Source: a virus. Taken from it: DNA of 45,237 nucleotides. The stretch lies in the UHGV virus genome UHGV-1373231; one strand, given 5' to 3'. Positions within the stretch are counted from its first letter, which is position 1; the number at the start of each line of letters is the position of its first letter. The position numbers and the translations under genes were made by a program. The notes beneath the pieces are model-generated. The model saw only the letters and a list, made by a program, of their open reading frames with translations, was not told the DNA's origin and made no database searches. Positions 1-45,237 of this stretch are shown here, one piece after another.

Positions 1-522
1 ATTTTTTTGTTTGATCATCAATTTTGATAGATGAATAGCAGACTCAACTAATTCTGGATTATCAAATCTCATATCGTTATTGATAACTTTTAACCATACT
101 CCACGCTCAACACAATAAAGATTTTTTATTCTAAAATCTCTGTTGTCCCCGTTAAGAAAAACAACTACATAACCTTCCGGAATCCTTCCATGTTTTTGCT
201 CCCATAAGTAATGATGATAGAGTTTCCAATTTTTGTTATAGTCTCCCTTAGAATTTGAATGTTTAATAATTACATATCCGTCTTTATCAATACTTTTAGT
301 TCCAATTGCATAAGTATTATAAGAATGATCACCTTTTTTAAATCTTCCTGTATTGTTATTGAATTTAATTCCAATTTGATACATTTTGGACTTAAGAGAC
401 GACTTAGATTGATTTGTCCCAAATTTATTGTTGAAAGATTGCGTTAAATCTTCTGAATTGTTACCATTCGCATTTTCTTTTAGAAATTTCACATGTTTAT
501 CTTGCCATTTAAAATATGTCAT
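1..522 (-). CDS. HNH endonuclease, 3' end truncated at the window start. The frame continues across 45237->45217 if the molecule is circular.
   Basis: ATG at 522 overlaps the upstream stop (ATGA). The translation ...KLYHHYLWEQKHGRIPEGYVVVFLNGDNRDFRIKNLYCVERG shows an H-H..N..H HNH-type motif. The frame is open to position 1. Confidence 0.6.
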   Translation of the reverse strand, partial: MTYFKWQDKHVKFLKENANGNNSEDLTQSFNNKFGTNQSKSSLKSKMYQIGIKFNNNTGRFKKGDHSYNTYAIGTKSIDKDGYVIIKHSNSKGDYNKNWKLYHHYLWEQKHGRIPEGYVVVFLNGDNRDFRIKNLYCVERGVWLKVINNDMRFDNPELVESAIHLSKLMIKQKN

Positions 523-779
523 TTTTCTTTGTTTTCCAACATTTTAGGTAATTTAGCGTCAGCATTCATTTGCTCATCTTTAAACTTATGCGCTTGTAAA
601 ATTAGATTTCCATTACTCACAATGTTTTTAGCTACATCAGAAACTGCTTTCGATCTATTCAATTCTTCTTGTAACTCTTCGCCTTTTAAATCTTCATCAC
701 TTAGTCTTTCTAGTTGCGCAAATAAATGATTGTTTAAGTCGTTTAATGTGTTTTTAGTCATATATTGTATCCTCCTCAT
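519..779 (-). CDS. hypothetical protein (86 aa)
   Basis: ORF in an operon-packed minus-strand context. Confidence 0.45.
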   Translation of the reverse strand: MRRIQYMTKNTLNDLNNHLFAQLERLSDEDLKGEELQEELNRSKAVSDVAKNIVSNGNLILQAHKFKDEQMNADAKLPKMLENKEK

Positions 780-1059
780 GCATTTTCAAATTTCTAGCAA
801 TATCTATTAATTCATCTAATTTCTGATTAGTAGTTTTATCAATTTCTTCATCTGATACTAAAAAGTCATTGATTTTCACGTTGAAATGCTTACAAATTTT
901 ATCTAAAGTATCGAACTTAATTCCCTTCGCTTCGTTTTTGATAAGTGATAGGATAGTCGGTCTACTTATACCAGTTGCCTCAGATAATTCCGTTTGATTA
1001 ACTTCATATATTTTCATTAATTCTTTTAATCTGCATTTAATCATCTCTAATCCTCCCAC
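754..1059 (-). CDS. XRE-family HTH DNA-binding protein
   Basis: Motif QTELSEATGISRPTILSLIKNE, a typical HTH_3. Confidence 0.55.
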   Translation of the reverse strand: MGGLEMIKCRLKELMKIYEVNQTELSEATGISRPTILSLIKNEAKGIKFDTLDKICKHFNVKINDFLVSDEEIDKTTNQKLDELIDIARNLKMHEEDTIYD

Positions 1060-1514
1060 TTCTCAAACGCTCTATTCAGGTACCAACGCGCTTTGTCTAA
1101 ATCTTCTTTACCATTCTTACGATTAGCACGACTTATATATTTAATTGCGTTACCAATCGCAAACGCTAACTCGGGTTTGTAATCTTTAGTGACCTGCTCT
1201 ATGAAGTCTATAACTTCTATATCTCCATACGTATAATGTGTTGGGTGACTAACCTTGTCATTTAACGTCTTTCGAGGTTCTTCATTTTCATCAGGTAATG
1301 AGTAAAAATCGTAACTATCATCAATAGTCCACGTTCTCCCGTCAATTGCTTCTACATCAGCAAGCCATTTATCTATAGCAAGATTTGACCCAGTTTTTGG
1401 CTCAGTTTTTGACCCAGTTAAACGATATACACCTTCTATTTGCACTGTAATTTCATCACCATTAACTTCTTGCATTCTTATTCTATCGCCTCTATTCAAA
1501 TCTTTAATACTCAT
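1047..1514 (-). CDS. DUF3310-like phage protein
   Basis: The C-terminus, HPTHYTYGDIEVIDFIEQV...AFAIGNAIKYISRA, resembles the DUF3310 family of staphylococcal phages. Confidence 0.45.
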   Translation of the reverse strand: MSIKDLNRGDRIRMQEVNGDEITVQIEGVYRLTGSKTEPKTGSNLAIDKWLADVEAIDGRTWTIDDSYDFYSLPDENEEPRKTLNDKVSHPTHYTYGDIEVIDFIEQVTKDYKPELAFAIGNAIKYISRANRKNGKEDLDKARWYLNRAFEKWED

Positions 1515-1870
1515 GATCTAACCACCTTTCTAGGAAAGATGTCATTTTCCATAAGGTGCGCGCACCATTCACCACGAGGGTGTTTTTGAGGTACTGTGAA
1601 TAAATGTGGTTTCTTACGTTTCAGCTCTTGTAATCTGCGTTGCTCCATTCTCTCTCTATAACTAGCGATGTCGTTCTCTTTAGGTTTTAAACTATCCCAC
1701 TCACTACGTCTTACTCCAATAGGTGCTTCTATTGCATCTTCAAATTTCCAACCAGAAGCTAATCTTTGTCTTAAGATATCAGAATTGATATCTGCTTCTT
1801 TCATTTTCTCTACTACATCTGGTGTAATAGAGAAGTATTTATTTTTAACTCTCATTTTTGTCGCTTCCAT
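1511..1870 (-). CDS. hypothetical protein (119 aa)
   Basis: ORF whose stop overlaps the next start. Confidence 0.45.
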   Translation of the reverse strand: MEATKMRVKNKYFSITPDVVEKMKEADINSDILRQRLASGWKFEDAIEAPIGVRRSEWDSLKPKENDIASYRERMEQRRLQELKRKKPHLFTVPQKHPRGEWCAHLMENDIFPRKVVRS

Positions 1871-2062
1871 TTACTCCACCTCTATTAATTCAACTAGTTC
1901 AAAATCTTCATTCATCAACTCTTTGTCAGGGTTGTTACTGATTAAATCTAAAATGCGTTCCTTTTCATCACTTGCAGTAATTTGATTGTTTACCCAAACT
2001 GGATACTTACATCTAACTTTCATTGTTGCTTCGACTGTGACTGTTTCTTCTCTGTTAGCCAT
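1871..2062 (-). CDS. hypothetical protein (63 aa)
   Basis: Short ORF packed between neighbours. Confidence 0.4.
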   Translation of the reverse strand: MANREETVTVEATMKVRCKYPVWVNNQITASDEKERILDLISNNPDKELMNEDFELVELIEVE

Positions 2063-2487
2063 TACTCATCACCGACCAATTCGCCATCTTTCCAGATTAA
2101 AGTCGTTGTCATATCATCATTTAAATTGTAAAAAGCAACGCTATGTTCATTTTTGACTTCTGAAATAGAGTGATTACCATATAAATGTGATTTTAATAAT
2201 TTTAAACTTTGCCACTCTGCCTTTTTTGAAGGTACTGCATTTCTGACTTCTAAAAGTCTGAAAATTATTGTTTCTTCAGTAACTTCTTCTTCAGTTTCTA
2301 CTGTGAAAGTATCTTCGGGTGGATAACAATAATCAGCGCTAAAATCTATCCAACCGATTGAATCAAACACTACTGGTCTATAATTTGCTTGATTAGGTGT
2401 AAACCCTCTATTTTTAATATTGTTTTTAAATCCCCACTCAATCAATTCTGGTAATGTCATTTCAACTTTCTTTTTAATCTTTACCAT
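2062..2487 (-). CDS. hypothetical protein, paralog of 44188..44586
   Basis: It shares the N-terminus MVKIK and the C-terminal motif T.IWKDGELV with the 132-aa ORF at 44188..44586. Confidence 0.5.
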   Translation of the reverse strand: MVKIKKKVEMTLPELIEWGFKNNIKNRGFTPNQANYRPVVFDSIGWIDFSADYCYPPEDTFTVETEEEVTEETIIFRLLEVRNAVPSKKAEWQSLKLLKSHLYGNHSISEVKNEHSVAFYNLNDDMTTTLIWKDGELVGDE

Positions 2488-2890
2488 TCTTCATCTTCTC
2501 CTTTTTACGCTTCCTGCGTGCCTTAATTAGTTCTTCGTACGTTATCCACTCTTGACCTGTGTATTTAGGCGCTTTACATATCCATGTGAGTGGTATTTCT
2601 CTGTTTTGATATCTAAATATCTTCGCTTTCAACTTCGCTACTTCTGTTGGCATACCTTTTACGTCTATCACTTCAAGCAGCTTGTTATTTTTCCATAATG
2701 CAAAGTCGGCTATATATTCCGTTTTACGTTGGTTATCAAACTTAGGTATCAACTCATATCTAGGTTGTAACTCGATATGATCATATTCCTTGCCTAAGTT
2801 ACGTTCTAAATGTTGGTAATAGTCGCATTCAATTTTGCTATCGAACACAAAACCTTTATATTCAACTTTTTTAGAATTGTATTTACTCAA
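2474..2890 (-). CDS. DUF1064-domain protein
   Basis: MSKYNSKKVEYKGFVFDSKIECDYYQHL... matches the DUF1064 N-terminal signature found in staphylococcal phage replication modules. Confidence 0.55.
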   Translation of the reverse strand: MSKYNSKKVEYKGFVFDSKIECDYYQHLERNLGKEYDHIELQPRYELIPKFDNQRKTEYIADFALWKNNKLLEVIDVKGMPTEVAKLKAKIFRYQNREIPLTWICKAPKYTGQEWITYEELIKARRKRKKEKMKNGKD

Positions 2891-2899
2891 AACTCCACC

Positions 2900-3145
2900 T
2901 CAAAATAATAATTCGTTAATTGTCATTTGCTGTTGCAGTTCTTCTTTTCTGAACAACTTGTGTTTGTGTTTCAGTTTTTCTAACTCATCTTTCGTTACTG
3001 TTCCTGAAAATGTGTTTCTAAAGTGAATGCCTGCATAGTTACCTAGTTTGAATGTATCTTCTCCTAACGGCGTTACACTGCACATCTTCCAACCGTCAAT
3101 CTGATATAACGTGTATTGCTTTTTAAGTCCGTCGATAAGCCCCAT
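2900..3145 (-). CDS. hypothetical protein (81 aa)
   Basis: ORF. Confidence 0.4.
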   Translation of the reverse strand: MGLIDGLKKQYTLYQIDGWKMCSVTPLGEDTFKLGNYAGIHFRNTFSGTVTKDELEKLKHKHKLFRKEELQQQMTINELLF

Positions 3146-3285
3146 TAGGACACCTCCGTTATCGCCTGTCTGTTGCTTTTTTCTTCTAGCTTGTCGTTAA
3201 TTAGCTTGATAAGTTTCTCTTGATTACCATTCGCCCAATCAAGTAATTTTTGAGCATACACATCGGAACACTCAAGTATTTGCAT
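3145..3285 (-). CDS. small hypothetical protein (46 aa), not in the ORF track
   Basis: ATG at 3285 is preceded by AAGGAA. Its stop overlaps the next ATG (TAATG). Confidence 0.35.
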   Translation of the reverse strand: MQILECSDVYAQKLLDWANGNQEKLIKLINDKLEEKSNRQAITEVS

Positions 3286-3296
3286 AATGTTTTCCT

Positions 3297-4067
3297 TTAC
3301 CATGCGTCACGCTCCCTGTAGTCATCGCCTAGTACTTTTACAGTCCTAGCGTTATGTTTCATTCTCGAATTGATCCTTTGCCAATTCATATTTTGATTGA
3401 GTTCTTTATCACTAAAATTTGTAGTGAAGATATTATTCTTTCCAACTCTGTTATCTACAATGCTGAATAATTTATTTAATGTGTGTTCAGTGTTCTCTAC
3501 ACCTATATCGTCGAGTACTAGCAAATCTATGTTGCTTAGCAGTTGTACAAGTTCATCTGTAGTTTCTGCAGCATTCTTGTTATATGTCGCTTTAATACGC
3601 TCCATTAACATTGGAATGTGCATAAAAGCCACTGAATGTCCTTCGTTTTTAATTGCTTTAGCTATGGCATACGCTATATGGCTTTTTCCGGTACCGTATG
3701 AGCCTTGTAAGATTAATGACTTAGGTTTATCTACTGAGAATGTTTTGACGTACTCTATGGCTGTTTTTTTGGCGTATATTTGCTTTTCGTTTTGGGGTTT
3801 GTAATTATTTACTGTTGCATCTTTTAACGAGCCATTAACTGTTGATTGACTAAAAATACTGTTGATATATTTTTGCTTTCTCTTTCGCTCTGCTTCTTTA
3901 CCAGCTTGTATCATTGAACAGTCACAACCATGTCTAAACTCGTGTCCGTTACTAAACTTGTAATAGTCGTATGTGTTTCCACACTTACTACATTTAAGGT
4001 TGTGTTGTTCTTCTACGATGTTTTTACTAGGTTTGATATTTCTAGCTAAACTTTCCATTGATTGCAT
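3297..4067 (-). CDS. DnaC/IstB-like helicase loader ATPase
   Basis: Walker A motif LILQGSYGTGKSHIAYAIA. There is an N-terminal Cys-rich zinc finger. Confidence 0.75.
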   Translation of the reverse strand: MQSMESLARNIKPSKNIVEEQHNLKCSKCGNTYDYYKFSNGHEFRHGCDCSMIQAGKEAERKRKQKYINSIFSQSTVNGSLKDATVNNYKPQNEKQIYAKKTAIEYVKTFSVDKPKSLILQGSYGTGKSHIAYAIAKAIKNEGHSVAFMHIPMLMERIKATYNKNAAETTDELVQLLSNIDLLVLDDIGVENTEHTLNKLFSIVDNRVGKNNIFTTNFSDKELNQNMNWQRINSRMKHNARTVKVLGDDYRERDAW

Positions 4068-4079
4068 TTATAATCACTC

Positions 4080-4853
4080 CTAGTCCCAATAACTCTCGTC
4101 ATACTTCATTCTTTCTAGTTGATCCATGCCAGTTGATTTTGTCTTTTGATTTAGATAACCTTCAAATTTAGTACCGAATAACGTTTCAGGTCGAAGGTAC
4201 TTATCACTGTCTGTGTTTAACCACTCATCAGTTTTGACATCAATCACCTTTTTAAAATCATCCAATCTAAAATCTTGGTTCCATCTTGCTTCAATAAACT
4301 TTCTTGTTTTAGCTGTTTTATGCTTGAAGTTTTTACCAGTTTTCTCATTTAGGTAATCAACAATTTCTTTATAAGGTATTCGAGACGCAGTCGGGTTGCC
4401 CGACAATATATTATTGTTAGTAGTCTCTGTAGTAATCTCTGTGTAGTCTCTGGTATTGGTCGTATCATTTTGATACACTCCATCGTTTCTTTTTGATACG
4501 TTCGTCGTATCATTTTGATACGATGGTCGTTTCATACCTTCTAACTTTTCATAATTGATGCTGTACCACTTCGTTTTATCGAATTTAGCTTTGTTATAGT
4601 TGCCTACATACAATAGATTTTGTTTTTCTAAACTATATACTGCACGCTTGATTGTCATTACAGACCAAAAAGGAAAGTGTTTTTGCCATTCAGGGAATGA
4701 ATTGTATATCCAGCGTCTACCATCGTAGTTATGATTACTTTTCTTCAACCAGTAGTGCATTTGTTGTAATACAATTGCTTCATTAAGTCCTATCTCACTT
4801 GCTAACGCAGGAAGTACAAGTATTGGATAATCGTCAATTAGTAGATTGCTCAC
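4080..4853 (-). CDS. DnaD-like replication initiator / replisome organizer
   Basis: The N-terminus, LLIDDYPILVLPALASEIGLNEAIVLQQMHYW, resembles the phage replisome-organizer N-terminal domain. The gene contains DNA iterons. Confidence 0.65.
   Translation of the reverse strand: MSNLLIDDYPILVLPALASEIGLNEAIVLQQMHYWLKKSNHNYDGRRWIYNSFPEWQKHFPFWSVMTIKRAVYSLEKQNLLYVGNYNKAKFDKTKWYSINYEKLEGMKRPSYQNDTTNVSKRNDGVYQNDTTNTRDYTEITTETTNNNILSGNPTASRIPYKEIVDYLNEKTGKNFKHKTAKTRKFIEARWNQDFRLDDFKKVIDVKTDEWLNTDSDKYLRPETLFGTKFEGYLNQKTKSTGMDQLERMKYDESYWD
4388..4525. promoter_or_regulatory. candidate replication origin, with iterons and a GC hairpin, inside the DnaD-like gene
   Basis: GTCGGGttgCCCGAC hairpin at 4390-4404. 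Three copies of (G)TAGTCTCTG/TAATCTCTG at 4420-4452. GTCGTATCATTTTGATAC occurs twice (4459-4476, 4504-4521), with a third partial copy TTTTTGATACG. Confidence 0.4.
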
Positions 4854-5068
4854 GTTTTATCACTTCCATTCAGTAACTCTGTTACAGTAATATTCATGTC
4901 ATCAGCGATTAATTTAAGTCGCTTAACGTTAGGTTTTGAAATGTCTTTTTCCCACCTACTAACAATACTGTCTGACGCATTGTCAATTAATTCTCCAAAC
5001 TCTCTCATATTCAGACCTTTGTCCTGTCTGTGTTGTTTAATACGACTACCTAAAGTCATTTCTATCAC
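4850..5068 (-). CDS. XRE-family HTH protein
   Basis: HTH_3 motif LNMREFGELIDNASDSIVSRWEKD. Confidence 0.55.
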   Translation of the reverse strand: MIEMTLGSRIKQHRQDKGLNMREFGELIDNASDSIVSRWEKDISKPNVKRLKLIADDMNITVTELLNGSDKT

Positions 5069-5274
5069 TCCCCGTACAATATATATCCTTCGCTATATTT
5101 TAGATGTTTAGCTATTTTAGGGATTGTTTCTTTTTTAGGTAAATGCATACCAGATTCCCATTTTTGAACTGTTGATTTTGTTGTATCAGTTTTAATAGCT
5201 AATTCTTTTTGTGTCATTCCTAATCGTGTTCTTCGTTCATTTATACGTTCTCCTACATCAAATCTATCTATCAT
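5065..5274 (-). CDS. XRE-family HTH protein
   Basis: HTH_3 motif MTQKELAIKTDTTKSTVQKWESG. Its start overlaps the next stop (ATGA). Confidence 0.55.
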   Translation of the reverse strand: MIDRFDVGERINERRTRLGMTQKELAIKTDTTKSTVQKWESGMHLPKKETIPKIAKHLKYSEGYILYGE

Positions 5275-5938
5275 TTTTTACTCCTCTCAACATTTTGTTT
5301 AAGCGCTCATCAACTTTTATCCAGCTATCTTGTAAGATATATTTTTCGTCGAATGACTTAACGCCTATGTTGTGCTGTTCTTGGTGGTGTCGTCTGCATA
5401 AAGCCAACACTTCATAATCGTAATGCTGCATCTTCTTACGGTTAGCACCACGACCTATTGCGTAGTGATGTGCGAGGTCGGCGTTTGATTTCCCACATAG
5501 TACACAGTTTCGATTCACCGTTGCCCAGTACAACATAGCTTTATCTCCACTTAACAACTTACTTGTTTCTACTCTCATTGGTATTTGATGATGGAACATA
5601 AAGGCGATAATCAGTTCTATCAATTCGCTTGCCACTCTCATTGAACAGTCACGTAAACTTATTTCTTCGTAACCATTCATAATTTCAAGTTCTGCTTGAA
5701 ACCTTTTCCTTAGTGATTCCACAGGTTCTCCCCAGTGCAACTCAATATCTCTACATAATGCAAAAATCTTTTTACGTTGTTCTATTGATAATTTTTTGTT
5801 ATCAGGTACTTCAACTTCTGCAATGAGTGAGTAACCATTTTCTAATAAGTCAATATGACTTTGTTCTAATTCAACACCAGTCGCAACGACGGAATAAGTA
5901 CCGTCGTTATCTCGCTGGTATCTTGTAATGTGTTGCAT
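5264..5938 (-). CDS. Zn-finger / HNH-like nuclease-family protein (DUF968-like)
   Basis: Motifs CVLCG...ADLAHHYAIGRG...LALCRRHHQEQH, Cys/His clusters. Confidence 0.4.
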   Translation of the reverse strand: MQHITRYQRDNDGTYSVVATGVELEQSHIDLLENGYSLIAEVEVPDNKKLSIEQRKKIFALCRDIELHWGEPVESLRKRFQAELEIMNGYEEISLRDCSMRVASELIELIIAFMFHHQIPMRVETSKLLSGDKAMLYWATVNRNCVLCGKSNADLAHHYAIGRGANRKKMQHYDYEVLALCRRHHQEQHNIGVKSFDEKYILQDSWIKVDERLNKMLRGVKNDR

Positions 5939-5949
5939 TTAATCACTTC

Positions 5950-6504
5950 CTAGAAAGGTAAGTCATCATTACTAATATCAATTGGTCCATTAGCATTACC
6001 AAAAGGGTTATCTTGTTTTGTCATTGGCGTTTGCTGTCCGTTGGCTTGTTGTTCACGTTGTTTCATTTCATCAGTTTTAGGTTCTGGCTTATTAACTATT
6101 TCATCGCCTTTATTCCAAACTTTAACGAATGACAGTCTTACGAAATACTTTCCTTGATCTTCGTTAAACTTATTTTTAAGTACGATTGTTCCCATTTTGT
6201 TAATTAATCTGTCTGTATCGAAAGTTAAATCAGGCAAATTAAGTTGAATTCCTAGTCTGCTTAATAATTCGATATATTGTCTTTCTTGGAAGTCTTGTTG
6301 GAATGGTGGTACAAATTGATTGTGTTTGTATTGTTTACCTTCGTTATTTTCAAATACGATAGTGAAATATCTTCCTTCTTTGTCGTTAAATTCAACATCT
6401 TTAACTTTAACTGTGAATTCTCCTGTCCCTAAGAAGTCTCCACCTTTCATAAACGCCTCTTGATTAGTTTCTTTAGTGTGTTGTGCTTGTCCTGTAATTT
6501 TCAT
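5950..6504 (-). CDS. phage SSB-like protein
   Basis: The C-terminus ends ...ISNDDLPF, the conserved acidic SSB tail. It sits directly downstream of Sak4. Confidence 0.45.
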   Translation of the reverse strand: MKITGQAQHTKETNQEAFMKGGDFLGTGEFTVKVKDVEFNDKEGRYFTIVFENNEGKQYKHNQFVPPFQQDFQERQYIELLSRLGIQLNLPDLTFDTDRLINKMGTIVLKNKFNEDQGKYFVRLSFVKVWNKGDEIVNKPEPKTDEMKQREQQANGQQTPMTKQDNPFGNANGPIDISNDDLPF

Positions 6505-6532
6505 AATTTTATACCGTCCTTATTAGTTATTT

Positions 6533-7309
6533 TTAATTTCCATTTCTGATTGCTTGTACTACGTCCGTTATGCTAGGGTTTACAAATTTCTTATTGTTAA
6601 TCGTTATATTGCTTGCATGTCTTATTTTGGTTTCAAATAAATTAGAGGGTTCAGCGTTAAGTACATACTCGTATGACTTTTGTCCGTTTTCCTCATGCTC
6701 TTCAATTGTCATTCTTGCTAAAACATCCGATTGACTTACAACTGCTTTTCTTATTTGATCTTGTGCCTCAATCGTGATAGTGGGATTAATCGTGCTGCCT
6801 TCATCGTCTTTATCTTTGTTGATACCTTCATGACCACTTATCGCTAAATGGAATTGATATTGTTCTTGTAACTTAGAAACATATCTGTACATATGCACAA
6901 TGCGTGTCGCACATTCTCCCCAATCATTAAATGTCGGTTTCTTAGTCTTACCATTCATAATGTCGTCAATAGTGATATCGCGTAGTTTCTGTATTGTTTC
7001 AATCACTACTACGTCTATTCGCTTTCCGTTTTCTCTTAGTTTCTCAATTACTTGAGGTAACATTTTTATTACATAAGCAAAGTGTTTGTAGTTTTTGATT
7101 TGTACTACTGCACCATCTTCTGTAACGGTTGTTCCATCTTCATTAATATCAAGCACAAGTGCGTTGTTATCTTTTGTTAAAAAGGTTGTTTTACCTGTAC
7201 CGAATTTTCCGTAGATAGCGAATTTATAAAACTTGTTAGCATTTTGTTTGCTGATATCTTTAACTCCTAGTTGAGTCAGGATATCTTGCTCTTGTTTTTC
7301 TTCAGTCAT
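6533..7309 (-). CDS. Sak4-like RecA-fold ATPase
   Basis: Walker A motif FAIYGKFGTGKTTF. Confidence 0.65.
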   Translation of the reverse strand: MTEEKQEQDILTQLGVKDISKQNANKFYKFAIYGKFGTGKTTFLTKDNNALVLDINEDGTTVTEDGAVVQIKNYKHFAYVIKMLPQVIEKLRENGKRIDVVVIETIQKLRDITIDDIMNGKTKKPTFNDWGECATRIVHMYRYVSKLQEQYQFHLAISGHEGINKDKDDEGSTINPTITIEAQDQIRKAVVSQSDVLARMTIEEHEENGQKSYEYVLNAEPSNLFETKIRHASNITINNKKFVNPSITDVVQAIRNGN

Positions 7310-7795
7310 CTATCTCACCCTCAAACTTCTACTTTGTTTTAGTTCTACTCCATTGAGTTCTAAACCGTCTTTAACAGCTTTTAACAACTCTTTTTTATCC
7401 AGCTTAGGTTCTTGTTCAACGTAATATTGTTTAGGTATTAAACTTTCATCTGTTACATCTAAGCTAGGTGGGTTGTTAGCAATACTGTACGAATTAAGCG
7501 CGGTTTTAAACTTTTCTTTACCTGTCTGCTCCATAACTTCCTGTAAGCTTTCTTTTAAACGTTTGACGCCGTTTTGATTAGAAGTTTTACGTTGTCTTAA
7601 ACGTTTTATCTCTTCATCTATAGCATTGTTATCTGCTTCTAAAGATTTAATAACTGCTACATATCCATCTGCTTTATCTTCGATAGCATCATTAATACTT
7701 GCTAGCGTATCTTTTAAAATTTGTTCATCTTCTTGTTCTGCAATAAGGTCGTAAACTTGTTGGTAACTATCTTTTAATTCAAATAAATTACTCAT
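7310..7795 (-). CDS. Gp157-family (DUF1351) protein
   Basis: Coiled-coil protein of the size and position of Gp157 upstream of Sak4. Confidence 0.5.
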   Translation of the reverse strand: MSNLFELKDSYQQVYDLIAEQEDEQILKDTLASINDAIEDKADGYVAVIKSLEADNNAIDEEIKRLRQRKTSNQNGVKRLKESLQEVMEQTGKEKFKTALNSYSIANNPPSLDVTDESLIPKQYYVEQEPKLDKKELLKAVKDGLELNGVELKQSRSLRVR

Positions 7796-8039
7796 CGATT
7801 AAACACTCCCCTGCAATGACATCTTTTGCTAATTCAAAATTTCTTTGTAATTCTTTATCTGTGAAAAATTCGTAGAAATTCAGATGATTACAGTCACTTT
7901 CATATTTTTGAGAATAGTGCCAAAAGGTAATACCAACTTCTCCATTATCAAAAGTATGAAATTCTGCTTTCACTTTTTCATCACTATTCAAAATCAATTT
8001 ATTTAAATCATTGGCCGTTTTTAATAATTTGCGTCTCAA
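7788..8039 (-). CDS. hypothetical protein (83 aa)
   Basis: ORF. Confidence 0.4.
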   Translation of the reverse strand: MRRKLLKTANDLNKLILNSDEKVKAEFHTFDNGEVGITFWHYSQKYESDCNHLNFYEFFTDKELQRNFELAKDVIAGECLIDE

Positions 8040-8100
8040 CTTGACTACCTCCGTATATTTTGATTAAATTAAGTTGTATATTTTGATCAGAGTTCGACTG

Positions 8101-8277
8101 TTACTTGTTGGCGCAAGTTTCAGTCTTTTTTGTTATCTCAAGCCACTTTTCCCAGAAGAATGTGCTAAAGATAAGCGTTAACATTGAAAATGCTATTACC
8201 GTAAAGAAACCACCTCCTAAAACTAATGTGATGATCATTGCAATAAACATAGTCATATAGCTAAGTAAGTACTTCAT
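8101..8277 (-). CDS. small membrane protein (~58 aa), not in the ORF track
   Basis: RBS AGAGGA before ATG at 8277. Hydrophobic sequence MKYLLSYMTMFIAMIITLVLGGGFF... Confidence 0.4.
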   Translation of the reverse strand: MKYLLSYMTMFIAMIITLVLGGGFFTVIAFSMLTLIFSTFFWEKWLEITKKTETCANK

Positions 8278-8369
8278 TTATCATCCTCTTCTTTCATTTT
8301 TAAAAGTTTTTCGATATATCCTCTCTCTAATGCGAAATCAAATAACATTTGTTGAATGTGTGGTGGCAT
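8274..8369 (-). CDS. tiny ORF (31 aa), not in the ORF track
   Basis: Strong RBS AGAGGAGGA. ATGA overlap with the downstream gene. Confidence 0.25.
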   Translation of the reverse strand: MPPHIQQMLFDFALERGYIEKLLKMKEEDDK

Positions 8370-8370
8370 A

Positions 8371-8538
8371 TTAGTCCTCCTCTTCTTCATCGAATTCGAT
8401 AATTGGTTTAGGCGCTATACCTATCTCTATATCGATTGCGTCATAATTTAAATCTTCGATAGCTTCTTCAATTTCATTTATTGCACTTTTGATTTTTGAT
8501 GCTTCAGGCACTCCGTATTGAATTTTTAAGCTTTTCAT
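8371..8538 (-). CDS. small acidic protein (55 aa), not in the ORF track
   Basis: RBS AAAGGAG lies 6 nt before ATG at 8538. Confidence 0.4.
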   Translation of the reverse strand: MKSLKIQYGVPEASKIKSAINEIEEAIEDLNYDAIDIEIGIAPKPIIEFDEEEED

Positions 8539-8551
8539 TTTATTCGCTCCT

Positions 8552-9346
8552 TTAATTTGTTTGTGGTTCTGTTAAAAATTTATTGATAAAGTATTGTTGG
8601 CCTTTACCTGTTACTTTAGGTGTACGTGTAATTTTGCTAGATCCATCAGGATTGTTAATTACACGTTTCTTTATATCTAATATTTCTAAATCCATACTTT
8701 TTTGAGTTGGTAAGTTATAGCTTTCTCCACTCTTTTTAATTAAGTAACCGTTGTTTCTTAACCATTTGAATAATCTGTTTTGCCCAACATCAACACCGTT
8801 TTGTTTAAGTAATTTCGCTAATTCTCCTACGAGTATTGAATTATCGCTACCAGCAACTGAATCTGCGAATAGTACTTTAGGTTTGTTTTCCTTAACTTGT
8901 TGTTCGAGAACTAAATTATGTTCTTTTTCTTTCTTATATTCTGTGAGTACGTTGATAATGTAATCTGGATTATTTAATATGTTTTCGATTACATTGTCCG
9001 TTGCGTATATTCCATTTTTACGAATAGCTGGCAAAACTTCAGATGTTACCCAACGTTTGAAACGTTTAGCACTTTCTAACTTGCTTGAAAAGATTAAGCT
9101 ATAAAGTCCACTTTCGTTGATGATGGTCATTTTTTGAGTACCACCAAGGGGGCCTCGAATTGGGGCATCCTTTTTATCTTCAAAATCAACATGTTTAGCA
9201 ATAGCGTTTCGAGCTTTTGAATATCCTAAAATTTCCGCCACATCTTTACCTACAAAATATGGTTCATCGTCTACCGTTAAAGTCCTTACTGGTAATTCTT
9301 CAAAATTGAATGTTTGTAATTCACTCACTTTCGATTCCTCCTTCAA
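8552..9346 (-). CDS. phage antirepressor (Bro-N / KilA-C type)
   Basis: The N-terminal sequence FNFEELPVRTLTVDDEPYFVGKDVAEILGY is a Bro-N signature. Confidence 0.65.
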   Translation of the reverse strand: MKEESKVSELQTFNFEELPVRTLTVDDEPYFVGKDVAEILGYSKARNAIAKHVDFEDKKDAPIRGPLGGTQKMTIINESGLYSLIFSSKLESAKRFKRWVTSEVLPAIRKNGIYATDNVIENILNNPDYIINVLTEYKKEKEHNLVLEQQVKENKPKVLFADSVAGSDNSILVGELAKLLKQNGVDVGQNRLFKWLRNNGYLIKKSGESYNLPTQKSMDLEILDIKKRVINNPDGSSKITRTPKVTGKGQQYFINKFLTEPQTN

Positions 9347-9370
9347 ACTTCACTAAAAGTGAAGTAAATA

Positions 9371-9583
9371 TTAAAATTTTTTGCTGACTCTTAATAAATC
9401 AGCATTAATACCGTAGATATAAGCTAAAGCATAAACGACCATACTTTTAGGTACCACATCTCCTTTTTCCCAAGCAATATATTGAGCTCTCGAAACACCT
9501 AGTTTATCTGCTATTTGCTGTTGTGTGTAATCAAATTCGTTTCGTGCGCCCTTCAAAGAAAAAGTTTCAATTGTATCTGTCAT
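9371..9583 (-). CDS. Cro-like XRE HTH regulator
   Basis: HTH motif TQQQIADKLGVSRAQYIAWEKG. It is the first gene of the leftward early operon. Confidence 0.65.
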   Translation of the reverse strand: MTDTIETFSLKGARNEFDYTQQQIADKLGVSRAQYIAWEKGDVVPKSMVVYALAYIYGINADLLRVSKKF

Positions 9584-9735
9584 ATTGTCACCTCCTTGTT
9601 AGGTATGCACCTAATTTACTACACTAAAAGTAAAGTGTCAACACATTAAGTAAACTTTTTATGAAAATAACTTTACTTTTTGTAAACTTTTTTATATAAT
9701 TTAGACAACACTTAAATAAGAAGAGAGGCAACCAA
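9584..9735. promoter_or_regulatory. divergent early promoter and operator region
   Basis: At least 4 copies of the half-site AAGTAAA(G/C)T, direct and inverted, at 9628-9695. A TATAAT hexamer at ~9697-9704 lies 30 bp upstream of the cI-like start. Confidence 0.5.
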
Positions 9736-10050
9736 ATGGCTAAAAAAATTCTTTCGAAAAATTTAAAAAATCTTTTAGAACGCAAAGGTAAAACTCAAAC
9801 AGATATGGCAAAAGATTTAGATTTAAAAGAATCAACGGTTAGTAGCTGGATAAACGCAGTTAAGTATCCAAGAAGAGATAAAATTGAATTACTTGCTGAT
9901 TATTTTGGCGTTATGCCCTCTGACATCACAGAAGATAAAACTGTACAACAAGATACAATGGCCGCTCATTTCGATAAAGACGACCTAACAGAAGAAGAAA
10001 TGAAAGAAGTTCAAGATTTTATTAAATTCATTAAAAGTAAAAGAAATTAA
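9736..10050 (+). CDS. short cI/ImmR-like XRE repressor with no S24 peptidase domain
   Basis: HTH motif KTQTDMAKDLDLKESTVSSWINA. The protein is 104 aa with an acidic C-terminus. Confidence 0.6.
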   Translation: MAKKILSKNLKNLLERKGKTQTDMAKDLDLKESTVSSWINAVKYPRRDKIELLADYFGVMPSDITEDKTVQQDTMAAHFDKDDLTEEEMKEVQDFIKFIKSKRN

Positions 10051-10064
10051 AAAGGGTGTATTGA

Positions 10065-10526
10065 ATGGGGTTATTTGAAGAATTATGTATAAGAAACGAC
10101 TGGATAGAAATAGAAGAAACTAATCGTTTACCTAAATTTCAACCCGGATTTTATATAAATGGGAAAATTTACATCAATAGTAACCTATCCGAAACACGCA
10201 AAGCCGAAGTCTTATACGAAGAATTAGCACATCATAAGCTTACATACGGAAACATCTTAGATCAATCTAAAGATATAAACCGCAAATTTGAAAACTACGC
10301 TAGGCGTTACGGATATGAAGCTGCCCTACCTTTGCACATCATTGTGGAGGCACATAATTATGGTATTAGTAACTTATATGAATTAGGTGAATATGTTCAA
10401 TTAAGCGAAGAATATATAGCAGAAATATTGAAACATTACAAAAATAAATATGGTATTGGAACTCACTTCGGAGAATACTTAATTACATTTGATCCGTTGA
10501 GAGTTTTTAAATATAAAGAAATATAA
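10065..10526 (+). CDS. ImmA/IrrE-like (DUF955) putative metallopeptidase
   Basis: A 153-aa protein just after the repressor. Its motif YEELAHHKL deviates from the canonical HEXXH. Confidence 0.4.
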   Translation: MGLFEELCIRNDWIEIEETNRLPKFQPGFYINGKIYINSNLSETRKAEVLYEELAHHKLTYGNILDQSKDINRKFENYARRYGYEAALPLHIIVEAHNYGISNLYELGEYVQLSEEYIAEILKHYKNKYGIGTHFGEYLITFDPLRVFKYKEI

Positions 10527-10542
10527 ACAAAGGAGAAATTTA

Positions 10543-11868
10543 ATGAAAACAGAAAATTTTAAAAAGCAATGGATAATGTGGACCATCCTTGTAACATCTT
10601 TGATTAGTATAGGCACTCCAGGTATTGCTATAATCCCTTTTGCTCTATCGATATATGCATTATCTAAATTAATAGTTGTTAAAAAAATTGCAGAACCTGA
10701 TGTGGCAACACTCCAAGAATTGAAAGAAAAAAATAAGAGTTTGGAAAGTGAAATACAAGAGTTGCAGAACTTAAAAATAGATTTGATGACAAATATAGAA
10801 AGAGGTACAAAAAAACTTGAGCAAATAACTAATTATCTAAATGAAAAATTGATTAAATATGATGTAGAGTTAACTTATCCTTTTGATTTACCAGAAGTAG
10901 ACTCGTCTGAAATTAATACACACATAAAAAAATTAGAAATGAGAGAAAGAGATTTAGTGAGTCTTGAAAAAGTGAAAATTTTTAATGATTCTAAAGAGAA
11001 TAAGAAACATCAAAATGCACAAGCTAAACAAATTATAAGATTGTTTAATGCTGAAACTTCTCAAATAATTAATAATGTAAACGGTAAAAACATTGAAAGT
11101 TTGCAGAACAAAATATTTAAAAGTTATGAAGGAATAAATAAAATTTTTGAAACTGATAATGTACGTATTCCAGAAGACTTACTAGACATAAAACTTGAGA
11201 TGTTAGACTTAAAACACAAACATAAAATTAAGCAAGAAGATGAAAAAATAGTCAGAAGAGAAGAGCGAGCTAGAATGAAAGAAATACAACAAGCCGAAAA
11301 AGAGATGGAGAAAAAATTAAAAGATCTTGATAAAGATATTAAACACCATAATAACGAAATCGAAAAACTGACTAAGTATCTTAATAACACTAACCTACAA
11401 GTCGAAAAAGAATTATATATTGAAAAAATTAAAGAATTAGACGAATCTCTCAAAAATTTAAGTTCTGAACGAGAAAATATAGAAGATAGAAAAGAAAATG
11501 CTCAGTCAGGATTTGTTTATGTAATATCTAATATCGGTTCGTTTGGAGAAAACGTTTATAAGATTGGAGTAACTCGAAGATTAGAACCTATGGACAGAAT
11601 TAATGAATTAAGTAGCGCTTCTGTTCCCTTTGAATTCGATGTACACGCTTTAATTTTTTCTGAAAATGCTTTTGAACTCGAAAGCAAATTGCACAATCAC
11701 TTTAAAAAATATAAAGTTAATAAAGTTAATGGAAGAAAAGAATTTTTTAAAGTTAATATCGATGAAATTAAGGATAAAATTTTATCAGAACACAATAATA
11801 CAGTCCAATTTACAGACGAACCAAAAGCTGTACAATACAGAGAAACTTTAAGGTTAACTTCACAATAA
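10543..11868 (+). CDS. DUF4041 + T5orf172 (MUG113/GIY-YIG-like) domain protein with an N-terminal TM segment
   Basis: N-terminal hydrophobic segment WIMWTILVTSLISIGTPGIAIIPFALSIYALSKLIVV, followed by a long K/E coiled coil. The C-terminus, GFVYVISNIGSFGENVYKIGVTRRLEPMDRINELS...FEFDVHALIF...KVNGRKEFF, matches T5orf172. Confidence 0.55.
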   Translation: MKTENFKKQWIMWTILVTSLISIGTPGIAIIPFALSIYALSKLIVVKKIAEPDVATLQELKEKNKSLESEIQELQNLKIDLMTNIERGTKKLEQITNYLNEKLIKYDVELTYPFDLPEVDSSEINTHIKKLEMRERDLVSLEKVKIFNDSKENKKHQNAQAKQIIRLFNAETSQIINNVNGKNIESLQNKIFKSYEGINKIFETDNVRIPEDLLDIKLEMLDLKHKHKIKQEDEKIVRREERARMKEIQQAEKEMEKKLKDLDKDIKHHNNEIEKLTKYLNNTNLQVEKELYIEKIKELDESLKNLSSERENIEDRKENAQSGFVYVISNIGSFGENVYKIGVTRRLEPMDRINELSSASVPFEFDVHALIFSENAFELESKLHNHFKKYKVNKVNGRKEFFKVNIDEIKDKILSEHNNTVQFTDEPKAVQYRETLRLTSQ

Positions 11869-11917
11869 AATTATGGGTAGCATGTCTACCCTTATTATTT
11901 TTTTACTTTTTTAGGGA

Positions 11918-13297
11918 GTGATGAATTATGAACGTAGCTATTTACGTTCGTGTCAGGTCAGTACGCTAGAGCAAAAAGAACATGGATATTCTATTGAAGA
12001 ACAAGAAAGAAAGCTCAAATCATTTTGCGAGATAAACGACTGGAGTGTATCAGATGTATTTATTGACGCTGGTTTCTCTGGTGCTAAACGTGAGCGACCA
12101 GAATTAAAACGAATGATGAACGATATTAAACGGTTTGATTTAGTTTTAGTGTATAAGTTAGACAGGCTTACACGTAATGTGCGTGATCTACTTGATTTAT
12201 TAGAGGTATTCGAACAGAATAACGTAGCATTCAGAAGTGCTACTGAAGTTTATGATACATCTACAGCTATGGGTAGACTGTTTGTTACGTTAGTTGGTGC
12301 TATGGCAGAGTGGGAAAGAGAAACCATTAGAGAGCGTGTTATGATGGGTAAACGCGCAGCGATTAAACAAGGTATGATACTCACACCACCACCCTTTTAT
12401 TATGATCGTGTAGATAACACTTACATTCCTAATGATTATAAAAAAGTAGTTTTATGGGCATATGACGAAGTGATGAAAGGTAATAGTTCAAAAGCTATAG
12501 CTAGAAAATTAAACGATTCAGATATACCACCTCCTAATGGCAAAAGGTGGGAAGATAGAACAATAACGAGAGCGCTAAGAAACCCTATAACAAGAGGTCA
12601 TTATACTTGGGGAGATGTATTTATAGAAAACTCTCACGAGCCTATTATTACCGAAGAAATGTATCAACAAATAAAAGAAAGGCTAGAAGAACGAATCAAT
12701 ACTAAAATAGTCAGTCACGTATCAGTGTTCAGAGGTAAATTTATTTGCCCGAGATGTGGTGGCACATTAACAATGAACACAGCAACAAGAAAGAGAAAGA
12801 AAGGGTATGTTACTTATAAAACATATTATTGCAACACATGTAAGACTAAAAAACAAAGTTTCGGTTTTTCAGAGAATGAAGCATTGAGAGTGTTTCGTGA
12901 TTACCTATCTAAACTAGACTTAGATAAATATGAAGTAAAGACAAAACAAAAAGACGATGTCGTTACTATTGATATAGACAAGATCATGGAACAACGTAAA
13001 AGGTATCATAAATTATATGCTAAAGGGTTAATGCAAGAAGAAGAATTATTTGAATTGATTAAAGAAACAGACGAAACAATAGCAGAATATGAAAAGCAAA
13101 AAGAATTAGTACCCAGAAAATCACTAGATATAGATAAGATAAAAAAATTTAAAAATGCATTATTGGAATCATGGAAAATATTCTCGTTGGAAGATAAAGC
13201 AGATTTTATTAAAATGGCTATTAAATCTATTGACATAGATTATGTAAAACTTAAAAACAGGCATTCTATCAAAATAAATGATATAGAATTTTATTAA
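11918..13297 (+). CDS. int: large serine recombinase (TP901-1-like integrase), apparently frameshifted at the N-terminus
   Basis: VSTLEQKEHGYSIEEQ...LVLVYKLDRLTRNVRDLL is a resolvase catalytic domain. A Cys-rich recombinase zinc ribbon and a C-terminal coiled coil follow. The RBS-served ATG at 11928 encodes MNVAIYVRV but hits a stop after 13 codons, because GTCAG is duplicated. Confidence 0.8.
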   Translation: MMNYERSYLRSCQVSTLEQKEHGYSIEEQERKLKSFCEINDWSVSDVFIDAGFSGAKRERPELKRMMNDIKRFDLVLVYKLDRLTRNVRDLLDLLEVFEQNNVAFRSATEVYDTSTAMGRLFVTLVGAMAEWERETIRERVMMGKRAAIKQGMILTPPPFYYDRVDNTYIPNDYKKVVLWAYDEVMKGNSSKAIARKLNDSDIPPPNGKRWEDRTITRALRNPITRGHYTWGDVFIENSHEPIITEEMYQQIKERLEERINTKIVSHVSVFRGKFICPRCGGTLTMNTATRKRKKGYVTYKTYYCNTCKTKKQSFGFSENEALRVFRDYLSKLDLDKYEVKTKQKDDVVTIDIDKIMEQRKRYHKLYAKGLMQEEELFELIKETDETIAEYEKQKELVPRKSLDIDKIKKFKNALLESWKIFSLEDKADFIKMAIKSIDIDYVKLKNRHSIKINDIEFY

Positions 13298-13303
13298 CTT
13301 ATG

Positions 13304-13351
13304 TACGGAAGTATAGACACTCGATTAATATTTAATGTGTATACTTCCGTA
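13304..13351. other. candidate attP (48-bp imperfect inverted repeat) immediately 3' of int
   Basis: TACGGAAGTATA...24 bp...TATACTTCCGTA, with weaker flanking symmetry. No T-tract follows on the plus strand, so it is not a simple int terminator. Confidence 0.4.
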
Positions 13352-13380
13352 AAAATAACCACGCTCATAAAGAACGTGGT
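13351..13380 (-). terminator. rho-independent terminator for the minus-strand lysis operon
   Basis: ACCACG-N11-CGTGGT stem, followed on the minus strand by UAUUUUU. Confidence 0.35.
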
Positions 13381-13576
13381 AGCAAAATTTATAAAGGAGT
13401 AAAAAAGATTAAATTGTATGTAATTTAATTGTAGCACAGACCGTGTAACCAATGTAGTGTTAAACTATGTTTTTTTAATATCAATCTATCATCTACATAT
13501 TATAGACATAATTATAATTTATAAGAGGGTAGCCATAGCGACTACCCTTGTATAATGACGTGGTAATTCAATTATA

Positions 13577-14980
13577 TCATTTCCAGTGTATTTTACCCCA
13601 GTATTTTTCATTTTTGATTTTTTGTTGTTTGTCTGTGATTTTACAAACGGCACAATAGAAATGTTTATTACTTGAGCCTGGCTTAACATATTTAAATCTA
13701 ATCCACCAATACCCATCTTTTTTGATTACTTGGTCGAAAGGAACATAATTCCCCTTGTATAACCACGAACCACTTTCAACTACACTCCCTTTAAGTCCAG
13801 GTGACTTACGTACTTTAATAGTACTGTTAGCAGTGAATTTACCTCCCCAGTTCCACGTTGTTTTAGCTTTAGACGGTTTGCTCTTAGGTGCATTGATTTG
13901 TCTACCGTTAATAGCTTCGGCAAGTCGTTTAGTAAACTCATTGACGTTCTTAGTGATATAGTTCATGTCTTTTTTACTAGTGATGAAGCCTAATTCTATT
14001 AATCTGTAATTCAAATTAAGTTGTCCGGTAACATTAGCGTTTAATAAATCGTTTCTAGGTGTTACACCTCTAATTTTACCAACCGTCTTACCTAATGCGC
14101 TAGATAACGCTTTGTCTATATCATCTGCAGGATACCTGTCACTTACAATGACATGACCACCACTTGCTTGAGGGCTTGCAGCGTCTAAGTGGAATTCTAC
14201 AATGACATCAGGCTTAACATTCTTTTTAACCCAATATAAACCATAGTCGGAATAATTACCTACACGTTGTCCATATAACGTATCTTGATACAAGTCTTGA
14301 TTCATTGATTTGCCACCGTATAAAACAACTGTATTACCTACACTTTCAAGATATTTCTTTATTCTAGGAATAATTTCCTTTCTATTGAAGTCACGTTCAT
14401 TATATCCGTTTGCTACGGCACCTGGATCATTTGAATAAGCACCTTTACCATGACCTGCAACAAGCAAGATTTTCTTACCTTTCTTAGCTTTTGCTTTCTT
14501 AACTGGTTTAGCTTTACTTTTAACTTTGTTCTTAGTCGTTTCTTTAGCGTAGAAAGGTCTAATAAACCACATAGGGAAGTCGTAGCCATGTGTACGTCTT
14601 GTAGTAACTTCAGGAGGTGTCCAATACGCACCGCCAACCCAATTTTGCTCCAGTATAGTTATAGAGTTAGAAGTAGCAGAAATAACGATACCTACGTGAC
14701 CATAACCCCCACCATAATTTCTATTGAATATTACAACATCTCCAGGCTTAGCTAAAAATGATAGTGTATTCTCATAAACAGTAGCTTCTCCTGTAAAATT
14801 GTTCCATGTCGGAATGTCTGCAGCACCCACACCTTTTAAAGTATGACCGAATAAATAAAGCCAATATTGGTTAGCTACGTCGAAACATTGGAAACCATAA
14901 GCACCGTCAGGGTTTAACGCTTTGCCCTCTAAACTTTTTAAATATGCAATTGATTGCTTATATGTTCTAACAGATACCAT
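13577..14980 (-). CDS. endolysin: CHAP + amidase_3 + SH3b
   Basis: CHAP: GFQCFDVAN...GHVGIV. Amidase_3: [17 protein letters not shown]. The C-terminus is an SH3_5-like wall-binding domain. Confidence 0.85.
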
Positions 14981-15255
14981 TAGAAATCATCTCCATTCGT
15001 TTGAGGCGCACCACCTGTAGAATTTGTTCCAGCTTTAACTTCATGCAATTTTTGTTGCCCTTTTTGTGCCGCGCGAGAGAAATTATTATTTTTCCACCAT
15101 GTCCACAGGGAAACTGCACCAGTGATAATAGAGCTGATAGTCACTTCATCTACTGGAATAGGCGAAATGTTTTTAGTAGCTAAAAATTGGTTAACCCAAG
15201 CTAAAATAAATACGATTGTTCTTACAATTGAACCTACATCTGTTTTCATACTCAT
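14980..15255 (-). CDS. holin
   Basis: A 91-aa protein with two TM segments, immediately upstream of the endolysin, with RBS AAAGGAG. Confidence 0.65.
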
Positions 15256-15271
15256 ATCTCCTTTTAGATAA

Positions 15272-15298
15272 ATTAAAAAGCCAACGCAAAACGTCGGC
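15272..15298 (-). terminator. candidate intrinsic terminator or attenuator upstream of the holin
   Basis: GCCGACG-uuuug-CGUUGGC stem followed by UUUUU on the minus strand. Confidence 0.3.
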
Positions 15299-15309
15299 TG
15301 TCAATTATT

Positions 15310-15426
15310 CTATACATTCACTTTTTCTGGATCATATTCAATACCTGTTAACTCTAAATATTCTTCCGGTGTTACAAACCCTCTTTTTACAAATAAAGCA
15401 AATTGTTCGTTAGTGTAGTAACCCAT
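15310..15426 (-). CDS. XkdX-family small phage protein (38 aa), not in the ORF track
   Basis: MGYYTNEQFALFVKRGFVTPEEYLELTGIEYDPEKVNV resembles the XkdX signature (YYT.EQ...V..G.IT.EEY.EITG). Confidence 0.5.
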   Translation of the reverse strand: MGYYTNEQFALFVKRGFVTPEEYLELTGIEYDPEKVNV

Positions 15427-15448
15427 TTTATAATATTTAACTCCGATA

Positions 15449-15802
15449 TCATGCATTTGTTGTGCCTCCTAAAATTTGAATAGTTAAATCTGATATATCT
15501 TTTCTAACATCCATTAATTCTTCTTGAGTTTTTAACAACTCTAAAGATAGGTCAGCTATAATATCTTCTTTTTCATTGTTTTTATTTGTCGTATCTTCAT
15601 TTTCGCTTTTCGGTTGTGAGTCTTCCCAATTTTCTTTAGTATTGCCAATCCATTGTTTACCATCAAAATGACAAGGAGTATATATTCCTTCTGGAGGTTC
15701 TATATCAGTCCATTGTCCTTTAGGATATTCCATTTCTCCATTGTGATTTTCAATAACTAAATATGGTGTGCCATCATAAAAATAAATTTGCTTTGTCTTC
15801 AT
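15449..15802 (-). CDS. hypothetical protein (XkdW-position)
   Basis: ORF between the fibre gene and XkdX. Confidence 0.4.
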   Translation of the reverse strand: MKTKQIYFYDGTPYLVIENHNGEMEYPKGQWTDIEPPEGIYTPCHFDGKQWIGNTKENWEDSQPKSENEDTTNKNNEKEDIIADLSLELLKTQEELMDVRKDISDLTIQILGGTTNA

Positions 15803-15813
15803 ATTCCCGCCTC

Positions 15814-16929
15814 CTATAAAACGACTATTCCTTCGATGTAATAAGCGCCATAAGGCATTGCTTCACTTTTAGGGTCAAATGTTATTTTTAAATCTCCACT
15901 TTGAGTTATAGTCACGTTGTAGATGATTAATTGAGATGAATTAACGCCCGCTTTTGTATATTGTTTATAATCTTTCACCTTATCCGAGATGTTTTTCGGG
16001 AGTTTCGCAAAAATCATTTCTTTACTGTTAATGGAACTTACTGCACCTTTTATAAATAGCATTTCTGTATCATTAATAGAGATTAATTTATACATTGGCT
16101 TGTTAAGTGTCCCAGCTTGTGTAATTCCGTTCACAAGAGGAAGTGTTTGCCAGCCTGTGTCAGTACCTTTAGCCTTTAACTGGTCTAATTGTTCTTGTGT
16201 GAAATCGTTATACGTGAATGGTTTACCGTCTTTTCCAGGAACACCTTGTATACCCTGTTCTCCTTTTAAATCTGCAAGTTGTTCTGATGTAAAATCTTCA
16301 TAACGGAACGGCTCTCCTTTAGGGCCTTGAGGGCCTGGATTACCATTTATACCATCGATACCATTAATACCATTTTTACCATCTTTACCGTCTTGTCCTG
16401 CTGGACCTTGTTCTCCAGTATCTCCTTTAGGTCCTTTGAAGATATCTACATTGTCTTTCATTACTTTTTCTACGATATCATCTAGTAATTCCACACGTAT
16501 TTCTTTTCCTACACTTTTAGTTATACCGCTGTCGTTAACAGTAAAATAAAAGTTAGCAACATGTGTGCTATCGTTATTTTCAGGATTTTCTAAGAATAAT
16601 TTACATTGCATTTGCCCTACATGTTTAGTGATATATTCAGGGATAATATATCTTACAAAGCCTTCTTCAGCTTTAACTATTTCTAATGACTCATTAGTGA
16701 ATATAGACCCATCTTGTGCAAAAACATGTAATACAGGTTTGAATTTCGTCTGATTGAAATTCACAGAGATGTATTCTTGATTTTCATTAATAATGTTCTT
16801 TTTCTTAATATGGATATCAATAACAGATGTCTTGTTATCCATTGTGTACAGATTAACGTTTATGCTGCCTAAATCAACGCCATTTTCATTGATGATTGTA
16901 TTAACTGTACCAGTTTTGTACGTTTCCAT
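15814..16929 (-). CDS. collagen-like repeat tail fibre protein
   Basis: G-X-Y run [41 protein letters not shown]. An internal duplicated FxYxDFTxEQL motif is present. Confidence 0.65.
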
Positions 16930-16983
16930 TTAAACACCTCTTTTTAATAATTTAGGGCTACATGCTGTCAGCACATAGCCCTG

Positions 16984-18747
16984 TTATTTGTATCTGTCTC
17001 TAATAAAATGTTCACCTTTAATTCCGATTTTGTCATACAGATTTTTGATGGTTGTTGCCTGAACTTGTGCCCAGCGTACGTCGGTAGCGTATTGATGATT
17101 ACCTGGATGTCTAGGGTTCCATCGCATACGATAAAGTGTATTTTGACCTTTGCTGATATAACCTTGTCTTACAAATCTAGCGCCGCCAATAATACCTTTA
17201 GCGGGCGTCGTCCAACCACGACTTCTTGCATAAGGGATAGCATTATCAGGGTTCCAATCATACGCACCAATACCAAAGTAGTTATAAACACCAGCACGAC
17301 CACTTGAGAAGTAAGATGTACCATAACCACTCTCAAGGAAGGCATGTGCAATTAAGTATATTTCATTAAGGTTATACTTCTTACAAGCATAAGCAACTGC
17401 TTTACCTTGCCCGGATAAAGAACCTTTACCTCTCAGTATTTTATTAAGTGCTGAAACTGAAATACCTTGATACTTACCTAAATTAAGCATTTGATATTTT
17501 TGCGTTTTACTATTCCATATTTTTAAAGAGTTCATAGCATTAAGGGTTGCCGAATAACTGGCACCATACCAACCATTACCATAGTTGATTTGAGGAGATT
17601 TAGTCATTTGAATAGCTACGGCTCTTTTGAATGAATAAGCACTTCTGGAAATCACCACAGAAGGTTCTTTGCTTCCTTTTTTAGTTGTCGTTGTAGTTTT
17701 GTTTTTGTTAACACTAGAAGCAGAAACAGTAACTTTAATTGTTTTTGTTTTAACTTTATCTTTAGGTATTTCAGAAAGTAATTTCTTACTGTTTTTATAA
17801 AGGTATAAAAGACCATTAATGGTTTTATCTACATTTTTCTTAGGTGGTAACCCATTGAGTGATATATCCCAATCTCCGTGCTCATATACACTTCTCCAAA
17901 TATTAGATGTATCAACTTCAATAGAAGATGGTTTAACTGGTATACCTTGATATTTCATTCTTGAAACTGCTTGCAACATCGTGTGTATTTCATTGACTAT
18001 AAAATCATCTTTACTTGCTGATAAATCTTGGCAAACTTCAATGACAATATTGTCTGGGTGGCTTGGTACTTCGTACATCTCTAATCTCGGTTGCCATATA
18101 TGATTTCTATCTATGAAGTAGTGGGGATATTCTTTGTCAGTTAGATATTTTTCTCTGTCAAAGTATAAGTCAAGCACAGAACACATCGTATTCGCATTTC
18201 TTATAGTCACTTTTTTAGGATTATATCCTCTATCTTTACCTTGTACGATATCGTGAGGGATAAATTCAGGATATGTTGGTTCTTCATCGTCAATAGTGAA
18301 ATTGATGTGTGTTTGTTTCTTTTTGATTGTGACTGTTTTATTGTTGTCTGTTGCCGTATTACTTGAACTACTTGAGCTATCGCTAGGCTTAGGCGGGTTT
18401 TTCTCTGCTTTGTATGGCGGTCTAACAAAATAGATATTCCCGCCGTTACCGTTATAGTTATGATTAACAAAAGCCGCTCTTGATCCACTCCATTGATTAG
18501 AACCCACCCAGTTCTGATCCACACATTTAAAGTGTGATTTATCACTAGGACCAACAACTATTGCAGTATGTCCAGCCCAACCATAAGTCCATACTGCTAT
18601 ATCACCAGGCTTAGGTGTGAAACTAGATGTATTTCTATAAATTTTCCACGATCTATTAGGGTATTGACTACGATTTGCCATAGCATTTGCATTTCCCCAA
18701 GTTCTAAAATGCCAATATCTTTGAAAAATATAGTTAGGTAGATCCCA
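16984..18747 (-). CDS. tail-associated peptidoglycan hydrolase, exon 2 (rest of the CHAP domain plus a C-terminal glucosaminidase domain)
   Basis: Starts WDLPNYIFQRYWHFRTWGNANAM..., the continuation of a CHAP domain. The C-terminus is a mannosyl-glycoprotein endo-beta-N-acetylglucosaminidase domain. Confidence 0.6.
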   Translation of the reverse strand, partial: WDLPNYIFQRYWHFRTWGNANAMANRSQYPNRSWKIYRNTSSFTPKPGDIAVWTYGWAGHTAIVVGPSDKSHFKCVDQNWVGSNQWSGSRAAFVNHNYNGNGGNIYFVRPPYKAEKNPPKPSDSSSSSSNTATDNNKTVTIKKKQTHINFTIDDEEPTYPEFIPHDIVQGKDRGYNPKKVTIRNANTMCSVLDLYFDREKYLTDKEYPHYFIDRNHIWQPRLEMYEVPSHPDNIVIEVCQDLSASKDDFIVNEIHTMLQAVSRMKYQGIPVKPSSIEVDTSNIWRSVYEHGDWDISLNGLPPKKNVDKTINGLLYLYKNSKKLLSEIPKDKVKTKTIKVTVSASSVNKNKTTTTTKKGSKEPSVVISRSAYSFKRAVAIQMTKSPQINYGNGWYGASYSATLNAMNSLKIWNSKTQKYQMLNLGKYQGISVSALNKILRGKGSLSGQGKAVAYACKKYNLNEIYLIAHAFLESGYGTSYFSSGRAGVYNYFGIGAYDWNPDNAIPYARSRGWTTPAKGIIGGARFVRQGYISKGQNTLYRMRWNPRHPGNHQYATDVRWAQVQATTIKNLYDKIGIKGEHFIRDRYK

Positions 18748-18992
18748 CAATATTGTTACGATAGTATTCGCTACTTACTACCTTCTTCATATTTCTATGA
18801 ATGTTCAGACTATATCATCAACCCAATAGGTTGCTCCCCGTTTCCACTCGCTTGAGCGTACGTCTTTCGACTAGTCGTTGCACGTTCCTATCTCTAGGCT
18901 TCGCTCATGATTGCCCTCGTCTTTACGTTAGGGGTTCCCATGAATTAGAGGAGTTTTCATTAATGATTACTCACTAATGGTGCTGAAAGTTA
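18748..18992 (-). mobile_element. group I self-splicing intron (245 nt, no ORF) in the tail hydrolase gene
   Basis: Exon 1 ends in U (..CAGUGU) and the intron ends in G (..AAUAUUG). The intron carries R-like GUGCAACGACUAGUC and S-like GAUAUAGUCUG core elements. Its GC content is well above the flanks. Confidence 0.6.
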
Positions 18993-19109
18993 ACACTGGA
19001 AACCATATCTTCCGTCAATATCTACCCCTTTATGGTTCTTAGCCATCCATTTAGCCCAATTTACAACTTGCGAAGCTGTTGGCTTTCCGCTTTTAGGTAG
19101 TATAGCCAT
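18993..19109 (-). CDS. tail-associated peptidoglycan hydrolase, exon 1 (39 codons, start of the CHAP domain)
   Basis: MAILPKSGKPTASQVVNWAKWMAKNHKGVDIDGRYGFQC ends exactly at the CHAP catalytic Cys. The frame hits TAA immediately afterwards, inside the intron. Confidence 0.6.
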
Positions 19110-19161
19110 TTACACACCTACTTTCTTTGTAAAAATAAAAAGCCAACACTAAAGTGTCAGC

Positions 19162-19575
19162 TTAAAATAGTACGGAGGCTAAACCGAAAGCAGCTGCAAT
19201 AATAGCGCAACCACCACTAATTAACGCTACTACTACTTGAACATTTCCTTTTTGTTTATCAGAAATCGACTTATTTATATTTTCTAATTGCGCTTCGTGA
19301 GATTTAACTGTGTACTTTACGTCAGTGAATTCATTTCCCACTTTTTCTATCACACCACTAATTTTTTCTAAATGTTTTTCTAATCGTTCTTGAGATTCGA
19401 ATTGTTTTTCTTGTAATCCTGTTTGCTTCTCTAATCTTTTATCGAGAGTGCTATAAGCTTCGATGTGTTTTCTGTCGTTTTCGTTGATTTTTTCATAAAT
19501 CTTACCGGTGTTTTGTATCCATTCAGTACGTAATACGTACTTATCTTCTTTTTCCGACAATCTCCACACCTCCAT
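19162..19575 (-). CDS. coiled-coil protein with a C-terminal TM anchor
   Basis: The C-terminus VVVALISGGCAIIAAAFGLASVLF is hydrophobic. The start is uncertain (ATG 19575 or TTG 19560). Confidence 0.4.
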   Translation of the reverse strand: MEVWRLSEKEDKYVLRTEWIQNTGKIYEKINENDRKHIEAYSTLDKRLEKQTGLQEKQFESQERLEKHLEKISGVIEKVGNEFTDVKYTVKSHEAQLENINKSISDKQKGNVQVVVALISGGCAIIAAAFGLASVLF

Positions 19576-19963
19576 AGAATCCCATAATTCCACAAATCAT
19601 AGTGAAAGTAGAAAATTGCAAAGGAGAAAGCCAATTAATAGCATGAAACATACTCGCTGATGTCATTAAAAAGTAAAAACAAGCATTACCCCAACCCCCA
19701 ATACAAATAAGGTAGTTAAATATGTTGTTTAACTTTTGTGTAGGTAGAAAGAAAGGTGCAACAATTATAAAAGCACTAAACATCATTGCTAGTATGCCCC
19801 AAATCCAAATAGGCATAACGTGGTGTAGTGCTAAGTAAAAATCGCTGTCTCTAATAATAGTTTCTTGCTCTCTTGTCCAAAAGAATCCTCTTTCAAACAT
19901 TAAAGCGCCGAAACCTAAAACCATTAAAAAGGTTAACGAATAAGTTATTGAGTTTTTCTTCAT
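19541..19963 (-). CDS. polytopic membrane protein (140 aa)
   Basis: Four predicted TM segments. Confidence 0.45.
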   Translation of the reverse strand: MKKNSITYSLTFLMVLGFGALMFERGFFWTREQETIIRDSDFYLALHHVMPIWIWGILAMMFSAFIIVAPFFLPTQKLNNIFNYLICIGGWGNACFYFLMTSASMFHAINWLSPLQFSTFTMICGIMGFYGGVEIVGKRR

Positions 19964-19976
19964 TATGACTTACCTC

Positions 19977-21164
19977 CTAAACAACTGGATTAGATCCGGG
20001 AATTACTACACCTTTTGTAGCGTCATACCAAGAACCCCATCTTGTAGTTTCGCCCATCATATTACGAGAGTATATTCTGTGTCTGTTGTAAGGCATAAAC
20101 AATACTTTTTTGTATGTGTCACTTCTCGCAATAACGATAGCATAGCCACTTTGATTATCGGGATCTGGAGAATTTGTAGGGTTGTAAAGGTAGTAAAAAC
20201 CAGTTTTATCAATTTTGTTCATAGTAGATAAGTCAACATCATCTAACCTAATAGCAAAACCTTCGGCTTCTGTAAGTGCTGATAATTGGCCTGTAGCACT
20301 CTTTATAGCTTCATTAACTTTGTTTTGTATTAATTCATCTAAACCATCAGAAAGCGTCTTAAATTCATCTTCGTTTGCCTTCTTAGATAACTGCTGATTA
20401 ACTTCATCTTTTTTAGCGTAGTTGATAAGGTGCTCGTCTAAGTTTTCCTCTGTTATAACTCCTTCAGTTGCCGAATTTAATCGTTCATTAACCTCTAAAA
20501 TTTTATCGTTAATATTATTTAGATAGTCTGTTAACTCTGTTTCGGTTTGTTTTGCGAAACCTTCCATTTGTTCCCGCAAATCTTTAACTTGTTTAACAAA
20601 TTCTGACTTTTGAGTATTTACAAAATTCATGAATTCTTCTTCAGCATTTTGAACGTTTTCTAATTCTTTTGATACAGTATCAATTCTGTCTTTTACTAAA
20701 TCAACAAGATCGTCAATCTCTCTAATATATCTGATTTTAATATCAGCATCTATTTGGTTAATTAATGCATCTTTTACGTAAAAGCGAAACTCGTTAAGTA
20801 CAACTGTATCTTTGCGACCAACTGCTTTGATATAAATTTGACCAGTCACATGAGTGTCGGTAGAAGCCTTTAGGAAATTACTGTCTAAAGTTAAACGTAT
20901 AATGCCTTTCATAGGATTAACATATTCAACTTTAACTCTTCCGGTCGAAGAACCGTTATCGGAAACAAAATAAGCTGTTATCTCAGTGTTAGCTTCGCTA
21001 ATCTCTAGGGGATAACTTTCCCCGTTTATTTCTCTACGCACTTGAAAAGTTAATACCGCAGTATTTATATCCATATTATAAAAGCCAATACCTTCATCAG
21101 ATATTGGCTTTAAGTAAGGTTCATCAACAGTAGTAATTCTAGCTTCTTTATAAAATCCGTCCAT
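19977..21164 (-). CDS. tail / baseplate protein
   Basis: Its position and size suggest a coiled-coil tail protein. Confidence 0.45.
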   Translation of the reverse strand: MDGFYKEARITTVDEPYLKPISDEGIGFYNMDINTAVLTFQVRREINGESYPLEISEANTEITAYFVSDNGSSTGRVKVEYVNPMKGIIRLTLDSNFLKASTDTHVTGQIYIKAVGRKDTVVLNEFRFYVKDALINQIDADIKIRYIREIDDLVDLVKDRIDTVSKELENVQNAEEEFMNFVNTQKSEFVKQVKDLREQMEGFAKQTETELTDYLNNINDKILEVNERLNSATEGVITEENLDEHLINYAKKDEVNQQLSKKANEDEFKTLSDGLDELIQNKVNEAIKSATGQLSALTEAEGFAIRLDDVDLSTMNKIDKTGFYYLYNPTNSPDPDNQSGYAIVIARSDTYKKVLFMPYNRHRIYSRNMMGETTRWGSWYDATKGVVIPGSNPVV

Positions 21165-21176
21165 TATGAAGCCTCC

Positions 21177-23063
21177 TTATTTTTTCTTTTTAGTTTTATG
21201 AATAATTTTGTTTGTCTTAGTATATGCGCTCGGTTTATTAGGATAAACTTGATGGAATGTTTTCTCTTTTTGGTTACCATACCCACCAGATTTAAGAATT
21301 TGAACTGCTGTGTGTGAATGCGAAGGTGTAAAAGTAAGGTTGATAATTAAGTTTCTAACTTTTGCAACGCCTTTAGTTCTTAATATATCAACAACACCCA
21401 TAACTTCGTTTGATCTGTGTACGTTGTTTGGACTCGTTGTTGAATATTGAACAGGAGCTATTGCATGCAGCGGGATAGTATGCCAACCTTTTTTAACTGG
21501 CATTCTCACTCTGTATAAGTGACGTTTTCTACTTTTTCCATTACCGCTGTACGGGTGATAGTTTTGTACTACATAAGGTGCTACAGCTATCGTTGTATCT
21601 CTATCAACTTCTACAGTAATAGAACCATTTAACTCTACGAAACCATTAGCTGTAACTTGGAAACGTTGTTGTGTCATTAACATACGTTGATAATCTTTTT
21701 TAGCGATAAGTGAAAAAGGTTTAGTATCTTTTTTATCAAATCTACTACTATAAACTAAAGACTTAACAATAGGTTGATTTGCAATTCTACCTTCTTTGTT
21801 AGTGTCTAGTTTTGATAATTTGGAGATGATATTTCCTAAGTAATAAACTGAACGCCACATCTCTTGAGCGCCTCTAGGTTTTCCAGCTCTACCTTCGTAC
21901 ACTTCAGGCAAGAAAGAAGTTGTACCATGCTTAATACCTACCCAGTTACTAAATGAGGCTAAGGTGCTTGAACCCCAAGTTACATAATCTCCATGATCTG
22001 ACATTTCTGAAAGCATTTCAGTCATCACATTGTTAGGTTGATTTGCAAAACGTGGATAGAATAAACAATAGTCACTCACTTGAGAAATGATGTTATGACA
22101 ATCGACGTGAGCTGTAATATCTCCTAAGCCTTCTACTAACGCTTTCATGTTTCTACTTTCTCTCTCGCTAAAAGGTTTTGAACCTTTATAGTTTTTACCA
22201 GTGGAACGTGTACCACTACCATTTGACCAATAGTAATCAAAATTACGGTTTAAATCGACATTATTTACATTTTCACGTTCTTGATTAGCAAACCCCCATG
22301 GATTTACGATAGGAACCATGACAATACGCACGTTTTTACGTATATAAGCGAGTTGAGAATACTTGTTCCATTCGTTGACAACTAAATCCATAAAGCGACT
22401 TAAAGCATAAAATGCACTGTATTCATTCCCGTGTATACATGATGTGATGAGTAAAGTTTTTGTATAGTTTTGAGGTTTGAAATCATAAGCATAAACATTG
22501 TACTTGTTACTTTGGTCTTTACCTACATATTTTTTCGTAACATACTTGTTGTCAACAAATTTGTCATAAAACACTTTTCTATTGTCATCGGGATCGTTAT
22601 TATTAGGTGTTTCATTAACACCTTGTTCTGCACTAGCAATAAATGGAGGAGTAAATAGATAAGTAGCGTCATCAGCCACATTTAGTTCTTTGTCTATTTT
22701 TTCGTCTATTCTAGTAAAGTCATGTCTTAATCTTTCTGAAAGTATAGGGAAGTTTTGAGCGTCAATTGATGTACGACTGTCTCTCACTTCTTGTAGACCA
22801 TTACCAATTGTTCCTAATACTAAATTTCTAATACGTTTACTTTGATATCCTAATTCTTGTCCTACAGTAACATTAGGACCAGTAGGCAATCTATATACAA
22901 TTTGTTCAGCGTTATGAGCTTGCTTTTCGGTTTTACCATGCTTTACTAATATTTCTTCAATATTAGTTAGCATGTCTCGTATAGCAATGTAGTTTAGCTC
23001 ATTTTCTCTCACATACCGTGAACTAAATAAAGTATCTAGCTTGGTATATATTGTTTTACGCAT
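21177..23063 (-). CDS. tail structural protein with an M14 (MpaA/carboxypeptidase-like) zinc peptidase domain
   Basis: LLITSCIHGNEYSAFYAL carries an H-x-x-E zinc motif typical of M14 peptidases. Confidence 0.5.
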   Translation of the reverse strand: MRKTIYTKLDTLFSSRYVRENELNYIAIRDMLTNIEEILVKHGKTEKQAHNAEQIVYRLPTGPNVTVGQELGYQSKRIRNLVLGTIGNGLQEVRDSRTSIDAQNFPILSERLRHDFTRIDEKIDKELNVADDATYLFTPPFIASAEQGVNETPNNNDPDDNRKVFYDKFVDNKYVTKKYVGKDQSNKYNVYAYDFKPQNYTKTLLITSCIHGNEYSAFYALSRFMDLVVNEWNKYSQLAYIRKNVRIVMVPIVNPWGFANQERENVNNVDLNRNFDYYWSNGSGTRSTGKNYKGSKPFSERESRNMKALVEGLGDITAHVDCHNIISQVSDYCLFYPRFANQPNNVMTEMLSEMSDHGDYVTWGSSTLASFSNWVGIKHGTTSFLPEVYEGRAGKPRGAQEMWRSVYYLGNIISKLSKLDTNKEGRIANQPIVKSLVYSSRFDKKDTKPFSLIAKKDYQRMLMTQQRFQVTANGFVELNGSITVEVDRDTTIAVAPYVVQNYHPYSGNGKSRKRHLYRVRMPVKKGWHTIPLHAIAPVQYSTTSPNNVHRSNEVMGVVDILRTKGVAKVRNLIINLTFTPSHSHTAVQILKSGGYGNQKEKTFHQVYPNKPSAYTKTNKIIHKTKKKK

Positions 23064-23065
23064 TG

Positions 23066-24526
23066 CTACGCCTCCTTAACTTGTAGTTTTCCGTCTTTAT
23101 CTATCGTAATGTTATAATATTTGCCGTTTTCGCCTTGCATTTTAAGTCGATTGTAATGGAGTCTATCTACTTTCTTTTTATCACTATTACTCATTAAGCC
23201 AGATACTTTATCAGTTGCTTTAGGTATCACATACTTATTAAATCCACTTTTAGCACTCGCAATGACCTGCCATGTTTTACCTCGGTCATGAGACACTCGG
23301 AATTTTCCGTTCCTGTTATATTCGAGTATGTGATCTTTTTCTACAATTGCTCTAATTCCATTCTCATTGCCGTGTAATGCTTTATTAGAGTCAATAGACT
23401 TTCGTGTAGAAGTAATAGCAGCATTAGCTTTGGCGTATGTGGTACGATATGAATTTGCAAAACCGCCACCTAAACCTCCTACTACTTGTGCTGCTTGACT
23501 AATACGCTCTAAGTAGCGATTGTGTCTATTGAAGTCGCCTAATGTCACATCTTGTTTCACTATATTGTTTTCTGCATCTCTAATGGTTTTGACTTCGACA
23601 ATTCTCATGAATTCATTGATACCTAATATTGAATGTTTAACTTTAACAATATCTGCAACTCTCGGAACGGCATTAGGATAATGATTTCGCAATGCTATAA
23701 AGTCTAAAGTTAAAGAGCGCTTTATAGATGAATTAATAACTGATTGTAATCTAGCACGCATAATATCTGGATCAGTAATAGAACCATCTTTAACTGGTGG
23801 TGCATCAAAACGTCCGTAATCTTTCATATTAGGATGTTCAAATTCTACTATAAGACCTGCACCATCTAAGCCTTCTTCGTCTGTATATGAACCGTACCCT
23901 TTAACATAGGTATACATTTGACCACTATCTTCTTCTAATTTCATATTATTTGCGTTAATTTCATCATCTATATGATAAGTTGCTCTTTTTTCTAAATATG
24001 GCGTAAATTCAAAAGTATATGTGTTTGTTTTGTAATCATGATGTATATCAAATTCTAAGTCCCATGCCTCTAAACCTTTTTTTAGTAAATCTTCGACGCT
24101 TTCTCCCTCGCCAGAGTCTTTAATTTCAGATACAAATAAATTACTAGGCACTTTGTATTTAAGACCAGTACCTTTGAATATTTTCTCAAAAAAGTCTGGT
24201 GGTTTATGTGGCCCGTCTATTTTGTCATATACTCTTTTTCTCTTAATGATATCTATTGGCTTTTCTCTAAGTGTTACAGTAACTTCTTGATTTCTACCGT
24301 GAGTTTTTCTATCGATTATATAAGCAACATATTCTCTTTTGTCGTTAGGTCCAGTAAGTTGTGTTAACGACCAACGCTTATCAATCCCACGTATAACGTT
24401 ATAGTTATATTTATCTTCAAGTAATTTACACTGTACAACTGTTTCAGAACCTAATTTAGATGTGGTAGTTGTAGTAACATAGACTGGCTCTCCTATACCT
24501 CTTATCGGGCTAAATAATACTGGCAT
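23066..24526 (-). CDS. tail protein (Tal-like)
   Basis: Positioned just after the Dit gene. Confidence 0.45.
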   Translation of the reverse strand: MPVLFSPIRGIGEPVYVTTTTTSKLGSETVVQCKLLEDKYNYNVIRGIDKRWSLTQLTGPNDKREYVAYIIDRKTHGRNQEVTVTLREKPIDIIKRKRVYDKIDGPHKPPDFFEKIFKGTGLKYKVPSNLFVSEIKDSGEGESVEDLLKKGLEAWDLEFDIHHDYKTNTYTFEFTPYLEKRATYHIDDEINANNMKLEEDSGQMYTYVKGYGSYTDEEGLDGAGLIVEFEHPNMKDYGRFDAPPVKDGSITDPDIMRARLQSVINSSIKRSLTLDFIALRNHYPNAVPRVADIVKVKHSILGINEFMRIVEVKTIRDAENNIVKQDVTLGDFNRHNRYLERISQAAQVVGGLGGGFANSYRTTYAKANAAITSTRKSIDSNKALHGNENGIRAIVEKDHILEYNRNGKFRVSHDRGKTWQVIASAKSGFNKYVIPKATDKVSGLMSNSDKKKVDRLHYNRLKMQGENGKYYNITIDKDGKLQVKEA

Positions 24527-24537
24527 TTAATAACCAC

Positions 24538-25494
24538 CTACTTATAATAAAATTTCATATCGAACGTTACAGATTTGATTTGTTGGTTAAAACTAAAGTC
24601 ATTCCAACCAGGATAAAACTTAGGTTGTGCATTAGAACAACGATGATTGATTGGGGTGCCATTACGCCATGTTTGAACGCCATCATATACAATTTTGTCG
24701 CCTTTTTTAAGGTTTATGTTGCTAATTTTCATATAATCCGATTTCCCTAATGTAAACTGAAAGTTTTCTTTACTACTTACGCTTTTACCTAGAACGATTG
24801 TTACTTTTTTATAAAGTTTAAACTCATTATTAGGAACATTTCCGTGATAATAAACACTATTATTCCAACAGTTAGTAAAAGTATAAGTTCTCTTGTCACT
24901 TTCTTCGTCAAACGGAACTAGCATGTCATTAGACCACAGCGCTTTATTAGGCTTGTTTTCTAAGTCCAATGAAGTTCCTATACTTTCGGCAAATGGTATC
25001 TCAATCGTTTCAAAGACTAGATCGAAATTAATAACTTTGCCCTTGTTTTCTGGAGTTATAACCGATGAGCATTTAACCTGATACTGTTTACCACTAGTGT
25101 AAAAATTATCGTTCATCATATTATGATCGAATACTGGATAACCATATTTATCATATGATTGATAGTCATCTTCCGTCGGTTGTAAAAACTTGTAATTATG
25201 CTCTTCGGCATATCTAAGTTCTCTAATCCATACAGGTTCAGTGTTTACTGTTAAATCATAGAATTTATCTCGTAATCTTGGTATATCATTAAGTTTTGTA
25301 CTAACTACATAGCAGGGTACCGTAATTTTCCTTTTACGGTACTGACTACTAAGTAACATACGACCACTTGTGTTTTCTTTTGTTTCATAGTTGTCCTCTA
25401 TCTCCGGGCTTTCGATGACAATATCTTTCACTCGAAAACCGAAGTCAGACAACTTGTATTTAGTGCCATCTTTTTGTTTAATTTCTAAATCCAT
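24538..25494 (-). CDS. distal tail protein (Dit)
   Basis: A 318-aa protein immediately after the TMP. Confidence 0.55.
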   Translation of the reverse strand: MDLEIKQKDGTKYKLSDFGFRVKDIVIESPEIEDNYETKENTSGRMLLSSQYRKRKITVPCYVVSTKLNDIPRLRDKFYDLTVNTEPVWIRELRYAEEHNYKFLQPTEDDYQSYDKYGYPVFDHNMMNDNFYTSGKQYQVKCSSVITPENKGKVINFDLVFETIEIPFAESIGTSLDLENKPNKALWSNDMLVPFDEESDKRTYTFTNCWNNSVYYHGNVPNNEFKLYKKVTIVLGKSVSSKENFQFTLGKSDYMKISNINLKKGDKIVYDGVQTWRNGTPINHRCSNAQPKFYPGWNDFSFNQQIKSVTFDMKFYYK

Positions 25495-25505
25495 TGCCTG
25501 ACCTC

Positions 25506-28500
25506 CTAGAATGTGAATGTTGCATCTCTATCTGCATTTTGTCCGTTGACAATATGAGTTAAAGCGTCGTTGTTAACATCCATTTTTACAGTTACAACAC
25601 GTTGCGATGGATTTGTCTTATATTCATGAGTATGTGTAACTTGTGCATTGGCTGATGCACTAGCATTTTTAATGTCTCCTTGAATATTTGGTATTTTTAG
25701 ATTGCTATTTTTTAATGTACTTCTAACATCACTTAATACATCAGTTGGATTAACAGCATTTTTAACTGCTTTTACAGCACTTGATCCCAAACCACCTGCA
25801 ATGTTTGCCACGCTTTTTTTCTTATCATCAATACCGATTTTAAAGCCTTCTCCAAAATCTCCACCGATACCCATCATTACTCTTGATGGAGAGTGTGAAT
25901 TGAGAACACTTCTAACCGCATTGATTGCTGAACTAGCAACACCTTTAGCTGCATTTACAACAGCACCAGCGGCGTTTTTAATACCATTTACCATTCCCAT
26001 AATTAAATCTGTACCAGCTTGAGTGAAACGGCCTATAAAGTTACGTACTGCACTTAAAGCATTTGATACTCCGTTTCTTACATTATTCACAACATTACGC
26101 ATACCATTAATGACTGCGTTGACAATACCACGCATAGCTGAACCTATAGAACTAAGCATGTTCATAAATCCGCTTACTGCTGCATGAACAGCACCCATTA
26201 CAGCGTTTATAATTGTACTTTTAATTAAATTCCATAAAGAAGTTATTAAAGAAGAAATTGAAGTCATAATAGAACTTGTAATAGCGCTTAATCTAGCCCA
26301 ACTTCCACTGACGATACCAACGATAATTGTAACTACACCTTGTATAACTCCTTTGATAGCATTCCATATAGTAGATGCTATGGTAGAAATAACACCAAAT
26401 ATAGTAGATGTTACAGTAGAAATCGTTGTCCAAGCTGTTGTAACGATAGTAACGATGATATTAACGATAGTCATAACGACCGTTGATATCGCAGTCCAAA
26501 TAGTTTGTGCAATAGTAACAAGAACTGTCCAAATCGTTTGTGTAACTGTAACAATTGCAGTCCAAACCGTAGTAACAATTGTAACTAAAGTTGAAATTAT
26601 TGTAGTTATTACTGTGACAATGGCAGTCCAAACCGTCTGTGCCACTGTAACTAATATTGACCATTGTATTTGTGCTAAAGTAACAATTCCATTCCATATG
26701 TTAGCAAGGAATGTGCTTAAACCATTAACTACCGTCATTACAACATTAACAATCGCACCCCAAATAGCACCTGCGATACCAATTAACGCGCCAAATATTG
26801 TACTAAAGAAGTTGACTGCATTTTGCCAAGTTTGTTGTAGATATTTACTCCAAATATCCCATATAGCTTGAGCTGCAGAAACAATGTTTTGCCAAATATT
26901 TTGACCAACTTTTAATATTGTTTGCCAAGCACCTGACCAGTCACCGCTAAGTAACTGCAGTGCTACAGTAATAATGCCAATGATAATATCGAATGCAACC
27001 TTAATAACTGTAGTTATCACAGTCCAAACCGTGCTTACAACAGCAACTAAAGCTTGGAAACCTTGAGAAACTATTGGAGATATCAATTTAACTGCCGTTT
27101 CTACAACTTTTACGATATTATCCCAAGCGTTTTTAAATATAGGAACTAAAGGTCCCATGATAGCTTGAGCTTGAGAAAGCAAGTCTTTTAGGAATTGTAT
27201 AACTGCTTTTATTGCGTTCCCTACTGCATCTTTAATAGCATTCCACGCGTCGCTCACAGCATTTCTTAATACTTCTGATGAATTCCACAAAGCAACGAAT
27301 ATAGCTATTAACGCTGCTACTCCTGCAATAATTAATAGTATCGGTGCATCTATTGCGGCAATGGCAACTCCAATAGCTTCAAATACTGGAGCCAATGCTG
27401 AAGTTACAGACATTAATGCTTCTATAACTGTTCCTGCGCCTGTAAATACTTTAATAAATGTTCCAATAAAATCGATAACACCTAAGATAGGAGGACCTAG
27501 TGTCATAAATACACCAGCTAATGTAGCGATTAAGCCTAATAATATACCAATAGCAGGGTGTGCCTCCGTTAATTTAGCGATAAAATCTGTAATCGCAATA
27601 GCAACATCTAATACAGCTGCAGCTAGTGGCGCCATAGCTGTTCCCACATTAATGATGATTTTAATTATATTACCTAATAATGTTATTAGTTTAGGACCAT
27701 TTGTATTGATATAGTCCATAAACTTTTTAAATCCGTCTGATTGCGCTATCGTAGCACTCCATGAAGCAAACTTTTCAGACATTTGCGCTAGAGATTCTAA
27801 TATAGAGTGTGTATTCGGCGCAAATGCTTTCATGAGGTTAAAAATACCCTTGAAGGTATTTCCAAATATTTGTCCGATTAACGGTAAGTTCTGTTTAGTA
27901 TATTCAACAAAAGATCTAATAGCTTCTTGTCCAGCCGATGACTGCGCCCAAGAATTAAAAGCTTGTCCCATTCGTTTAAATCCAGCTGCAGCCCAATCTG
28001 CGAGTGGCGCTAGTTGTGTGAGAACACTTACTACACCACTACCAAAATTACCTGCTGCACTTAGCATGTTGTTGAATATTCTTACACCTGTTGTACCCAT
28101 CATTTCGAAAAACTGTTGTGCTACTTGAGAGTTTTTAGCCCAATCAAGCATTTTAGCACTCGCTTGTTCCATTCCTTTTGACACGCCGCTAATGAAAGGA
28201 GACAAACCTGATAATGCCACTTTAATCATGTTTAAACCATTAGCCATTGTGTTAAAGATTTGACTTTGATTTTTCTCTATAATACCTTGCCAAGCATCTT
28301 GAACACCTTGTAAGGCGCTTTCGTACTTTTTCGTTTCAGCTGTAGCTTGTAGAGTTCCATCGTTAAGCATTTTAATAGCACTTGCAGCCATAACTCCAAA
28401 TCCCATAACTCCACCTGCAGCAACACCAAATGCAGCTGCTAATCCTGCAGCTCCACCAGCTACAACCCCGATAGCGTTAAGAACAGCAAATAATGCAGGA

Positions 28501-29357
28501 ACCATCGAAGCAATGATAGGAACTACCAACGTTATATTGGAAATTAAAGAACCCTTTATCATGTTAGAAATTACGGTACCAATTGTTCTGATACGTGTAG
28601 CTAAAGCGTTCCATGAGTTCATAGAACTATCAATACCAGCTACCATTGCTCTAAATGCGCCTTGCGCTTTATCTGAATCAACATCTATCCTAGTGTGTAT
28701 TCGGTTAGGAATTGAACGTAACATTGCTTTAAGGGCTAAAATCTTAGATACAGCAGCGCCTTCGTTAACTTCGACTGTAGCTTTTGCTTTTTGTCTCGCA
28801 AAGCTATTAAGCGACTTTTTAGCTTCTGCTATAGCGACACGTGCTTTAGTTGCGTCTGCATCTAAATGAGCACTATAAGAATTTCCGTCAAACATATCTA
28901 AATCAATCTGTAGCTTAGATAACGTTGATATAGCTCTTCTTGCGTCAACATCAGCATGTGCATTAGCATTTGATCCGTCGAAACGTTCTAAATATGCTTG
29001 TGCTTCTTCAATATTAGCTTTCGCGCTTGCTACATTAGCGTCTAACTCTGCGTCGCCTCTGTAAGCATCGAATTTGCGTACATATTCTTCAGCTATTTGT
29101 ACTTTGCTTTTAACTTCGTCAATATCTATATCAAGGTCAGCTTCTGCACGAGTGTTATTAAATGATTCTATTTCTTTTTTAGCTTTGTTTACTGCGCTAG
29201 TTACACCTGATGCATCTGCATCAATTTCATTATCTTTGATTTTATCCATAGTACCTTTAAAACGCTCTGCTGTGTTTTTAGCTGCTTGTATAGCACTTTT
29301 GAACTTTTTTGCGTTAGCTTCAATCGTCGCTTTTATACTATAGTTAGCTTCTGCCAC
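25506..29357 (-). CDS. tape measure protein
   Basis: 1283 aa, with an N-terminal coiled coil, Gly/Ala-rich TM-like segments and a degenerate tandem-repeat block. Confidence 0.85.
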   Translation of the reverse strand: MAEANYSIKATIEANAKKFKSAIQAAKNTAERFKGTMDKIKDNEIDADASGVTSAVNKAKKEIESFNNTRAEADLDIDIDEVKSKVQIAEEYVRKFDAYRGDAELDANVASAKANIEEAQAYLERFDGSNANAHADVDARRAISTLSKLQIDLDMFDGNSYSAHLDADATKARVAIAEAKKSLNSFARQKAKATVEVNEGAAVSKILALKAMLRSIPNRIHTRIDVDSDKAQGAFRAMVAGIDSSMNSWNALATRIRTIGTVISNMIKGSLISNITLVVPIIASMVPALFAVLNAIGVVAGGAAGLAAAFGVAAGGVMGFGVMAASAIKMLNDGTLQATAETKKYESALQGVQDAWQGIIEKNQSQIFNTMANGLNMIKVALSGLSPFISGVSKGMEQASAKMLDWAKNSQVAQQFFEMMGTTGVRIFNNMLSAAGNFGSGVVSVLTQLAPLADWAAAGFKRMGQAFNSWAQSSAGQEAIRSFVEYTKQNLPLIGQIFGNTFKGIFNLMKAFAPNTHSILESLAQMSEKFASWSATIAQSDGFKKFMDYINTNGPKLITLLGNIIKIIINVGTAMAPLAAAVLDVAIAITDFIAKLTEAHPAIGILLGLIATLAGVFMTLGPPILGVIDFIGTFIKVFTGAGTVIEALMSVTSALAPVFEAIGVAIAAIDAPILLIIAGVAALIAIFVALWNSSEVLRNAVSDAWNAIKDAVGNAIKAVIQFLKDLLSQAQAIMGPLVPIFKNAWDNIVKVVETAVKLISPIVSQGFQALVAVVSTVWTVITTVIKVAFDIIIGIITVALQLLSGDWSGAWQTILKVGQNIWQNIVSAAQAIWDIWSKYLQQTWQNAVNFFSTIFGALIGIAGAIWGAIVNVVMTVVNGLSTFLANIWNGIVTLAQIQWSILVTVAQTVWTAIVTVITTIISTLVTIVTTVWTAIVTVTQTIWTVLVTIAQTIWTAISTVVMTIVNIIVTIVTTAWTTISTVTSTIFGVISTIASTIWNAIKGVIQGVVTIIVGIVSGSWARLSAITSSIMTSISSLITSLWNLIKSTIINAVMGAVHAAVSGFMNMLSSIGSAMRGIVNAVINGMRNVVNNVRNGVSNALSAVRNFIGRFTQAGTDLIMGMVNGIKNAAGAVVNAAKGVASSAINAVRSVLNSHSPSRVMMGIGGDFGEGFKIGIDDKKKSVANIAGGLGSSAVKAVKNAVNPTDVLSDVRSTLKNSNLKIPNIQGDIKNASASANAQVTHTHEYKTNPSQRVVTVKMDVNNDALTHIVNGQNADRDATFTF
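26440..26700 (-). repeat. degenerate ~33-nt tandem coding repeats inside the TMP gene
   Basis: Recurring GCAGTCCAAA(Y)NGT... units encode repeats such as WTAIVTV.TTI. Confidence 0.5.
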
Positions 29358-29371
29358 GTGTTCCCACCTCC

Positions 29372-29722
29372 TTATTTATTAAGTTCTGCAATTTGTTGAA
29401 GTAAATTTTTAGGAGGCATATTCTCCTCAAATTTGCTTTCAGAAGCGAACTTCACAGGTTCGCCTCTTTCTAATCGTTTAATGTTCTCTTGATAATGCAT
29501 GATATCGTCTGCACTTTTGAAACGATATTCTGTCTCGCCTTTTTTACCACCACGTTTCTTCTTCTCTGCAGCTGCGTCTCTAATAGCAAAAGCGAGTTTG
29601 TACATATCCATATCTTTATCTAGTTGCTCATACTCTAGTGCATACATACGATAATTGAATTCTCTAAGTGTCATTTGTTCAATAACATCTAAGTCATAAA
29701 TTTTTAGTTTGCTCATACACAA
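29372..29722 (-). CDS. tail assembly chaperone, T-part (possible -1 frameshift extension of G)
   Basis: The ORF is in the -1 frame relative to G and is open for 24 codons upstream, through the G stop. Confidence 0.45.
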   Translation of the reverse strand: MCMSKLKIYDLDVIEQMTLREFNYRMYALEYEQLDKDMDMYKLAFAIRDAAAEKKKRGGKKGETEYRFKSADDIMHYQENIKRLERGEPVKFASESKFEENMPPKNLLQQIAELNK

Positions 29723-29760
29723 GATAACTATACGATCAAACGTTAATATTTCTTCTTCGT

Positions 29761-30120
29761 CTACTTCTTGCTGTTCTTTTTGTATTTTTTCGGAACGAGG
29801 TTTTGGGTTAAAACACGCTTTCCCAGTTCCTCGATGACTTCGTTACAAAATTCTTCAAGTCCAGTATTTTCAATGACATCTTCAACAACAGCTTCTAAAT
29901 CTTCTTCGGTTTTAGGCGCTCCTTTTTCTTGTGCTGTTGCAGCTTTAATAACTTTAGCGACATCTACTACACTGTGGCTTTCTAGTGCAGGTACTAACAT
30001 TTCTGTACCTTTACCAAAGTTAACTTGTTCTGCTTCCATGCCCATTTCTTTATCAATGATGTTTAAAAACTTTAATCCGAATGATAGTTCAATTGTTTTA
30101 CCGTTAAATTTGATTTCCAT
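29761..30120 (-). CDS. tail assembly chaperone (gpG-like)
   Basis: A 119-aa acidic protein between the major tail and TMP genes. Confidence 0.5.
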   Translation of the reverse strand: MEIKFNGKTIELSFGLKFLNIIDKEMGMEAEQVNFGKGTEMLVPALESHSVVDVAKVIKAATAQEKGAPKTEEDLEAVVEDVIENTGLEEFCNEVIEELGKRVLTQNLVPKKYKKNSKK

Positions 30121-30150
30121 ATTATTAATAACCTCACTTTAAATTTAGTC

Positions 30151-30178
30151 AAAAAGAAAAAGAGGGCATCTAGCCCTC
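30151..30178 (-). terminator. rho-independent terminator after the major tail protein gene
   Basis: GAGGGC-uagau-GCCCUC stem followed by UUUUUCUUUUU. Confidence 0.55.
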
Positions 30179-30182
30179 GATA

Positions 30183-30779
30183 TTATACAGTTTCTGCTGT
30201 GCTTGGTTCGTTAGGTTGTGGGATTTCTGACACAAGACCATCGTCAGCTGGATCTGCAGCAACAGTATCGTGGAAGCCATAAGCAGCTTTGTTTTTCTCG
30301 ATTTGCTCTGGTAACGTTGCCCAACCACGAACTTTTCTAAGATATACACCAAATTCAGTTTCAAATTCTGCGATATCTTCAGCGTCGTTAGTACGGTCAA
30401 TACTATTCCAGTATCCTTGACGATATTCTGCTTTATATTTTCCATCTTTGTTTTTAACTTTTTTATTGATAACCCATAATTCATAAGGGGTATCTTCTTC
30501 GGTAGCATCTTCAATTTCATCACATAACGTGTCGTCTTGGTTCATGTAGCAGTTAATCGTAACTGTTGACTCTAATGTACCTCCAGAGTTAACAGGACCA
30601 TCAACAGTAGCTTCTGTATCTCTATCTTTTTCAGTTTCGCGTTCTAATTCTGTTACCCACATTACTTTATTTGCATCTTTTTTATCGCCAGCCTTACGAA
30701 TCAAGACTAACTCATCAGTACCTTGTTTAATTGCCATAGGTTTTGCCCTCCTAAAAAATTGTATAAAAAAACAAGCCAA
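30183..30779 (-). CDS. major tail protein
   Basis: A 198-aa protein at the expected position, followed by a strong terminator. Confidence 0.65.
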   Translation of the reverse strand: MACFFIQFFRRAKPMAIKQGTDELVLIRKAGDKKDANKVMWVTELERETEKDRDTEATVDGPVNSGGTLESTVTINCYMNQDDTLCDEIEDATEEDTPYELWVINKKVKNKDGKYKAEYRQGYWNSIDRTNDAEDIAEFETEFGVYLRKVRGWATLPEQIEKNKAAYGFHDTVAADPADDGLVSEIPQPNEPSTAETV

Positions 30780-31169
30780 TTAATGACTTGTGTATTCGAT
30801 ATTTATTGTTATATGTGATAATGCTTGATTACTTTCGATTTCAATAGCTTCGTTGATGTCTAACTGTGGATTAAACAAATTGAAACCATTGAGTTGAATA
30901 TCGTCTAACATGATATTTTGAACTTGCATAAGCAAGTTATCGTTTACCCCTTTGTCATCATCTAACCCCCACAAATGAACAGTAGCAGTAGGATTACCAC
31001 CGAAACTGTCAAAAGTTAACACATTCATGCTATCTGTGGTTGTTTGAATAGCAATAAAAGGATATTTAAGCTCTTGGTTAAGTTCTTTAGTTTCAATTAC
31101 AGGGACACCAATTTCACTAAATTTTTCATATAAGTAGTTGAATAGTTGAAGTTTGGCTGATTGTTTCAT
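30780..31169 (-). CDS. tail completion / tail terminator-like protein
   Basis: Positioned between the gp10-like and major tail genes. Its start overlaps the upstream stop (TAATG). Confidence 0.45.
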   Translation of the reverse strand: MKQSAKLQLFNYLYEKFSEIGVPVIETKELNQELKYPFIAIQTTTDSMNVLTFDSFGGNPTATVHLWGLDDDKGVNDNLLMQVQNIMLDDIQLNGFNLFNPQLDINEAIEIESNQALSHITINIEYTSH

Positions 31170-31295
31170 TACATGCCCCCCGTTTTACCGTTTATTAATC
31201 TCTCGAGGTCCTCTCTGACTTTCCTTGTATATCTTTCATAAACAGGGAACATAAACGTTTCAGGAGCCATGTAGCGTGTACCGTATTCAAGGAAT
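31169..31295 (-). CDS. HK97-gp10-like head-tail protein, exon 2
   Basis: Encodes (I)FLEYGTRYMAPETFMFPVYERYTRKVREDLERLINGKTGGM. It is translationally coupled to the next gene. Confidence 0.55.
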
Positions 31296-32302
31296 CTTTT
31301 TTGTTATCGTAAAGGCTTTTTATCCTCCACTTCTTACTGTCGCCAGTAAGTTCGGCATATCTTTTCAACCAATAAAAAAGACAACCATTATTGGTTGCCG
31401 GACACTCTTGCCAGAATTATATTTATTCATCTGGTATGCTCTACGATGCTGACTAGCCTTTCGCAATCTAGTCAGTTATCTCGGGATTGTCTTTCCAGTA
31501 TTTTTCGATGATATCAGTAAAAGGAATATTCTTTGAGCGATAACTCCAGACTTCATGTCTTGGAATGTTCAATCTTCTAGCCCATTGCATAGTAGTTAAT
31601 CTTAAACCTCTATATTCGTGCCAAACATTATAAGAAGTATTCCACCGTTGTTCTTCTAAAGGTATCCATTTGCAATTACTAGGCTCATAATTACCATTTA
31701 AATCGATTCTCTCTATGCTTAATTCTTCTGAGAAACCATTTTCTTCAGCCCATTTTATGAATGTTTCAACATCATGCCATTCATCACAAACTTTGATACC
31801 ACGTCCACCATATCTAGAATACCTTTCAGATTTAGGATTGTAACAACGTTGCATCATAGCGCGCCAACGTGAATATGCTGGGTGCTTTGTCAAACCATGA
31901 AGTTGCTTGTTTTTTAAGTGTAAATTCTTAAAATCTTGTTCTTTCTTTAAACAACCACATGAATTTGTTGAACCTAATGTATCACTTCTAATTGAAACAA
32001 TGTTTCCGCAATCACATTCGCATATCCAAAATGTTTTTCGCGATGACTTATTTAAATCTATTTCTTTAACTACCAATCTACCGTATCTTTGCCCTGTTTT
32101 ATCTTTAATTCTAGGGTTATCGACAATATTTCCTTTTTCATCTCTTTTAATCATGGTATCACCTCTTAGGTATATTATACCATGTACCAACTTCAAAAAA
32201 CACTAATATATTAAAGAGTTCCCCCGATATTGCCCGGTTATTCACTATGCTGTTACCAACATAGGCGGGATTCCATTTCCCGAATACCCAGCATTAGAGG
32301 TA
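31296..32302 (-). mobile_element. group I intron (1007 nt) carrying a homing-endonuclease gene
   Basis: It splits the conserved gp10 motif YA...E.GT between exons. Exon 1 ends in U and the intron ends in G. Hairpins and a P7-like GGCUAGUC lie in the 3' part. Confidence 0.55.
31468..32154 (-). CDS. intron-encoded putative homing endonuclease / DNA-binding protein
   Basis: An extended -10 (TGGTATAAT) and RBS AAGAGGTGA precede ATG 32154. An N-terminal Cys cluster is followed by HPAYSRWRAMMQRCYNPKSERYSRYGGRGIKVCDEW. Confidence 0.5.
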   Translation of the reverse strand: MIKRDEKGNIVDNPRIKDKTGQRYGRLVVKEIDLNKSSRKTFWICECDCGNIVSIRSDTLGSTNSCGCLKKEQDFKNLHLKNKQLHGLTKHPAYSRWRAMMQRCYNPKSERYSRYGGRGIKVCDEWHDVETFIKWAEENGFSEELSIERIDLNGNYEPSNCKWIPLEEQRWNTSYNVWHEYRGLRLTTMQWARRLNIPRHEVWSYRSKNIPFTDIIEKYWKDNPEITD

Positions 32303-32514
32303 ATAGCATACTTCATATCGCCATTTTTTGTATCTCTGATCATTCTAGCTAAGTTACCTGTCCAGTAACCTTTATTCATTATTGACTTAGCGCTCACAAC
32401 AGTATCTTTAGCGAACTCGCCAGCATTGTTTTTGAGCACTTCGTCAACATCATCATCAATGCTTCTGTGCATTCGATCTAGCTTTCTAATTAGAGCATCG
32501 ATATCTCCAGCCAT
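32303..32514 (-). CDS. HK97-gp10-like head-tail protein, exon 1
   Basis: ...KGYWTGNLARMIRDTKNGDMKYA(I); the final Ile codon is split AU|A by the intron. The unspliced frame reads on to a stop inside the intron. Confidence 0.55.
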
Positions 32515-32816
32515 TATTTAACCTCCTCTGCATAGAATACAGTGTCGTGTTCATAGTCGATACGTTTAGTAATAATGTGTTTTACACCTTTGATATAAGC
32601 ATGTGTAACTTGTGGCTCAAAGTAACCATTTAAACGAATGACATTGATTTGCTTTGTTACATCTCCATATTCTAAACTTGTACGTTGTGGGGACAAAGGA
32701 GAAATGTTACAAGGGACTATATCAAAAACTTTCTCCTTAACATCGTACTTACTTGTTTTAGGGTTGTAACTGCCTTTTGTTTCCTTAGAAAATGAAACGC
32801 GCTTATTGTATCTCAA
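32514..32816 (-). CDS. head closure / head-tail joining protein
   Basis: A 100-aa protein at the expected position. Confidence 0.45.
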   Translation of the reverse strand: MRYNKRVSFSKETKGSYNPKTSKYDVKEKVFDIVPCNISPLSPQRTSLEYGDVTKQINVIRLNGYFEPQVTHAYIKGVKHIITKRIDYEHDTVFYAEEVK

Positions 32817-33142
32817 TAAAATACACCTCTGCCACGTTTACTTGTATTTTTAGGAAACAAAGCGTTAATGACATCCAAATATTCGTCAAAATCATTGTTT
32901 TGGAATGTATTGGAACGACCATCAACACTTTCTTGTGTCATACCTTCAGCGCCAACACGATTAAAGCGTTTGACTGATACTTCTTCGATAATGTATTCCA
33001 ATCGTTCCGGAACTTCTTCTATATCGACAGGAAGCAAACTAATCAAACGCTTTTCTGTATTGTTTATGATTATTTCGAGTAGTTCATCTTGCTTATCATC
33101 ATTGATAGAGAGTAACTTTTTGACATTTTCTAATACTGCCAT
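32813..33142 (-). CDS. head-tail connector (gp6-like)
   Basis: A 109-aa protein at the expected position. Confidence 0.5.
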   Translation of the reverse strand: MAVLENVKKLLSINDDKQDELLEIIINNTEKRLISLLPVDIEEVPERLEYIIEEVSVKRFNRVGAEGMTQESVDGRSNTFQNNDFDEYLDVINALFPKNTSKRGRGVFY

Positions 33143-33143
33143 G

Positions 33144-33413
33144 TTATCCCTCCAACTTTTTAAGAATTACCGCTTTCGTATCGTCTTTTGATACATCTAC
33201 ATTATGTTTTTCAGCTATCTCCAACAATTCAGCTTTTGTTGCTTTAGCATCTACATCTAAAGCGATGTATTGCTTGTTATATACGTTTTGCTTATGAAAT
33301 AATTCATCAATACGCTTAGAAGTAATATCAGTAGGGAACTCGTTTCCTACTTTATATTCTTTCTGATCTTCTTTATTAATGAAGTCGCGTACAACTTTAT
33401 AAGAATAAGCCAT
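33144..33413 (-). CDS. hypothetical protein with a Rho-N/SAP-like motif
   Basis: KATKAELLEIAEKHNVDVSKDDTKAVILKKL. Confidence 0.4.
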   Translation of the reverse strand: MAYSYKVVRDFINKEDQKEYKVGNEFPTDITSKRIDELFHKQNVYNKQYIALDVDAKATKAELLEIAEKHNVDVSKDDTKAVILKKLEG

Positions 33414-33434
33414 AAGTTAGACCTCCTCGATTAA

Positions 33435-34364
33435 TTATACGGTTTCAGTATTTCCACCAGTTGAACCAGAACCAGCTGTTAATTTAGCAAACGCTTTGTC
33501 GTCTGCAATATGGAACGCAACGTCCATAGTTACACGTAAAGCGATTAATTCTTGTTCGAATAAGTTTACTGGTGAACCGTCAGCATTTTGTACTGTTGAT
33601 AATTGACCATCTTCTGAAATTTTGTAAGACATGTTGTAAGGAATGCCATAAAACACTTTGTTGAAGTCTCCAGCGTATAAGTCACCTTTTTTAAATTGGT
33701 CTGATTTAAGGTCAACAACTGGAAGTCCGTCTAGTGTGTTGTTAGCACGGTCATAATAGCTTTCTTTAGTATCTTCATCACGAACTCCACGTAACGCAGT
33801 GCGATTTTGTGTTTTAGATAAGAAAGCGTTAGCTTCAACATCATCTTCTAATAAAGTGTCCTCTAAAGCTAAGATATTTTTTAAAGTGATATCACCTTTT
33901 ACTACATTGTTAGCTGCAGTAGCTGATTGTTCTACTGATTGTTTGAATGGGTTATCTACATTTAATAAACCTGCTTCGTCAAACTTTTTATAGAACTGTT
34001 CAGCGATTTGAGGTTTCATTGCTTCGAAGAAACGAGAGTAAGTGTAGTTTAAGTATTCACGAGAAGCAACGATGATAACACCTAATTTATGAGAACGCAT
34101 AGACGCCTCAAGTAAGCTAGGTTTAGAAGTTTGGATTTTTTGACCTTCTCCTACCCAGTAAGCGCCTGGTTTATCTGCCCAGTAAGTGAACTTTTTCTCT
34201 GACTTTCCGCCCATATCTTGGTATTTACCTAATTGCATGATTTTAGAGTTTTGCAATACATCTAAAAGAATAGGCTCGTTGAAATCGTTTAACAATTCCC
34301 CTTCTTTGTGCTCATGCATCATTACATTATCTGGATTGAATGTTTGTGGGTTTACTTTTACCAT
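33435..34364 (-). CDS. major capsid protein
   Basis: A 309-aa protein following the scaffold gene. Confidence 0.7.
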
Positions 34365-34380
34365 TTAAAATGCCTCCAAT

Positions 34381-34986
34381 TTATTGAATTATTCTATTTT
34401 GTCTTGCTATTTCTGCAAAACTTTTAGATGTTTCTTTTTTAGAAGATACGTCACTACCTTGTCCGTAAGGTGTTGATTGACGTGTAGCTTCTTTAACTTG
34501 CTCTTGTACAGCTTTGTCGAAATCTTCTTTAATCGAATTAACGACATCATTAATTTGTTCATTATCTTCCAAATGAATTAAAGACTCTGCAAACGAAGTA
34601 GGTAGCCCCTTTTCTTTTAAGTCACTCTCTACATCAGCTTTGAGTTCACGCAATTTAAATTCTTTTTCCTTTTCAGCTAAGGCTTGTTCGCGTTTCTCAA
34701 TTTCTTTGTCTTTCTTCTCTTTTTCAGTTAACTTAGCGTAGCTTTCAGCCTCTTTTTTAGCTTCTTCACGAGCTTTGTCTAGTTCTTGCTGGTGCTTACG
34801 ATCACGTTTAGAAAGAGCAGTCTCGACAGCTTTACTGATTTGAGAATCTACTTCGCTCCTTGTATATGTTTCTTGCTCTTGATCGCTATTGTTTTCTGGC
34901 TTCTTATCATTACTTTGTCCAGGTTCACCTTCGTCATTGTCAGCGAAGAATTGTAAATTTAGATTTAGTTTGTCATTTAATTTCAT
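34381..34986 (-). CDS. scaffolding protein
   Basis: K/E-rich coiled coil. The true start is probably M24 of the track ORF, preceded by GGGAGGA. Confidence 0.6.
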   Translation of the reverse strand: MKLNDKLNLNLQFFADNDEGEPGQSNDKKPENNSDQEQETYTRSEVDSQISKAVETALSKRDRKHQQELDKAREEAKKEAESYAKLTEKEKKDKEIEKREQALAEKEKEFKLRELKADVESDLKEKGLPTSFAESLIHLEDNEQINDVVNSIKEDFDKAVQEQVKEATRQSTPYGQGSDVSSKKETSKSFAEIARQNRIIQ

Positions 34987-35375
34987 TTGTTTATCCTCCC
35001 GTTCAGTCTTAAATTCAATGTTTAATCGCATAAAAATAGCACCCCAATTAGTCAATTAAGCCCAATTAGTGTGCTAGATATATTTGATATTCGCATTTGA
35101 TTTAAGCCCGCTCAGTATTTTTTAATAATGAGCAGTTTAACGACTTACTGAGGTCGAGTAGGTTAACGTATCCTACTGACGAGATATTGGCGCGGTAACG
35201 CCAGGACCAACTGCTTCACGTTTTGACATAAGTACCACCTCAGATGAAGTTTTTAGGTTTAAACTCTTTCTTCTCAGGTTCTTTCTGTTTCGCTTTTGCT
35301 CGATTACTAGGGTTTGTGTCATTCAGACGCTTGAGTTCTTTTTGAATGCCTTCAAGGGCTATAGCAATGCGTTCG

Positions 35376-35924
35376 TTAAACACCGCTACCACCCTCTTGA
35401 ATTGCATCAACAATTTTGTCTATTTTTTCTTGTGTCGTCATACTATCTTTAATGATGTCAGAAGGTTCTTTGTTGAAGATTTGATTATATTCATCGTAAA
35501 CATCATCTAGCCTGTCTTGTAAGTAACTTTCGTCATACTTGTCATACTCATCGATTGTATCACCATCAAGTTCAGTGACGTCATATAGGCCTTCCTCTGT
35601 TTCGTAATCTTCTTCGTACTCTTCTTCTAATGCATCTTCAGGACCGCCTAGCCCCTCTAAGAAATCTAAATCCTCTTGATCAAAGTCATCAGAAAAGTCG
35701 TACTCTTCTTCCCAGTTTTCATCTTCTTCAAATTCTTCGTCGTCTGGATCCATAAAGTCATCTTCATATTCTGAATCTTCTTCATCGCTAAAATCTGTAT
35801 CGATGATTTCCTCTTCTTCCCAATCAGCATCTTCATAGTCGCCTATAGAATTATCTACGATTTCTTTTGCAGTACCTTCATTGGTAACTGGTGGCGTATT
35901 TGTTATATCGTTTGTTTCTGCCAA
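35376..35924 (-). CDS. highly acidic (D/E-rich) head-module protein
   Basis: More than 45% Asp+Glu. Confidence 0.4.
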   Translation of the reverse strand: MAETNDITNTPPVTNEGTAKEIVDNSIGDYEDADWEEEEIIDTDFSDEEDSEYEDDFMDPDDEEFEEDENWEEEYDFSDDFDQEDLDFLEGLGGPEDALEEEYEEDYETEEGLYDVTELDGDTIDEYDKYDESYLQDRLDDVYDEYNQIFNKEPSDIIKDSMTTQEKIDKIVDAIQEGGSGV

Positions 35925-35937
35925 TTACAACACCTCC

Positions 35938-36876
35938 TTATAGTGAATATCTTCCTTTGCGTTCTTCAAAGAATTCATCTCTCCAATTAGGATTGATGTG
36001 TGGCGCTACAGCACTCCGACAAAAAGGATGCATAGGCGGAGCGTTCACACCTGGCTTCATATCTTTGACTTTAAATACTTTATTGTTTAAGTGCCTACAG
36101 GTTTTCGTTGTCTTACCATCAATCTTAGCGTGATATTCATATTCTGCATCTGGACCATGTTGTTCTAACATATGACGCTTTGCAGCTAACGTTTGCACTC
36201 TAGCAGTTTCTGTTATGAGTAAACGTCTTATTTCGTAAGTACTATTACCTGTTTCTTTTCTGAACTCTTTCACAAACTCATAAGGGTGTCGTCCTCTTAG
36301 TAATACTTGACTTGTCGCTTTTTCAACATGGTGTCTAACTACTTTCATATCACGCCATAGTCTACGAGACCAATTAGAGTTTTGAAAAGGCGCAGTAACG
36401 ATCGTTTTAACATCGTTTAATGATACATGTAACGTTTCACCTAATATGCCTGCTTGTTGCTCAAGAGAACGATAATAGGAAGATTCCATGTAGTTATAAA
36501 TAGATTGCTCTATACGAGCGTATGAGTACGTTACAATGAGCCCTAACTGTGCTTTAAGTAACTTCTCTCTATTCACATACATCGCTGTATTGTATTGCTT
36601 AAGTTCTCTGTTCGCTCTATCGCTAAAGTCATTGTTTTTAACGTATGACCTTGCTTTATTAGCGAAAGATTGAACATCGAAGTTATCAATTTTCTTTTTA
36701 GCTTCTGAAATACTAATACCTTCGCTGTCTGCATATCTTGCATAGAACTTAGATATCTCATTCTCTATATCATTAATCATGTTGTTGATAATACGTTCTA
36801 TTTCGAGCGACATTTCTTTATCACTTAGTGTTTCATCTTTGATGATTTCTTTCGCTCTATCGTCCCAATAAGTCAT
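35938..36876 (-). CDS. head morphogenesis protein (SPP1 gp7 family)
   Basis: A 312-aa protein directly after the portal gene. Confidence 0.7.
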   Translation of the reverse strand: MTYWDDRAKEIIKDETLSDKEMSLEIERIINNMINDIENEISKFYARYADSEGISISEAKKKIDNFDVQSFANKARSYVKNNDFSDRANRELKQYNTAMYVNREKLLKAQLGLIVTYSYARIEQSIYNYMESSYYRSLEQQAGILGETLHVSLNDVKTIVTAPFQNSNWSRRLWRDMKVVRHHVEKATSQVLLRGRHPYEFVKEFRKETGNSTYEIRRLLITETARVQTLAAKRHMLEQHGPDAEYEYHAKIDGKTTKTCRHLNNKVFKVKDMKPGVNAPPMHPFCRSAVAPHINPNWRDEFFEERKGRYSL

Positions 36877-36882
36877 GTATTA

Positions 36883-38415
36883 TCACCCCTTATTGTAAGG
36901 TGTTTCGTCATCTTCTTCCGATGGTTGGCTATCAGTTAGATCATTGAACATCAACTCATCAGAATGTTTTATCTTTTCTTCTTGCTCTTTTCTGATACGT
37001 TCAACTTCATCTTTTGGATTGTCTATGAAAGAAACCAGAGACATTAATGTTCTCTGACTGATTTCTCCACCAGAATTGATGTACATTTGCATTTCTTCTG
37101 TCAGTGACTTAGGCAAGTTTCTTGTGAATGTGAATATCAAGTCTCTAAGGTTGTCCTTATCTATTTCTCTATTGATACTCATAATTTCTCCAACTAACTT
37201 GTAACGTCTAACTAAGCCTTTTCGAAATAGACCTTCTTTAATCGCTGTACGTTGTTCTAAGCCAAATAGCTTATATTTCATGGCTTCTCCAGATTGTTGA
37301 CCTCCAAAGTTTTCGTCAGTCATGTCTGGTGTGTTAGTAAGTGTGTGAATGTCTTTAGCAATTCTTGTTTTATACGATTCAACGCCACTTACATCATATT
37401 GTTTATAGATGTATTGAGCGTCTACATTACCTTCAGTGACTTTGTCGTCCACTGTTGCATATTCAGGAGGTGCTAAATGGAATACATTCGCTTCTTTCTG
37501 TAAAGTTGCTACCTCTTCGTTTAAATCAACGTTACCTTTAATTAACAACATTGCATCGTTTAAATCACTCATGTAGTTAGCTGTATCTGATTGTGCCTCA
37601 TCATATAAGTCAATAAGTGGTATGACCTTTTCAAAGTCTCCGCGTCGCTTTTCATTATTGCTAAACTCTGTAATCGTTACCTTGCCAAACGAATGAGCTT
37701 CAGGAGGTTTACGCTCTGATAACTCTAAGTTAGTAACACTGTTTGCCACAAAGAAATATGTTGCATTGTCAGTAATTACATCAACATAGTAAATGTTATT
37801 TGTTTTCTCATTAGGACTGTGTGCTTCTTCTTCATCGACTTGCCAATATCTAATTGCCATTAAACTATTTTGTTCAATGGTAGTATCGTATATAACAAAT
37901 GTACTGCGTGGATCTGATTTATAAATTCTAACCTCATCTTCTTGGTTACGTATAATGTATTCATACGCTCTACCAAAGATAGACAAGTCTAAACCTAAAG
38001 AGCGATTGTGACTATCAATGTCGTTTATTGCATGCAACTGATCTATTTTATTTTGTGTCATATTGCCTTCGGATTGTACTTGTATGGCATGACCGAAGCA
38101 GTAACCGTTAATAAAGTCTGTAATGTAAGAAGCAAAGTCATGAGCAGCTCTATTATCTGCTAAGTGCTTTTCTCTACGCCTTTTGTTTCGCATGATGTTA
38201 AAGTTCAAACCTTGATAATAATCATCTAGCATTTGAAGTCTAGGCACTTGTGCTTCTAAATGATGACGAATGAAATCACTAATATCGTTAGGATTATCTA
38301 ACAAGTCTTGTGTAGTTCCATCGTATTTGTAAGTTTCAACTGCGTCACGTCTGTATATCTCATCACGCATTTGTCGTCGTTCAATATCTCTTTCGAAATT
38401 GTTTACATGTGCCAT
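36883..38415 (-). CDS. portal protein (SPP1 family)
   Basis: A 510-aa protein directly after TerL. Confidence 0.8.
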   Translation of the reverse strand: MAHVNNFERDIERRQMRDEIYRRDAVETYKYDGTTQDLLDNPNDISDFIRHHLEAQVPRLQMLDDYYQGLNFNIMRNKRRREKHLADNRAAHDFASYITDFINGYCFGHAIQVQSEGNMTQNKIDQLHAINDIDSHNRSLGLDLSIFGRAYEYIIRNQEDEVRIYKSDPRSTFVIYDTTIEQNSLMAIRYWQVDEEEAHSPNEKTNNIYYVDVITDNATYFFVANSVTNLELSERKPPEAHSFGKVTITEFSNNEKRRGDFEKVIPLIDLYDEAQSDTANYMSDLNDAMLLIKGNVDLNEEVATLQKEANVFHLAPPEYATVDDKVTEGNVDAQYIYKQYDVSGVESYKTRIAKDIHTLTNTPDMTDENFGGQQSGEAMKYKLFGLEQRTAIKEGLFRKGLVRRYKLVGEIMSINREIDKDNLRDLIFTFTRNLPKSLTEEMQMYINSGGEISQRTLMSLVSFIDNPKDEVERIRKEQEEKIKHSDELMFNDLTDSQPSEEDDETPYNKG

Positions 38416-38427
38416 GTGTTACCTCCT

Positions 38428-39738
38428 TTATAAGCCCATTGCCTTTGCTCGGCTAATATTCTTCTTAATATTGACGTTCGTTCTGTTATTTCTAGGGAAA
38501 TGGAATTCTTCTAGGCTATATCTCAATGCATCCATTAAGTGGTTATTTGCATCTATCGGTTTATTTAACCAATTACCGTCCTTGTCTTGGTCGAATGTAT
38601 AAGTGTTTAATTCTTCTATCGTATGTTCACATGTTGGGTGTACATATATTTTGAAACCTTGTATGAACTGAACACCTTGCATGATAGATCCTTGCCCTTT
38701 AATAGATGGTTTGAGATTAGAAATGCCTTTACGTTTAATCTCTGTTATCAATCGCTTCTCTGCACTATCTGCAATTATCTTTGCGTTTTTCAGTCCTTTA
38801 TCAAGATACATTTGATATATCTCATCAGTCAGCATACCTCTTTGATAATGCTCATCGTATATCCACAACTCTTTATTCTGTATATCAACAATAGTGCTGA
38901 TAAGTGTTGTAGGATCTTGAGTGAACCCAAAGTCACTGCCATGAGCCACAACTTGCTTTTCTTTCAATTTCTTAACCCAGTCAAACTCCTTAACCTCGAA
39001 ATTCTCAAACACCAGCCCTTCTGCTACTCCCCAATCTCCATCACAAACAATTCTTGCACGTCTTGGGTTTGTTCTATACAAGTCCTCATAACGCGCAATA
39101 TCGACCTCATCAAGCCATTCATTTACTCGATAGGTTGTTGTATATGAAAATGTGTTGTTCAACTTAGTATCTTCGTCAAAGAATGTAGGTTTAAGCCAAT
39201 GTCTCTCACTCCAGGGGTTGAATGTGACCGTTATCTGTTTGAAAAATTCAGAATCATCAATAGAACCACGTATAGATTCGACAACTGTACTAAATTTATC
39301 GAACGTTTCTATCTGATAGGCTTCTTCAAACCAGGCCCAACATAGTATGCCATTTTCTACTGTTATAGATGTTATTTTCAGAGGATCATCAAGGCCTCTA
39401 AATAATATCTTCTGGCCAGTGGGTTTGTAAGTAATCTCTGGTAAACTATCGTTAAACTTAAATAAGTGGGTTACTCCCAATTGGTTAGTAGCCCACTTCA
39501 AGTCTGTATATGTTGATTGCTTATTCGTATTACTGAAACGTCTGACTACAAGCAAGTTAGCCCACTCATACTCCATTAATCTGTATATAAAGTTTAACGC
39601 AGTCGTCTTAGACTTCTTACTCCCACGACTACCTTTCACTACTCGATAAAAGTTTTTGTTGTGCCAGAACTCGTTGTACCCGCTACCGATTGTTTTTGTA
39701 ACACTTAATTTTTTATCAGTCATGGGCTGGCACATCAT
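38428..39738 (-). CDS. terL: terminase large subunit
   Basis: Motif VVKGSRGSKKSKTTA. A nuclease domain follows with conserved acidic residues. Confidence 0.85.
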   Translation of the reverse strand: MMCQPMTDKKLSVTKTIGSGYNEFWHNKNFYRVVKGSRGSKKSKTTALNFIYRLMEYEWANLLVVRRFSNTNKQSTYTDLKWATNQLGVTHLFKFNDSLPEITYKPTGQKILFRGLDDPLKITSITVENGILCWAWFEEAYQIETFDKFSTVVESIRGSIDDSEFFKQITVTFNPWSERHWLKPTFFDEDTKLNNTFSYTTTYRVNEWLDEVDIARYEDLYRTNPRRARIVCDGDWGVAEGLVFENFEVKEFDWVKKLKEKQVVAHGSDFGFTQDPTTLISTIVDIQNKELWIYDEHYQRGMLTDEIYQMYLDKGLKNAKIIADSAEKRLITEIKRKGISNLKPSIKGQGSIMQGVQFIQGFKIYVHPTCEHTIEELNTYTFDQDKDGNWLNKPIDANNHLMDALRYSLEEFHFPRNNRTNVNIKKNISRAKAMGL

Positions 39739-40081
39739 TTATGAAAGTTGGAGTGATTACTTCTGCCTCAACTTTATCAGTAGGTTTATGTCCTGTTCTG
39801 TCTAAGATGTCACTTGCTGCGTTATACCTAACTAACTCACTTTTAGCAGTCAGTAAATTTTCCATTGTCTTAATCGCTTTACCCGTCAATCCTTTTAGTA
39901 GATTACGTTCAGCATTAAGCAATTCTTCTTGAAATTCCGCATTCCTTTTCCAATTCGATATGGTTTGTCTAGCTACGTTTAACTCCCTAGCTATTTCATT
40001 CTGGTTTAAATTCTTCTCAACCATTAATACTATGGCTTTATTTTGTTTTGAAGTCAGCAATAAAATCACCTCCGATGTCAA
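39716..40081 (-). CDS. terS: terminase small subunit
   Basis: HTH motif LNQNEIARELNVARQTISNW. It overlaps the terL start. Confidence 0.65.
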   Translation of the reverse strand: MTSEVILLLTSKQNKAIVLMVEKNLNQNEIARELNVARQTISNWKRNAEFQEELLNAERNLLKGLTGKAIKTMENLLTAKSELVRYNAASDILDRTGHKPTDKVEAEVITPTFINDVPAHD

Positions 40082-40135
40082 AATTGGTCAAAGTTTTATA
40101 CACTCATATCACACGTTTTAAATGTCATATCAGCA

Positions 40136-40170
40136 TACAAAAACCTACCCGACTTTTCTATCGGATAGGT
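40136..40170 (-). terminator. rho-independent terminator between the rinA-region genes and terS
   Basis: ACCUAUCCGA-loop-UCGGGUAGGU stem followed by UUUUUGU. Confidence 0.5.
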
Positions 40171-40280
40171 TCATAGGAGAAAAATTATGTTCGATCATTT
40201 GAAAGGAATAAAAATAGAAAGGTTTACATGAGGTAAGTCGTTTAATAACTTACACTATCATAATAACAGTGTTAGTGACG

Positions 40281-40547
40281 TTATTTTTCCAGATTTTTTC
40301 CAAACGGTCCAACAGTTAATCGAAAAACTGGATAGTCGTTGTTTGGAAATTGTGATAATTGATAGTTACCAGCTTTTACTACTTTTAATTCTACTCTTTC
40401 GGCGAATGCTTCTAAAATACTTTTAGCTTTCTTCCCTTCTTCTAACATTTCATCATCTTTTATTTGAACAATAATACCAATATTGCCTACATATTCTCCT
40501 TCTTTTATTTTTGTTGATATTGCTTCTAAAATCTCTATAGCTTTCAT
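40281..40547 (-). CDS. hypothetical protein (88 aa)
   Basis: ORF. Confidence 0.4.
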   Translation of the reverse strand: MKAIEILEAISTKIKEGEYVGNIGIIVQIKDDEMLEEGKKAKSILEAFAERVELKVVKAGNYQLSQFPNNDYPVFRLTVGPFGKNLEK

Positions 40548-40557
40548 ATCCTCACTC

Positions 40558-40977
40558 CTAATGCATAATACCTAACTCATCTGCCAATCTAATAAGTATT
40601 TCTTTCCTTAACTCATAAGCTGTTGATTTACTCACACATATTTCTTGAGCAACACCAGTAAGGTTTAATGTTCTCGGCTTTTTAAAGTAATATATATCCA
40701 TGAGTTGTTGACTTTCTTCACTGCTTGTTTGGTATACAATATCTATAGCAGACTTCATTCTAGCTAACTGAGATAAACGTCTATCATTCACTACACGCGT
40801 TGCTTTTATCTCCGTGACACTAACGTTACTATGCACTCTATCTCCACCAATATTAGTGTCAGTGGGTTGCCAAGGGTTCAACACTTCTTCTCTCACACGT
40901 TGGATATCTTTATCTATATGCCTATAATTGCTTAATTCACTTTCTAAATAGCGTTGCGTTGATTTTCTTAATCCCAT
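40558..40977 (-). CDS. rinA: RinA-family late-gene transcriptional activator
   Basis: MGLRKSTQRYLESELSNYRHIDKDIQRVREEVLNPW... matches RinA/ArpU. Confidence 0.7.
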   Translation of the reverse strand: MGLRKSTQRYLESELSNYRHIDKDIQRVREEVLNPWQPTDTNIGGDRVHSNVSVTEIKATRVVNDRRLSQLARMKSAIDIVYQTSSEESQQLMDIYYFKKPRTLNLTGVAQEICVSKSTAYELRKEILIRLADELGIMH

Positions 40978-40979
40978 GC

Positions 40980-41120
40980 TTACCCTCCATTCTCCAACTT
41001 ATCTTTAAGTGTCTTGATCTCATACTCTTTCACTTCTAACTGATGTTTTAGATCATTCTGTTCAAGTATAGAGCCAAATAGTAGTAAAACTAATATAATG
41101 ATTGCTATTACGCCCCACAT
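40980..41120 (-). CDS. small TM + coiled-coil protein (46 aa), not in the ORF track
   Basis: RBS GAGGTGG lies 7 nt before ATG 41120. The protein is MWGVIAIIILVLLLFGSIL... Confidence 0.4.
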   Translation of the reverse strand: MWGVIAIIILVLLLFGSILEQNDLKHQLEVKEYEIKTLKDKLENGG

Positions 41121-41506
41121 TGTTTGACCACCTCTAAATTAGGTTTGTGTTCTAGTACACGTCCGTTAAAACTACATGCATCTTCTTTAGCTGAATATAA
41201 ATCGTCGTAAGATAAAGCTTCAAATACATTGTCAGTGATTATGCATGTGTTTCCATAACTACCTATATATTTTTTCACTAAATATACTCCTTTTTTTAAC
41301 TCAACCACGTATTTGCCTATGTTGTTTTTATTATCCTTATTTTTCAACCAAGATACCTCTCTTTCTAAATGTAACTTATCTAATTGCAATCCATGTTTAT
41401 CTTCCTGTAACTCATTAACTCTTTTCTCTGCTTTAATCCACTTATATATAGCAAAAATACACAGTACTAACACAATTATTACCGATGAAAAACTTATCCA
41501 AATCAC
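41108..41506 (-). CDS. membrane-anchored protein (132 aa)
   Basis: N-terminal TM helix plus a coiled coil. Confidence 0.45.
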   Translation of the reverse strand: MIWISFSSVIIVLVLCIFAIYKWIKAEKRVNELQEDKHGLQLDKLHLEREVSWLKNKDNKNNIGKYVVELKKGVYLVKKYIGSYGNTCIITDNVFEALSYDDLYSAKEDACSFNGRVLEHKPNLEVVKQCGA

Positions 41507-41507
41507 A

Positions 41508-41708
41508 TTAATAACCTCCTAAAATCCCAAAATATAAAAAGTGTAAAAATAGCAAGATAGAAAGTAAAAACATGGTAACGGAAAACCCAATCGTTACATA
41601 TTCCTTGTATTTAATCCCTTCAACAAAAAGATATATTATAAATATCTCCATTAAAACAAAGACTATAGACAATGTTATAATTGTAATCATATATATAATT
41701 TCACCCAA
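41508..41708 (-). CDS. small two-TM membrane protein
   Basis: Hydrophobic throughout. Confidence 0.4.
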   Translation of the reverse strand: MGEIIYMITIITLSIVFVLMEIFIIYLFVEGIKYKEYVTIGFSVTMFLLSILLFLHFLYFGILGGY

Positions 41709-41711
41709 TAT

Positions 41712-41882
41712 TTAATAACCTCCGTATATGCCGTTTAAATGAGCGTGGTCGTTTTCGTCAAAGTCCTTAGGCACTTCCACCTCATCATTAGCAGTTAACT
41801 TATAATACAACTCTCTACCAATCCATTTACCTAACTCATACATAGCGATAGTAAACCAAATCTTTAATATGCGTTTAATCAA
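41712..41882 (-). CDS. small hypothetical protein (56 aa, TTG start), not in the ORF track
   Basis: GGAG lies 8 nt upstream of the TTG start. Confidence 0.3.
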   Translation of the reverse strand: MIKRILKIWFTIAMYELGKWIGRELYYKLTANDEVEVPKDFDENDHAHLNGIYGGY

Positions 41883-41887
41883 CCTTT

Positions 41888-42085
41888 TCACTCCTTATTC
41901 AACTTATTGTTTTCGAATTTCTTTCTTTTGCGTTCTTCAAACTCTTTGCGTTTGTTTCTAGTATTTTTTGCAGCTTTTTTATACTTTCTTTCTTGTTCGT
42001 GATTTCTTAAATATACTTTCAATATCATTATTACGTTAATAATTAATAGAAATAAGGATATTGCAATTACAATAAAGTTCGCCAC
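41888..42085 (-). CDS. small TM protein with a poly-basic tail
   Basis: FIVIAISLFLLIINVIMIL followed by a K/R/E-rich tail. Confidence 0.4.
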   Translation of the reverse strand: MANFIVIAISLFLLIINVIMILKVYLRNHEQERKYKKAAKNTRNKRKEFEERKRKKFENNKLNKE

Positions 42086-42100
42086 TACTTCATCACCTCT

Positions 42101-42304
42101 TTACTCTTTATTTTTAAATTTCAAAGTCACTACATCTCTAAAATGTTGATTTCTTGTATGAGTTTCTGAAAGTTTATAATTAGTTATCATTTCAATAACT
42201 TCATAATCTACTAGGTTCAGACGAGATATGTGAATATTAGTTTCATCTTTTCCGTCAAATAATCTTTTTAATATCTTTATTGTCGGTTGTTCAAAGCCTT
42301 TCAC
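42101..42304 (-). CDS. hypothetical protein (67 aa)
   Basis: ORF. Confidence 0.4.
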   Translation of the reverse strand: MKGFEQPTIKILKRLFDGKDETNIHISRLNLVDYEVIEMITNYKLSETHTRNQHFRDVVTLKFKNKE

Positions 42305-42343
42305 TTCCCCAGCACCTCTTTTACTCTTTCTAATATATCTTTC

Positions 42344-42871
42344 TTACACGTAGCCTTTATCTTTGTCTGCTGTTCCATCTTGTCTTGCATGATTATGCTC
42401 CATTTTCTTTTTGTATGCGTCAATAAGTTGGTTGATAGAGTAGTGTACTTTTCCAATAGCTAAAACTAAATGCAATGGTGTAATTATTTTCTTTTCATTC
42501 ACTAAATTATTAATTTCAGTTAAAAACGTTTTAGTATAATCTTTATCATAAAAATCAAATGCGTTTTCGTATTTTAAGGCATTAATCTTATCCACAACTT
42601 CATGAGAATGTTTTTCTTCAATGTTCCTTTGATTTGCAATACTCAATCCAAAGGCCAACATATCTGCCAACTCGTCTAATTGAACATCTAATGGCTTACC
42701 TGGTTTCTTCTTCCAATTCTTGAACGTTTCTAATGTGTTAAACCATTCAAAAAACTCAACAACATAGGCAATTCTGCTATCCTGTAAATTAAGTGTCGGT
42801 ATTCTACTGTCAAAGTCCTTTTGTATTTGTAATAATTCTTCTAATTGATCTACTGTTAATGCGTTAGTCAT
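42344..42871 (-). CDS. dut: dimeric (all-alpha) dUTPase
   Basis: MTNALTVDQLEELLQIQKDFDSRIPTLNL...YVVEFFEWFNTLETFKNWKKKPGKPLDVQLDELADMLAFGLSIANQ. Confidence 0.7.
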   Translation of the reverse strand: MTNALTVDQLEELLQIQKDFDSRIPTLNLQDSRIAYVVEFFEWFNTLETFKNWKKKPGKPLDVQLDELADMLAFGLSIANQRNIEEKHSHEVVDKINALKYENAFDFYDKDYTKTFLTEINNLVNEKKIITPLHLVLAIGKVHYSINQLIDAYKKKMEHNHARQDGTADKDKGYV

Positions 42872-43061
42872 TTATTGTTCCTCCATTTTCTACTAAACTC
42901 TTTGAATTACTTTCTACTATCTTGTCGTACAACTTTGCTTTGCGATACACCTCGTTAAGCTCTTTGATTAACAAACACCCGTCATGCCCTGTAAAAGCTG
43001 TAGAGGATACTATGCAACGTTGGATAAATTCTCTATTGTCCATTGCAAGCCTCCAAATCAC
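42864..43061 (-). CDS. hypothetical protein
   Basis: ORF. Confidence 0.35.
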   Translation of the reverse strand: MIWRLAMDNREFIQRCIVSSTAFTGHDGCLLIKELNEVYRKAKLYDKIVESNSKSLVENGGTIND

Positions 43062-43290
43062 TTAATAAATTTTGAAACTCATGTGTCCCGTCTAGTTGGT
43101 CCATATATTTTAAATCTCGAATTAATTCGTTTTTACTTACCATTGCATTAGCTATCTGAAATAACTGATATTGATTGTTTGGTGTTATTATTTGATTTAC
43201 TGAGCGATGTACTTTCACATATTCTTGTAATTTCTTTTCTTTCAACTCTAGCCAAGCGCGTTTATAATCTTTATCTCTCATTGTTTGCAC
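43033..43290 (-). CDS. hypothetical protein (85 aa)
   Basis: ORF. Confidence 0.4.
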   Translation of the reverse strand: MQTMRDKDYKRAWLELKEKKLQEYVKVHRSVNQIITPNNQYQLFQIANAMVSKNELIRDLKYMDQLDGTHEFQNLLSDLEACNGQ

Positions 43291-43297
43291 TCTCCTT

Positions 43298-43828
43298 TTA
43301 ATCTATATGTTTCCAAGAACGTTTCATTTTCACGTCTCTAATTGATTGCTTTGAAACATTAAACATTATTGATAGCTCTCTAACTGTTTTTGAACTTTCT
43401 CTTATATATTTAACTCTATCTACAGTTAGTTTGGATGAGTGTTGTCTTTCTCCTCTAGCTACGTTAGCCAAACCGTGTTTATGTGCATGAATAGAATTTT
43501 CGGTAGGTGTTGACCATTCCAAATTTTCTAAATTTGAATTTTGTTTATTACCATCTATATGATTTACATATGCTTTATTTAGCGGATTTGGAAGAAATGC
43601 TATTGCTACAATTCTATGAACTAAATATCGTTTGCATTTTCCATTTATACATAAACTGACCATCGGATAACCTCTATTGCCTACATATTGTGATATAGGT
43701 TTACTTTTCAATTTCATTAAGCTCGTACTGCGTTTTATACTTCTATCAATGCTTTTGATATTTCCTAAATTGCTAACTTGATAAAGTCCTTCATATCCTT
43801 TTATATCTTTCCAATACTCTTCCGCCAT
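43298..43828 (-). CDS. NUMOD4 + HNH homing endonuclease
   Basis: NUMOD4 motif YEGLYQVSNLGNIKS. HNH motif LVHRIVAIAFLPNP...VNHIDGNKQNSNLENLEW. Confidence 0.7.
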   Translation of the reverse strand: MAEEYWKDIKGYEGLYQVSNLGNIKSIDRSIKRSTSLMKLKSKPISQYVGNRGYPMVSLCINGKCKRYLVHRIVAIAFLPNPLNKAYVNHIDGNKQNSNLENLEWSTPTENSIHAHKHGLANVARGERQHSSKLTVDRVKYIRESSKTVRELSIMFNVSKQSIRDVKMKRSWKHID

Positions 43829-43830
43829 TC

Positions 43831-44184
43831 CTATCCCTCATTCCATTTCGAATTTTCTTTCAATAGCCCTGCATTTCTTAACTCATCATTCAAACTACGT
43901 TGCCCGTCCTCGTACCACACATTAGCTAGGTATCTACCAAACACATCACTCTTGTAGGTCTGAACGTATATATCTTTGTTTTCTACACATGATCTAGTTA
44001 ATGCTGTTGCCTCTTTATAATTCTCTTGTCCTCTCTCTGGCGTATCGACACCTAGCAAACGCACGCGACGTTTAGCATAGGTATCAAAGCCACAGTCCAG
44101 TAAAATATCTATCGTATCCCCGTCAACAACATTGGTGCATGTTGCTTTGTATGTGTATAAGTTGTTGATGTCTATCGTGAACAC
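43831..44184 (-). CDS. SNase (thermonuclease)-like nuclease
   Basis: VVDGDTIDIL...RVRLLGVDTPERGQ carries SNase catalytic-site signatures. Confidence 0.6.
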   Translation of the reverse strand: MFTIDINNLYTYKATCTNVVDGDTIDILLDCGFDTYAKRRVRLLGVDTPERGQENYKEATALTRSCVENKDIYVQTYKSDVFGRYLANVWYEDGQRSLNDELRNAGLLKENSKWNEG

Positions 44185-44187
44185 TCC

Positions 44188-44586
44188 TTAATCTACTAAT
44201 TTTCCGTTTTCCCATATTCGAGTTATAGTTGAATCATCATTCAACATATAGAAAACTTGCGGTCTATATCTGGTAATAGACAATCTTTCGTTTATGCTAG
44301 TGTTATAGAAAACTGAAGTGTGTGGTATATTTTTATCAATAATAACTATTTCTACTAAATTATCAATTTCAGTTTTTTCTGTAACTTCTTTTTCGACTTC
44401 TATACGAAAATTAGTTTCAGGGTATATAAAATTTTTATTATCAAACGTAATACTTCCTAAACTACCAACGATAACCTTTGTTGATCCGTCTTTCGCTAAA
44501 TATTCTTTAGGTTGATAACTTGTGTTTTTGATATGATTTATTAACTCTGCAAAATCAAATTCCTTTGTCACTTTAATTTTAACCAT
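44188..44586 (-). CDS. hypothetical protein, paralog of 2062..2487
   Basis: Both have the MVKIKV N-terminus and the ...TRIWENGKLVD C-terminus. Confidence 0.5.
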   Translation of the reverse strand: MVKIKVTKEFDFAELINHIKNTSYQPKEYLAKDGSTKVIVGSLGSITFDNKNFIYPETNFRIEVEKEVTEKTEIDNLVEIVIIDKNIPHTSVFYNTSINERLSITRYRPQVFYMLNDDSTITRIWENGKLVD

Positions 44587-44604
44587 TCATAATGCACTCC
44601 TTAT

Positions 44605-44784
44605 TTATTGATTAGGTAATCCGTAACTCATTAACTCGTTATATAATATGTCATCTTGTAATTCACTTATTAAATTGCTTACTTCTTTATGCGTCATAGC
44701 TTTTATTTCTTTACGACTATAATCGGTAAGTGACGTTTGTCCTTGCAAACTACAAACGTATTCAACTTGTTTATCTGTTGCCAT
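44605..44784 (-). CDS. small hypothetical protein (~59 aa), not in the ORF track
   Basis: ATG at 44784 with AGGGAG ~10 nt upstream. Confidence 0.3.
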   Translation of the reverse strand: MATDKQVEYVCSLQGQTSLTDYSRKEIKAMTHKEVSNLISELQDDILYNELMSYGLPNQ

Positions 44785-44992
44785 TCCTTATACACTCCCT
44801 GTTCTTTTTAATATCGTTCTCACTAACTTTCATCGTCACTCTGTTTCCTGCTATCTTAACCACAAAGCCTTTGACACCTAACTTGCGTAATTCCTGTTGT
44901 ATCTGGGTAGGTGTCTTGCCTTGTGTGTTGTATTTGTATCTTTGTTTGATAGTCGAGGATAATTCTAATGTGCTAGTTGTCATTTTCATCAT
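44771..44992 (-). CDS. hypothetical protein (73 aa)
   Basis: ORF. Confidence 0.4.
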   Translation of the reverse strand: MMKMTTSTLELSSTIKQRYKYNTQGKTPTQIQQELRKLGVKGFVVKIAGNRVTMKVSENDIKKNRECIRNGNR

Positions 44993-45215
44993 CGTTTACA
45001 TATAAGTCTTTGAATATATCTTTATCTGTTTTTAAACAAGTAATATTACCACCGGTTACTTGTACGTTTAATTTCCTTTCGCCATCTCCATCTTCTTCTA
45101 ATCCAATTTGCATATAAGCAGATGGAGTTTGTAGTAAATATGTTTCATTTTCTAAATCTAATTTTTTTCCTATTTTTTCTTTAATTTCTTTAACTGCTTG
45201 TTCTACACAATCCAT
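44973..45215 (-). CDS. hypothetical protein (80 aa)
   Basis: RBS AAGGAGA upstream. Confidence 0.45.
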   Translation of the reverse strand: MDCVEQAVKEIKEKIGKKLDLENETYLLQTPSAYMQIGLEEDGDGERKLNVQVTGGNITCLKTDKDIFKDLYVNDDENDN

Positions 45216-45237
45216 ATCATCGTCTCCTTTTTTCTAT

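Follow-up and report, generated by a model that had tools for sequence, protein, structure and literature searches.

The integrase locus

The window analyzed here (the whole 45,237-nt stretch of UHGV virus genome UHGV-1373231) contains a gene for a large serine integrase (int), and the features of this gene and its surroundings are collected in Table 1. The long ORF, 11918..13297, reads MMNYERSYLRSCQVSTLEQ and gives a protein of 459 aa if it is opened at the GTG, or 458 aa if it is opened at ATG 11921.

Table 1. Features of the integrase gene and its flanks, in window coordinates
Feature	Position	Strand	Remark
Conserved 5′ region of staphylococcal int genes	11875..11911	+	terminator-like hairpin, then T-rich tract
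Terminator-like hairpin GGGTAGCATGTCTACCC	11875-11891	+	terminator scan
Shine–Dalgarno (SD) sequence AGGGAGTGAT	11913..11922	+	8/10 positions match AGGAGGTGAT; 3′ end overlaps ATG 11921
Upstream ATG, in frame with the long ORF	11921..11923	+	annotated start in GenBank relatives
Large serine integrase ORF	11921..13297	+	458 aa as annotated in relatives
RNA hairpin of 11 bp, 11927-11937 paired with 11942-11952	11927..11952	+	predicted fold
Ancestral integrase start ATG	11928..11930	+	SD spacing correct; start in StB20, L072-74
GTCAG GTCAG tandem repeat	11952..11961	+	5-nt insertion relative to one-copy alleles
GTC, Val-9 of the ATG-11928 frame, proposed take-off codon	11952..11954	+	invariant in all two-copy alleles
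AGG, rare Arg codon from the repeat junction, proposed slow A-site codon	11955..11957	+	
GTC, proposed landing codon	11957..11959	+	GTT or GTG in other alleles, always Val
AGT, catalytic serine codon (VSTLEQ)	11960..11962	+	aligns with the invariant Ser of 61 homologues and TP901-1 Int
TAG, stop of the 13-codon frame from ATG 11928	11967..11969	+	
Phage half of the attachment site (attP)	13305..13329	-	directly downstream of int

The TP901-1-type label that the gene had received from its sequence holds, with Pfam Resolvase, Recombinase and Zn_ribbon_recom domains and, as the closest solved structure, the TP901-1 integrase catalytic domain 3bvp (E=3.8e-39). The N-terminal resolvase-type catalytic domain (PF00239, E=6e-41) and the recombinase domain (PF07508, E=7e-22) are clear; PF13408, which homologues carry, scores 23.6 bits in the window integrase, just below the cutoff of 25.3. 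The AlphaFold model shows beta-hairpins and long helices over residues 280-460. With the TP901-1-type integrases of staphylococcal and lactococcal phages the protein shares its domain architecture, the VSTLEQ context of the serine, an attP adjoining int and site-specific integration into a host gene; unlike them, the protein as annotated has no I-Y-x-R preceding the serine. The attP assignment comes from a comparison with the phage-derived half of a published attL (PMC8125051), which 13305-13329 matches with one mismatch, where no chance matches are expected.

The terminator-like hairpin upstream of the gene was found in a scan that returned two sites against 0.1 expected. The region 11875..11911 is conserved across relatives and corresponds to the conserved stretch of ~40 bp that Tao et al. 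2010 described as a sigma-H-dependent int promoter region; CNPH82 and PH15 are named as carriers of that conserved region (PMC2869324).

Reading frames at the 5′ end

The original prediction described a GTCAG GTCAG duplication at the start of int, and direct reading of the sequence confirms it. The frame that opens at the well-spaced ATG 11928 is ATG AAC GTA GCT ATT TAC GTT CGT GTC AGG TCA GTA CGC TAG, that is, MNVAIYVRVRSVR and a stop; as had been noted, it begins MNVAIYVRV and ends after 13 sense codons, and the ORF listing places the long ORF in another frame. Deleting one GTCAG yields MNVAIYVRVSTLEQKEHGYSIEEQ, the exact N-terminus of one-copy relatives such as StB20. Comparison with these relatives excludes a chance repeat and indicates that the extra GTCAG is a true 5-nt insertion with respect to the ancestral state.

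The catalytic serine is kept in the long ORF, as had been claimed, where it aligns with that of 61 homologues and of TP901-1 Int. The motif I-Y-x-R-V-S is present in 61 of the 61 homologues, and the annotated ORF has R-S-C-Q-V-S at those columns. The serine and the valine are present in the window gene, and I, Y and R only if translation starts at ATG 11928 and skips 5 nt, in which case the integrase is 454 aa long. No other among the ~110 homologue clusters examined is without I-Y-x-R before the serine.

The aligned SD sequence lies 8 nt from ATG 11928 and 1 nt from ATG 11921, and the spacing is 6-10 nt in 37 of the 41 window genes with a recognisable SD. ATG 11928 is favoured as the start because its spacing falls in the modal range and because it is the start in one-copy relatives. 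A predicted 11-bp hairpin (-10.5 kcal/mol, z=-3.95) sequesters AUG 11928; its last paired base is the first of the proposed take-off codon. The window allele adds an outer 4-bp helix, UGAU 11919-22 with GUCA 11957-60, which brings the fold to -14.5 kcal/mol (z=-2.9). The 11-bp hairpin is also found in one-copy alleles, and its variants are too few for covariation (two keep pairing, two break a terminal pair and two lie in loops). We identified no SD-like element upstream of the proposed hop site.

The AGG that the insertion creates is invariant among two-copy alleles. It accounts for 35 of the 12,467 codons in window genes (2.8 per thousand, 6% of Arg codons), five of them at other in-frame positions in the integrase, and the window encodes no tRNA able to decode it.

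Distribution and origin of the two-copy allele

An identical GTCAGGTCAG is found in CNPH82, PH15, phiIPLA7 and phages 459, 456, 27, E72 and 48, as well as in more than 100 further prophage and metagenome contigs. It is present in 30 of 35 pattern matches in IMG/VR and in 33 of the 38 loci found solely by protein homology to the downstream gene. Protein clusters with the shifted N-terminus have 1,065 and 824 members; nearly all sampled members of the larger one are full-length, and the sample of ~100 cluster members held no new variant types. Among 59 distinct complete downstream proteins, 57 are full length. Truncations elsewhere affect a minority of related copies: one cluster with 20 members, and two metagenome contigs of low coverage. 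The S. hominis allele has a TGA directly after AGG.

In the tree of the window backbone, the one-copy alleles with the same 5′ module branch basally; the one-copy alleles that are nested in the tree all have another 5′ module, brought in by a swap. Since the same-module one-copy alleles are basal, the divergence among two-copy alleles post-dates the insertion, which on this phylogeny has a single origin, in a one-copy ancestor whose form persists in StB20. Across the two-copy alleles dN/dS is 0.03-0.09, about 0.05 overall, with dS up to 0.42.

The feature occurs on at least four integrase backbones. A 5′ patch of ~45 nt has moved between integrase genes, onto backbones with no more than 41-77% identity, and the phages concerned are those of S. 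epidermidis, S. caprae, S. hominis and S. haemolyticus (host species were taken from the names of cluster members). A scan of species-representative genomes returned a single match, a 'Rheinheimera tilapiae' contig whose 33% GC marks it as Staphylococcus contamination, and so that scan yields no host range.

Conservation is strongest at the very 5′ end. On a locus set free of ascertainment, 1 of the 41 sites of the core 11921-11961 segregates, as against 22.7% of sites elsewhere in the CDS (P=3e-4); segregating third positions number 0 of 8 in one frame (P=0.0045) and 0 of 12 in the other (P=0.0003). This invariance exceeds what either single frame predicts and does not discriminate between a hop and initiation at ATG 11921; the excess can equally be explained by the RNA hairpin, which covers 30 of the 41 nt. 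With just four unique one-copy alleles of the same module, a test for core invariance before the insertion gives P=0.15 and is not informative.

Is the integrase functional?

The two-copy allele is almost certainly real and functional. Two of the three options offered in the original prediction, a sequencing error and a pseudogene unable to integrate, can be practically dismissed, although its recognition of a frame problem was right. In favour of a dead integrase or of an assembly error that added a GTCAG, one can point to the end of the canonical frame after 13 codons and to the minority of related copies that are truncated elsewhere. Against an error stands the identity of GTCAGGTCAG in phage genomes determined independently of one another between 2006 and 2025, and in over 100 contigs, across different technologies and decades; against a pseudogene stand the low dN/dS since the insertion and the intact ORF in nearly all copies. 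Moreover, five phages were lysogenized in the laboratory at a defined attB and their site-specific junctions (attL) were sequenced (PMC8125051). We checked the alleles of all five, and each carries the identical two-copy 5′ end. The window carries the corresponding attP half (13305-13329).

A switch at the DNA level, akin to phase variation, is very improbable. Here the two-copy gene would be off, and rare one-copy revertants produced by slippage would supply the integrase. Tandem repeats can contract, and one-copy and two-copy alleles do coexist within each 90% protein cluster. However, two copies of a 5-mer are a poor substrate for slippage, and the one-copy alleles of the window backbone are basal or module-swapped, with no scattered revertants. 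Integrated prophages in isolate genomes are two-copy, and many of these loci have int at the prophage edge; the allele at integration was therefore two-copy.

The insertion is thus real, old and conserved; it has moved between integrase genes, and integration at a specific site in vivo is compatible with it. Since it is real and widespread, and since phages that carry it have been proven to integrate, there must be some unusual way in which the enzyme is made.

A +5 ribosomal hop as the favoured route

We tentatively favour a +5 ribosomal hop, to which we would give somewhat less than an even chance. Ribosomes would initiate at the ancestral ATG 11928 and synthesize MNVAIYVRV, which places GUC 11952-54 in the P site and AGG, the rare Arg codon made by the insertion, in the A site. 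During the resulting pause the peptidyl-tRNA-Val would unpair, the mRNA would slip by 5 nt and the tRNA-Val would re-pair at the Val codon that follows, which is GUC 11957-59 here and either GUU or GUG elsewhere. Decoding would then resume at AGU, the catalytic serine, to give the canonical MNVAIYVRV-STLEQ enzyme with the junction MNVAIYVRVSTLE. Ribosomes that fail to hop would terminate four codons on or, in the S. hominis allele, at the TGA next to AGG. The likely consequence is a low yield of integrase, perhaps dependent on host physiology. Translational recoding was not among the options that had originally been listed for this gene.

The take-off and landing codons both encode Val, and removal of the 5 nt gives the one-copy protein exactly. 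Of the shifts considered, only +5 offers cognate re-pairing and recreates the ancestral protein without change. Against the Pfam Resolvase profile the repaired N-terminus scores 155.8 bits and is matched from position 1, whereas the ATG-11921 product scores 143.8 bits and is matched only from position 7.

The substitutions at codons 2-9 are suggestive at most. In the ATG-11928 frame they are N2D (at a variable position), A4G (Gly being the only alternative at that position within the family) and, at Arg-8, the silent change CGT>CGC; the same three changes read E>G, S>R and C>R when the other frame is used. The pattern appears to favour the ATG-11928 frame, from three events only and with a chance probability of ~0.09.

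Several observations count against the hop. The rarity of AGG is no more than moderate, and five others occur in frame within the integrase. In laboratory constructs, short hops at sense codons have a low efficiency, ~1% or less unless there is starvation. The conservation of ATG 11921, the hairpin over AUG 11928 and a Y-L-R in the other frame, all taken up below, count against it too.

Alternative initiation and other forms of recoding

A start at ATG 11921 (or GTG 11918), giving an active 458-aa integrase that begins MNYERSYLRSCQ-VSTLEQ, is a serious possibility on which we place rather less belief than would make it our choice. It is the third option of the original prediction and falls short of being the best-supported reading. 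Such an enzyme would be active without the canonical first beta-strand and without the Arg two residues before the catalytic Ser, and would yield the peptides RSYLRSCQVSTLE and SCQVSTLEQK.

This route has the merit of requiring no non-standard decoding. ATG 11921 shares the frame of the entire ORF and, as initiation there requires, is retained by every two-copy allele on every backbone. The predicted hairpin buries AUG 11928, but AUG 11921 lies largely outside its inner stem, and this could help ATG 11921 to compete in spite of its poor spacing. The phages do integrate, and a low level of integrase suffices. The N-terminus in this frame also holds a Y-L-R that loosely mimics Y-V-R: AlphaFold models S6-Y7-L8-R9-S10 as a short, weak strand, and Y7-L8-R9 might substitute with a 3-residue bulge.

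Set against this, ATG 11921 is 1 nt from the aligned SD core, well outside the spacing of most window genes with a recognisable SD. Basal one-copy alleles have this ATG too, though out of frame, so that it is older than the insertion. The product replaces the I, Y and R of a motif kept in all 61 homologues, and the counterpart of that R in Tn3/gamma-delta resolvase, Arg-8, is catalytic. Relative to the repaired N-terminus it loses 12 bits and positions 1-6 of the Pfam profile. AlphaFold gives its residues 1-10 a pLDDT of 48 and residues 11-20 one of 53, with the short strand out of register with the serine, compared with a pLDDT of 87 for a canonical homologue modelled from the same alignment, in which strand 2-9 runs straight into Ser-10. 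Finally, the first 12 codons of this frame show five substitutions (N>Y, N>H, E>G, S>R and C>R), every one of which alters the amino acid, and radically so.

Other recoding events, or two products from one gene, are improbable. A +2 or -1 shift at GUC-AGG would add one or two residues (MNVAIYVRV-V-STLEQ or ...RV-Q-VSTLEQ), and the -1 product does match the Pfam profile from position 1, with 148.2 bits. However, the site lacks a slippery heptamer, tRNA-Val would find no cognate pairing on UGU or CAG, and the extra residues would break the R-x-S spacing kept in 61/61 homologues. Slippage by -1 or +2 was accordingly set aside, the -1 product also fitting the profile less well than the hop product; transcriptional slippage was likewise rejected, as the repeat site has no homopolymer run. 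In the two-product version the hop would coexist with an ATG-11921 isoform, possibly a catalytically impaired one with a regulatory role. Conservation of the core beyond either frame fits such dual use, but is explained as well by the hairpin.

Consequences for annotation and biology

Whether the hop or ATG 11921 is used, the solution is non-canonical and lies in a common, experimentally tractable gene. Automatic annotation has probably given the wrong N-terminus to well over a thousand such genes, and integrase tools cloned from the annotated ORF may be poorly active. If the upstream ATG were used, a large serine integrase would work without the I-Y-x-R strand and the catalytic arginine, and the accepted active-site model would have to be revised for enzymes that are common in genome engineering.

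If the hop is correct, it would be a rare natural case of short programmed translational bypassing in bacteria, and the first known to us in an integrase and in staphylococcal phages. It would come with an evolutionary series of one-copy ancestors, two-copy descendants and transfers to other backbones. In S. epidermidis, S. hominis and S. haemolyticus, all of them opportunistic pathogens of importance, a built-in throttle on the integrase could affect how stable prophages are and how genes are transferred.

One may go further, to an idea that we regard as speculative and rather unlikely: that the ~45-nt patch (SD, ATG, nine codons and GTCAG) is a mobile recoding cassette. It would tie the integrase to a +5 hop at AGG, make its yield track the translational status of the host, and have been positively selected and copied onto unrelated serine integrases across coagulase-negative Staphylococcus. 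Establishment of lysogeny and prophage excision would then track arginyl-tRNA supply, starvation and the sigma-H state.

Comparison with known recoding systems

In the literature we found no account of a +5 hop that is conserved in nature in a gene of a bacterial virus, and no earlier description of the two-copy integrase feature. A known case of bypassing is phage T4 gene 60, where a gap of 50 nt is crossed from GGA to GGA with an efficiency of 30-50%, aided by a stop codon after the take-off site, a nascent-peptide signal of ~46 residues and a take-off stem-loop. The proposed integrase hop resembles it in its matched take-off and landing codons served by one peptidyl-tRNA, in the resumption of decoding at the next codon, in the RNA structure near take-off and in the association of the element with mobility. 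It differs in that the nascent chain is only nine residues long, that there is no stop in the A site (the TGA of S. hominis is one codon later) and that the efficiency is probably low.

A published precedent that speaks for the hop is the terminase of the Streptomyces phage phiHau3, with short bypassing triggered by a rare codon, UUA followed by 10-nt inserts (PMC10732093). In both cases a short non-coding insert splits a conserved phage protein just behind a rare, slow sense-codon context, insert-free homologues join the flanks seamlessly, a 5′ stem-loop adjoins the site and the yield is proposed to depend on host tRNA status. The integrase gap is 5 nt rather than 10 nt; its rare codon is AGG in a low-GC Firmicute and was created by the insertion itself; and the site lies nine codons from the start, not inside the gene as in the terminase. 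The integrase allele is, moreover, common (clusters of ~1,000 sequences) and has moved between backbones, and its in-frame upstream ATG provides a non-recoding alternative that phiHau3 does not have.

According to the accounts given in PMC5009743 and PMC10732093, 'hungry codon' hops of +5/+6 (Weiss et al. 1987; Gallant and Lindsley) and AGG-dependent shifts such as that at Ty1 CUU-AGG-C are documented. As proposed here, a P-site tRNA re-pairs at a nearby synonymous codon with a slow codon in the A site; unlike the integrase, those cases are synthetic or heterologous constructs or yeast retrotransposons.

The 'savior' or compensated indels, for example in the G-run of herpesvirus thymidine kinase (PMC5009743), are similar in that an inactivating indel is tolerated through low-level non-standard decoding, with the reduced level perhaps being advantageous. 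They involve single-nucleotide slippage in homopolymer runs rather than a 5-nt hop, and they are recent escape mutations, whereas the integrase allele is ancient, conserved and horizontally spread.

The integrase gene and its reading frames

The int gene of the window is predicted to encode a large serine integrase; its product matches the Pfam profiles Resolvase, Recombinase, and Zn_ribbon_recom (the last at 23.6 bits, below the 25.3 cutoff), and among solved structures the catalytic domain of TP901-1 integrase is nearest (E=3.8e-39). By direct reading, the site near its 5' end is ...AGGGAGTGATGAATTATGAACGTAGCTATTTACGTTCGTGTCAGGTCAGTACGCTAGAGC..., and the GTCAG duplication and N-terminal frame shift described in the original prediction are present, every coordinate and translation having proved correct when rechecked on the window sequence.

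Features of int and its surroundings in the window
Feature	Position	Strand	Basis
Gene for a 441-aa protein with DUF4041 and T5orf172/MUG113 (GIY-YIG-like)	10543-11868	+	
Conserved GGGTAG...CTACCC stem, then T-run	11875-11911		
Shine–Dalgarno (SD) sequence	11913-11922		
Tandem repeat GTCAG GTCAG	11952-11961	+	direct reading of window
Short frame from ATG 11928: MNVAIYVRVRSVR	stop TAG 11967-69	+	direct translation
Long ORF, different frame from ATG 11928: (M)MNYERSYLRSCQVSTLEQ	11918/11921-13297	+	ORF listing
Interval from int to the lysin gene	13298-13576		
Phage half of the published att site, 1 mismatch	13305-13329		
Lysin gene	13577-14980	-	

Distribution of the two-copy site

Megablast matched the locus to 27 Staphylococcus phage records, and GTCAGGTCAG is identical in CNPH82, PH15, phiIPLA7, and vB_SepS_459, in all of which the gene start is annotated at the ATG equivalent to 11921. 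An IMG/VR scan, with a pattern that allowed both copy numbers, found 30 two-copy and 5 one-copy loci; a search by protein homology alone, using only the gene region 3' of the site, yielded 38 loci that share the window's integrase backbone, of which 33 were two-copy. Another 43 related two-copy contigs came from a metagenome scan, whose one other match (L179) was unrelated and due to chance. The shifted N-terminus heads a 1,065-member protein cluster, 'recombinase family protein [Staphylococcus epidermidis]', and each 90% cluster holds one-copy and two-copy lengths side by side. Named hosts include S. epidermidis, S. caprae, S. hominis, and S. haemolyticus. The sequencing error once considered, and likewise a mutation private to this phage, is refuted by the identical site in independent phage records and many contigs.

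A two-copy integrase module of the S. epidermidis type also lies in a 79.7-kb contig of 'Rheinheimera tilapiae' KCTC 23315 (L123, NZ_JBHLXP010000009.1). GC content is 33% over the 8 kb of it that were analysed, the assembly is gammaproteobacterial, and the contig is almost certainly Staphylococcus contamination. A comparable mislabel probably explains protein cluster P0002, recorded as Pseudomonas aeruginosa.

Origin and mobility of the 5' module

Judging from a neighbor-joining tree of the CDS downstream of the site, the second GTCAG is a derived insertion with one origin on the window's backbone. One-copy alleles whose 5' sequence is the same (L072-74, StB20) branch at the base, and the two-copy alleles form the crown. 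Phages StB20 (S. capitis) and StB27 and StB12 (S. hominis) have a single GTCAG and read directly as MNVAIY[V/C]RVSTLEQ. The only one-copy alleles nested in the crown (L069, L071) carry another, swapped 5' module with a TTG start, so 5'-end swapping runs both ways. These two IMG/VR prophages have the 5' end GAGGAGTGATAGATTGAATGTAGCAATATATTGTCGCGTCAGT and encode integrases 96% identical to the window's protein.

The 5' module (~45 nt: SD, ATG, nine codons, and GTCAG) is mobile between integrase genes. Its DNA occurs on at least four backbones with mutual protein identity of 41-77%, and the shifted N-terminus M[N/Y/H]YERSYLRS[C/R]QVS also tops clusters P0002, P0003, and P0006/P0008 (84%, 80%, and ~70% identical to the window's protein, respectively) and the 824-member P0044, just 43% identical to it. 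On the S. hominis backbone, the two-copy form is ...CGT GTC AG|GTG AGT TCC, and one-copy alleles (97-98% identical) read ATGAAAGTGGCAATCTACACAAGAGTGAGTTCC; by this comparison, the native 5' end was exchanged for a patch that begins at the SD and ends with the inserted GTCAG, and the 'second copy' here is just the recipient's own Val-Ser codons.

In five S. haemolyticus proteins (P0149, P0152, P0155, P0159, and P0162), E/G at codon 4 and C/R at codon 11 of the shifted N-terminus occur in all four combinations, which implies that mutation recurred or that recombination took place within ~20 nt of the module.

Evidence that the gene functions

Comparison of the window with other two-copy alleles gave a dN/dS of 0.03-0.09 at dS up to 0.42, and because one-copy alleles with the same module are basal in the tree, this divergence post-dates the insertion. 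The downstream protein is full-length in 57 of the 59 distinct complete sequences, and truncated copies are a small minority (a 20-member cluster vs 1,065 members in the main one). Fisarova et al. (2021; PMC8125051) made laboratory lysogens of S. epidermidis with phages 27, 48, 456, 459, and E72, all five of which had integrated into one FAD-dependent oxidoreductase gene; the phage 48 lysogen had its attL junction sequenced. The two-copy sequence is identical in all five genomes (5/5), and the phage half of the published att site directly follows int in the window. Low dN/dS, intact ORFs, laboratory lysogeny by same-allele phages, and the matching att half thus refute the pseudogene proposed in the original prediction, and we are highly confident that the two-copy allele is real and functional. 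In sum, the 5-nt insertion sits in working serine integrase genes, is conserved and widespread, and moves horizontally.

Some two-copy integrase genes (cluster P0007, L165, and L178) end at 284-378 aa, and one of these truncated genes belongs to a complete chromosome of S. epidermidis; prophage decay or low assembly coverage presumably explains them.

Start codon and N-terminus

The motif I-Y-x-R-V-S, whose Arg is an active-site residue in resolvases, runs directly up to the catalytic Ser in 61/61 homologues; the annotated ORF has R-S-C-Q-V-S in these columns. The annotated product (458 aa from ATG 11921) scores 143.8 bits without Pfam profile positions 1-6, and the 5-nt-repaired protein (454 aa) 155.8 bits. 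AlphaFold gave the first 20 residues of the annotated product pLDDT values of 48 and 53, with a 5-residue strand and the Ser out of register; with the same alignment, a canonical homologue showed a strand at 2-9 leading into Ser-10 (pLDDT 87). The position of the annotated start is also poor: only 1 nt separates ATG 11921 from the aligned SD core, and this codon overlaps the extended SD. The SD spacing of ATG 11928 is 8 nt, and spacings of 6-10 nt are seen in 37 of the 41 window genes whose SD is recognisable. The basal one-copy alleles already have the upstream ATG, though not in frame. The insertion requires either non-standard decoding or non-canonical enzymology.

Initiation at ATG 11921 could make an active integrase with a new N-terminus and would need no recoding. 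This ATG is kept in all two-copy alleles, the new N-terminus by chance includes Y-L-R, a hairpin may handicap AUG 11928, and integrase is needed only in small quantity. However, the 1-nt SD spacing, the missing I-Y-x-R, and the weaker Pfam and AlphaFold fit count against it. The GTG 11918/ATG 11921 start of the original prediction survives as the main rival, in our view somewhat less probable than the hop described below.

Nucleotide constraint and a candidate +5 hop

Among 30 unique, ascertainment-free two-copy alleles, the 41-nt core from 11921 to 11961 has 1/41 segregating sites vs 22.7% of columns in the remaining CDS (P=3e-4), and all other 41-nt segments of the gene have at least three. 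No third position of either frame varies in the core (P=0.0045 and P=0.0003), so the nucleotides themselves are constrained more than a single coding frame would require; RNA structure, signals for recoding, or dual decoding could each account for this. The SD just 5' of the core and the codons just 3' are polymorphic, which makes it unlikely that a recent sweep is the only cause.

We tentatively favor, with slightly less than even confidence, production of the active integrase by a +5 ribosomal hop from take-off GUC 11952-54 to landing GUC 11957-59. Shifts of -1, +2, or +5 could join the ATG-11928 frame to the integrase frame, but only +5 permits cognate re-pairing of the P-site tRNA (GUC to GUC) and only +5 regains the exact ancestral protein. 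The P-site tRNA would re-pair across 5 nt to give that protein, and ribosomes that did not hop would terminate four codons on or, on the S. hominis backbone, at the TGA right after AGG. This AGG, which follows the take-off codon, is a product of the repeat junction, invariant among two-copy alleles, and rare in the window phage, at 2.8 per thousand codons and 6% of those for Arg. The landing codon is GTC, GTT, or GTG across alleles, Val every time.

A significantly stable 11-bp hairpin (z=-3.95) covers AUG 11928 and ends on the first nucleotide of the take-off codon, and in the window allele the second GUCA pairs with UGAU of the SD region, adding a 4-bp helix. The 11-bp hairpin, also found in one-copy alleles, may promote forward slippage or merely limit initiation; it is a candidate comparable with the 5' stem-loops of T4 gene 60 and Streptomyces phage phiHau3, which are proposed to promote forward slippage. 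The nearest published analogue of the hop is the phiHau3 terminase, with a candidate rare-UUA-triggered bypass of 10-nt inserts (PMC10732093).

Read from ATG 11928, the few module substitutions are N2D, which falls at a variable position, A4G, where Gly is the one other residue that the family uses, and CGT>CGC, silent at Arg-8; the other frame would have E>G, S>R, and C>R, as well as N>Y and N>H. This pattern fits the ATG-11928 frame but is no more than suggestive (three events, chance probability ~0.09).

Other shifts, dual products, or DNA-level switching take the remaining share of probability. Reversion of the DNA to one copy is unlikely because integrated prophages are themselves two-copy and one-copy alleles are not scattered across the tree.

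The frame problem goes unmentioned in the CNPH82, phiIPLA7, and transduction papers, literature searches by keyword and shifted peptide returned nothing on it, and neither 'integrase' nor 'Staphylococcus' occurs in the 2016 recoding review. Phages and integration assays with which int decoding can be tested already exist.

Genomic neighborhood

The conserved stem and T-run upstream of int score as a bidirectional intrinsic terminator. They correspond to the sigma-H-dependent int promoter region reported for staphylococcal prophages, including CNPH82 and PH15 (Tao et al. 2010; PMC2869324), and the int mRNA therefore probably starts near the SD. The element may be both the end of the upstream transcript and the start of the int transcript.

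The slot directly 5' of int, occupied in the window by the 441-aa protein gene, holds an unrelated DUF5067 or hypothetical gene in CNPH82, 459, and phiIPLA7, and is therefore a position in the lysogeny module where accessory genes vary. CNPH82, 456, 459, and 27 have an additional ~1.16-kb endonuclease gene between int and lysin. In the window just 280 nt separate the two, with attP in between, and this adjacency shows that the phage genome is excised or circularly permuted rather than integrated as a prophage.

Follow-up and report, generated by a model that had tools for sequence, protein, structure and literature searches.

We found that a putative tail hydrolase gene in the UHGV virus genome UHGV-1373231 is very likely split by a group I self-splicing intron right after the codon for its catalytic cysteine, a reading to which we assign a probability of roughly 0.93. 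Our analysis of the window, by which we mean the whole 45,237-nt stretch of DNA, directly gave the family and structure of the ribozyme, the exact exon junction, and the reconstitution of a single reading frame. A preliminary description of the sequence had proposed that a compact, ORF-less group I intron splits a CHAP-glucosaminidase gene here, and this proposal is borne out by the Rfam match, by covariation, by the 626-aa ORF of the joined exons, and by orthologous introns at the same site.

Layout of the split hydrolase gene

The hydrolase locus lies on the minus strand, as do all of its features described below, and consists of exon 1 (19109..18993), a spacer (18992..18748), and exon 2 (18747..16984). 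Minor tail and baseplate genes are located on one side of it, and tail-fibre, holin, and endolysin genes on the other. Exon 1 comprises 39 codons (MAILPKSGKPTASQVVNWAKWMAKNHKGVDIDGRYGFQC), and both the ORF list and the sequence show that it terminates with ...YGFQC and that a TAA follows immediately. Its final codon is the UGU of the catalytic Cys, the U of which is the 5' splice-site base. A Shine-Dalgarno-like AGGTG (19115..19119), recognized only by its resemblance to the consensus, is situated 5 nt upstream of the ATG of exon 1, and a pattern scan predicted a terminator-like hairpin with a T-run (19140..19163) between exon 1 and the small gene upstream. Exon 2 (1764 nt, 587 codons plus the stop) has WDLPNYIF... 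as its first residues and encodes the remainder of the CHAP domain, including His99 and the DQNW motif, as well as a middle region and a C-terminal glucosaminidase domain. The corresponding 588-aa ORF (18750..16984) begins with a TTG, followed by WDLPNYIFQRYWHFRTWGNA. Between the TGT (Cys) and TGG (Trp) codons, the spacer is exactly 245 nt long; the 39-codon ORF ending in ..YGFQC*, the 588-aa ORF, and the length of the spacer are all as described beforehand. The spacer had also been called GC-rich relative to the genome, which is true to a modest degree, as its G+C content is 41.2%, whereas the window has 34.3% and exon 2 has 35.9%.

Joining the two exons yields a 626-aa ORF without stops, encoding a protein of ~71 kDa with YGFQCWDLPNYIFQR as its junction peptide. 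The CHAP domain (Pfam PF05257, gathering score 26) was identified at residues 33-118 of this protein with 43.5 bits, in a match starting from profile position 6, compared with 35.9 bits and a start at position 14 when exon 2 was used alone. The glucosaminidase domain (Pfam PF01832) was identified at residues 489-609 with 47.4 bits against a gathering score of 30.2. Cys39, encoded by exon 1, and His99, encoded by exon 2, are both invariant among the aligned homologs. For the N-terminal CHAP region of the spliced protein, there were 445 phage records in which at least 80% was covered in one place. Among these are the intron-less phages phiIPLA7 and phage 55, which matched in a single piece over residues 5-154 and whose proteins are 49-52% identical to the spliced protein. 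When the ligated exons are aligned with these two hydrolases, there is no gap across QC|WDLPN and the invariant QCWDLPN motif is restored, in agreement with the interruption that had been proposed.

This level of identity to annotated tail hydrolases, together with the position of the gene, suggests that the product is a virion-associated tail peptidoglycan hydrolase. The HydH5-type hydrolases of phiIPLA88 (HydH5), phi11, and phiMR11 likewise combine an N-terminal CHAP domain with a C-terminal glucosaminidase (LYZ2) domain, and their genes occupy the same place in the tail module, but they are uninterrupted. The earlier statement that the enzyme is needed for infection goes too far, as the phi11 counterpart, in the summary given by the DW2 paper, is dispensable for replication and matters for particle integrity, with structural viability of the particles falling in its absence.

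Identification and folding of the intron

The first codon of the intron (18748..18992, 245 nt) is an in-frame UAA and its last base, at 18748, is the terminal G (omega G); the boundaries were fixed from intron-less homologs. The Rfam model RF00028 (Intron_gpI) matched at 19010..18785 over model positions 1-253 of 253, with 101.6 bits (E = 2.5e-25) against a gathering score of 50 bits, as would be expected from the original proposal. With our own covariance model, the window copy scored 322 bits and 17 relatives scored 140-337 bits. The spacer had an MFE z-score of -3.96, and 0 of 200 shuffled sequences folded as well. All three frames of the intron contain stops, and no ORF on the sense strand reaches 25 aa; a homing endonuclease ORF was looked for inside the 245 nt in the ORF list and in all three sense frames, and none was found. 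As the intron is ORF-less, any mobility would need factors supplied in trans, or recombination.

The extended P1 and the P6 register of the Rfam alignment were at odds with sensible pairing, and we therefore built the structure by hand and tested it by covariation, with 15 helices named in advance of the test. When six same-site introns were aligned with MAFFT, blind to structure, 97.6% was paired, compared with 34-46% in slid controls, and 12 pairs had changed on both sides. Across 18 Twort-like introns, 97.6% was again paired and 38 of 66 pairs were compensatory, but this alignment leans towards the structure because, unlike the six-sequence MAFFT alignment, it was fitted to the model. Among the core helices, P4, P6, and P7 are mostly invariant across related introns and are thus uninformative for covariation. 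An independent MFE fold recovered P2-P6a, P7.1, P7.2, P8, and P9.

The internal guide sequence (18980..18988) provides intron nt 5-9 for P10 and nt 10-13 for P1. In P1, the GUGU of exon 1 pairs with the intron GCAC (nt 10-13), with a U.G at the cleavage site; this helix covaries at three of its four pairs, and the splice-site U.G is present in 18/18 related introns. The 5' splice site after U, the terminal G, and the GUGU/GCAC pairing had all been put forward before and are confirmed, P1 now with support from covariation. P10 consists of 5 bp between the intron UUUCA (nt 5-9) and UGGGA of exon 2, and is 96% paired in the six same-site introns. The shortness of P1 (4 bp) and the presence of two G.U pairs in P10 are points against an intron. 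P2 (18960..18977, intron 16-33) is a hairpin with a GUAA loop and compensatory changes. The 5' strand of P3 (18948..18953, intron 40-45) has its partner at intron 154-159 (18839..18834), and four of the six pairs are compensatory across the 18 introns. The P4-P5-P5a-P6-P6a domain (18882..18943, intron 50-111) has a GAGA loop on P6a and draws on the covariation alignments as well as the MFE fold; besides P3 and P8, compensatory changes are present in P5 and P6a.

The 5' strand of P7, GACUA (18872..18876, intron 117-121), pairs with UAGUC at 18812..18808, giving the P3/P7 pseudoknot. The two strands are contained within the R-like element GUGCAACGACUAGUC (18883..18869) and the S-like element GAUAUAGUCUG (18816..18806), respectively, both of which had been pointed out beforehand and are present as claimed. 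P7 is invariant in 18/18 related introns, including those of Twort orf142, and by analogy with characterized group I introns it would be the guanosine-binding helix. Between P7 and the 3' strand of P3 are the hairpins P7.1, with a GAAA loop, and P7.2 (together 18845..18871), in which 3/3 pairs and two pairs are compensatory, respectively. These hairpins are peripheral elements of the kind that define group I subgroups, and based on them and on sequence kinship with classified members, we classify the intron as Twort-type and IA2-like, IA2 being the label applied to Twort-type introns in the literature. The remaining helices are the P8 hairpin (18819..18833, intron 160-174; 3/5 pairs compensatory) and, at 18760..18801, P9 with a GAAA loop (intron 192-207; 4/6 pairs) and P9.1 (intron 211-233; 6/7 pairs). 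The intron ends in ..AUUG in all six of the same-site copies.

Related introns and splicing

Introns of 243-246 nt at the same TGT|TGG site were identified in PH15, phiIPLA5, IME1323_01, IME1318_01, StB12, and an S. petrasii prophage, and a copy that is 100% identical to the window intron is present in the unannotated record HOB 14.1.R1. The ph24 intron of Staphylococcus epidermidis PH15, for which the primary paper is reportedly that of Daniel et al. from 2007, resembles the window intron in its host gene, UGU|UGG site, helices, and ORF-less state. Copies of this PH15-type intron are found in phiIPLA5, E72, BE01, BE21, IME1323_01, IME1318_01, and StB12 (intron 1). Nucleotide identity between the window intron and this group, PH15 included, is 84-90%, and the window intron differs from them by small, mostly compensatory changes in P2, P5/P5a, P6a, P7.1, P9, and P9.1. 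The PH15 genes annotated as a join are ph2 and ph24, the latter in two pieces, and removal of the predicted 246 nt from ph24 leaves an open 1902-nt CDS. Both PH15 introns are described as spliced in vivo in a citing paper (PMC7235722), and by analogy with the ph24 orthologue the intron probably splices in the phage studied here as well. A non-coding intron has also been predicted for E72's hyd gene (PMC8125051). Because of the same-site orthologs, the ph24 join, and the reported splicing in PH15, the intron at this site is already known and its presence in the window is an ordinary finding. The exon flanks of phiIPLA5, which has the intron, and phiIPLA7, which lacks it, are identical, and introns are mentioned nowhere in the genome paper on these two phages. 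The other PH15 intron, in the large terminase gene, was sought in the window and is absent, the terminase being a single 436-aa ORF.

Relatives are also found in Twort, where the self-splicing orf142 introns were reportedly described by Landthaler and Shub in 1999. The I2 and I3 introns of orf142 are 66-74% identical to the window intron in the model alignment (~76% by blastn over the part that aligned), and our own covariance model gives the orf142 introns 188-203 bits. I2 and I3 have the same J6/7-P7 and J8/7-P7' segments as the window intron, and share its P7.1/P7.2 architecture, a length of ~250 nt, and the lack of an ORF. In contrast to the window, however, these introns lie in a myovirus tail tube gene, and the guide sequence therefore differs (exon GCAU with GUGC); I3 additionally carries a large P7.1 insertion that the window intron does not have. 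Crystal structures of the orf142-I2 ribozyme have been reported.

Two further introns interrupt hydrolase genes at other sites. The DW2 intron (2014, PMC4124061) shares with that of the window the hydrolase gene, the CHAP-coding neighborhood, the ORF-less state, and an in-frame stop just inside, and it matches the Rfam group I model with 80 bits. However, it is located 6 nt upstream of the window site (GCU|CAA, before the Gln-Cys codons), and it is longer and distantly related, scoring 35 bits with our own model compared with 322 for the window copy. The second hydrolase intron of StB12 interrupts the same gene, scores as Twort-like with our own model (182 bits), and has the splice-site U.G, but it occupies a third site in the VDQNW motif of CHAP (..CCGU|A GAU..), measures ~309 nt, and carries a long insertion in P7.1. 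To locate the StB12 and DW2 junctions, we used tblastn and read the DNA. A scan of the genome collection with a 26-nt P7-P7.1 probe matched two contigs, a return too small to say much about prevalence.

Based on the established group I mechanism, the hydrolase gene, in a temperate Staphylococcus siphophage or prophage, would be transcribed into one pre-mRNA, in which the intron RNA would take up the P1-P9.1 fold. Exogenous guanosine at P7 would attack the phosphodiester bond 3' of the exon 1 U, held in P1 as a U.G, and the freed 3'-OH of exon 1 would then attack after the terminal G, with P10 aligning exon 2. Ligation would give ...CAG UGU|UGG GAU... and therefore a single 626-aa, 71-kDa protein in which a complete CHAP endopeptidase/amidase domain lies at the N-terminus and a glucosaminidase domain at the C-terminus, while unspliced RNA would yield only a 39-residue peptide because the UAA opens the intron. 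It is conceivable, if unlikely, that splicing is incomplete or conditional and that the intron regulates the amount or timing of full-length hydrolase, which would be compatible with the self-splicing reading. An "on-switch" role has been proposed for phage introns (PMC11878797), and the in-frame UAA, as the first intron codon, would free ribosomes before they enter the ribozyme. However, the sequence shows no sign of a sensor or alternative structure, and close relatives, phiIPLA7 among them, lack the intron in spite of identical exon flanks, which suggests that it is dispensable.

Very improbable is the production of two separate polypeptides, in which case the spacer would be a dead relic of an intron or plain intergenic DNA, and the 588-aa product, its CHAP domain inactive, would act on its own as a structural protein or a glucosaminidase. 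The exons are indeed annotated as separate CDSs in phiIPLA5, IME1323_01, IME1318_01, and StB12, the 588-aa ORF starts from a TTG, and the phi11 hydrolase is reported, in that same summary, to matter mainly for particle structure. Nevertheless, no Shine-Dalgarno sequence precedes TTG 18750 or the next in-frame ATG 18681, this TTG belongs to the conserved 3' end of the intron (..AUUG), and the catalytic Cys would be left on a 39-aa peptide, apart from His99. The window intron and the Twort orf142 introns have identical ribozyme cores, and the peripheral helices pair through compensatory changes, which indicates selection on RNA structure; the PH15 orthologue is, moreover, reported to splice in vivo (PMC7235722). 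A resemblance to group I introns arising from chance or low-complexity sequence has a negligible probability, being refuted by E = 2.5e-25 across the full Rfam model and by both covariation tests with their controls; the 322 bits of our own model also count against it.

Intron sites in hydrolase genes and a second intron

In the tail hydrolases of staphylococcal siphophages, three separate intron sites fall within a ~240-nt coding stretch, at or close to the codons for catalytic-site motifs. One could speculate that ORF-less Twort-type introns land repeatedly at the start of the CHAP-coding region and are spread by an endonuclease acting in trans ("collaborative homing"), with the HNH enzyme of the second intron described below as a candidate, but we consider this rather improbable. 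If it were true, intron-containing and intron-less alleles would mark ongoing traffic of introns between the temperate phages of coagulase-negative staphylococci on the one hand and lytic myoviruses resembling Twort on the other. The practical value of the finding lies in annotation: where the intron is missed, the gene is reduced to a 39-aa fragment and an N-terminally truncated protein without the catalytic Cys, and such mis-annotation is present in GenBank for phiIPLA5, IME1323_01, IME1318_01, and StB12. This matters for the cloning of such enzymes as antimicrobials because an active CHAP domain needs both exons. The intron otherwise adds one more case in which a group I intron sits at a conserved catalytic-site codon in a phage gene, and it opens no new question.

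The preliminary description had counted this as the second intron in the same genome, and another group I intron is in fact present at 32278..31296, where it bears an HNH endonuclease and splits a gp10-like neck gene. As Rfam finds only one intron in the window, its confirmation took extra work: no Rfam match to it was obtained at E<=1 across the whole window or at E<=10 across 30700-32300, and it surfaced through a weak match of our own covariance model, followed by exon-homology tests. Other weak Rfam matches in the window (Lnt, snoZ40, and others) were dismissed as noise. The PH15 gp10 homolog was tried as a guide to the junction, and the match was too distant; the junction was set by comparison with IME1323_01 and would read ..UCGGG|AUUCCUU, and the splice site of this intron seems to carry an unusual G-C pair.

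A hydrolase gene split at its catalytic cysteine

The window belongs to a temperate siphophage or prophage of Staphylococcus, mosaic in make-up and of the S. epidermidis / coagulase-negative type. Some stretches share 92-97% identity with S. epidermidis phages such as CNPH82, E72, PG-2021_93, and HOB 14.1.R1, the structural module shares 76-78% with those of IME1323_01, IME1318_01, and StB12, and no counterpart of the whole window was found among the records compared. The tail-associated hydrolase gene lies in its usual position, with minor tail and baseplate genes upstream and tail-fibre, holin, and endolysin genes downstream. The preliminary description had reported that this gene is split, and each element of that observation was confirmed. 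On the minus strand, the 39-codon ORF at 19109..18993 reads MAILPKSGKPTASQVVNWAKWMAKNHKGVDIDGRYGFQC and is followed directly by TAA, while the 588-aa ORF, 245 nt downstream, opens with a TTG at 18750 and continues as WDLPNYIFQRYWHFRTWGNA. The spacer between them (18992..18748) is bounded by a Cys codon (TGT) and a Trp codon (TGG) and is GC-rich as stated, at 41.2% G+C compared with 34.3% for the window, and the strings likened to the R and S elements of group I introns are found at 18883..18869 and 18816..18806.

Joining 18993 to 18747 yields a protein of 626 aa and 71.2 kDa with no internal stops. In Pfam searches, CHAP was matched by residues 33-118 of this protein (43.5 bits against a cut-off of 26) and Glucosaminidase by residues 489-609 (47.4 bits against 30.2), whereas the CHAP match of the 588-aa ORF alone was less complete (35.9 bits, from profile position 14). 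Comparison with intron-less homologues, which the preliminary description had proposed, bore out the junction: no gap falls there in the alignment with the phiIPLA7 and phage 55 hydrolases, and Q38, C39, W40, D41, P43, N44, and H99 are invariant. Intron-less phages such as these two gave a single-piece tblastn match to residues 5-154, and 445 phage records covered 80% or more of the N-terminus of the spliced protein in one place. The exon flanks GGCGCCCAGTGT|TGGGATTTACCA are identical in phiIPLA5, which has the intron, and phiIPLA7, which lacks it, the hallmark of an exact insertion or deletion. The CHAP motif is also uninterrupted in the window's own endolysin.

Group I structure of the spacer

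The reading of the spacer as a group I intron is supported. The Rfam model put forward as a check, Intron_gpI, matches 19010..18785 on the minus strand with 101.6 bits (E = 2.5e-25; gathering score 50), spanning model positions 1-253 of 253. We drew the secondary structure explicitly, numbering the intron 1-245 for window positions 18992..18748. P1 is formed by exon GUGU with G10-C13, with a U.G pair at the cleavage site, and P10 by exon 2 UGGGA with U5-A9. These are accompanied by P2 (16-22/27-33), P3 (40-45/154-159), P4 (50-55/83-88), P5 and P5a (within 60-79), P6 and P6a (within 89-111), P7 (117-121/181-185), P7.1 (122-131), P7.2 (135-148), P8 (160-174), P9 (192-207), P9.1 (211-233), and the omega G at 245. 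Thermodynamic folding of the intron alone recovered P2, P3, P4, P5/P5a, P6/P6a, P7.1, P7.2, P8, and P9, with a folding z of -3.96. A 58-aa ORF on the plus strand (18801..18977), antisense to the intron and wholly inside the ribozyme, is almost certainly spurious.

In a plain MAFFT alignment of six same-site introns from different phages, made independently of any structure, 97.6% of cells were paired, compared with 34-46% when the 3' partners were slid by 1-3 columns, and 12 pairs had both-sided changes. A covariance model made from this alignment was then used to align 18 Twort-type introns; here too 97.6% of cells were paired (36-46% in slid controls), although this alignment is model-fitted and hence biased towards the model in a way that the six-intron alignment is not. 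Among these 18 introns, 38 of the 66 pairs had compensatory changes, the splice-site U.G was present in every one, and P7 was invariant.

We consider it unlikely that splicing of the hydrolase intron is partial or regulated, as no sequence feature demands such a reading. That the two exons are expressed as separate polypeptides is highly improbable: neither the TTG at 18750 nor the next in-frame ATG at 18681 has a Shine-Dalgarno motif, in contrast to the exon 1 ATG with AGGTG just upstream, the TTG is itself part of the intron's conserved 3' end, separate chains would hold Cys39 and His99, and the RNA helices are clearly maintained by selection.

Related introns and the hydrolase gene as a hotspot

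Introns of 243-246 nt with 84-90% identity occupy the same TGT|TGG site in PH15, phiIPLA5, IME1323_01, IME1318_01, StB12, and an S. petrasii prophage. Further BLAST matches were found in E72, BE01, BE21, and PG-2021_89, and HOB 14.1.R1 carries a 100% identical copy. The S. petrasii copy, a 246-nt intron in a prophage hydrolase gene on a contig of strain CCUG 62727 (L018, probe match at ~622-647), extends the host range of the intron to another coagulase-negative species. The PH15 genes annotated as joins are those for the large terminase (ph2) and the hydrolase (ph24), the latter in two pieces, and excising the predicted 246 nt from ph24 leaves an open 1902-nt CDS. According to a passage in a 2020 paper that cites the 2007 genome paper, PH15 has a pair of introns, both of which were shown to splice in vivo (PMC7235722). 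A non-coding intron in the E72 hyd gene was noted in 2021 (PMC8125051). The window lacks the PH15 terminase intron with its homing endonuclease, the large terminase being one 436-aa ORF (38428..39738), and these related phages thus have a mosaic complement of introns.

Introns 2 and 3 of Twort orf142 belong to the same ribozyme lineage as the window intron, to which they are 66-74% identical in our own-model alignment and ~76% identical by blastn over the aligned part. The Twort orf142 introns score 188-203 bits with our covariance model and have identical core strands; crystal structures of the Twort ribozyme exist. By convention, such phage introns are assigned to subgroup IA2 (PMC11878797). 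The intron family and its insertion site are thus both already known, which makes the window copy no more than an instance that had gone unannotated. In the public records of phiIPLA5, IME1323_01, IME1318_01, and StB12, the hydrolase exons are not joined but entered as CDSs that are separate or truncated; the sole hydrolase CDS of phiIPLA5 begins inside the intron, and its genome paper does not mention introns. In practice, the finding is chiefly of use for annotating the 626-aa hydrolase correctly.

The gene for the tail hydrolase is a hotspot for introns: its CHAP-coding region has three different sites of group I insertion, all at or near codons of conserved catalytic-site motifs. The UGU|UGG site of the window and the PH15 group also holds the first StB12 intron (1567-1810 of comparison sequence L003), while the second StB12 intron (~2038-2346), which is Twort-like, lies at ..CCGU|A GAU inside the VDQNW motif. 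The third site, GCU|CAA, is 6 nt upstream of the window site and is occupied in DW2 by a distinct group I intron, 349 nt long and ORF-less (2152-2500 of comparison sequence L007), proposed by the DW2 authors in 2014 (PMC4124061). Describing the hydrolase as needed for infection was too strong, since the phi11 hydrolase, as summarized in the DW2 paper, is unnecessary for replication, its absence lowering the structural viability of the particle (PMC4124061).

A 26-nt P7-P7.1 string from the staphylococcal intron is also found, letter for letter, in a 3.3-kb contig labelled as a Thermoplasmatota archaeon MAG (L019, DATLAF010000203.1), within a related group I-like core (~2430-2800). Downstream of this core is an ORF beginning MNRIYKITNQINGKVYVGL that looks like a GIY-YIG endonuclease, and the contig is probably of phage or bacterial origin and misbinned.

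A second intron, in the gp10-like gene

The preliminary description had counted the hydrolase intron as the second in this genome, and joined-exon homology shows that there is indeed another, a group I-like intron of 983 nt (32278..31296, minus strand) splitting an HK97-gp10-like "tail completion / Neck1" gene into exon 1 (32514..~32279) and exon 2 (31295..31169). Rfam RF00028 found only one intron across the window and did not match this second region even at E<=10; it was first met through a weak match of our own covariance model (31439..31290, 15 bits). The joined exons gave a one-piece match to uninterrupted homologues in 137 phage records, the closest being IME1323_01 (75% identity). Within the intron, on the same strand, a 242-aa ORF (32196..31468) matches an HNH endonuclease family (phrog_374, E = 4.7e-71) and had no Pfam match; P7/P8/P9-like elements lie downstream of it.

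In BE28, the counterpart gp10-like gene is broken by a 69%-identical insertion whose guide sequence is canonical: exon GCGAU and GUCGC pair to give a splice-site U.G, and P10 spans 6 bp. The homologous window guide GGAAUCCCG (32274..32266, minus strand; GGAAU-CCCG) instead pairs with AUUCC in exon 2 and CGGG in exon 1, next to a 5' splice site at ~32279/32278, and is apparently retargeted to a different gp10-family gene. Assigned by homology with the BE28 copy, the predicted cleavage-site pair would be G-C rather than U.G, which is highly unusual among group I introns. All five copies of the second intron that were compared share the same sequence (100% identity) and therefore provide no independent evolutionary test of the function of the G-C allele. 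This allele is present on contigs of at least 24 independent assemblies.

Follow-up and report, generated by a model that had tools for sequence, protein, structure and literature searches.

The virus genome UHGV-1373231 (45,237 nt; this whole stretch is called the window below) contains a gp10-like head-to-tail joining gene of a staphylococcal phage whose reading frame stops early and whose remaining codons lie farther downstream on the same, minus strand. How, and at exactly which bases, would the two parts be joined into one protein? A preliminary description attributed the interruption to a ~1-kb group I-type intron with an endonuclease gene inside it. We found this central idea to be right, and the junction to lie elsewhere.

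The interrupted gene and its junction

The first part of the gene is an 89-aa ORF (32514..32245, minus strand), which had been described as gp10-like and matches PF04883 (HK97-gp10_like). The missing C-terminal part, FLEYGTRYMAPETFMFPVYE..., is encoded at 31295..31169 (minus strand), where the preliminary description had already placed it, and its end overlaps the start of the next gene, the tail terminator, through the expected TAATG. Neighboring genes matched PF05135 (connector), PHROG 348 and PHROG 176 (tail terminator), and the order connector, head closure, gp10-like, tail terminator and major tail was the same in IME1323_01, ROSA and BE28.

It had been proposed that exon 1 stops after ...MKYA, with a 5' splice site after T32303 and removal of ~1007 nt. 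However, intronless homologues, namely IME1323_01 and ~45 IMG/VR alleles, continue the exon 1 homology past ...MKYA and are colinear with it through ...NAGYSG, so that the 5' splice site was placed after G32279, 24 nt from the earlier position, and the intron measures 983 nt. The joined exons encode a predicted 120-aa HK97-gp10-like / tail completion (Neck1) protein, ...NAGYSGFLEYGTRYM..., with Gly-79 (GG|A) as the junction codon instead of the Ile (AU|A) of the 112-aa product suggested before. The ligated RNA would read UCGGG|AUUCC (wider predicted sequence ...UAUUCGGG|AUUCCUUGAAUAC), and the protein across the junction ...YSGFLEYGT... (predicted junction-spanning peptide ...AGYSGFLEYGTR). 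Exactly this junction is encoded by the ~45 uninterrupted viral-contig homologues in IMG/VR (for example, the empty allele ...GCAGGGTATAGTGGCTTTTTAGAATATGG...), which show 88–99% amino acid identity over 115–120 residues, and likewise by intronless IME1323_01. The alignment to intronless relatives, a check proposed in the preliminary description, supports the 120-aa junction and not the 112-aa one. Similarly, PF04883 scored 37.9 bits over profile positions 1–78 of 78 with the 120-aa protein, as compared to 22.0 bits (positions 1–63) with the 112-aa join and 28.0 bits with the unspliced 89-aa ORF; only the G32279 junction gave the best, full-length Pfam match. The spliced protein also matched PHROG 5 (E=8.5e-21), and exon 2 was under purifying selection (dN/dS ~0.07 in comparison with L010). 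As judged from the sequence, a full-length gp10-like protein is dependent on splicing.

A guide sequence that matches the ligated exons

Intron boundaries were defined from intronless alleles, from introns at the same site (ROSA, BE28 and L010) and from complementarity of the guide to the ligated exons. Its last base is G (G31296), as had been described. A clean P1 had not been seen before; it exists (Table 1), and its guide part is directly adjoined by a P10 in which GGAAU (32274-32270) pairs with AUUCC (31295-31291) of exon 2. All 9 nt of the guide, 5'-GGAAUCCCG, are complementary to the ligated junction CGGG|AUUCC. The last exon base, G32279, pairs with C32269, giving a G-C in place of U•G; the earlier argument from a U at the end of exon 1, which group I splicing was said to require, does not hold at the real junction, where this intron copy appears to be spliced after a G and departs from a nearly universal U. 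The G-C at the 5' splice site was common to all five alleles of the lineage, i.e., the window, L010, L170, L171 and L173.

Guide and exons covary between the window, ROSA (guide CGUAU-GUCGC, exons GCGAU|AUACG) and the terL intron of JCL1032 (guide GUUUU-GCCGUU, exons AACGGU|AAAAC), and the same P1 position in ROSA and BE28 is occupied by GCGAU/GUCGC. Every other resolved family member (ROSA, BE28, L014, L020, L022, L033, L069, L087, L098, L111 and JCL1032) has kept the U•G pair. With regard to the base at position -1 across the family, only hand-checked P1/P10 cases are cited, because the automatic family-wide search was noisy. For example, this search returned C(-1) for L098 and L084, whose real site by protein homology is ...GUCGCU| with U•G, in a host protein that we take to be DnaE (...RRAMGKKK). 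U-ending alternatives in the window, after U32283, U32275, AU32270/71 and CCUAU, were rejected for a frame break, a stop codon or residues absent from all intronless homologues. A further candidate, in which GGUAUU of the exon pairs with GAUACC close to the start of the ORF, was not conserved in L010 and gave a product out of frame.

In the literature, the U•G wobble is called critical and the last exon base is "virtually always a U (or exceptionally a C)" (PMC4227781; PMC1891724). Because of the gap between this rule and the G-C pair, efficiency of the first step might be poor in the window intron.

A conserved group I-type fold

Table 1. Positions of exons, RNA elements and the intron ORF in the window, listed 5' to 3' along the minus strand.
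Feature	Position	Strand	Description
Exon 1	32279..32514	-	78 codons + GG of junction Gly codon; PF04883 match
P1, 5'-exon strand CGGG	32279..32282	-	pairs with CCCG 32269-32266
Group I-type intron	31296..32278	-	983 nt; starts AAAUGG..., ends ...GAUAACAAAAAAG
Internal guide 5'-GGAAU-CCCG-3'	32266..32274	-	P10 part + P1 part
P2 hairpin	32245..32264	-	CUAUGUUG-GUAA-CAGCAUAG; all 7 pairs covary
P3, 5' strand CCGGG	32233..32237	-	100% paired, 5/5 pairs compensatory
P4 5' / J4/5 / P5 5'	32213..32227	-	UCGGG (32227-32223), GGAAC, UCUUU (32217-32213); P4 100% paired
Candidate extended -10 element	32174..32182	-	TGGTATAAT; no -35
RBS	32159..32167	-	AAGAGGTGA; 5 nt upstream of the ORF's ATG
Homing-endonuclease-like ORF	31468..32154	-	228 aa; in loop L5
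P5 3' / J5/4 / P4 3'	31481..31494	-	AAAGA (31494-31490), CAAU, CCCGA (31485-31481); covariation
P6 hairpin	31449..31475	-	CUGACUAG / CUAGUCAG; 92% paired, 8/8 covary; also in MFE fold
P7, 5' strand G[A]GCAUA	31435..31441	-	bulged base; 100% paired with 31359..31354 UAUGCC; 3 covarying pairs
P7.1 hairpin	31411..31434	-	CCAGA / UCUGG, conserved loop UGAAUAAAUAUAAU; 99.3% paired, 5/5 covary; also in MFE fold
P3, 3' strand UCCGG	31398..31402	-	partner of CCGGG
P8	31366..31397	-	CAACCAAUAA / UUAUUGGUUG; covariation
P7, 3' strand UAUGCC	31354..31359	-	preceded by J8/7 AAAAGA
P9 and P9.1	31309..31349	-	UUACUG-GCGA-CAGUAA and GUGGAGG / CCUUUAC; 95–99% paired
3' end	31296..31308	-	invariant GAUAACA, short A/U-rich tail, terminal omega-G (31296)
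Exon 2	31169..31295	-	A + FLEYGTRYMAPETFMFPVYERYTRKVREDLERLINGKTGGM + stop

In an alignment of 27 sequences, 91.1% of cells were paired versus 35–41% in slid controls, a figure somewhat favored by the fact that the structure was derived partly from the same sequences. Compensatory changes were found in 54 of 65 pairs, and none of 500 shuffles reached the observed values. All helices follow the group I order P3-P4-P5-P5'-P4'-P6-P7-P3'-P8-P7'-P9, including the P3/P7 pseudoknot, and elements from P2 to P9.1 are present. P3, P4 and P7 were paired in all 27 sequences, and local folds recovered P1, P2, P6, P7.1 and P9 (z-scores -2.6 and -3.8). Support for P5 is weak (70.6% paired). In P4, the fifth pair covaries, being G-C in the window lineage and U-A or A-U elsewhere. 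The P6 loop is a conserved 11-nt sequence, AUUGCGAAAGG; the P9.1 loop, AUAAAAAG, is invariant, and the P9/P9.1 motif has a single occurrence in the window and none in shuffled sequences. The 3' strand of P2 contains the UAG (32247..32245) that ends the exon 1 frame 10 codons into the intron.

P7 is the predicted guanosine-binding helix, with its bulge beside a conserved G-C pair: the pair next to the bulge is G-C in 27 of 27 sequences, and that across it covaries (G-C in 18, A-U in 9). The element GAUAACA followed by 2–6 nt and G was present in the aligned homologous introns and in most of the 119 loci of the family, where 3' ends are inferred. Introns of subgroup IA (IA1/IA2) have additional helices, P7.1/P7.2, at P7/P3. 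One covarying hairpin (P7.1) lies between P7 and P3', and no P7.2 was identified there; related B. cereus prophage introns have been classed as IA1 or IA2 (PMC2504315). With its P7.1 hairpin, the intron may be IA-like.

Two pairings were discarded. A b-b' interaction of ACUCUU (after P4) with AAGAGU (before P3') was not conserved in L098, L045, L050, L014 and L100, and the local P5 (UCUUU/AAAGA, spanning the ORF) accounts for these bases instead. Also, AUCGG with GCCGAAC as P7 was given up in favor of the covarying AUCGG/xCCGA (P4) and GAGCRUA/UAYGCC (P7). The P8 region has an alternative, terminator-like fold consisting of a short hairpin and a U-run.

The intron ORF and signatures of homing

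The product of the 228-aa ORF matched PHROG 374 "HNH endonuclease" (E=8.9e-71) and PHROG 3377 (E=1.5e-44), and gave no sequence match in Pfam, NCBIfam or PDB. By eye, the catalytic-motif region reads SIERIDLNGNYEPSNCKW, and the usual HNH histidine position corresponds to ERID. The ORF was intact at 228 aa in all five alleles with dN/dS ~0.09, and its 3' codons overlap P5', J5/4, P4' and the 5' strand of P6. The strong RBS reported in the preliminary description was confirmed. As for the extended -10 promoter reported with it, the motif is there; a generic sigma-70 two-hexamer scan did not call an intron promoter because it has no -35 element. ROSA, BE28 and L010 all keep the TATAAT core amid varying neighboring bases, and of these L010 alone has the preceding TG as well. 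The conserved -10 motif leads us to infer that the ORF is promoter-driven.

Five occupied and ~45 empty alleles were available for comparison. The intron copies were 94–100% identical, while the host exon 1 was only 70–96% identical. Besides, the nearest intronless allele shows 16 differences, 9 of which lie no more than 25 nt from the junction; these 9 are synonymous, leaving the protein ...NAGYSGFLEYGT... unchanged. Since the intron is more conserved than its exons and flanking synonymous changes cluster at the junction, these data indicate that the intron is mobile by homing. Five occupied and ~45 empty alleles with visible co-conversion tracts provide a clean natural data set on intron homing in staphylococcal phages.

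Comparison with known introns

Several features of the window intron are familiar from T4 td/I-TevI, Twort orf142, SPO1 and B. cereus prophage introns, in which a stop codon occurs early in the intron, the endonuclease ORF lies in a peripheral loop, insertion is in a conserved motif and flanking sequence is co-converted. It shares this general design with classical phage group I introns and has no detectable sequence relationship to the RF00028 consensus. Group I introns in structural genes have been described in Cluster J mycobacteriophages (PMC3706429) and Bastillevirinae (PMC11878797).

The closest introns interrupt the homologous gene ("tail completion / ORF049") of Staphylococcus phages ROSA, Rosita, IME1365_01, vB_SepS_BE28/BE20 and PG-2021_93, and ROSA, BE28, PG-2021_93 and L010 have a homologous intron with the same ORF at the same site. 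The ROSA-type introns share with the window the insertion point in the Y-x-x|[FY][LV]E[YF]GT motif, the ORF family in L5, and TATAAT and an RBS upstream of the ORF; their 3' 170 nt are 85–89% identical to the window intron and their 5' non-coding part ~75%. In contrast, their P1/P10 guide differs from that of the window at 9 of 10 positions: they follow AU of an Ile codon with U•G (GCGAU/GUCGC), whereas the window intron follows GG of a Gly codon with G-C (CGGG/CCCG). A published list of relatives of term-IVS2, a group I intron of a B. cereus prophage, includes the ROSA intron (PMC2504315).

The terL intron of JCL1032 (Lactobacillus), whose record annotates the terL CDS as a join, shares the 3' 170 nt with the window intron, as well as a homologous core (P4', P6 with its AUUGCGAAAGG loop, P7, P7.1, P9, P9.1, GAUAACA and the terminal G) and the P1/P10 guide logic. 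Unlike the window intron, it lacks an ORF and a separate P2 hairpin, interrupts terL at Walker-A GRKNG|KT, and has U•G. It is reported as self-splicing (Riipinen & Alatossava 2004, as cited in PMC6669764), and by homology the window intron may also self-splice in a GTP-dependent manner. An exon ending in G, as in the window, is known from BcISt1, a Group B IStron of Bacillus cereus with a group I ribozyme (PMC4227781). Unlike the window intron, BcISt1 has an IS607 transposase and many GG insertion sites, and its U-G pair is retained with a one-base shift, so that the U is supplied by the first base of the intron, whereas the first base of the window intron is A and its P1 lacks U•G altogether.

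A model for the locus and its alternatives

We consider it probable that the locus contains a mobile, endonuclease-encoding, IA-like group I intron within the Gly-79 codon of the tail-completion gene. This is a known kind of element, with the G at the 5' exon end as its unusual feature. The late transcript would be made from the minus strand, and ribosomes on exon 1 would stop at the UAG within P2. The intron RNA would fold into P1–P9.1, and the guide GGAAU-CCCG would hold the exon 1 end CGGG in P1 and later the exon 2 start AUUCC in P10. External guanosine would attack after G32279; the terminal G31296 would then enter the P7 pocket, and ligation of the exons would yield UCGGG|AUUCC and the 120-aa protein with ...YSGFLEYGT... 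The 228-aa HNH-type endonuclease in L5, probably expressed from its own -10 element and RBS, would cut intronless alleles in co-infecting or resident phages, and repair would then carry the intron and a few dozen adjoining exon bases into them.

The origin of the unusual pair could be explained by the insertion site. Insertion at position 2 of a Gly codon (GGN) means that the 5' exon must end in G, and a change of the guide base from G to C in the window lineage thus replaced the U•G wobble with a G-C pair. On this account, the intron homed into that codon, which fixed the last exon base as G, and the guide co-evolved while the protein stayed unchanged. Whether the window and the four related viral contigs represent a functional intron lineage that cleaves after G in a Watson-Crick G-C, with no U•G in P1, is in our estimation an even bet. 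If so, 5' splice-site recognition in this family would occur without the wobble receptor contact needed by model ribozymes. The G-C pair, apparently maintained over substantial divergence, would then be a departure from the U•G rule of a kind seldom seen in nature, and would test whether this rule is a chemical necessity or a habit of well-studied ribozymes.

The same G(-1):C, which replaces a wobble kept by all other resolved family members and called critical in the literature (PMC4227781; PMC1891724), could also mean that this group I relative has lost efficient splicing. The prophage would then be decaying or dependent on a helper, with a gp10-like gene that is effectively a pseudogene, or the 89-aa product would suffice. 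We regard this as unlikely. The G-to-C change of the guide base accompanied the change in the exon and kept a pair at the splice site, which indicates selection on P1. The five alleles share the G-C state even though their endonuclease genes differ by pS 0.45, and over this divergence exon 2, the endonuclease ORF and the ribozyme core (94–95% identical) have stayed intact. Besides, BcISt1 IStrons splice after G, as found by RT-PCR (PMC4227781).

We give much less weight to the idea that there is no intron and that a free-standing endonuclease cassette split the gene, the halves being translated separately and then reassembled, as happens with some phage genes split by endonucleases; we find this very improbable. 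GenBank records of BE28 and ROSA do show separate CDSs with an "HNH endonuclease" between them, and an in-frame ATG at 31270 opens a 33-aa ORF. However, the conserved FLEYGTRY lies upstream of this ATG and has neither a start codon nor a Shine-Dalgarno sequence. Conservation is higher in the ~300 non-coding nt that flank the ORF than in the ORF itself, and these nt show a group I-type fold with extensive compensatory change; the guide matches the ligated exons exactly, and the same RNA also occurs without the ORF as an in-frame interruption of other genes. The least credible alternative, with practically no weight left, is the earlier junction after ...GCUAU (32303). Its AU|A splice has U at -1 and G at the intron end and keeps the frame, but TSNAGYSG, conserved in all intronless homologues, would be lost, and the Pfam score falls below even that of the unspliced ORF. 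No guide sequence pairs with GCUAU, and in relatives with an intron at the same site the 5' splice site lies 24 nt downstream of this position.

Extent of the intron family

The intron belongs to a large family with more than 119 loci in IMG/VR, which includes the same-site introns of ROSA and BE28 and the JCL1032 terL intron. In more than 100 viral contigs, members of this family interrupt essential phage genes, namely those for neck, terminase, tape-measure and polymerase proteins. An Rfam search, another check proposed in the preliminary description, gave no RF00028 match even at E<=10 for the region, for the ORF-less relatives or for the JCL1032 intron, and related loci likewise yielded no group I hit. 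Since the proven JCL1032 intron was missed too, this result is uninformative about the window intron; RF00028 does not cover this intron subfamily. Because the standard Rfam model misses the family, records show truncated "hypothetical proteins" and stray "HNH endonuclease" genes at such loci. The window also contains a second intron (18992..18748), which scored 101.6 bits to RF00028 and is thus of the classical type, unrelated to the intron in the gp10-like gene.

Organization of the split gene

The gp10 element of the window is, on sequence grounds, a group I intron with a homing endonuclease in a phage neck gene, with splicing predicted. It is a known kind of element, and relatives at the same site are already in GenBank, annotated as split ORFs. 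What goes beyond the routine is the large family to which it belongs, which is undetected by Rfam, and a window lineage that apparently splices after a G-C pair.

The head-to-tail genes around the intron are all on the minus strand and in the usual order (see table). The preliminary description had proposed a split gene, and this was borne out: the 89-aa ORF is followed by a 228-aa ORF (the intron ORF) and, 3' of it, by the reading frame FLEYGTRYMAPETFMFPVYERYTRKVREDLERLINGKTGGM*, which has no start codon and whose stop overlaps the tail-terminator ATG as TAATG. The presence of a PF04883 ORF and this startless frame therefore indicates that the split is real.

Features of the gp10-like and cell-wall hydrolase regions (window coordinates)
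Feature	Position	Strand	Remark
gp6-like connector	33142..32813	-	PF05135
Minor head / head-closure protein	32816..32514	-	PHROG 348
gp10-like ORF, 89 aa	32514..32245	-	PF04883, profile positions 1-72 of 78
Exon 1	32514..32279	-	from reading frame and 3' boundary
gp10 intron, 983 nt	32278..31296	-	from reading frame and 3' boundary
Guide 5'-GGAAU-CCCG-3'	32274..32266	-	just upstream of P2
TGGTATAAT motif	32182..32174	-	upstream of intron ORF, with strong RBS
Intron ORF, 228 aa	32154..31468	-	downstream of 89-aa ORF
Exon 2	31295..31169	-	3' boundary from homologous introns
Tail terminator	31169..30780	-	PHROG 176
Hydrolase exon 1	19109..18993	-	ends ...DGRYGFQC
Second intron	18992..18748	-	ORF-less
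Hydrolase exon 2	18747..16984	-	starts WDLPNYIFQ...

In Staphylococcus phage IME1323_01, the nearest database phage, the syntenic gene is uninterrupted, and the match of exon 1 to it continues 8 residues past the AU|A cut proposed earlier. When viral contigs were searched with the predicted 120-aa spliced protein, we found ~45 contiguous genes (345-360 nt, 88-99% amino-acid identity), and all of these empty alleles read ...NAGYS(G/S)FLEYGTRYMAPETF... at the junction. An uninterrupted copy (92% identity) was also present in a Staphylococcus pettenkoferi genome. Four interrupted alleles besides the window were detected, three in the spliced-protein search and one (L010) in a motif scan. The aligned homologous introns all end in ...GAUAACA(N2-6)G, which makes 31296 the terminal G and A31295 the first base of exon 2; to stay in frame, exon 1 must then end at G32279 (UCG GG|A UUC). 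The predicted product of the joined exons is 120 aa and covers the full Pfam profile with 37.9 bits, whereas the 112-aa join of the preliminary description scores 22.0 bits, below even the unspliced ORF (28.0 bits). Its 5' junction and product length are therefore wrong, as is its argument that the exon ends in U.

A family of related introns

The last 170 nt of the gp10 intron have counterparts in Staphylococcus phages ROSA, Rosita, IME1365_01, BE28, BE20, PG-2021_90 and PG-2021_93 (85-89% identity) and in Clostridioides, crAss-like, Lactobacillus and other phages (70-80% identity). ROSA, BE28 and PG-2021_93 carry the element at the equivalent point of the homologous gene, and the annotated records of ROSA and BE28 place an "HNH endonuclease" ORF within it. 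A published listing already relates the ROSA element to a group I intron from a B. cereus prophage (Tourasse & Kolstø, PMC2504315). Lactobacillus phage JCL1032 has a relative in terL, where the record annotates the CDS as a two-piece join; this intron was reported to be self-splicing (Riipinen & Alatossava 2004, as cited in PMC6669764). Searching IMG/VR for the 3' motif GGAUAAAAAGCC-N3-6-CGAUAACA gave at least 119 loci, and many of the matches listed are ORF-less elements of ~280 nt. The family, defined by ...GGAUAAAAAGCC..CGAUAACA..G, thus spans more than 119 viral contigs, crAss-like, Clostridium, Streptococcus, Alicyclobacillus and cyanophage records among them.

The family has inserted repeatedly into the gp10-like motif Y-(A/S)-x-(F/Y)-(L/V)-E-(Y/F)-G-T, at three slightly different points: after position 2 of codon x in ROSA and the window lineage (window 31291..32282), after the Pro codon one position earlier in L022 and L111, and after the first base of the Tyr codon in L069. 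The insertions in this motif (L002, L004, L005, L022, L069, L111 and the window) each have their own matching guide. Two other members from IMG/VR, L098 (ORF-less, 260 nt) and L084 (ORF-bearing, ~1.25 kb), split a DnaE-like polymerase gene at ...LGQVDKVRKSVA|KKKPKEF..., which we take to be its conserved RRAMGKKK motif.

RNA fold and guide sequence

Rfam RF00028 gave no match to the gp10 intron region, to the ORF-less relatives tested or to the JCL1032 intron, and the fold was therefore derived by comparison, using an alignment of 27 diverse family members with L5 excised where ORF-bearing. The structure comprised P2, P3, P4, P5, P6, P7 (with a bulged base), P7.1, P8, P9 and P9.1, with P3 and P7 crossed in group I fashion. 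Standard pairs occupied 91.1% of cells, compared with 35-41% when partners were slid by 1-3 columns; 54 of 65 pairs showed compensatory double changes, and none of 500 shuffles matched any observed measure. P3, P4 and P7 were paired in all 27 sequences, and P5 was the weakest helix (70.6% paired). The P7 pair across the bulge is G-C in 18 sequences and A-U in 9, and the G-C pair adjoining the bulge is invariant, matching the expectation for the guanosine pocket. Single-sequence folding recovered P1, P2, P6, P7.1 and P9 (z-scores -2.6 and -3.8). The intron ORF sits in L5, its final codons overlapping P5', J5/4, P4' and the 5' strand of P6.

A clean P1, which had escaped the preliminary description, is present. 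The guide is perfectly complementary to the ligated exons CGGG|AUUCC: CCCG pairs with the last bases of exon 1 (P1) and GGAAU with the first bases of exon 2 (P10). The same layout occurs in ROSA and BE28 (guide CGUAU-GUCGC, exons GCGAU|AUACG) and in JCL1032 (guide GUUUU-GCCGUU, exons AACGGU|AAAAC), whose junction restores the terminase Walker-A motif GRKNG|KT. P1 therefore exists and covaries with the exons. In a single predicted MFE fold (window 32205..32295, minus strand), exon bases 5' of P1 (GCUG.GGUAUUC) pair with J2/3 and the P3 5' strand (GAAU.ACC.GGGC), which lengthens P1 and competes with P3.

Two folds are possible for P8 (window 31399..31366, minus strand). One is a 10-bp stem, CAACCAAUAA/UUAUUGGUUG. 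The other, a short CAACCA-AUAA-UGGUUG hairpin and then UCUUUUUU, lies ~70 nt past the endonuclease stop codon and is scored as an intrinsic terminator. This latter form may be a terminator of the endonuclease transcript or a folding switch. The family locus L099 has a GC-rich hairpin and U-run within its P8.

A 5' splice site with a G-C pair

The wobble pair at the splice site has been called critical (PMC1891724), and the base that closes the exon has been described as "virtually always a U (or exceptionally a C)" (PMC4227781). Hand-checking showed this last exon base to be U paired with G in ROSA, BE28, JCL1032 and eight IMG/VR loci (L014, L020, L022, L033, L069, L087, L098 and L111). In contrast, it is G paired with C in the window and the other four occupied alleles (L010, L170, L171 and L173), with no U•G anywhere in P1. 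Alternative U-ending 5' sites were considered, and none retains both the frame and the conserved sequence. The intron is inserted at codon position 2, within Ile (AU|A) in ROSA-type proteins and Gly (GG|A) in the window lineage; with insertion in a Gly codon, the exon base is fixed by the protein, and it is the guide base that changed from G to C. The exception on record is the group B IStrons, in which splicing of BcISt1 after G was seen by RT-PCR (PMC4227781); however, these retain a shifted U-G pair and the gp10 intron has none. The window lineage appears to splice after a G-C pair.

A recent disabling mutation at the splice site would be the alternative. In all five occupied alleles the 228-aa ORF is intact and the exons are in frame. 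When the window is compared with L010, the endonuclease differs at 45% of synonymous sites with dN/dS of ~0.09, exon 2 has dN/dS of ~0.07, and non-coding ribozyme parts are 94-95% identical. It follows that the G-C state is old and has existed alongside intact genes, which argues against recent disablement.

Intron ORF and mobility

The intron ORF matched PHROG 374 "HNH endonuclease" (E=8.9e-71) and had no Pfam, NCBIfam or PDB sequence match, so its HNH class is putative. It reads SIERIDLNGNYEPSNCKW where HNH_3-type proteins have DHID..N...N, and its N-terminus has a cysteine cluster, CxCDCG...CGC. The TGGTATAAT motif and strong RBS noted earlier are indeed present; TATAAT and the RBS are conserved in ROSA, BE28 and L010, with the surrounding bases varying. 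A -35 element is absent upstream of the ORF, and a generic promoter scan makes no call. A promoter of its own is plausible.

The introns resemble one another much more closely than the exons around them do. Compared with L171, the 5' non-coding part and endonuclease ORF of the window are 100% identical and the 3' non-coding part 99.4%, versus 89% for exon 1; for L173 the values are 96-99% (intron) and 80.5% (exon 1). The nearest empty allele is L130; of the 16 nucleotide differences between it and the window, 9 are clustered no more than 25 nt from the junction, where both encode the same protein. This pattern is the signature expected of homing with co-conversion, and the clustered changes may partly reflect selection for exon-guide pairing.

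A second group I intron in the window (RF00028, 101.6 bits, hit 19010..18785) has no sequence relationship with the gp10 intron. It splits a CHAP + glucosaminidase cell-wall hydrolase gene (16984..19109, minus strand) at the CHAP catalytic-cysteine motif; the last base is U in its 5' exon and G in the intron.
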